Below, piece by piece: positions 1-29,597 of a stretch of DNA of 29,597 nucleotides (positions are counted from its first letter, which is position 1; every line of letters starts with the position of its first letter). The notes beneath the pieces are model-generated. The model ran no database searches and was not told where the DNA came from. It was given only the letters and a program-made list of their open reading frames with translations. This DNA is from Thermoproteaceae archaeon (lineage in GTDB: Archaea > Thermoproteota > Thermoprotei > Thermoproteales > Thermoproteaceae). The position numbers and the translations under genes were made by a program. The stretch lies in the NCBI GenBank assembly GCA_020833025.1, contig JAJHRB010000013.1, positions 1 through 29,597 of the forward strand, written 5' to 3'.

Positions 1-86
1 AAGGTGGCACCAGTGTCCACGAGCACTCTCTCCATGACGAGCTCCCTCCTGCCCCGGAATACGGCAGTGACGTACACGTGGCCCAC
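1..86 (-). CDS. Retropepsin-like (clan AA) aspartyl protease, N-terminal part; runs off the window edge
   Basis: Not in the ORF track. Manual translation from GTG at 86 gives MGHVYVTAVFRGRRELVMERVLVDTGAT, with the VDTGA catalytic motif. AT-rich TATA-like box at 103-112. Confidence 0.75.
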   Translation of the reverse strand, partial: MGHVYVTAVFRGRRELVMERVLVDTGAT

Positions 87-121
87 CTCCCTGCAGCAGC
101 TCATTAATAAAAGCCTTTGTC

Positions 122-402
122 GTGAAGAAGAAGCTAACTCTATCCGTGCGCGGCGACATTGTCGACAGGGTTGGAGCAAGGCACCGCGCGCCCGGCTCGC
201 TGAGCGCGCTCGTCGAGGACTTCCTCGAGACCCTCGACGGAGAGAGCCTCGCGGACTCGCTGTGCAGCGAGCTGGGGATAAACTGCGAGGAGCCGCTGCT
301 GGCGCCCGGTGAGGTAATCTCGCGCCGGCCGAGATCCGCGGGGGCCCGGACACGTCAGAGCTCGTGATGGAGCTTAGGAGGGAGAGGGCGGAGAGGCTCT
401 GA
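122..402 (+). pseudogene. Putative antitoxin (small DNA-binding type), frameshifted at the G5 run at 340-344
   Basis: MKKKLTLSV-type N-terminus, directly upstream of a PIN gene. One extra G gives ...GPDTSELVMELRRERAERL* ending at 402, 1 nt before the PIN start. Confidence 0.6.
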
Positions 403-403
403 C

Positions 404-855
404 GTGAGTTCCGTGGCGCATCTTGACACGAGCGCGCTCGTCAAGCGCTACGTTGAGGAGAGGGGCTCCGAGGGGGTCGACAGGCTCTTCGACTCGGCGT
501 ATAGAGGGCGTGCGATTCTAGCGCTGTCAATCTTTAACGTCGAGGCCGCGTGCGCGCTCGACAAGGGGCGAGAAGGGGCGAGCTGGCGGGGAGCGCGCAG
601 AGCGCCGTCTCGTTAATGCTGAGAGAGGTCAGAACGCCGGCGCGGCTGGGCAGCCTGAGGCTGGTGCCCCTTACGAGCAGGATTCTGAAAGACTCTATAA
701 GCGTGGCGCTCAGGCGCCACATTTACATGGCGGACGCCCTGCAGACGGCCGGCTGCGCGCACGTGCGCTGCGATGTGCTCTATACTGCTGATAGTGAGCT
801 CGCCAAGGCTGCCACTAATGAGGGCCTAAAGGTCGTGATGATCGGCGGGCTCTAG
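404..855 (+). pseudogene. vapC: PIN-domain (VapC-like) toxin, frameshifted near the G4 run at ~564-568
   Basis: LDTSALVKRY (404..616 frame) and YMADALQ...LYTADSEL (550..855 frame) are the two halves of a PIN domain in different frames. Confidence 0.75.
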
Positions 856-1187
856 CGCGCGGCCGCCCTCAGCTCCTCGACGACCCTCCTCCTGAGCCCG
901 TCCTCCGAGCGCCCAGCGCCGTACGCCGAGACGTACTGCCGCAGGAGGGCCGGGAGGACGGTGCTGACCACTCTCTCGCGGTCCCTCTCAATGGCCTCCC
1001 TCAGCCTCCTGCAGTTGACGCCGCCGTAATCGGCGTAGTACATCGAGAACGCCCTGTCCAGGTAGTCATAGACCGGGTGGGAGGCGCCGCCCCTCTCCAC
1101 GTCGAGGGCCAGCCTGTGGAGGCCCCAGCCCTCAAGTATTCTCAGCACCTCCGAGTGCAGCATGAAGAAGATCACCTCCTTGCTCAT
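852..1187 (-). CDS. Hypothetical protein, 111 aa
   Basis: Natural-looking composition, TATA-like box at ~1207-1217, stop codon overlapping the PIN stop at CTAG. Confidence 0.65.
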   Translation of the reverse strand: MSKEVIFFMLHSEVLRILEGWGLHRLALDVERGGASHPVYDYLDRAFSMYYADYGGVNCRRLREAIERDRERVVSTVLPALLRQYVSAYGAGRSEDGLRRRVVEELRAAAR

Positions 1188-1362
1188 GCGCGGCCGCGCG
1201 CTCGCGAATAAATTATTTTCGCGCGCGATGTCCCGTGGAGCGCGGCCAGACCCTCGTGATCGAGGGCCTCGGGCCCTTCATTTCAACCCTTCTCTTGAGA
1301 TTCCCCTATGTTGTTTGTCTTCACCCCTCTTAAGCTTTTTGTCCCTCTTCGCCGCCGCGCGC

Positions 1363-2493
1363 TCAGTAATTGACGACTGCGAAAGACAGCAGCCTCAGCA
1401 CGTCTCCCGCCTCAAGCGCCACGTCTCCCGGGATTAGCACGTGGTGGTTTGCCGGCGCCACTCTCTCCAGCTCCACCTCCCTCTCCAGCCTTACAAGCGC
1501 CTGCGTCCTGCACGCCCTCTCCACTATCGCTCCGCTTTTCTCGAGCGCCGCGCGCCCCACGGCCGCCCTGTCGAAGTGCGGCGACACGGAGACCAGAGTG
1601 TAGACGCCGGGCCTCAGCTCGCCTGCGATGGCGTGCGGGAGCCCCGACTCAAAGTGCGCCGCGACCCTCCACGACTTGAGCAGGTCGAGGGAAGCTGTGC
1701 AGTGCGCGAGGAGCACCTCCCTGCCCCTCCTGTAGACGACGTTTGCAATCCACCCGCTGGTTCCCGCCAGCCGCCTGGACAAGAGCATCGCCAGGCCGGC
1801 GGCGAGGTCGCCCTCGCACGCGACGGCGATTCCGCGCGCGTTTAGAGCCGCCAGTGCGAGACACGGCGTGAATCCCAGCCTCGCGAGGAGGGGGAAGCAC
1901 TGGAGGGCGATCAGCTCCGCGCCTTCCGCCACCTTTCTGATCGCGGCCGCAACTCTCGCGGCCCTCTCGTCGCCGAGCGCTCTCAGCGCGTCGGCATCGG
2001 GCTCCGCCGCGCTTATCGCGCTCTCGAACTTCTGAAGCGGCACGAAATCAACAGACCACCCGAGCCTCTCCCCGGCCCTCCTGGCGTGCCGCGCGTCAAC
2101 GCCTACCAGCACGGCCCTCACCCCGACGAGGGACGAGGCGGCCCGGGCCACGCGGGCGGCCCCCGCCACGACGCCGCGGCACTCTGCCAGAGACGGGCAC
2201 TGGTAGACCACGGCTGGGAGCCCCATTGCCTCCAGCTCGGCTCTCGCGTGGAGGGCGCTCGCGAGGCCGTTATGCTCCCCCACGCCGACGAGGACGGCGC
2301 CCCGCGCGCCGCTCCTCTGCACGAGCTCGAGGGCGGCTTGCGCCGTCCCGCCCGTCGCGTGCACTATCAGCGGGTAGGCCTCCCCCTCCGGGCTCTCAGG
2401 GTTCTTGAGCCGGCCGGCGCCCTCCCTCACGAGCTCCTCTGCCTCCGACAGGTACCTCGCGTCGTGGAGCCTAGAGGCGAGGAGGTACGCCAC
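1363..2493 (-). CDS. L-fucose/L-arabinose isomerase-like protein
   Basis: ACEGD, HCT, CRTQ and NHH motifs typical of this family. Start placed at GTG 2493 from TATA spacing (track start 2511). Confidence 0.65.
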   Translation of the reverse strand: MAYLLASRLHDARYLSEAEELVREGAGRLKNPESPEGEAYPLIVHATGGTAQAALELVQRSGARGAVLVGVGEHNGLASALHARAELEAMGLPAVVYQCPSLAECRGVVAGAARVARAASSLVGVRAVLVGVDARHARRAGERLGWSVDFVPLQKFESAISAAEPDADALRALGDERAARVAAAIRKVAEGAELIALQCFPLLARLGFTPCLALAALNARGIAVACEGDLAAGLAMLLSRRLAGTSGWIANVVYRRGREVLLAHCTASLDLLKSWRVAAHFESGLPHAIAGELRPGVYTLVSVSPHFDRAAVGRAALEKSGAIVERACRTQALVRLEREVELERVAPANHHVLIPGDVALEAGDVLRLLSFAVVNY

Positions 2494-2515
2494 GCGAGCG
2501 GGCTGCCGCACATAC

Positions 2516-2525
2516 TATAAAAATA
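2516..2525. promoter_or_regulatory. TATA-like box TATAAAAATA, probably shared by two divergent genes
   Basis: Only AT-rich block between the divergent genes; in-frame GTGs at 2493 (-) and 2550 (+) lie about 23-25 nt from it. Confidence 0.5.
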
Positions 2526-4343
2526 TCAGCCGTGGCTGGCGTGGGCTCGGTGAAGCCGAGGCTGGTCGTCTACGCCCCGCCCGGCGTGGGGCCGGTGGAG
2601 ATTCCCGAGTTCGACGTGACGTGGCTGGCCGTGGAGGTGGACGTGCTCCCGTTTCTCGACCCCGTCAGGGGGCAGTGCAAGGCAGACAGGGCGCTCAGGG
2701 CTCTCGCTGCCGGCGTCGCCGAGCCGACGGTCTTCGTGCTCGAGTGTGACGGCTACTACCCGGGCTACAACTTCGTCTTCGGCCTCGCGGACCCGGCGCT
2801 CATGACTGCCGTGGTCTTCACGGCGAGACTGCGCGGCCCGCTCTTTGAGGAGAGGCTGGCGAAGGAGATCACGCACGAGGCCGGGCTGCGGGGCGGGGTA
2901 AAAAATGGGGTGTCTCTTCATGAGTTCCTTGGCGATCTCCCTCTGTCTCGGCGTCCCGCTTTTTGCCTTTTCTGCGAGGTACATCGCTATCGCTCTCCTG
3001 ATCTCGACGTCCCTCTCTGCCAGCTTTAGGAGGTCTGCCATTGATATATATACGGCATATTTCGGGCCGGATCTCGCGACGTTCGGCCCAAGCCCTGCTG
3101 ACTCGAGCCTGCTGGCGACTTGCAGCGCTTTCTTGAGGTCGCTGACGTAGCGCCTGGCCAGCAGCGAGCCGGCCCTACCGCTGGCGAGGTGCAGTGACAT
3201 CTCAACGCCGGCGACGACTAACGCGTCACTCCCTCGCCTGCCTGCTGCCGCTACCGTACTAGCTGTTGGCACGCTATCAATCCATCTATATGTCTCTCTG
3301 AGGACGTCTATACTTCTCTTTCTCATTCCCAGCTTGTAGGCCGCCCTGAAGGCCTCATCCGTGGCCAGCTTTATCTCGACCCACTTGTGGGATCTGAGAA
3401 GATCGAGCAGCTCGCCGTACGCGCCGGCCGCCTCTCTGAGCTTCACAAACGCCTCCCTGCCGGTGGCGACGAGAGCCTCCTCTGCGCTGATTGTCGAGCC
3501 CAGCCTCCAGGGCTCCCTAGCTGCAATCACCAGTTTGTATCTGCTATGTAAAACCTCCTTTTGTTTGGCCTCTCCGTCTCCCAGCCACATCGCCAGCAGC
3601 GGCGTCCACTCCCCTCGTCTGAGATTCTCCGTGACCAGGCCTATCGCCTCTTCCTTGCCCCACTTCTGCTCCCAGCTCTTTGCCCTGATATGTATCAACA
3701 CGCTTACTCCCTCGCGAGTCAGGTTAACCTTGCCAACGCGCACGCGAAGTGCGCCATATCTCACCGCAGCCCACGCAAACACCTGCCACGGCTGTGAGGT
3801 GTCCATGACGGGCCTATCGCGCTCACAGCCCTCGTCGCTTGCCCTCCATCCCAGCTGCAGCAGCTCTAGCTTCTCCTGCGGTAGCTTCAAGACGGCAGGA
3901 AAGTGCACATCGGCGCTGACGCCGTGTATTGCGAGACGCGGCGCGGCTCTCTCACTCACGTAAATCCACGTCCCGTCCGGCGCGTACAGCCTCTTGCCCT
4001 CTATTTTGTAAACGCCCTCGGCGACGGCCCTGTGTATCGATGTCAGCTTTGCCCTTGCCTGCACCCACGCCTCGTGCAGCAGCCGCTTCAGCGTGTCCCT
4101 GAAGTGTATGAGCTGTCTCCTCTCCTCCTCCAAGAGCGGAAATGTCTCTACGATCCTCTGCACAGCGTAATCGACGTAGGCAGTCCACGCCGGGAATGCC
4201 CAGTCCAGCGGGCCGTGGAGGACTCCGTGTTTGGAGACCCGCTCGAGCACCTCCTCGGTGGTGGGCGGCCTCCCGGCGGGCCTAAGCGCGAGCTCGATGC
4301 GCTGCCTGAGCTCCTCCACGCTGGCCGCGGCACTCCCCTCCAT
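2526..4343 (-). CDS. Large hypothetical protein with two degenerate LAGLIDADG-like motifs (paREP-type repeat family suspected); the last ~125 aa are read-through antisense to amzA
   Basis: ATG 4343 has a TTATATTT box at ~4372-4380. Motifs LLQLGWRASDEG (~3828-3863) and LLAMWLGDGE (~3570-3599) are about 88 aa apart. Coherent sequence ends near KRHPIF at ~2900. Confidence 0.55.
   Translation of the reverse strand: MEGSAAASVEELRQRIELALRPAGRPPTTEEVLERVSKHGVLHGPLDWAFPAWTAYVDYAVQRIVETFPLLEEERRQLIHFRDTLKRLLHEAWVQARAKLTSIHRAVAEGVYKIEGKRLYAPDGTWIYVSERAAPRLAIHGVSADVHFPAVLKLPQEKLELLQLGWRASDEGCERDRPVMDTSQPWQVFAWAAVRYGALRVRVGKVNLTREGVSVLIHIRAKSWEQKWGKEEAIGLVTENLRRGEWTPLLAMWLGDGEAKQKEVLHSRYKLVIAAREPWRLGSTISAEEALVATGREAFVKLREAAGAYGELLDLLRSHKWVEIKLATDEAFRAAYKLGMRKRSIDVLRETYRWIDSVPTASTVAAAGRRGSDALVVAGVEMSLHLASGRAGSLLARRYVSDLKKALQVASRLESAGLGPNVARSGPKYAVYISMADLLKLAERDVEIRRAIAMYLAEKAKSGTPRQREIAKELMKRHPIFYPAPQPGLVRDLLRQPLLKERAAQSRREDHGSHERRVREAEDEVVARVVAVTLEHEDRRLGDAGSESPERPVCLALPPDGVEKREHVHLHGQPRHVELGNLHRPHAGRGVDDQPRLHRAHASHG
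2550..2888 (+). pseudogene. amzA: Archaemetzincin (M54 zinc metallopeptidase), N-terminal half
   Basis: RGQCKAD, GYNFVFGLA, VFTARL and RLAKEITHEAG match the family. Similarity stops right after HEAG. Track start is 2532; 2550 preferred from TATA spacing. Confidence 0.8.
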
Positions 4344-4780
4344 GGCGCGCGGAAATGCGCCAAAATATAAGCGAGCGCGGTAAGCTGGTGCAACTGCGGT
4401 GGGCTGGAAGTTTTGGCGGGGCCACCCTCTGTGGGCAGGAGTCTTGGAACGAGGGCCTGAAGGACAGCTCCAAAAGGGGGCTAGCAGGGGCCGGCCCTCA
4501 CGGGCGCGCCCTCCGCCAGCCCGAGGAGGGAGCACAAAAGCGCCCGCGCGCTTTATGGTTCCTGTTACCCGCCCCAGGCCCCCAGCAAGCCGGCATGAAG
4601 AGAAGGGCCTACCGGGCGCTGCCGCTCAAGTACGACATAATGAGGCTGCCGCCGGAAGTTCAGCAGCTGAGGCGTCTTGCAGAGAAATTTATCCATGCAT
4701 ATAATGCAAGCAGGCGGCTGAGGGGACACGTAATCAAGCATGGAATGAGACCGCCCCACCGCCCGAAGCGCAAGCTCAAG
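2889..4780. mobile_element. ~1.9 kb insertion splitting the archaemetzincin zinc-binding motif
   Basis: Separates HEAG (2874-2885) from MHGLGHC (4781-4801) and carries two unrelated divergent ORFs. Boundaries are uncertain by a few nt. Confidence 0.7.
4595..4780 (+). pseudogene. TnpB-like (IS200/IS605 OrfB) N-terminal fragment, 62 aa, in frame with the amzA C-half
   Basis: MKRRAYRALPLKYD...LRRLAEKFIHAYN resembles the RAY...L..L...F..(V/A)YN start of TnpB proteins. TTTAT box at ~4552-4556. No RuvC or zinc ribbon present. Confidence 0.4.
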
Positions 4781-4921
4781 ATGCACGGGCTCGGCCACTG
4801 CCCCGACCCTCTCTGCGTGATGAGCTTCAGCAACACGATACGCGACGTCGACAGAAAAAACGCCCGGCTCTGCCCGCGCTGTAAGTCCAGGCTCGCGCTG
4901 CTGCTAAGCAGGCGGCGCTAG
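4781..4921 (+). pseudogene. amzA: Archaemetzincin, C-terminal half
   Basis: MHGLGHCPDPLCVMSFSNTIRDVDRKNARLCPRC contains the third zinc His, the Met-turn CVM and the family's four Cys. Confidence 0.85.
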
Positions 4922-5739
4922 CCCCTCAGCGCGTCGACGGCGACAATGGCAAGGGTCACGGCGGCTGTTATGAGCCTTATAAGCCTCTCGGGAACCCTCC
5001 TCTGCGTTGCCGCGCCCAGGTAGGCGCCGGCCAGGCCCCCGAGCCCCATGAGCGCGCCAATCACTAGGCTGGGCGCGACTCCAAGCGCTGCGTAAGTCGC
5101 CAGCGAGACGACAGACGAGCATAGCGTGCCGAAGAGCGTCGCCGCGGCTATGACGTAGGCAGGCAGCATGTAGGGCCCCTGGAGTACGGGCGACATGAAG
5201 GCGCCGCCGCCGATCCCGTACGCGCCCGCCACGACTCCCACCAGCGCTGAGATTGCGGCAATTGCGGGCAGCGAGACCGAGAAATTCGTGCCGGAGAACT
5301 CGAACTCGAGGCGCGGGAACGCCCGCGCGACTCTCACATCGGTCACCCTGTACTTGGCCCTCTTGGCGTACGCGGTGTATATCAGTACCAGCGCGAGGGC
5401 CGTGAGGACCGCGTCTATGAAAATCTTGCCGAGCCTCCCGACAAAGATGTACGCCCTCATGCAGGCCCCGGCAATGGCCCCCGCCGACAGCGCCGCGCCC
5501 AGCGTTATCGCGAGCGGCCACAGGAACCTCCTCTCTCTGTGATACCTGTATATCGCGGGCGGGCACACGAGCAGGTTGTACAGCACGTTGGTCGCGCTGA
5601 TGACCGGCGCGTAAGTGCCCAGCACGAACGCCTGCGCGGGTATCATTAGGTAGGCCCCCGTGACGCCGCCCATCGCTGTGAAGAACGCGACAAAGCACGC
5701 GATCACGCCGAGAGTGGCGCCGGCCAGCAGCTCTTCCAC
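4918..5739 (-). CDS. Sulfite exporter TauE/SafE family membrane protein
   Basis: MGGVTGA..IP and GAYGIGGGAFMSP repeats, with multiple hydrophobic helices. Confidence 0.85.
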   Translation of the reverse strand: MEELLAGATLGVIACFVAFFTAMGGVTGAYLMIPAQAFVLGTYAPVISATNVLYNLLVCPPAIYRYHRERRFLWPLAITLGAALSAGAIAGACMRAYIFVGRLGKIFIDAVLTALALVLIYTAYAKRAKYRVTDVRVARAFPRLEFEFSGTNFSVSLPAIAAISALVGVVAGAYGIGGGAFMSPVLQGPYMLPAYVIAAATLFGTLCSSVVSLATYAALGVAPSLVIGALMGLGGLAGAYLGAATQRRVPERLIRLITAAVTLAIVAVDALRG

Positions 5740-5770
5740 GTCTGCCCGCGGCAGGGCTCTCGGTTAAAGC

Positions 5771-5794
5771 TTGCTAAGCGGGCCGGCTTAGCAA
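5771..5794. promoter_or_regulatory. Perfect 9-bp inverted repeat TTGCTAAGC-N6-GCTTAGCAA, candidate operator
   Basis: Read directly; adjacent to a TTTAAC box (minus strand, 5764-5769) about 25 nt upstream of the TauE start. Confidence 0.45.
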
Positions 5795-5845
5795 AAATAA
5801 TTAAACCGCCCGGCGGGGCCGGGAGCCGGGGGCGGAAAGCGCCCT

Positions 5846-6205
5846 CTACACCCTCCAGCGCTCTACCCTCCTTGCGTGGTGGTACGCGTACGAGAACGCC
5901 GCGGCGGAGGCGGCGCCGCACGCAGCCGCGGAGAGGGCGGCCAGCTGCACGTCGCCTAGCAGCATGTAAATAGCTATTGGTATCGCGGCGACGGGCTCGA
6001 GCGTGACGAGCATAAGCAAGTAACCCAGGTACTGCATGGCGAGGGGAGCCTTCGCAGGCCCTGCCTCGGGATTGCCCGCCTCGTACCTCATTAACTTGTA
6101 GGGTGTGCGCCTCCGCGGCGCTATCAGTAAGGCAAGGTACACCGTCCCCAGCATTAGGGCAAAGAGCACCGCGAGGGCCAGGGCCACCGCCGCCAAGTCC
6201 GTCAC
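5846..6205 (-). CDS. nuoA: NADH-quinone oxidoreductase subunit A
   Basis: K..RYEAGN loop, QYLGYLLMLVTLEP, three TM helices. Own TATA-like box at 6226-6232. Confidence 0.9.
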   Translation of the reverse strand: MTDLAAVALALAVLFALMLGTVYLALLIAPRRRTPYKLMRYEAGNPEAGPAKAPLAMQYLGYLLMLVTLEPVAAIPIAIYMLLGDVQLAALSAAACGAASAAAFSYAYHHARRVERWRV

Positions 6206-6256
6206 GGCGTATCTGAGAGCGGGGGTATTAAATCGTGACTACAGAAACGGGAGTTT

Positions 6257-7513
6257 TCAGAGCCCGGCGAGCAGCGCGCTGACGGTAAGGGGCATCGCAA
6301 TACCGAGAGCCGTTGAGAGCGCGGCAGTGCACGCCGACGTGAAGTTGTCGGCAACGCGGCCGGGCGCCTCAGCTACCATTCGCAGTGCCCTCAGATAGTA
6401 CGGCGTGGCCGCCGCGCTGTTGAGGACGACCCACGAGACGAGGAATACTGCCAGGGGCAGGCTGGGGTATGCCACTATCAGCAGGACGAGGAACAGCTTC
6501 GGCCAGAACCCGAGGAGCGGCGGCAGCCCCAGCAGCGAGAGCACGTTCAGCGTGTTGAGCGCGCTCCTGCCTGGCGCTCCCGCGTCGGCAAATGCCGCCG
6601 TGAGGTAGCCGAAGACGCCGGCTTTCGCGAGGCCGGCGCTCAGCGCCTCCAGCATCACCACGAGAGCCGCGAGGTCCGCAACGCCCAGCCTCGCGCCGAG
6701 GAACTCGACGCGGCCTCCCGGGTCGCCGAGCCACCACACCAGCGCGACGGCGGCGAGCGCGTAGGACATGTGGGCTATGGACGAGTACGCCATTATCCTG
6801 CCGAGAGTCCTGGCGGCGAGCCCGGCGATGTTGGCGACGAGCATGGAGGCGAGGGAGACTATCAGCGCGACGAGGCCGACGCTGCCAGCCCCCGGCGTGC
6901 CCGCGAAGTCGCGGAAGACCGAGAGCAGCACGAAAAGCGCAGTCACCTTTGAGAGCGCGGCGAGCGCGGCGACGCCGCCAGGAGAGCCGAGGGCGTACGC
7001 GTCAACCATCCACGCGTGGCACGGGACTATGCCGAGTTCGAACATGAAGCCAAGCAGCACCATGTAGAGCCCCTGGAGCCAGCCGCAGAGCGCAAGCATG
7101 TACCCCGTCACTATTAACACCTTGCCGATGCCCGAGAATACAAGATACTTCACCGCGCCCTCGACGTTCTCCCTGACCCTGCCCATTGCCAGCATTCCGT
7201 AAATTGCTGCCGTCACTAGCGCGAGAGCGACGAGCGCGTAAATTGTGGGGCCCCCGGCGTAGTATATAATTATTGCAAGCGCCGTTGCCAGCGCGGCGAA
7301 GGCGAGCGCGAGGCCGAAGGGGCCGAGGGGCCTGTCCAGCGCGAGCGTCAGCGCGACAGCCATCACGACGAGGCCGAGCGGGAGCTGCGCGCCCGCGAAG
7401 TGCGCCAGCAGCGCCAGCGACGTTGCAATTGCCAGATAGCGCCCGTCCACTCTCAGCACGAGAGGCATGGCGAGAATGAGCGCGACCGCCAGATAGACTA
7501 AAAGGCCCGTCAT
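6257..7513 (-). CDS. nuoN: NADH-quinone oxidoreductase subunit N
   Basis: EGAVKYLV, PCHAWMVDAY, RIMAYSSIAH, GLPPLLGFWPK. Confidence 0.88.
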   Translation of the reverse strand: MTGLLVYLAVALILAMPLVLRVDGRYLAIATSLALLAHFAGAQLPLGLVVMAVALTLALDRPLGPFGLALAFAALATALAIIIYYAGGPTIYALVALALVTAAIYGMLAMGRVRENVEGAVKYLVFSGIGKVLIVTGYMLALCGWLQGLYMVLLGFMFELGIVPCHAWMVDAYALGSPGGVAALAALSKVTALFVLLSVFRDFAGTPGAGSVGLVALIVSLASMLVANIAGLAARTLGRIMAYSSIAHMSYALAAVALVWWLGDPGGRVEFLGARLGVADLAALVVMLEALSAGLAKAGVFGYLTAAFADAGAPGRSALNTLNVLSLLGLPPLLGFWPKLFLVLLIVAYPSLPLAVFLVSWVVLNSAAATPYYLRALRMVAEAPGRVADNFTSACTAALSTALGIAMPLTVSALLAGL

Positions 7514-9375
7514 AGTGCCACCATTAGCAGGAATATCGTCACTGCAAGCCCGACGATGCCGTAGAGCACGTACGTGCTAATGCTGCCCACGACGAGCCTC
7601 CTGGCCGCGTTCGAGACGGCCAGGAACGCCCTCGGCGTCAGGCTGTGGTACAGGTTGTCGAAAAGTCCCCTGTCGAAGACCACATAGACGAACTTGGCGA
7701 GCCACCGGTAGAGCAGGGGGAAGAGGCCGTCATATATTAGCGGTATGTAGAATCTGCGGTAGGCAAACTCCCAGAACGGCCACAGCGCCCTCGACCTAAA
7801 GCCAGGCAGTAGAACGTACAGCACCAGCCCCACGGCAAAGCCCGCAAGCGACGCCAGCACGGCCTCTGTCAGCGGGAACTCCCCCAGCATCGCAAAGTAC
7901 GCGCCGAGAGCGAGCGAGGCGAGTGCAAGGGCGGCGTACGGCGCCCACATGAGCGCCGGCGCCTCGTGAACCTCCTCCGGCTCCCTGCCGTGAACGAAGG
8001 TGAGGCCTATCAGCCGGAGGCCGTATATCGGCGTGATGAAGAGCAGTATGTAGAGCAGCGGCGCCAGCAGGACGTTGTACACGCGTCCCACCTCGAAGAC
8101 GTTCTCAAGCGCTAGCTCCTTGGTTATGTAGCCGATGAACGGCGGGATGCCGACGAGGCTGAGCATGGCGAGCAGCATGGACGTGCCCGTCACTCTCATG
8201 TGGCGCCACAGCCTCCCCACCTCGCCTATGAACCTGGTGCCGGCCTCGTGTATCACAGCGCCGTAGCCCATGAAGAGAGACGCCTTGGACACAGCGTGGC
8301 CCACGATGTGGAGGAACGCGAGCCAGAGGAGCGCGTAGAGCGCGTGCTCCTCATGAAGGCCGAGCAGCCCCGCCGCGCCGGCAGCCGCCGCGATTATGCC
8401 GAGATTTGCAGCGGTAGAGCCCGCGAGCACGAGCTTGAACTCCATTGCCGTCAGGGCCGTTATCGTTGCCGTGAGGGCCGTGGCGAGGCCCACGGCCAGC
8501 ACCGCCCAGAAGTACAGCTCGGCGCCGTGGACGTGGAGGAAGAGCGGGGCCGTGATTATGAGCAGGTACACTCCTGCCTTGACCATCGTCGCGGCGTGGA
8601 TGAGCGCCGAGACGCTGGTCGGGCCTGTCATTGCCGTCAGCAGCCACTCGGTGAAGGGGAACTGCGCACTCTTGGTGAAGGGGCCCATCGCGAAGAACAG
8701 CAGCGGCACTGCGCCGAGATATCTCAGCGCCTCCGCGTGGTGCAGCTCGCTGATGGCTGCAGTGCCCGTGGCCGCGTAGAACAGCGCCACGGCCACGAGG
8801 AAGAACGCGTCGCCGAATCTGACCGTCAGAATCGCGCGGAGGCCAGCAACGCTGGGAGGCCAGCCGTATTTCACGCCGAGTATCCTCTCGTCCTTGCCGA
8901 CCCACTTGTCGTACTCGTCGCGGTACCAGTGCCCTATGAGCGCCCAGCTTGCGAGGCCGACTCCCTCCCAGCCGCAGAGCAGGAACCAGAGACTGTCGGC
9001 GTAGACGATAATGAGCATTGACGTGGCGAAGAAGCCCATGAAGAACCAGTACCAGCCGGGCCTGTAGTCTCCCTCCATGTACTTGACAGAGTACAGCGAG
9101 ATGGCAGCAATGAGCCACGAGACGAGCATCCCCATCGGCAGGCTGAACCCGTCGAGCCTGACGTCAATCCTGGCGCCTATTGCGTCAATCCAGTCAACGC
9201 CGTAGACGCCGTGGGGCGGCCTGGCCGTGTAGACCCACGTGGCCAGCAGGGCGGAGATGAACGTACTGGCGGTGACGGCCCACGCCTTGAACTTCTCCGC
9301 CATGCTGGACAGCGAGACTACAGACGCGATGAGCGGGGCGAAGATCGCGAGGAATACGGCGAGAGTCACGTCCAT
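7510..9375 (-). CDS. nuoL: NADH-quinone oxidoreductase subunit L
   Basis: GWEGVGLASWALIG, RFGD, TKSAQFPFTEWL, GPTSVSALIHAATMVKAGVYL. Confidence 0.93.
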   Translation of the reverse strand: MDVTLAVFLAIFAPLIASVVSLSSMAEKFKAWAVTASTFISALLATWVYTARPPHGVYGVDWIDAIGARIDVRLDGFSLPMGMLVSWLIAAISLYSVKYMEGDYRPGWYWFFMGFFATSMLIIVYADSLWFLLCGWEGVGLASWALIGHWYRDEYDKWVGKDERILGVKYGWPPSVAGLRAILTVRFGDAFFLVAVALFYAATGTAAISELHHAEALRYLGAVPLLFFAMGPFTKSAQFPFTEWLLTAMTGPTSVSALIHAATMVKAGVYLLIITAPLFLHVHGAELYFWAVLAVGLATALTATITALTAMEFKLVLAGSTAANLGIIAAAAGAAGLLGLHEEHALYALLWLAFLHIVGHAVSKASLFMGYGAVIHEAGTRFIGEVGRLWRHMRVTGTSMLLAMLSLVGIPPFIGYITKELALENVFEVGRVYNVLLAPLLYILLFITPIYGLRLIGLTFVHGREPEEVHEAPALMWAPYAALALASLALGAYFAMLGEFPLTEAVLASLAGFAVGLVLYVLLPGFRSRALWPFWEFAYRRFYIPLIYDGLFPLLYRWLAKFVYVVFDRGLFDNLYHSLTPRAFLAVSNAARRLVVGSISTYVLYGIVGLAVTIFLLMVAL

Positions 9376-10796
9376 AGTTTCACCCCCCTCGCAATACTAA
9401 ATATATTATCCGCGAGGAGTCTCGAAAACGGCGGGACCAGCAGTAATACTGAAATGAAGGCGAGCGCGACAATCGAGATCAGCGCGATGTCAACAGGCCC
9501 CCTGTCTTCCCTCTTGTGCGGGCCGAAGAATATGAGGCGAGTCGCGTTGAACGCGTAAATGGCGGTGACGAGCAGCATTAACGCGTAGGGCACGTAGTAG
9601 TGGTACTGGGTCCCGAAGCGCTCGGCATATGCCACCGTCAGCACGATTTCGGAGATCATGCCTATTGTCAGTATCCCGGCGAGGTTGAGGAAGCCGACTA
9701 TTGCCGCCCCGGCGAGCTCCGGGCGCCAGCCGTACAGCCCTCCCATTCTGTCTATGTCGCGCGTGTGCACGTACATTATCAGGTAGCCTGCTGTCATGAA
9801 GAGGACGGCCTTCCCGAGCCCGTGACTGAGGTAGAACAGCGCGGCAGCAGTGTACCCGTGCGGGTTCATCAGCGCGACCCCGAGTAGCATATACCCCATC
9901 TGGGACACCGTCGAGTACGCGAACAGCCTCTTCGTGTCGCGCTGCAAGTACGCCATGAGGCCGCCGTAAACTGCAGTGGCTATTGCGTAGTAGACGAGCC
10001 ACTCGCCCCACTCACTGCTGGGGAGGACGTACATCCCTATCGCCGCAATTAAATAGCCGCCGATCCCGACGAGCACGGGACTTAACAGCGCCGACAGCGG
10101 CGTCGGGGCCTCGGCGTGAACGTAGGGCAGCCACATGTGCACGCCGAGCGTCGCCATCTTAATCAGCGAGCCGACGAGTATGAGCAGGAAGGCGGCATAG
10201 TCAGCGCCGAGGCGGCCGTAGCCGGCCAGGAGGGGGACGTAGTACACCCCCCTAAGGCAGAGAAGCAGGAACCCGGCGAGCGCCAGGAACGCGCCTATGT
10301 GCGACCAGACCAGGTACATTACCGTTATTCTGACGCGGTCGCCGTACCCGTAGTACAGCACCTGGAACAGGGAGGCTATCAGCGCTATCTCTATGAACAC
10401 GTAGACAGTGATTAAGTTGGCAGCGACGAAGGCGCCTGCAAGCCCCCCGACGAAGAAGCCGTAAGTCAGGTAGAACACTGACGTGTCCATGCCGACCTCG
10501 TGGCTTCTGTGCTCCATGTAGGGCGGCGAGAACAGCGCGACAAAAATGCCGACGAGCGCGACCGTGAGCGCAAAGATCGCGTTGTACGGCACTAGCCTGA
10601 AAGCGGTAAGGTTGAATCCCTCGAGCGGGCCCTCCCTCAGCTCGGCGCCGGAGAATGTCACGTACGCCGACACGGCAAGCAGAGGCAGCAGGGACAGCGC
10701 GCATATGAGGCCTGCGCTGTACGGCGAGCGCTTCGCGGCTGCGTACGCCGCCAGCGATGCCAGCATTGGTATTACAACAAGCGGGAGGATTGTCAT
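9366..10796 (-). CDS. nuoM: NADH-quinone oxidoreductase subunit M
   Basis: HMWLPYVHAEAPTPLSALL, KRLFAYSTVSQMGY, SHGLGKAVLF. Confidence 0.92.
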   Translation of the reverse strand: MTILPLVVIPMLASLAAYAAAKRSPYSAGLICALSLLPLLAVSAYVTFSGAELREGPLEGFNLTAFRLVPYNAIFALTVALVGIFVALFSPPYMEHRSHEVGMDTSVFYLTYGFFVGGLAGAFVAANLITVYVFIEIALIASLFQVLYYGYGDRVRITVMYLVWSHIGAFLALAGFLLLCLRGVYYVPLLAGYGRLGADYAAFLLILVGSLIKMATLGVHMWLPYVHAEAPTPLSALLSPVLVGIGGYLIAAIGMYVLPSSEWGEWLVYYAIATAVYGGLMAYLQRDTKRLFAYSTVSQMGYMLLGVALMNPHGYTAAALFYLSHGLGKAVLFMTAGYLIMYVHTRDIDRMGGLYGWRPELAGAAIVGFLNLAGILTIGMISEIVLTVAYAERFGTQYHYYVPYALMLLVTAIYAFNATRLIFFGPHKREDRGPVDIALISIVALAFISVLLLVPPFSRLLADNIFSIARGVKLWT

Positions 10797-11092
10797 GCCT
10801 CCTCCTTGCTGGCTATTGCTGTCACGTCAACGTCGCGAGTGATGGCGTAATTCCTGTATATCAGCGCCGCGAGAATTGACGCCTCCGAGACCGAGACCAT
10901 CACTAGGATGAGCACGATGTAGAACGCGAGTGTTGGGTTTGCGGCGAGTGCCGGAGCGAGCATCGTGAAGCCGCCAACCGTCACGAGCTCCAGCGATATG
11001 AGTATGCGCACTAGATTCCTGGTGACGGCCACGCTGTAGAGGCCGAGCAGCACCAGCATAAGCCCGACGGCAAGGGCCGGTACCGCGCTCAT
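10793..11092 (-). CDS. nuoK: NADH-quinone oxidoreductase subunit K
   Basis: RNLVRILISLEL, VSEASIL; 99 aa; ATGA overlaps with neighbours. Confidence 0.9.
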   Translation of the reverse strand: MSAVPALAVGLMLVLLGLYSVAVTRNLVRILISLELVTVGGFTMLAPALAANPTLAFYIVLILVMVSVSEASILAALIYRNYAITRDVDVTAIASKEEA

Positions 11093-11526
11093 GCCCTCCT
11101 GGCAACTTCCACTCCCACTAGAAGAGACGCTGCGGCGACCGCAGCGAGCAGCACGATTATATTAATTGCGTCGCCGGGCGCGATTGCCGCGCCAGACGCC
11201 GGCAGAGCGGGAGCCGGGGCGGTCCACAGGAGAACTCCCAGCGCGGCGGCTATTACAAGTACGATCGACGCGAGAATAAAGTAACCGCCGCGCCACCTCT
11301 GCGCGCTGGCGTACATGGCTGCGGTGACTATTACCAGCAGCATTACGGCGCCGACGTAAATGATGAGTACTAGGAATGCCGGGGCGAACTGAGCCAAGTA
11401 CGCGTAATAGGCCCCTGTCATGCTCGCCGCAGCCGCGAGACTCGCGGCGGAATAAACATTGTCTCTCGCTATCACAGTTAGCAAGCCGAAGAAAAGAATT
11501 GCCGAGAGTAGGACTATATCGGCCAC
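11089..11526 (-). CDS. nuoJ: NADH-quinone oxidoreductase subunit J
   Basis: NVYSA...LIIYVGAVMLL motif. First gene of the operon, with TTTAAATA box at 11544-11553. Confidence 0.88.
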   Translation of the reverse strand: MADIVLLSAILFFGLLTVIARDNVYSAASLAAAASMTGAYYAYLAQFAPAFLVLIIYVGAVMLLVIVTAAMYASAQRWRGGYFILASIVLVIAAALGVLLWTAPAPALPASGAAIAPGDAINIIVLLAAVAAASLLVGVEVARRA

Positions 11527-11579
11527 AGCCCCTTCACTCTGGGTATTTAAAAAAGATTCTTGTTATTCATTTCAAGATA

Positions 11580-11606
11580 ATAACAGCCCGGGTGATAACA
11601 GCCCGG
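11580..11606. repeat. 12-bp direct repeat ATAACAGCCCGG x2 (period 15)
   Basis: Copies at 11580-11591 and 11595-11606. Confidence 0.8.
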
Positions 11607-11623
11607 AATCCCGCCCCGGGCCG

Positions 11624-12190
11624 CTAGCGGCACTGCCTTCTGAGAATCTCGGCAAGCTCTGTATGCCCGCCTCTCAGCGCTACATCGGCCGGGGTTCTGC
11701 CCCCACGATCTCTCGCGCAGGCGTCCGCGCCGTGTTCGAGAAGCGCGAACACGACCTCCCTGTGCCCTCTCGCGGCGTGGTGGAGCGGCGTCTGCCCGTT
11801 CTTGTCCACGGCGTTGGCGTCCGCGCCGTGCCTAAGCAGAATGCGAGCCACGTCCGCGCGATTCCTCGAGGCTGCCGCGTGAAGCGGCGTCCAGCCGTAA
11901 TTGTCCCTGGCGTTCGCGTCCGCGCCGCTCTTGAGCAGCACCTCAACAATTTCCGCCCTGCCGCCAGCTGCCGCCAGGTGTAACGGGGTCGAGCCGCCGT
12001 TGTTCCTTGCATTCACGTCGGCGCCGTGCGCTATTAGGATCTCGACAACGTCTCTGTGTCCGTAAACTACAGCGTAGTGAAGCGGCGTCCAGCCGTCACT
12101 GTCGCGGACGTTGGGGCTCGCGCCGGTTCTCAGCAGCTCGACTACTCTCTCTGCCTCCCCGAGACGCGCGGCCTCCAGGAGCTCGTCCAT
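11624..12190 (-). CDS. Ankyrin repeat protein (about 5-6 repeats)
   Basis: Repeated G.TPLH.A...G...V..LL..GAD.NA.D units. ATG 12190 preferred over GTG 12199 because of the TATA at 12212-12218. Confidence 0.95.
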   Translation of the reverse strand: MDELLEAARLGEAERVVELLRTGASPNVRDSDGWTPLHYAVVYGHRDVVEILIAHGADVNARNNGGSTPLHLAAAGGRAEIVEVLLKSGADANARDNYGWTPLHAAASRNRADVARILLRHGADANAVDKNGQTPLHHAARGHREVVFALLEHGADACARDRGGRTPADVALRGGHTELAEILRRQCR

Positions 12191-12260
12191 GCGCGCCACA
12201 GCCTCCGGGGCTTATAATTGCCGTGCCCCGGCCCCGGGAGGGGTCATGAGCTGGGGGGCG

Positions 12261-12755
12261 CTATTTGCACTCGCCGGGAGGCAGCGGTCTCACGCACGCC
12301 TTGATGGCGGCTCCCTCCACCGCGACGCTCATCGGCTCCAGGCACAAGCCCCTCAAGAACCCCTCTATGTGCAGCCTGTAGGTGTCAGCGGTATCCTGCG
12401 ATAATTTTATCGGGAGGTTTGTCATTTCGATGCACGGGGAGCTCTCGCCGCCTGCAGTTGAAATAGTGCCAAACCCGCCGAGTTTTGCCATCTCCTTCAG
12501 CCCCCGGAGCGCCTCTGTGCCGCTCTCCCACTGAAACATCTCCCTAATGACCCGCCCTGTTGCCTCTCCCTCTATTGCGAATATCAGGGCTGCGGCATCG
12601 CCGACGTACCTCCTCAGCGCCGTGACGAACGCCTCGGCGGTGTCGGCCGGGATAGCTATGATTCTGCGGCCGCGGTACTCGATGATTCCCCTGTCCATGT
12701 CTATTTTCAGCTCGCCCTTGAGTATTTTCTTGAGAGCACTGAAGAGCTCTATCAT
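12261..12755 (-). CDS. V4R/XylR_N-like domain protein, 164 aa
   Basis: G.I.YRGRRII.IP, F..G...G, GFG.I and GFLRGL pattern. The real start is ATG 12755, overlapping the upstream stop (ATGA). The track's first 138 aa are spurious. Confidence 0.65.
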   Translation of the reverse strand: MIELFSALKKILKGELKIDMDRGIIEYRGRRIIAIPADTAEAFVTALRRYVGDAAALIFAIEGEATGRVIREMFQWESGTEALRGLKEMAKLGGFGTISTAGGESSPCIEMTNLPIKLSQDTADTYRLHIEGFLRGLCLEPMSVAVEGAAIKACVRPLPPGECK

Positions 12756-13147
12756 ATCAACTCCGCGAGCCTGTCTGTGAGCCTGTCTAGCTCTAGAAGC
12801 AGGAGCCCCACGTTGGCATTCGGCGAGGCGAGCGCAACGAGACACAAGCCCTTTATTGCTTTTGTCAGCACGAGCCTGTCCTCGTACTGGACAATTGCGT
12901 GCTTCAGCTCTCCAAGCTTTAATTCCTCTCCAAATCTCACCAGCGCGCCTCTCGCTAGAGCCCACATTGCTGCGACAAGCTTGGGGTCGCCCGTTGGCAT
13001 GATGTAGGCGACTGGTAGGCCGTCTCTCCTGGCCACGAGAGCCCCGGACACGTCCCCGCCGCTGCGTGACATGAATGCTGCCAGCTCGTCCTTTATGAGG
13101 TCCTCGAGAGAAGGGGCCGCGAGCTTGCCCTCCTTCTGCGAGCTCAT
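12752..13147 (-). CDS. Roadblock/LC7 (MglB-like) domain protein
   Basis: ALVARRDGLPVA, VAAM, LGEL, ANVGLL; TATA at 13167-13174. Confidence 0.88.
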   Translation of the reverse strand: MSSQKEGKLAAPSLEDLIKDELAAFMSRSGGDVSGALVARRDGLPVAYIMPTGDPKLVAAMWALARGALVRFGEELKLGELKHAIVQYEDRLVLTKAIKGLCLVALASPNANVGLLLLELDRLTDRLAELI

Positions 13148-13293
13148 CAATTAAAGCGTGCAGGTACATTAAAATTTTTTTCTTGTGTATACACTAGGAA
13201 CTACTGTTGCCGCGGGTTTACGCGCACTTGCAGAAGCCTCTCCCGCTCTGCCGGCCCTGCCGGAGAGGCGGCCCAGATCTGTCCCTGATAGTC

Positions 13294-13319
13294 GAGCCTA
13301 GCGCTGAGGCTCTTTTTTT
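13294..13319 (+). terminator. Hairpin GAGCCT-N7-AGGCTC followed by T7
   Basis: Read directly; lies on the + strand although both flanking genes are on the - strand. Confidence 0.45.
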
Positions 13320-13448
13320 GCGCAGCCGCCTGTAAAGCCGCGAGCCTCGCCGCCTTCAGCCCCTCGAGCCGCCCTCTGCCACCGTCCTAGACGCCTGCGC
13401 CCCCTCTGTTAAGCCGCCGCGCCGGGCGGGCGCATCCAGCCGACTGCA

Positions 13449-14651
13449 CTATACAGCTGCACTCTTCTTAGCCAGCTGCTCGAACGTGACGACCTTCATG
13501 TCCTCCGGCATCTTGGCAAGCGGCCCGACTCTCGCCGTGATTATGAGCTTGACGCCCCGCTTTGCCGCCAGATCGACTACTCTCTGCGTCACTATGCCGT
13601 CCATTACTATCGCGTAGACCGCGCCTTCTGTAGATGCCAGGAAGTCCGGGAGCTCCCTCACAGGCACTCTCTTTATCAGCGACCAGCTCGCGTCGTACAG
13701 CTCGGCCTCGAGCGTCCCGAGCATCTCCTCCACCTTCTTGCTGGCATCAAACGGGAGAGAGAGCTGGGGCTGTTGCGCCTGTGCTGCCGCCTGCTCGGCC
13801 TGCTGCTGGGCCTGCTGCCGCTGTTGTGCCAGCCACTCCTCCGCTGGTATCTTGTTTCTCAAGGCCTTCGCGATCTCTTTGGCTGCCAGCTGCTCGACCT
13901 CCCTGCCAGGCGGCGCGCGGGCGATGTAGTCTATGTGTGCGACCTTCAGCAGCTCTCTGATTACCATCTCGCCGCCCTTGTCCCCGTCAACAAACAGTAC
14001 TGTTGTCTTCTTCTTGCTCAACTCCACAACTGTCTGGGGAATTCCCTTGCTTATGCCCTCCAGCGCAATGACATTTTTATACCCGTGCTTCACCAGGTTA
14101 ATAACGTCGGCCCTCCCCTCGACTACAATCAGCGTGTCGGCCTTGTCCACGTCGGGACCTGCCGGCAGCCTCTCAGGGCCGTACTCTATCACCTCGGCCT
14201 TGGCCACGTCCTCTTTCAGCCTCTCGAGTATTTCCTTGGTGTCTGGCAGCACCTCCTCCTCTATTATTTTCACGAGCTCCTTGGCCCTCTCTATAATTCT
14301 CTTTCTTTTCTCCTCGCGGAGGTCCTTGATTTCAATTACCTTTACCGTGGCCGGGTATGGCCCCACTCTCTCCACGCTCTCAACCAGCGCCGCGATGAGC
14401 GCGGTCTCGTATCTGTCCAAGTTACTCGGTATGTACACCCTTCCCTGGGTCTTGCCGTCCCTCTCTGTTATCTCGACCTCTATGCGCCCAACGCGGCCTG
14501 TGAGCTGCAGCTCTCTTAAGTCTATGTCCCTCCCGAGCAGCCCCTCCGTCTGCGAGAATACAGCGCCGATTACATCTGATTTATCCACCGTCCCGTTCAC
14601 TTCTATCTGTGCGACTATCATGTACTTTGCAGCGATGGTTAAGGCACCCAT
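13449..14651 (-). CDS. dnaG: Archaeal DnaG-like primase / exosome-associated protein
   Basis: GRVGRIEV, TOPRIM IVVEGRADV and FVDGDKGG, APPGREVE; TATA at 14675-14682. Confidence 0.95.
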   Translation of the reverse strand: MGALTIAAKYMIVAQIEVNGTVDKSDVIGAVFSQTEGLLGRDIDLRELQLTGRVGRIEVEITERDGKTQGRVYIPSNLDRYETALIAALVESVERVGPYPATVKVIEIKDLREEKRKRIIERAKELVKIIEEEVLPDTKEILERLKEDVAKAEVIEYGPERLPAGPDVDKADTLIVVEGRADVINLVKHGYKNVIALEGISKGIPQTVVELSKKKTTVLFVDGDKGGEMVIRELLKVAHIDYIARAPPGREVEQLAAKEIAKALRNKIPAEEWLAQQRQQAQQQAEQAAAQAQQPQLSLPFDASKKVEEMLGTLEAELYDASWSLIKRVPVRELPDFLASTEGAVYAIVMDGIVTQRVVDLAAKRGVKLIITARVGPLAKMPEDMKVVTFEQLAKKSAAV

Positions 14652-14721
14652 GGCATCTGCTGCTATCGAGCACCTTTAAAATCTTGAACCTCTTAAAGGT
14701 GACTCTTAGTTTGCACTCACG

Positions 14722-15597
14722 GTGCTGAGGGCGCTCAGACTGGCCGGCGACGTCGTGCGCCAGGCGCTCAAGTACGCAATAGACCTAGCGCAGCCTGGCA
14801 CGCCGGTGCTGGAAATATGCGAGAGAGTAGAAAAGCTCATCAGAGGCAGCGGCGCGAAGCCGGCATTTCCGGTTAACGTGGGCGTGAACGAGGTCGCCGC
14901 GCACTACACGGCAAAGCGAAACGATGTGCTGATGGTGCCGAGGGTTGGCGTGGTGAAAATTGACGTGGGGGTCCAGCGCGACGGGTACATAGTCGATGCC
15001 GCGGTTACTGTGGCCCTGGGCTCGCCCTTTGAGGGCCTCGTCAGGGCCGCCAGAGAGGCGCTGAGAGTTGCACTCGAAGCGGCCAGGCCGGGAGTCAAGG
15101 CGTGGCAGATAGGCATGGCAATAGAGAGGGCCGCTAAAAGGTTCGGCTTCCGCCCCGTCTACAACCTAACGGGACACAGAATTGAGAGGTATACTATTCA
15201 CGCCGGCGACGTCGTGCCGAACTATCCCGACACATCGGCGTCACAAGCCCTCAAGCCCGGCGATATTTACGCAATCGAGCCCTTCGTGACAAATGGCGAG
15301 GGCTTCGTGACTGAGAGGGGAGAGATCACGATCTACAGACTTACACAGACGAGGCGCAAGGAGTTCCGGCGGCTCATAGACATAGTCAGGGCAGAAGCGG
15401 GCCCCCTCCCCTTCTCGCCGCGCTGGTTTCCGCAGATAGACGACGCCGATATTGCGGCCGCGCACAGAGCCGGAGTGCTGCACGGATACGAGGTCCTGGT
15501 CGAGAGGTCCGGCGGCTTCGTGGCGCAGTTCGAGGAGACAGTATACGTGGACGAGGACTCCGTCATACTCCTGGCGGACACGCTCGAGCTGCTCTAG
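14722..15597 (+). CDS. map: Type II methionine aminopeptidase
   Basis: AFPVN..NEVAAHYT, KIDVGV..DGYIVD, TGH, AIEPF, AQFEET. Confidence 0.95.
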   Translation: MLRALRLAGDVVRQALKYAIDLAQPGTPVLEICERVEKLIRGSGAKPAFPVNVGVNEVAAHYTAKRNDVLMVPRVGVVKIDVGVQRDGYIVDAAVTVALGSPFEGLVRAAREALRVALEAARPGVKAWQIGMAIERAAKRFGFRPVYNLTGHRIERYTIHAGDVVPNYPDTSASQALKPGDIYAIEPFVTNGEGFVTERGEITIYRLTQTRRKEFRRLIDIVRAEAGPLPFSPRWFPQIDDADIAAAHRAGVLHGYEVLVERSGGFVAQFEETVYVDEDSVILLADTLELL

Positions 15598-15621
15598 CGC
15601 CGGCCGTAGGCCGCGGCGCGC

Positions 15622-16221
15622 CTACTCTCGCGCCCCTGAGCTCTCACCCCCGCCTGCCGCGCGCCTGCACGTTACGGCGTAAAACAGCTTCTCGGCAATC
15701 CAGTTTGCCTGAGACCCGACATAGTCGACCTTCCTCCGCAGCTCATAGTCCCGCGGCTCTAGGGCCAGAAGGTCCAGGTATAGACGCTCAACTATCTCTC
15801 TCAGCCGCACCACGGCGTCGATGTTTCCCCTGAGCAACTCCTCCGTCGCGCTCCTCCCGAGCTCGCCGGCAACGTCAGCGATGCCGGTCAGGTACGCGTA
15901 AACGTCAACGCCGAGCTCCTCGCGCGCAGGCAGCCGCCCTCCCTTCGCGAGCGCGTAGAGAGACGCCGCCTCGACGTATTCCTGGAATCCCGTGGCAGCG
16001 CTGCTGTAAAACATTGGCCACTCTGCCACAAGCTTTTTCAGCTTGGCCGCGGCCTCTTCCATATCCCTCAGTGCCCTGTATGCGGCAGAGAAATCGCCCC
16101 TTATGACGGAGTACACTACCGCTTTCGAGAGCCTGGCAACTCTGATTGATGTCTGTACAATTTCGTCCTTTGCCTGCTCATACCTCCTAAGCTCGTCATA
16201 CAGCGATCTAACATCCAGCAT
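15622..16221 (-). CDS. Translin/TRAX family protein
   Basis: FQEYVEA, YLTGIADVAGEL.R, LRRKVD; TATA at 16241-16250. Confidence 0.88.
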   Translation of the reverse strand: MLDVRSLYDELRRYEQAKDEIVQTSIRVARLSKAVVYSVIRGDFSAAYRALRDMEEAAAKLKKLVAEWPMFYSSAATGFQEYVEAASLYALAKGGRLPAREELGVDVYAYLTGIADVAGELGRSATEELLRGNIDAVVRLREIVERLYLDLLALEPRDYELRRKVDYVGSQANWIAEKLFYAVTCRRAAGGGESSGARE

Positions 16222-16459
16222 TACGCGGGCTGCACGGAAGGATAAAAATATTCATGCCCTTGCTGGGATCGCGCTCGGCAGTAATTGGTTGGGGCAAGCC
16301 TGGCAGACGGCGAGCGCGCCTCCTGGCGCTGGCGGCAGAGCCCGACCTCGTGATGCCGCGGCGCAGTGAGGCGCCTGGAGGCGGGAGGCTCGGGGAGGCC
16401 TACCGGCGTCCCGGGGGACTCCGGCCCCCGGAGTGCGGCGGGGAGTTAAAGGGAGCGCG

Positions 16460-17416
16460 TCAGCACAGCAGCGCCACCGCAATCAGCGGCAGCGCGAGCG
16501 CCGTCGGCAAGGTCAGTGCCGGCCCGTATCCCCTCGCTCTAACAATGAGGGAGAGCGTGAGGCGCAGACCTGCGTAAATCACGAGCGCAGACAGCAGTAG
16601 TAAGATCGCCGCGGCTAACACGCCGCGCGCCGACGCGCGCACGGCCACAAATGTCAGCATTGCCCCGTACGCGACAAAGTCGCCAGTTCCTAGCGCCGCT
16701 GACTTCACCCTCACGGTGAACCCGGGAATTAGCAGGCCGCGCCCCTCAGGTCTCGGATTCATCTTGAGCTGCCGCTGTATGATTCTGCCGAGGAGCCCCC
16801 TGTTGACCATGAAATAGTCATATACGGCAAGCGAGAGCAGTATCGCGACGACGGTCGCAGCGGGGAGCAGCCACGCGAGCATGGCACCGGCAAGAGAGGC
16901 CAGAATGCCCAGAAGCGCATCTCCGCGCTCTCTGTAGACCAGGTAGGCAACAGACGCGCCGAGCAGCGGGGACGCGGCTATCGCGCACGCTGCAGCGCGC
17001 TCGTTCACAATGCCGTTGATGTAATATAGAAATGCATAGAATTGCAAAATGCCCGTAGATAGCGCGAACCACACAAAAAGCGAGAAGAGCTTGACGAGGC
17101 GCCTGCGAGATGCCAGAAAGTAGAGCGCTACCGTTGCCGCGAGCAGGAGTGAGAAGAACACCGCCAGGTTGTAGGCAGCTGTCTCCACACCCTCAGAGCT
17201 AGAGTAGGGCAGCGGCTGGAGCGGCACAGGCCTGGCGCCGGTGTTTATCAATGCGGGGAGCGACCCGAGGATTGCGGCGCTCGCGGCCAGCGCCGCGGCT
17301 AGCCCCGCGCCGCTGCCCCTCTCTGCTGGCATGACGGCGCGAGCGTGTCGGTGCAGCCGGGCGCTCGAGCGACGGCACTGGGCGGGCCCCTCGCCCGGCG
17401 GGGGGCACTCATCCAT
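16460..17416 (-). CDS. Presenilin/signal-peptide-peptidase-like intramembrane aspartyl protease (A22)
   Basis: YD, LGTGD and GPAL motifs in a polytopic membrane protein. Start is 17416 or 17332. Confidence 0.82.
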   Translation of the reverse strand: MDECPPPGEGPAQCRRSSARLHRHARAVMPAERGSGAGLAAALAASAAILGSLPALINTGARPVPLQPLPYSSSEGVETAAYNLAVFFSLLLAATVALYFLASRRRLVKLFSLFVWFALSTGILQFYAFLYYINGIVNERAAACAIAASPLLGASVAYLVYRERGDALLGILASLAGAMLAWLLPAATVVAILLSLAVYDYFMVNRGLLGRIIQRQLKMNPRPEGRGLLIPGFTVRVKSAALGTGDFVAYGAMLTFVAVRASARGVLAAAILLLLSALVIYAGLRLTLSLIVRARGYGPALTLPTALALPLIAVALLC

Positions 17417-17437
17417 GCGCCGGGACGGCGCCGGGAA

Positions 17438-17629
17438 TTAATAAACATCCGGCGCGGCGGCAGAAAGGGCGCGCGGAATGGCGCGGCATTCAGCGGGTAG
17501 AGCCCCTACGTCCTGGGAGCGCTCCCAGCGGCACCGGGCGGCTCCACGCTTCTGGCTAAGCGCTCCACCAACAATTCCGCAGTGGCGCTGGGCATCGCCA
17601 AGCAGCTGGAGGAGACAGTACTCGGGCAT
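17438..17629 (-). CDS. Small hypothetical protein, 63 aa, 4 Cys
   Basis: ATG start, same strand as and directly upstream of the presenilin gene; no family recognised. Confidence 0.35.
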   Translation of the reverse strand: MPEYCLLQLLGDAQRHCGIVGGALSQKRGAARCRWERSQDVGALPAECRAIPRALSAAAPDVY

Positions 17630-17906
17630 AGCGCGCCCCGGCCCGAGCTACGCGGCGCAGCTCCCCAAAGCAGGCCGGGAGTAACGGGGACGGCCAGAGG
17701 GGGTGCTGCCGCTGAGACGGCGGCGCCGGCCTCTCAGCACAGCTACAGTTACGAGCCTCCCGTGAGCCCCCTGCGGCAGCGCTCCCGACGCGAATCGCGC
17801 AGCCCCTCCCCGGCAAGAGCTCCCTAATGCCGCGGACCAACCCCAGCCGGCCGCAATATTGCCGTCCGGGCCTGCCGCGCAGCTCTCGTAACCGTTTTTA
17901 GCGGCA

Positions 17907-18623
17907 ATGGGGCGCTCGGCTGTGGCTGTTTTCAACACTCCGTGCACGGTCATCATGGGAGTTGTCGCCGGGAGGGCGGTGTACGTAGAGCTCAATAGCG
18001 GGGAGAGACTGGAGGAGCCAGTCAACGTCAGCATCGACTCCGCAGAGCCCAGGATCGGCGAGGGGGAGCTCCTGAGCGGGCACATTGCAATTACTTCGCT
18101 CTCAACTACAATAGTCAAGGCCATAGCGCTCAGCAAGCCGGCATACGTGCTCGAGCTCGGCGGGCTGAGACCTCTGGCGAGGGGCGCCGTGAGCGTCAGG
18201 GGCGTGAGGGCCAGGGAGTTTGGCGCCTGGGAGCAGGTGTGGAACAAGCCCGTGTACCTGTCTGCAGAGAGCCCGACGCTGGTTGTGTGTGCGTCCCGCG
18301 CGGGCCCGCTACTTAACATAACCGTCGCGCCGTCTGACGTCGAGCTCGCTAGCGTGATTGCAGCCACGACGGACGCGCTGAAGGGAGCGGGCGAGGTCTC
18401 GCTCAACTGTATGTGCAGGCTCCGTGCGCTGCCGTGCGAGGTATTCGCGGTCAGGGGCAGCGCGTACGCTCTTGCCAGGTTCTACCTCAACTCGTCATCG
18501 CCTAAGTGGGCCACCGCACTTTTCGTTGTTAGCGAGGGCGGCATTACCCTTCACAGCGTTAAAGTTGAGTTGCCGGAGGCAGCGCGCACAGCGCGCGAGC
18601 TTGCCAAGTACCTACTGAAGTAA
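17907..18623 (+). CDS. Hypothetical protein, 238 aa
   Basis: Long ORF with normal amino acid usage, co-oriented with the downstream gene. Confidence 0.75.
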   Translation: MGRSAVAVFNTPCTVIMGVVAGRAVYVELNSGERLEEPVNVSIDSAEPRIGEGELLSGHIAITSLSTTIVKAIALSKPAYVLELGGLRPLARGAVSVRGVRAREFGAWEQVWNKPVYLSAESPTLVVCASRAGPLLNITVAPSDVELASVIAATTDALKGAGEVSLNCMCRLRALPCEVFAVRGSAYALARFYLNSSSPKWATALFVVSEGGITLHSVKVELPEAARTARELAKYLLK

Positions 18624-18653
18624 CGCACATAAGGGCGCGCGCGAGGGTCTGCA

Positions 18654-19733
18654 ATGATAGAATACGGCGTTGTGCTCGCGGGGGGCTTCGCGACGAGGCT
18701 CCGGCCTCTCAGTTACACAAAGCCAAAGCCTCTCTTCCCAATTCTTGACAAGCCCGTGATAGACTGGGTGCTGGAGAGAGTTGTAGAGATAGCAAAGCCG
18801 GTTGTGTCCGTCAGGTATCTCTCCCACGCCATAAGGAACTACTTAGGCACTAGGTGGGGCGACGCCGTGAAGATAGTGGAGGAGGACAGGCCGCTGGGTG
18901 ACGGCGGCGCCGTTGCTCACGTGGTGGAGAATCTCGGCATCAACGGCCCCGCTCTAGTCGCTTACGGGGACGTCTTCACTGACATCTCAACAAAGTCGCT
19001 GTGGGAGTTTCACAAGAGGTCTGGCGCAGCCGTAACAATAGCGCTGGTACGGGCCCCGCCGGAGGACGTCGCGAGGTTTGGAGTCGCGGTGGTTAGCGAC
19101 AGCGGCAGGATCGCGCAATTTGTGGAGAAGCCGAAAGAGCACGTCGGGAGTAATCTTGTCAATGCCGGCTTTTACGTGTTCGAGTATGATGCACTCCGCG
19201 AGTTCATAAAGCCGAACAGCGGCGAGCTGAGGATAGCGAGAGACCTCATTCCGCGCATGATGAGAAAGTTTGATGTCTACGGTTATATCCATGAGGGCTT
19301 GTGGTTTGACATAGGCACGCACTCAGACTACCTCAGGGCCAATTTCGCGGCGCTGGAGAGGTTCGGCGCTGGCGTGCAAAGCGTCGGCGACGCTGTGGTA
19401 GTCCCGCCGGCGTATGTAAGCAAGGGCGTGACAATCGAGCCCGGGAGCGTCATCGGGCCCTACGCAGTCGTGGGAGGCGGGAGTAAGATAGGGCCCTACG
19501 CGCGGATTAGAGAGAGCGTGCTGATGGGCGGTGTAATCGCGGGGGCCGGCGCTTACGTCCGCCGCTCAATAATTGGCGACGGCGTGGTGCTCGGGAGGTG
19601 GGCCCGCCTTGTGGAGGCTGTGGTGGCAGAGGGGGTTTACATAAGGGACGAGGTTCACGTCGAGAGAGGCGCCATGATAGGCCCAAATAGAGAGGTCGAG
19701 GGAGATGTCAGGAATGGCGAGGTGCTACCCTAA
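18654..19733 (+). CDS. NDP-sugar pyrophosphorylase (mannose-1-phosphate guanylyltransferase/GlmU-like) with C-terminal hexapeptide repeats
   Basis: LAGGFATRLRPLS..KPKPL, YGD, FVEKP, WFDIG. Confidence 0.9.
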   Translation: MIEYGVVLAGGFATRLRPLSYTKPKPLFPILDKPVIDWVLERVVEIAKPVVSVRYLSHAIRNYLGTRWGDAVKIVEEDRPLGDGGAVAHVVENLGINGPALVAYGDVFTDISTKSLWEFHKRSGAAVTIALVRAPPEDVARFGVAVVSDSGRIAQFVEKPKEHVGSNLVNAGFYVFEYDALREFIKPNSGELRIARDLIPRMMRKFDVYGYIHEGLWFDIGTHSDYLRANFAALERFGAGVQSVGDAVVVPPAYVSKGVTIEPGSVIGPYAVVGGGSKIGPYARIRESVLMGGVIAGAGAYVRRSIIGDGVVLGRWARLVEAVVAEGVYIRDEVHVERGAMIGPNREVEGDVRNGEVLP

Positions 19734-19869
19734 CGCCATCATCAATTCCAACCGCGCCACGGACTCTCTCACGCCCTTTAAGGGCGCGAGACAGGCCGGA
19801 TCTTAGCTATTGCCTCTGAGAGCCGCGGCGGCCACTCGCGACGGCCGGCGCCAGCTCTCGGTGCAGTCC

Positions 19870-20052
19870 CTATCGTGCTACAATAATACCTGCTATTATT
19901 ACCGCGATGCTTAATACTACAAGCGCAAGTACAACCTCAAAGCTGGCACCTGCGCCGAGCAGTAGTTCTGCCGTCGCGACATGCACAGTCATGAGTACAA
20001 TGAAGAGCCCTGCTATTATCAGCGCGGCCCCCGCCTTAGTCGCGAGCTCCAT
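19870..20052 (-). CDS. Small membrane protein, 60 aa
   Basis: Two hydrophobic helices, directly downstream of the helicase gene. Confidence 0.6.
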   Translation of the reverse strand: MELATKAGAALIIAGLFIVLMTVHVATAELLLGAGASFEVVLALVVLSIAVIIAGIIVAR

Positions 20053-20073
20053 GCGTCTGAGCGCCGCAGAGGC

Positions 20074-22374
20074 CTATACCACTCCTCGCTCTCCACTCGG
20101 GATCTCCGTGGTTGCAGGACTCGCGCCCCCGGCAAGTGCCGCCTCTAGCACTCTGATTGCGTTTACTCTCGATAGCATTTTGTTATTATTGCCGCAGTAC
20201 GGCGAGTACACACACTTCGGGCACCCGTCAGCGCACTCGCAGCTCTTTAGAATCTTGAGTGCTATCTCAACGACTCTCCTGAAGTTCTTCAGCAGCAATC
20301 TCGCCGTGCCGTTCCCGCCCACGTGGGAGTCGTATATCACAACGACCCCGCTGGGGTAGCTAATCCCGCCGAGGTCCGTCTTCGACGCGCCGACTGCTAT
20401 CTCGGCGGCAGAAATTAACACGTGCTCTGCGGCGTGATAGCCTCTGGCTCTCTCGTGCCAGTCCACGACGTCGTTCGGGCTGAATCTAACCTGCGGCAAG
20501 TAGAGGACGGCGCCCTTAGTCTCGAACTCATACGACAGCGCCCTCTCGCCGAGCATTATCTCGCCCAGCGTCTCGTCCGTTGTGAATCTCTTCAGCGCGT
20601 AGCCGTAAACAGTCGTCCTCACGCGCAGTCTGCCGAACTGGTAGTAGGCCCCCTCTGCTTTACCCTCGGCGTGGACTTCAACAATTTCAGGCTCCATGTC
20701 CTCAAGCGCCTGCGTCACTAAATCGCCGGCGTCAAATGTCTCAACGACGGCAATCCGCCTTGCCGGATCCAGGCACACAGACCTGTAAGTCCTCCCGCCG
20801 TGCATGTATATTGCCTCGGGGTGGAGCTCGTAGAGGGCCAGCGGGAGCTCCCTCTCGCCTACGGCTCTCGCGCCAAGCGCAGCGGGCTCGGCGCACGCGC
20901 GCTGCCCCCTGCTCTCGCCGGGCGGGCTCTCGACTACCATTATTTTCACCACGTGCGGCGACCCCCTCATGCTGAGGGCCCTCACGCGCTCGCGCCCCCT
21001 GCGAGTTGGCACGAAATACTCACCCGCTCTTGCCAGGAGGCCCCTCCTCGCCAGCTCCTCCGCTATCCTTCTCTCAAACGGCGAGAGCTCGCCAGCTCTC
21101 AGCGGCATCTCGGCCGCGGCAGCTATTAGGTGGAGGGAGGCAACGTCCTCGTTCTCGGCCTCGAAGCCGAGGGGCTCCGGCGACCGCTCGAAGAACTCGC
21201 GCGGGTAGCTGTAGTAGTACTGGGAGATCGGGTCGTTGCCCAGGATCTGGACGACGTATCCCGTCTGCCCCCTGCGCCCGACCCTGCCAACGCGCTGCAA
21301 GTATTTGTTGTAAGAGGGGGGTATCGACGCGAGAATTGCCGCGTCGACGTCGCCCACATCTATGCCAAGCTCGAGCGTCGGCGTGGATATCACAACGCAT
21401 ATCTCGCCGCGCTTGAACGCGACCTCCACTCTCTTTCTCTCATCGGGCGAGAGCCCGGCTCGGTGCACGGCAACTCTCTCGCCGTAGCCCGACATCTTCA
21501 GCGCGCGGTATATTATCTCGCTGTATCTGTGGCTGTCGGTGAACAGTATGCACTTGAGCCCGCCATCTACACACGCGGCCGCGAGGCGTGCGGCCTCAGC
21601 CCACTTCGATCTATACCTGGGCCTTGCGAGAATTTGCACGAGCCTGCCCCGCCTGCCGCGCGGTCCCTGCACGACTCTCACGTTACTGCTGCCGAAGAGC
21701 GCCTGGGCGAACTCCAGCGGGTTCCCCACGGTTGCGCTCGTCGCGATGAGCACGGGCCTCACGAACCTCTTGAGTCGCCGCAGTAGGTAGTGCATGTGCG
21801 ACCCGAACACGCCGCTGTACACGTGAAAGTCGTCGAGCACCACGTACTCGACCCTGGTCACAACCTCTCTGAACTTCGTCACGTGAAGAAGCGCCTGGTT
21901 GACCATGTCCGGGTTGCTTATGATGATGTGCGGAGGCGCGTCGTAGAGAATGCGCCTATCTCTCTGCGGCGTATCCCCGTCGTAGACCATTACTCTCACG
22001 CCGAGCTTGTCCGCAAGCCTCTGCAGTCTCGAGAGCTGGTCCCTGGCGAGGGCCTTGGTGGGGTACAAGATCAGGGCAACGGGCCCCCTCTGTCTTTCAA
22101 GTGATGATTCCAGCACTGGCGCGAGGAATGCCTCAGTCTTGCCCATTCCCGTGCCGGCGACAATTACGGTGTCCCTGCCGCTTCTTATGCTCTGAATTGC
22201 ATCGTACTGGTAGCTGTACAGTGCCCTCACCCCGCGCGAGGCGAAGGCCTCGGCAACCTCTCTCCTTAACACGCTGAAGACGTCACAGCACGCCTCGACA
22301 ACCTCCGCCTCGTCAATCTTCACGTACACGACCTCTCTCCCCGGGTCCTCCGTTATTGCGCCAAGAAAGTCCAC
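20074..22374 (-). CDS. SF2 helicase with C-terminal DUF1998 four-Cys domain (Hrq1/MrfA-like)
   Basis: GTGMGKT, SAT, TPTLELGID, QRVGRVGR, CECADGCPKCVYSPYC. GTG 22374 chosen because of the TATA at 22394-22402. Confidence 0.92.
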   Translation of the reverse strand: MDFLGAITEDPGREVVYVKIDEAEVVEACCDVFSVLRREVAEAFASRGVRALYSYQYDAIQSIRSGRDTVIVAGTGMGKTEAFLAPVLESSLERQRGPVALILYPTKALARDQLSRLQRLADKLGVRVMVYDGDTPQRDRRILYDAPPHIIISNPDMVNQALLHVTKFREVVTRVEYVVLDDFHVYSGVFGSHMHYLLRRLKRFVRPVLIATSATVGNPLEFAQALFGSSNVRVVQGPRGRRGRLVQILARPRYRSKWAEAARLAAACVDGGLKCILFTDSHRYSEIIYRALKMSGYGERVAVHRAGLSPDERKRVEVAFKRGEICVVISTPTLELGIDVGDVDAAILASIPPSYNKYLQRVGRVGRRGQTGYVVQILGNDPISQYYYSYPREFFERSPEPLGFEAENEDVASLHLIAAAAEMPLRAGELSPFERRIAEELARRGLLARAGEYFVPTRRGRERVRALSMRGSPHVVKIMVVESPPGESRGQRACAEPAALGARAVGERELPLALYELHPEAIYMHGGRTYRSVCLDPARRIAVVETFDAGDLVTQALEDMEPEIVEVHAEGKAEGAYYQFGRLRVRTTVYGYALKRFTTDETLGEIMLGERALSYEFETKGAVLYLPQVRFSPNDVVDWHERARGYHAAEHVLISAAEIAVGASKTDLGGISYPSGVVVIYDSHVGGNGTARLLLKNFRRVVEIALKILKSCECADGCPKCVYSPYCGNNNKMLSRVNAIRVLEAALAGGASPATTEIPSGERGVV

Positions 22375-22529
22375 GCCGCGGCCGCCGCGCTGGGTTATTA
22401 ACTTGCAGCACGGCCGCAGAAATTCCATCGCCACGCTCCTGTCTGCCGCGCGCTGATACAACTCAGAAGGCAGGCGTTAGGGCCGCAGCTGAGGAGAGAG
22501 CCGGGGGCGGCCGGGAGCTGGCGCGCGAT

Positions 22530-24251
22530 CTAGGACGCCTCCAGGTGCCGCGTCACGAACTTAACGACCTCGGCGTACGCTGCCACGCGGTTCTCGACCT
22601 TAGATATCGTGTGGCCCTCATCTGGCAGTATGAGCAACTTGACCTCCCTGCCCAGCTCGCGGAGTCTCTTGGCAAGCTCCTCGGCCTCAGAGACGGGCAC
22701 GCGCGTGTCGTTTGCGCCGTGGACTATCATCAGCGGCGCTTTTATCTTGTCGACGTGGGAGGCGGGACTGAGCTGCAGCAGCACGTCTCTGTGTCTCTCC
22801 AGCGAGCCGTACTCGGCCTCTCTATAGCGCCTTCTCCACGGCGCCGTGCGCTCCAGAAATGTGACGAGATTAAACATTCCCGATATCTCAACGCCGCAAG
22901 CCCACATGTCGGGCGCCGTCGCCAAGGCCATCAAGGCTAGGTAGCCGCCGTAGGAGCTACCCATCACGCACGGCCTCTGCCGCGAGATTCCCTGCTCTGC
23001 AAGCCACCGCGCGAACGCCTCGACGTCCTTGATGGCGTCCCACCTCTTCTCCACGTCGTCCAGGTGGACGAAAGTCCTCCCGTACCCTGCGCTTCCTCTG
23101 TAGTTCGGCGCCGCCACAACTATGCCTGACAGCAAGAGCGCCGCGGTGAGAGGCTTAAGCGCAGGCCTGTCTTGACTTTCTGGGCCGCCGTGTAAGTACA
23201 CTACAACCCCCCGCGCGCTGCCCGGCGGCCTGTAAATGTTTGCGTGAATTCTCCTCCCGTCGTGACTCACGTACCACACGGACTCGGGCTCGGGCACTCT
23301 CTCTAGGGATATTCCGAGCCTGGGAGAGCGCGTCACCTGCACTACCGCATCGTGCCGGTAGGAGTACACCTCGTGGCCTCTGTTTATGCTCGACAGGGAG
23401 AACGCGAGAATGCCCTTGCTGTAGTGCATTGACGTGACGACTCCGCGCGGAGTGGATATTCTGTGCACGAGCCCCGACGGAATGTGCATGAGGTAGAGCC
23501 CCGACGCGCCCTCCTCGTTCGCTGCAAACGCTATGTAGTTGCCCCACGCGTCGAGCAGCTCCACCTCCTTGTCCAGCTGGACTAGGTACTTCCAGCTGCC
23601 AGTGCTCAACTCCATGATTGCAACTCCGACGCACTCTGACTCCATGTTGGTCAAGAAGACAAGCTTTCCACTCCCGATGTACTTTGGCGAGAAGTTAAGA
23701 GCCTCGCCGCTGTGTCTCGTCAGCTCCTTCAGCTCACCATCTCTAAACATATAAATTGTGCTATCGAGGTTTGTCTCGTAGTGAGTTATGAATATGCCGG
23801 CCTCCGACCACTCCTCAACGAAGTTGAGACCTGGAAGCTCCGCAATCTTGGCGATGCCCCGCGTCCTCCTATCGTAAACGTAGATGTAAAAGTTCTCAGT
23901 GCTGTCTCTAGTCGACGAGAAGGCCAGCTTCTGCGCGTCGGGGGACCACGCGCCGAGGTAGTTCACGCCCTCTGCTGACGCCTCCACTATCTCATCGCCG
24001 TCAACTACGTAGAGCTGCCACTTCTCACTGCCGCCGCGGTCTGACGTGAACGCCAGGGCCCCATCGCGCGCCAGCTCGTAATCATGCACGCGCGAGCTCC
24101 ACGGCAGCACAAGGTCATGCGAGGTCCCCTCGAAACGCCACAGCTGCATAGTGCCCGTGATGTCGCTGAGGTAGTATATAGAGCCGTCGGGCCCCACCCG
24201 CGGGCTTTCCGCAGAGCGTATCGCCAGCACCTTCCTTATTAGCAGCTCCAC
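22530..24251 (-). CDS. S9 family peptidase (acylaminoacyl-peptidase-like)
   Basis: Beta-propeller N-terminus, HGGP, GSSYGG, NDTRV, EGH. Confidence 0.92.
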   Translation of the reverse strand: MELLIRKVLAIRSAESPRVGPDGSIYYLSDITGTMQLWRFEGTSHDLVLPWSSRVHDYELARDGALAFTSDRGGSEKWQLYVVDGDEIVEASAEGVNYLGAWSPDAQKLAFSSTRDSTENFYIYVYDRRTRGIAKIAELPGLNFVEEWSEAGIFITHYETNLDSTIYMFRDGELKELTRHSGEALNFSPKYIGSGKLVFLTNMESECVGVAIMELSTGSWKYLVQLDKEVELLDAWGNYIAFAANEEGASGLYLMHIPSGLVHRISTPRGVVTSMHYSKGILAFSLSSINRGHEVYSYRHDAVVQVTRSPRLGISLERVPEPESVWYVSHDGRRIHANIYRPPGSARGVVVYLHGGPESQDRPALKPLTAALLLSGIVVAAPNYRGSAGYGRTFVHLDDVEKRWDAIKDVEAFARWLAEQGISRQRPCVMGSSYGGYLALMALATAPDMWACGVEISGMFNLVTFLERTAPWRRRYREAEYGSLERHRDVLLQLSPASHVDKIKAPLMIVHGANDTRVPVSEAEELAKRLRELGREVKLLILPDEGHTISKVENRVAAYAEVVKFVTRHLEAS

Positions 24252-24492
24252 GGCGGTCGCGGCCCGCGAGGTTAAATGTTACCACCTAAAAATTTAAAGA
24301 GGGGGCCCGGCGGGCGGGTTAGTGAAAGTGAGGCCGAGCTGTACTGAGCTCTATCCCAAGCGAGGGCGCGGCGGCGCTCCAGAGCAAAGCCGGTGGGGAG
24401 GAGGAGAGATTCGGCATGCAGGAGGGGCTCCGCGAGCGGGAACTCACGCACCCCGCCGCGAGCTCTGGGGGCAGTAGGGGGTCGGGAGGCAC

Positions 24493-25356
24493 ATGGAGAG
24501 CCAGCCCATACTGCTCGCGATACCTTCTAAGGGCAGGCTCCAGGAGCCGACTCTCGAGCTCCTCGATGCCATAGGCCTGAGGCCGCTCTCCTACGACGAG
24601 AGAGCCCTCGTGTTGCAGACAACGTGGAGCGACATATACTTAATCAGGGCGAGGCCCGAGGATATTCCGTACCTAGTGGAGTCCGGCAGAGTGCGGGCCG
24701 GGATCACGGGGCACGACTATGTCGTCGAGTCGGGGTCAAACGTGCTGGAGGCGCTCGACCTGAAGTTCGGGGCCGGGAGGCTTGTGATCGCGGCGCCCAA
24801 GTCCGGTGGGATTCGCTCCGTCGACGAGCTGCCTGAGGGGGCCAGGGTGGCCACGAAATACGTAAATATTGCGCGGAGGTATTTTGCGGGAATCGGCAAG
24901 GTCGTGAAGATAATAAAAGTCACGGGCTCTGTTGAGGTGCTGCCAAAGCTAGGCATTGCTGATGCAATACTCGACGTAATGTCGACAGGCACGACGCTGG
25001 AGATCCACGGGCTGACGCCGGTTGCCACCGTCATGGAGACCTCGGCAAGACTCATAGTACATCCGGACTACGCCAATAACGAGACGATAAACAAGCTGGT
25101 CACGTACTTGAGGGGGTACTACGCCGCGCAGGGGAGGAAGATGGTGTTCATGCACGTGCCGCTATCAAAGCTGGAAGAGGTGCTGGCAATTCTGCCGGCA
25201 ATGGAAGCGCCGAGCGTCACAAAGCTCGCGAGAGGGGACATGTACGAGGTCTTTAGCGTGGTCCCAGAGCAGATACTGCCCGACTTGGTCGTCAAGTTGA
25301 AGAGAGTGGGCGTCAAGGACATTGTAGTCATGTCTATCGAGAAGCTTATTATGTAG
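24493..25356 (+). CDS. hisG: ATP phosphoribosyltransferase (long form)
   Basis: AIPSKGRL, VATKY, GSVE, DAILDVMSTGTTL; GGAGG Shine-Dalgarno at 24485-24489. Confidence 0.96.
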   Translation: MESQPILLAIPSKGRLQEPTLELLDAIGLRPLSYDERALVLQTTWSDIYLIRARPEDIPYLVESGRVRAGITGHDYVVESGSNVLEALDLKFGAGRLVIAAPKSGGIRSVDELPEGARVATKYVNIARRYFAGIGKVVKIIKVTGSVEVLPKLGIADAILDVMSTGTTLEIHGLTPVATVMETSARLIVHPDYANNETINKLVTYLRGYYAAQGRKMVFMHVPLSKLEEVLAILPAMEAPSVTKLARGDMYEVFSVVPEQILPDLVVKLKRVGVKDIVVMSIEKLIM

Positions 25357-25445
25357 GCGCCGCTGCTCGGCTCCTGGTTCTGTTGCCGCCTAGCAAATGT
25401 GCTAAGCGCGTAGTGGAAAAATTCCTGAGAACTATTTTAATTCGG

Positions 25446-27335
25446 CTAAACCTGCTCCACCTCGGCAACCGGGGACTCCCTGCGGCGCAGGGCAAGGTAA
25501 AGGCCGAGTAGAGAGGCGCCGCCGGCCGCGGCCAGCGCGTCAAATGTTGTTATGGGCACGCCCCAGACGAATGCAAGCACTGGCGTCTTTACCACCTTCT
25601 CGAGATCTCCATTGACGTTTATCACCTCGCTCACCTTGACCCTATCGCCGACGCTCACGTGCATTCTGTAGGTGCCAGATAGCACGTCGGCAAACACTAC
25701 CGAGCCCGCGTCATCAGTCCTGCCGGCGGCAGGAAAGCCCGCGAGCGCAACCGCAGCACCCTTTATTGGATGGTTCAAGGCGCCGACCACAATAACACGC
25801 ACGGTGTACAGGTTCAGCGTTACCGGCGGCACTCTCTCAATCAGCGAGTTCACCTCCACCCTAGCAGCTGGCACGCCCCGGTAGTATATCTCCACGTCAA
25901 ACGGCTCGGGCTTGAATAATCTCACCTCCACGTACCCGGCAGAGGCCACGGCCTCAAACTTCGTGCAGTTCGCCGAGAGGCTGCCGACCGGCCTCCCCTT
26001 GTTGTCGAGGACTGGTATTCTCAGAGGCCTCCACTCAATAAGGAAGGTGTAAATTCCGGCCTCTCTGGCCTCTCCCATATGCGCCACGATGTACGCCTGC
26101 CTGCCGTCCGGCGATATTGAAGCCGCCCTGGAGCCGCCCTGCCACGCCAGTCTCATGTCTGTGGCGTTTGCTATGAGCGCATTTCCCGGAGTCCTAATTG
26201 CGACAATTCTGGCGAGCTCCGGTAGCTGCACAGTAATTGCCGTCCACGCTCCCTCTGCCACATCCTCGTTCGTGACGTTGACCAGAGCCCTGTCCGGCAG
26301 CCATCTCACTCTCGCGCCTCTATACACAATTGGTATGTAGATCACATTGATGGGGGATTGCATGCTTGACGCAACTTTAAACCACCCGCCATAAACTATC
26401 GCTATCTTATAGAACAGCGTGAACTGCCACACAGGCGGTATGAGGTAGGATGCGGTTCTTATGACTATATTCTCAGTGGCGCTCTTGGTTATGTCAACGA
26501 GATCTCCCTCGACGCGCACGTCGCCGCTGAGAGTCCGGCCGATGAGCGTTACGTCAGCCGCGTAGGCTATAACTACGTAGCCGAGGAGGTTCCAGCCGCT
26601 CGGCACCTCGACGTTCCCGCCGGTCACCTGGAGCTCCTCGCCGGCGCCTATGACTGCCGTCTGCTTGGAGAGACTCTTGACCAGCATGACTGCAGGTAGC
26701 TCAGGCCCCCGCGATATCTCAATTCTGTACGACCCCTGCTCGGTTATTTCGACTAGCTTCGGCTCTACTCTGTACGCGAGCTGAGACTCGCCGCTGAGGC
26801 TCTCCACGGACTTTATGACATAGGGGAGGTACGGCTCGATTGTAATTCTTACCATTTCTCTGAACTTTTGCGCGGCGGCCTTCGTAACGCTCACGGTAAT
26901 TGTGGTGCTTGCGTTGAGCGGCACATACTCGGCCTTCGCGTACATGTAGGTCACTCTCAGTCTGACGTCGACGGCGCTCTTGGCCGTGTTCACTAGCGTG
27001 ACTCTACTGACGTCAGGCCCGGCGTAAATTATAGAGGGGAGCCCGCTCTCGTCGAGCGTCATGCTTATTCGCCCGTCGGCGCCTGCCTTAATTGACGGAT
27101 ACGCACCTAGGAATTCTATTTTCATTCCGGTATATGCATACTCCTCTCCCGGCGTGAGGTACGGCTTCGTGAGCGATGCAAAATTCGCGCCCGACCCCAC
27201 GCCGGGTATTTTCACTGTCATCTCCTCCGTGCTGTACGCAATGTACTCTACCTTCGCCACGGGCGGGATCACTACTGTGTTCACTGCCAGTAACAGTGCA
27301 GCAAAGCACAGTACGAGCGCAACTGCCCTGACCAT
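25446..27335 (-). CDS. Secreted, C-terminally anchored surface protein with a carboxypeptidase-regulatory-like beta domain
   Basis: N-terminal signal peptide, beta-rich body, PIKGA.V...GRTDDAG.V.F motif, C-terminal TM helix followed by RRR. Confidence 0.75.
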   Translation of the reverse strand: MVRAVALVLCFAALLLAVNTVVIPPVAKVEYIAYSTEEMTVKIPGVGSGANFASLTKPYLTPGEEYAYTGMKIEFLGAYPSIKAGADGRISMTLDESGLPSIIYAGPDVSRVTLVNTAKSAVDVRLRVTYMYAKAEYVPLNASTTITVSVTKAAAQKFREMVRITIEPYLPYVIKSVESLSGESQLAYRVEPKLVEITEQGSYRIEISRGPELPAVMLVKSLSKQTAVIGAGEELQVTGGNVEVPSGWNLLGYVVIAYAADVTLIGRTLSGDVRVEGDLVDITKSATENIVIRTASYLIPPVWQFTLFYKIAIVYGGWFKVASSMQSPINVIYIPIVYRGARVRWLPDRALVNVTNEDVAEGAWTAITVQLPELARIVAIRTPGNALIANATDMRLAWQGGSRAASISPDGRQAYIVAHMGEAREAGIYTFLIEWRPLRIPVLDNKGRPVGSLSANCTKFEAVASAGYVEVRLFKPEPFDVEIYYRGVPAARVEVNSLIERVPPVTLNLYTVRVIVVGALNHPIKGAAVALAGFPAAGRTDDAGSVVFADVLSGTYRMHVSVGDRVKVSEVINVNGDLEKVVKTPVLAFVWGVPITTFDALAAAGGASLLGLYLALRRRESPVAEVEQV

Positions 27336-27529
27336 CGTTGCCGGGAGGCCCGGCGCATTTTACTCCATCGCTTAAGAGCGGCGCCGAGTTCCGGCTGCAG
27401 CGCGTAACACAGGCGACTGCAGGCGCCCGCCCGTGAGCCGCGCTGCGGCGAGACGGGCGCGGGCCCGTGCGGGCTCTGGCAGGGATTCCGTGGCGCTGGC
27501 CCCGCCGGCAGGGTGGGTCTGGAAAGACG

Positions 27530-28480
27530 CTACGAGAATGCCTTAACCAGCCTTGCCAAGTAATCCCAGTACTCGTCGAGCTCGCGCTCTAGCTCCTCCA
27601 GCTCCTTGCCTGTCAGATGGTCGAAGCGACCCTGCGCTTGGATGAAGTCCCTGAGCGGCCTCCTCTTGGACTTGTCTATGTGCGCGTTGCTGGGCGGGTT
27701 GAGCCTAAATCTGCCGCGCTCCCACTCGTACAGCGGAAAATATCCTGTCTCAACGGCGAGTCTCGCAATCTCCACAGTTCTATTCTCAGGGAAGCGCCAT
27801 CCGGCCGGGCACGGGGCGAGCACGTGGAGAAAGGCAGAGCCCTCTGCCGTATATTCAAGCGCCCTCTTGACTTTGTTCACCATGTCAAGCATGTAAGCCA
27901 CGCTGGCGGTTGCCGCGTACGGCACCCTGTGCGCTACGACTATGCCCATTATGTCCTTCTTCCGCTGGATCTTCCCCCGTATGGCCGCGCCGACTGGCGT
28001 CGTGGTGGTCCACGCGTACTTCGGCGTTGACCCGCTCCTCTGGATTCCAGTATTCATGTACGCCTCGTTGTCGTAGAGTATATAGAGAATTCCGTGCCCG
28101 CGCTCGAGCATCCCGCTCAGCGCCTGAAGGCCTATGTCGTAAGTGCCGCCGTCGCCTGCCACCACGATGATTTTAGTGTCGCCGGCATCCCACATGCCCT
28201 TCCTCTTTAGAACCTTTATCGCTGCCTCAATTCCCGAAGCCGCAGCAGCTGCGTTTTCAAATGCCACGTGAATGTACGGGTGGTGCCACGCAGTATCAGG
28301 GTAGGGAGTCGTAGTGACCTCGACACACCCTGTTGGGTTGACAATTATGGCGTTGGGGCCCACCGCCTTTGTTATCCAGCGCACGGCAAGCGCGGCCCCG
28401 CAGCCGGCGCACATTCTGTGCCCAGGCGCGAGCATCTCCTCGCGCGGGAGGTCCCTAATGCTTCTAAAATAGGCGGTCAT
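27530..28480 (-). CDS. porB: 2-oxoacid:ferredoxin oxidoreductase beta subunit (PorB-type)
   Basis: GH.MCAGCG, AGDGG, YDNEAYMNTG.Q, CPAGW. Start is ATG 28480, overlapping the alpha-subunit stop. Confidence 0.93.
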   Translation of the reverse strand: MTAYFRSIRDLPREEMLAPGHRMCAGCGAALAVRWITKAVGPNAIIVNPTGCVEVTTTPYPDTAWHHPYIHVAFENAAAAASGIEAAIKVLKRKGMWDAGDTKIIVVAGDGGTYDIGLQALSGMLERGHGILYILYDNEAYMNTGIQRSGSTPKYAWTTTTPVGAAIRGKIQRKKDIMGIVVAHRVPYAATASVAYMLDMVNKVKRALEYTAEGSAFLHVLAPCPAGWRFPENRTVEIARLAVETGYFPLYEWERGRFRLNPPSNAHIDKSKRRPLRDFIQAQGRFDHLTGKELEELERELDEYWDYLARLVKAFS

Positions 28481-29597
28481 GCCCTCACGCCCATCATCAC
28501 GACCCTGCTCTCCCGCGCGTCTCTCAGCATGTTGAAGACCTCGTACATGTCGCGGACGTAGATAGTGCGCTGGCCTATCCCGTGAATCACGCAGACGCAC
28601 GGCTTGGTCACCCCGCGCGCGTACATCGCCGCCATCATGTCAGCGCAGAGAGGCCCCTCGGCAGGGCTCCCGAAGAGCACAGCTCTGTCGACTACAGCAA
28701 ATGCCCTCACGCCCTCTAGTGCCTTGATTAAGTCATTGCCGGGAAACGGCCGGTACAGCCTTACCCTGACCACTCCAGCCGCCACCCCTCGCTCCCGCGC
28801 CATATCCGCGGCCAGCACGGCGTTACCGTAAGCCGCACCACCGTAAGTCACAATTGCATATTCTGCATCGCTCATCTTATAGGTCTCCACCACGCCGTAC
28901 GAGCGGCCGAACTTCTGCCCGAAGAGTAGATCCACGTCCTTCGCAGCGCTGTAGGCCTCTCTCATTGCGAGGACCTGCTGGTACTTGAACTCGTAGTACC
29001 AGTCCGGGGACGCGAGGGGGCCCATTGTCACAGGCCTTCTCGGGTCGAGAGTGTGGGGCCTCCTGATCCTGGGTACGAACTTCCTCACCTCAGCCTCGTC
29101 ATGTAGCTCTACGGGCTCCATTGTGTGGCTCATGAGGAAGCCGTCATACGCAACCATCACGGGCAGGTACACAGACTCTGCCAGCCTGTATGCCTGTATA
29201 ATCGTGTCATAGACCTCCTGAGCTGACGCGGCAATGTAGATCGCCCAGCCTGTGTCTCTGGCGTTCATCACGTCGCCGTAGTCGCAGTGTATGCTCAGAG
29301 GCGCCGAGAGCGCTCTCGCCGGAACCGCCATGACGATGGGGAGTCTCATTCCGCTGGCTATGTGAAGCGTCTCGTGGGCTAGCTCCAGCCCCTGGCTGCA
29401 CGTTGCGGTGAACACCCTGGCGCCAGCGGCCGACGCGCCTATAACCGCCGACAGCGCCGAGTGTTCGGACTCCACGTGTATTATCTCGGCGTCGAGCTCG
29501 CCTCGCGCCGCGAATTCTGCCAGCTTCTCGACCGTAGTCGTCTGTGGAGTGATGGGATATACCGCAATTACATCCACGTCTACTGCCTTCACGGCGT
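28477..29597 (-). CDS. porA: 2-oxoacid:ferredoxin oxidoreductase alpha subunit, 5' end outside the window
   Basis: YPITPQT, ESEHSA, FTAT.SQG, RLYRPFP. Confidence 0.92.
   Translation of the reverse strand, partial: AVKAVDVDVIAVYPITPQTTTVEKLAEFAARGELDAEIIHVESEHSALSAVIGASAAGARVFTATCSQGLELAHETLHIASGMRLPIVMAVPARALSAPLSIHCDYGDVMNARDTGWAIYIAASAQEVYDTIIQAYRLAESVYLPVMVAYDGFLMSHTMEPVELHDEAEVRKFVPRIRRPHTLDPRRPVTMGPLASPDWYYEFKYQQVLAMREAYSAAKDVDLLFGQKFGRSYGVVETYKMSDAEYAIVTYGGAAYGNAVLAADMARERGVAAGVVRVRLYRPFPGNDLIKALEGVRAFAVVDRAVLFGSPAEGPLCADMMAAMYARGVTKPCVCVIHGIGQRTIYVRDMYEVFNMLRDARESRVVMMGVRA

Follow-up and report, generated by a model that had tools for sequence, protein, structure and literature searches.

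The locus examined here lies within a 29,597-nucleotide stretch of a Thermoproteaceae archaeon genome (the window) and raises the question of what kind of DNA has entered a conserved protease gene. An archaemetzincin (peptidase M54) gene is interrupted by 1,898 nt (~1.9 kb) at positions 2886–4783. Its 5' part (2532–2885, plus strand), ending ...KEITHEAG, matched positions 38–131 of NCBIfam NF033823 and 72–157 of Pfam PF07998 with ~71% identity to uninterrupted orthologues, and its 3' part (4784–4921, plus strand; HGLGHCPDPLCVM...CPRC, stop codon at 4919–4921) matched NF033823 positions 133–170 (E 2e-14) and PF07998 positions 156–192. Because profile positions 38–131 matched to the left of the 1.9 kb and 133–170 to its right, the intervening DNA is an insert. 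The protease sequence stops after HEAG at 2885 and restarts with HGLGHC at 4784, the breakpoint in uninterrupted orthologues being continuous (HEAGHLYGLGHC), and the insertion destroyed the HExxHxxGxxH zinc site. The first-pass annotation had read this stretch as an insert, which the two flanking halves and the uninterrupted orthologues confirm. It had also proposed that a LAGLIDADG-like gene and a divergent TnpB-like gene form a recurrent pair and hence a distinct type of element, a proposal that did not survive the comparisons described below.

On the minus strand, the insert contains a conserved 481-residue ORF (P0001; 2901–4343) with its ATG at 4343 and the end of its family-conserved part at 2901. 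The frame stays open until a stop at 2526–2528, giving a called protein of 605 residues whose tail is an antisense read through the archaemetzincin gene. An ORF of ~480 residues with two LAGLIDADG-like helices ~88 residues apart had been described initially, and both motifs were recovered with 87 residues between them: the end of the first helix, GWRASDE (residues 165–171; 3831–3851, minus strand), where the AlphaFold model has a helix at 156–168 followed by a strand, and the second helix, LAMWLGDG (residues 250–257; 3573–3596, minus strand), modelled as a helix at 247–256. Across 34 diverse relatives both motifs show little or no variation, the GWRASDE and LGDG columns being invariant, and D170, E171 and D256, located at the LAGLIDADG helix ends, are unchanged in all 34 sequences at identities down to 23%, as is G257.

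The ORF is preceded by a leader and promoter of ~80 nt (4344–4421, minus strand) with a TATA-like box (aaatataag, ~4364–4372) ~25 nt before the ATG, and alignments showed this leader to be common to five copies in this genome and to two TnpB copies. Similarity of the window copy to other family copies ends at 4421 and, on the left, ceases for all other copies at 2907, beside a junction filler (2886–2906) that includes the oligo-T run (an A-run on the plus strand) closing the conserved unit. The conserved unit comprises the 80-nt leader and the ORF and does not include a stop codon, and the main part of the insert (2907–4421) is one stripped copy of this multicopy unit.

Profile searches left P0001 without a family: no match was obtained against Pfam (none at E up to 1), NCBIfam or PHROG, it went unrecognised by the LAGLIDADG sequence profiles (Pfam LAGLIDADG_1/2/3 and Hom_end), only one of 34 relatives weakly matched Pfam LAGLIDADG_WhiA (E 0.019), and a family-profile search of PDB sequences returned designed helical proteins only and no LAGLIDADG protein. 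The AlphaFold models (pLDDT 91 for the full protein and 88 for the domain) have the secondary-structure order of two tandem alpha-beta-beta-alpha-beta-beta-alpha domains forming a pseudo-dimer. In an unbiased structure comparison with 48,161 PDB representatives the best 15 were all LAGLIDADG proteins (Z 6.1–9.5), which aligned over 137–167 residues, while unrelated folds reached Z values of 3.5 or less. The top match was I-Tsp061I (Z 9.5, 156 residues aligned, 3.6 Å), which comes from a Thermoproteus rRNA intron, and further matches were I-WcaI (9.2), E-DreI (8.9), PI-SceI (8.6), WhiA (8.4), PI-PfuI (8.2) and I-DmoI (7.6). Foldseek, VIA-align with the full model and the ESM Atlas gave the same outcome, and the models therefore bear out the earlier assignment at the level of fold, with P0001 predicted to be a double-motif LAGLIDADG protein.

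At its N terminus the modelled protein has a helical and small beta region, which is followed by a double LAGLIDADG core at residues ~150–340 and a C-terminal module. In comparison to double-motif homing endonucleases such as I-Tsp061I, I-DmoI, I-SceI and the PI-SceI/PI-PfuI domain, it shows the same two alpha-beta-beta-alpha-beta-beta-alpha halves and the same interface helices with conserved acidic ends, and its gene likewise behaves as selfish multicopy DNA. Unlike these enzymes, the family escapes the LAGLIDADG profiles, lies outside any intron or intein and beside tRNA genes, carries ~150 additional N-terminal and 110 additional C-terminal residues and, in the window copy, runs antisense inside a protein gene. 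The C-terminal module (residues 389–460) aligned with positions ~103–171 of PaRep2b over 69 columns (hhalign probability 73%, E 3e-5). P0001 itself did not match the PaRep2b family PF07775, which was not found in this genome, and one of the 34 relatives did (E 0.0035). PaRep2b is also multicopy and from the same genus, Pyrobaculum, but as it has no known function, the similarity of the modules explains nothing yet.

The second gene of the proposed pair corresponds to a TnpB N-terminal remnant of ~55 codons (4595–4756, plus strand), positioned back to back with P0001 as first described. A TATA-like box (ctttatgg, ~4551–4558) precedes it, so that each of the two starts has a box, as had been claimed. 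By tblastn the remnant matched residues 7–94 of a 427-residue paralogue on contig C89 at 41% identity, covering residues 6–31 (77% identity) and ~70–94 of that protein. Since the paralogue carries Pfam PF07282 (Cas12f1-like/TnpB TNB domain, E 7e-10), the plus-strand ORF can be identified as a real TnpB remnant; the window piece itself lacks PF07282. It is degenerate, truncated and internally deleted, its reading frame continues into the 3' portion of the protease gene, and having neither a RuvC domain nor a zinc ribbon nor a guide-RNA region it has lost everything that defines a TnpB element. The genome does contain a TnpB family resembling the TnpB-only elements of the IS200/IS605 family (IS1341 type), with 27 matches and a conserved right end of ~190 nt (...GATGAAAGGGGGCGC) derived from four copies, whereas the window has only the stub and lacks this right end. 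The earlier remark that no Y1 HUH transposase was visible holds beyond the window, as PF01797 gave no match in this genome (93.9% complete), whereas the positive controls did. IS605-type ends at the junction were also considered and rejected, since the local TnpB right end is a different sequence, absent from the window, and no Y1 transposase was found.

Linkage between the two genes did not recur. Of 19 copies of the large ORF from Thermoproteus sp. CP80, Pyrobaculum sp. WP30, P. oguniense and MAGs, none had a TnpB closer than 4 kb. A further 80 metagenomic copies had no intact TnpB within 2.5 kb, and three of them were preceded by short pieces of TnpB in the same orientation; in complete relatives, the large ORF never lay within 3 kb of a TnpB. 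The two families also vary independently in copy number, with one relative having 82 TnpB matches and no large ORF, and another having 11 distant large-ORF copies and no TnpB. A distinct two-gene mobile element could be argued from the TnpB 5' fragments lying upstream and divergent at two of ~9 copies in this genome (C1 and C122) and from the 80-nt leader that TnpB copies C2 and C95 share with the large ORF. However, with intact TnpB near none of the 99 copies elsewhere (2.5–4 kb), independent copy numbers, a stub devoid of nuclease domain and family right end, and no Y1 transposase in the 94%-complete genome, we consider such an element extremely unlikely. The TnpB stub in the window is a bystander and not a partner of the large ORF, and the LAGLIDADG–TnpB element proposal can be dropped.

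The insert is instead a composite. Between the P0001 leader and the TnpB remnant lies a spacer (4422–4594), of which 4476–4547 is a short repeat also present on contigs C83 and C43, and the remnant is followed by a right junction filler (4757–4783) that has no match in the genome. The additional ~360 bp carried by the window copy had no detectable similarity to the canonical flanks of complete units, the ends of the insert showed neither a target duplication nor inverted repeats, and the assembly contained no recognisable donor. Two candidate termini, a 15-nt inverted match of 87% (2882–2896 with 4751–4765) and a 6-nt CGGGCT repeat considered as a target duplication, were rejected as being at chance level in DNA of 65% GC.

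LAGLIDADG genes in Thermoproteales usually reside in rRNA introns, and together with the best structural match, I-Tsp061I, this raises the possibility that splicing, of either an intein or an archaeal bulge-helix-bulge intron, removes the insert and leaves a functional protease. The ORF is on the strand opposite to archaemetzincin, however, and the 1,898 nt are not a multiple of three and contain stops in the protease frame. Moreover, pairing at the junctions was no better than in shuffled sequence (z -1.25) and no excision point restored the HExxHxxGxxH spacing of the orthologues, leaving this explanation with a negligible probability.

The large ORF belongs to a family of more than 1,092 homologues in Pyrobaculum/Thermoproteus, all called hypothetical. 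This genome has 7–13 matches to it at 72–76% nucleotide identity, and the distribution among relatives is patchy, from 0 to 11 copies. Homology ends of the unit are sharp and common to more than 20 copies, and numerous members are found on short contigs of repeat type. Pairwise comparison of 21 loci showed that shared DNA extends only from ~100–700 nt upstream to ~200 nt downstream of the gene, which excludes a larger element around it, and in a search of this genome for empty sites of 13 foreign loci the left and right flanks were always located on different contigs. Within the shared unit of 1.5–2.3 kb the large ORF is the only gene and has no recombinase match; a small ORF running antisense ahead of three copies in this genome was considered as a further component and rejected, as other genomes do not conserve it. 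All 13 ORFs checked were intact, with a median dN/dS of 0.25 and dS values of 0.5–1.4. Copies within a genome diverge by 20–30% with no near-identical pairs, and there is consequently no sign of recent proliferation.

Taken together, we favour, with moderate confidence, the interpretation that the main part of the insert is a stripped copy of a selfish homing-endonuclease-like unit that was inserted ectopically. The unit consists of the 80-nt leaderless-type promoter and an ORF ending at the oligo-T run without its own stop, and would encode a putative sequence-specific DNA-binding endonuclease whose monomeric core retains acidic residues, D170/E171 and D256, at both LAGLIDADG helix ends. Such a protein may promote retention or spread of its own gene, as does a free-standing homing endonuclease gene. 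The patchy copy number and sharp shared ends support this interpretation, as does a presence/absence difference in Pyrobaculum sp. WP30, where a 1.8 kb segment bearing the family gene lies between the start of a neighbouring gene and a tRNA at a site that, when the sequence was read in four relatives, measured merely 31–75 nt. The intra-genome divergence of 20–30% and the lack of a target duplication at the window copy count against homing.

Long purifying selection would fit a host function equally well. The copies could then be host paralogues that spread by ordinary duplication and encode DNA-binding proteins derived from the LAGLIDADG fold, such as regulators of the WhiA kind, with the archaemetzincin gene broken by unrelated illegitimate recombination. 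The dN/dS of ~0.25, the dS range of 0.5–1.4, the intact ORFs and the lack of young copies are all in keeping with this, as are the N- and C-terminal domains that are unusual for homing endonucleases and the presence among the structural matches (Z 8.2–8.4) of WhiA, a bacterial LAGLIDADG-derived transcription factor with the same double scaffold and a C-terminal domain. WhiA, however, is a single-copy host gene that has lost its catalytic acidic residues, whereas the P0001 family is multicopy and patchy and its acidic residues are invariant. Copy numbers ranging from 0 to 13 among close relatives, sharp shared ends around a gene without its own stop, syntenic sites that are occupied in some genomes and not in others, the disruption of a conserved gene and the many members on short repeat-typical contigs also argue against host paralogues, which we regard as quite unlikely.

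The genomic setting of complete units also speaks for a selfish unit. As ARAGORN overlooked most tRNAs, calling 18 in this genome and none in L066, our tRNA calls were based on Rfam and on T-arm motifs recognised by visual inspection and pattern matching. Outside this genome, complete units are separated by 3–9 nt from the 3' ends of a variety of tRNA genes: all 17 copies retaining the full 3' segment adjoin a tRNA 3' end, involving at least nine different tRNAs, and all five copies retaining the 5'-terminal region are preceded by a tRNA 3' fragment. tRNA context was present in only about a fifth of copies, which also weighs against homing. Direct repeats of the tRNA 3' part surround the units at L076 (30/30 bp) and L071 (34/35 bp), that is, two of 13 tRNA-adjacent copies, and tRNA fragments occur as well in L105, L112 and L167, with L105 forming a tandem in which a tRNA fragment separates the 3' segment end of one unit from the beginning of the next unit. 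The window copy has neither tRNA flanks nor flanking direct repeats and landed ectopically in the archaemetzincin gene; it brought along ~360 bp of unrelated DNA including the dead TnpB 5' stub.

Repetition of a tRNA 3' part on both sides of a unit is a signature of integrase-type recombination rather than of homing, and to our knowledge LAGLIDADG proteins do not make such repeats, which weakens the homing interpretation. Alternatively, the unit may be a non-autonomous mini integrative element that uses the tRNA 3' part as its att site and is moved by a tyrosine-type integrase encoded elsewhere (on a virus, a plasmid or the chromosome), with the LAGLIDADG-fold protein as cargo for maintenance, exclusion or regulation. 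SSV-type and pNOB8-type integrase elements use the same site and leave a displaced tRNA fragment as a direct repeat, and the repeats bounding two units (one a perfect 30 bp, the other 34/35 bp), the resemblance of the L105 tandem to an attP-type joint and the lack of a recombinase inside the 2.1–2.3 kb unit would all be expected of such an element. A published parallel exists at the tRNA-Thr gene of Caldiarchaeum subterraneum, where a 1.87 kb single-ORF multicopy insertion comes with the gain of an intron and the displacement of a tRNA fragment (PMC3293823); the likeness is one of layout, as both are multicopy units of ~2 kb with a non-coding region and one ORF. In contrast to archaeal tRNA-targeting elements, the P0001 unit has no tyrosine recombinase and uses many different tRNAs, and the window copy has none of the features of such elements. 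The use of at least nine different tRNAs would call for many att specificities or for a recombinase acting on the shared T-arm, no helper integrase was identified, and most copies, including that of the window, have no tRNA context. We therefore consider a mini integrative element unlikely but still worth serious attention.

If the LAGLIDADG-fold protein were itself to integrate the unit at or into tRNA genes, it would represent a new kind of site-specific integrase. It is the sole gene between the tRNA-fragment repeats and is conserved under selection in every copy, but this evidence is purely circumstantial and we know of no precedent for strand transfer by the LAGLIDADG fold, making this a very improbable explanation. 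Somewhat less improbable, though still doubtful, is a class of ~2 kb Thermoproteaceae elements that target tRNA genes, are driven by the LAGLIDADG-fold protein and not by an integrase, and supply a replacement tRNA 3' part able to carry a T-loop intron. Two observations lead in this direction. At L071 the functional tRNA contains an intron that the displaced fragment lacks, as in the Caldiarchaeum insertion (PMC3293823), and the unit-adjacent tRNA of WP30 has an 18-nt T-loop intron that is missing from the same tRNA in the compared relatives. Near-identical T-loop introns also occur, with no unit nearby, in 14 of ~48 tRNA genes of this genome, and an enrichment of such introns beside units was rejected on comparing 5 of ~13 adjacent tRNAs with this background. 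An unexplained 'transposition' of near-identical introns among Thermoproteales tRNA genes has been described (Fujishima et al. 2010, as cited in PMC4090602), and a tRNA-targeting process driven by the LAGLIDADG protein, if true, would offer a DNA-level route for it. More generally, a role of the protein in driving tRNA-linked insertions would bear on the gain of introns and fragments in archaeal tRNA genes.

Among known systems, the selfish homing-endonuclease-like unit that we favour can also be compared with the free-standing homing endonuclease genes seg and mob of phage T4, which encode GIY-YIG or HNH enzymes in phage genomes. In common with these, the unit has a single putative nuclease-type gene with its own promoter, an intergenic position beside a conserved gene and a patchy presence; it differs in its predicted LAGLIDADG fold, its location on an archaeal chromosome and, in some copies, long flanking tRNA repeats. 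Homing-endonuclease-fold enzymes of hyperthermophilic archaea are known from rRNA introns and inteins, and a free-standing multicopy gene is a new setting for them in these organisms. What remains is a family of more than 1,000 proteins labelled hypothetical and missed by profile libraries, with a predicted homing-endonuclease fold and intact catalytic acids. Should P0001 prove to be an active thermostable site-specific nuclease, it would provide a new scaffold with extra domains. For annotation purposes, the family accounts for many of the short repeat-ended contigs in metagenome bins of Pyrobaculum and Thermoproteus.

On the plus strand, the archaemetzincin (peptidase M54) gene is present in two parts. 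The first two thirds run from 2532 to 2885 and end ...KEITHEAG (NCBIfam NF033823 positions 38-131; Pfam PF07998 positions 72-157), and the final third, HGLGHCPDPLCVM...CPRC, begins at 4784 (profile positions 133-170). The gene is uninterrupted in seven relatives, where HEAGHLYGLGHC is read across the breakpoint, which falls within the HExxHxxGxxH zinc-binding motif. Since the two profile halves flank the 1,898 nt that separate them and the relatives' gene is uninterrupted, this stretch is a true insertion. Its length is not divisible by three, and stops in the protease frame are numerous within it; an intron or intein is, of all readings of the unit, the one with next to negligible probability. 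No second archaemetzincin copy was found in the window's genome. Both protease halves are still without stops, which suggests that the insertion is not ancient.

The first-pass annotation had described the insert as a minus-strand ORF with two motifs placed back to back with a TnpB-like start, and this observation was confirmed. The conserved 481-aa ORF, whose product we term P0001, extends from the ATG at 4343 to 2901 on the minus strand, the extent common to relatives. The called protein has 605 aa because the frame extends past this conserved end, antisense through the protease gene, until a stop at 2526; the extra 124-aa tail (2526-2900, minus strand) was gained because the unit lacks its own stop codon, and the tails of other copies are unrelated sequence of 0-40 aa. 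In more than 20 copies homology begins ~80 nt 5' of the ATG and stops sharply after ...KRHP(I/L)F at an oligo-T run, the usual archaeal terminator signal, with each stop codon coming from flanking DNA beyond the unit. Three leader types were distinguished, the one in the window's genome being peculiar to it, and comparison of loci identified no larger shared element around the gene.

P0001 had no matches in Pfam, NCBIfam or PHROGs. AlphaFold2 models built with the family alignment reached a pLDDT of 91 over the full length and of 88 when residues 105-345 were modelled by themselves. A Foldseek search of the PDB returned LAGLIDADG meganucleases almost exclusively, with weak E-values, and VIA-align scored these candidates at Z 6-8 over residues 150-340. 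The decisive test of the fold was an unbiased alignment of the domain model against 48,161 PDB representatives, in which the top 15 were LAGLIDADG proteins without exception, including I-Tsp061I from a Thermoproteus rRNA intron (Z 9.5, 156 residues, 3.6 A), I-WcaI (9.2), E-DreI (8.9), PI-SceI (8.6), WhiA (8.2-8.4), PI-PfuI (8.2) and I-DmoI (7.6). These were followed by homodimeric enzymes matched over a half-domain, and unrelated folds all had Z <= 3.5. The ESM Atlas agreed in both shape and language-model features. At the level of fold, the initial proposal of a LAGLIDADG-like gene was thus right, and its two motifs, GWRASDE and LGDG, coincide with residues invariant across 34 sequences with identities as low as 23% (P149, G165, W166, A168, D170, E171, T182, Q187, L254, D256 and G257). 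The motif helices (156-168 and 247-256) are each followed by beta strands in the AlphaFold2 model, and the invariant acids are predicted at the helix ends, the same placement as in active LAGLIDADG enzymes. N-terminal to the core are ~150 residues of long helices and a small sheet, and C-terminal to it ~110 residues forming three strands, a helix, two strands and three helices. This C-terminal module aligned with part of Pfam PaRep2b (hhalign probability 73%), a family of unknown function that, like that of P0001, is multicopy in Pyrobaculum. PaRep2b is absent from the window's genome; the complete 2.2 Mb genome of one relative (G012) has 56 matches, and some matches in related genomes lie within open frames of >1,000 to 4,000 aa.

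Among 5.8 billion proteins, a word-indexed search identified >1,092 homologues at ~65% identity, all of them belonging to genomes of Thermoproteus or Pyrobaculum and to hot-spring metagenomes; nearly all are annotated as hypothetical, and many lie on 2-4 kb contigs. As 1.8 billion representatives searched exhaustively with HMMER yielded 205 clusters, the family is large but narrow, and within the LAGLIDADG world it represents a variant that is genuinely undescribed. Copies within one genome share 72-83% DNA identity, and all 13 examined had intact ORFs (median dN/dS 0.25, dS 0.5-1.4); the copies are old and maintained by selection, with none recent. That the family consists of host DNA-binding proteins derived from LAGLIDADG enzymes is distinctly unlikely in our estimate. 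The presence of the unit is patchy: in Pyrobaculum sp. WP30 the gene is part of a 1.8 kb segment that separates a tRNA from the start of another gene, and the same interval in the four relatives read (G001, G007, G009 and G022) measures just 31-75 nt. With somewhat better than even confidence, the most likely reading is that the unit is a free-standing selfish gene of the homing-endonuclease type, nuclease activity and homing being the weaker half of this proposal.

The connection of the family to tRNA genes is intriguing. Many copies outside the window's genome have a conserved 3' segment of ~170 nt, and wherever this was complete to its end ...GCCGGAAGAG (17/17) the 3' end of an opposite-strand tRNA lay within 3-9 nt. 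At least nine different tRNAs adjoin units, Ile, Arg and His among them, and both WP30 copies are tRNA-adjacent in the same manner. A conserved 5'-terminal region (..TTGAGCC..GCAGGCATGGGG..) is retained in 8 of 100 copies; five keep its tip, each preceded by a tRNA 3'-part fragment. The unit at locus L076 is bounded by a perfect 30-bp repeat of the adjoining tRNA's 3' part, and at L071 the corresponding repeat matches over 34/35 bp, with a 17-nt T-loop intron in the functional tRNA that is missing from the displaced fragment. At L105 a unit end, a tRNA fragment and the next unit's start stand in tandem. Between the repeats lie 2.1-2.3 kb in which the LAGLIDADG-fold gene is the sole gene. This is the layout of an element that has integrated into tRNA genes, with a published parallel in Caldiarchaeum tRNA-Thr, where a 1.87 kb, multicopy, single-ORF insertion is accompanied by a displaced tRNA fragment and a gained intron (PMC3293823). 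A non-autonomous integrative element with the protein as cargo, served by an integrase acting in trans, is a rather unlikely explanation that nonetheless ranks second, and integration of the unit by the LAGLIDADG-fold protein itself is very improbable.

A test for enrichment of T-loop introns beside units was negative; in the window's genome ~14 of 48 tRNA genes contain near-identical T-loop introns although none of them adjoins a unit. These introns, such as GGGGAGAGCCCGCCCAGA, are 16-19 nt long, lie between positions 57 and 58 and occur on contigs C13, C18, C28, C29, C46, C72, C73, C74, C75, C89, C102 and C125. Intron similarity of this kind across different tRNAs has been reported for Thermoproteales. 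In Thermoproteus sp. CP80 (L063, 4001-8293) two copies face each other and end 171-172 nt from different tRNA genes (Ile and Arg), which stand back to back in between. CP80-type copies (L062, L063, L068, L058 and others) also have in common, 100-550 nt upstream of the ORF, a structured non-coding region of ~500 nt with a perfect 20-nt palindrome, ACAGGGGGCTAGCCCCCTGT, tandemly duplicated in some copies; this region may serve as a binding site or represent a small RNA. In the window's genome a small ORF of ~93 aa (…LLARSGLDAVLVIDAWHESHLPLARRYLELCERH…; C108:1381-1659, C54:24973-25161, C122:1027-1206 and C80) is divergent from three unit copies, and it was not found beside copies in other genomes.

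The TnpB assignment was also correct, though only a stub is present: the ORF that begins at 4595 aligns with the N-terminal part of a 427-aa protein (contig C89) bearing a TnpB/Cas12f TNB domain. The stub comprises equivalents of residues 6-31 and ~70-94 only, then 27 nt with no assigned source, and its frame continues by chance into the protease 3' part; the piece is dead. The resulting 108-aa chimeric ORF (4595-4921) has its own TATA-like box and would include GLGHC...CPRC without the HExxH half. The proposal that the two genes form a new element type was refuted by linkage counts. No TnpB match occurred in the 4 kb flanks of 19 copies (at least 11 in Thermoproteus sp. CP80, 2 in Pyrobaculum sp. 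WP30, the others in P. oguniense and MAGs), and no intact TnpB in the 2.5 kb flanks of 80 metagenomic copies, three of which had short TnpB fragments upstream on the same strand. Across complete genomes of the genus, any copy is >3 kb, usually tens of kb, from the nearest TnpB; one relative with 82 TnpB matches is devoid of the ORF, a second lacks TnpB despite 11 distant copies of the ORF, and of the ~9 copies in the window's genome only two, on C1 and C122, lie close to a TnpB 5' fragment. A two-gene LAGLIDADG-TnpB element is accordingly scarcely credible.

One link between ORF and TnpB is genuine. Because the same 80-nt leader heads both the ORF copies and two TnpB copies in the window's genome (C2:22526-22693 and C95:16860-17082), the two repeat families have swapped promoters there; the 5' region of the TnpB copies on C89 and C47 and of the window stub differs from it. 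This genome contains 27 matches to the TnpB family, many of them located at contig ends, and no Y1 transposase was found there. Four TnpB copies have in common a right end of ~190 nt finishing ...GATGAAAGGGGGCGC; this conserved, GC-rich region follows the TnpB stop (C89:55200-55546, C40, C55 and C61), ends sharply at ...GGGGAGATGAAAGGGGGCGC and is probably the guide-RNA scaffold plus right end. The complete 1.8 Mb genome of relative G007 has 82 matches to the TnpB paralogue, many of which contain one in-frame TAA, a massive insertion-sequence expansion in one species of the genus.

At the window copy both the tRNA-linked 3' segment and the 5'-terminal region are missing, its extra 360 bp (4422-4783) bear no resemblance to complete units, and neither inverted repeats nor a target duplication beyond chance level were found at the insert. 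No close donor copy was found in the assembly, the nearest being 76% identical. The window copy is most plausibly a stripped core that landed ectopically together with neighbouring junk, both probably copied in during break repair or by illegitimate recombination. The spacer of the insert also holds a repeat of ~70 nt (4476-4547; ...GGGGGCTAGCAGGGGCCGGCCC...CGCCAGCCCGAGGAGG...) that recurs at C83:3865-3936 and C43:1636-1682 with 88-91% identity.
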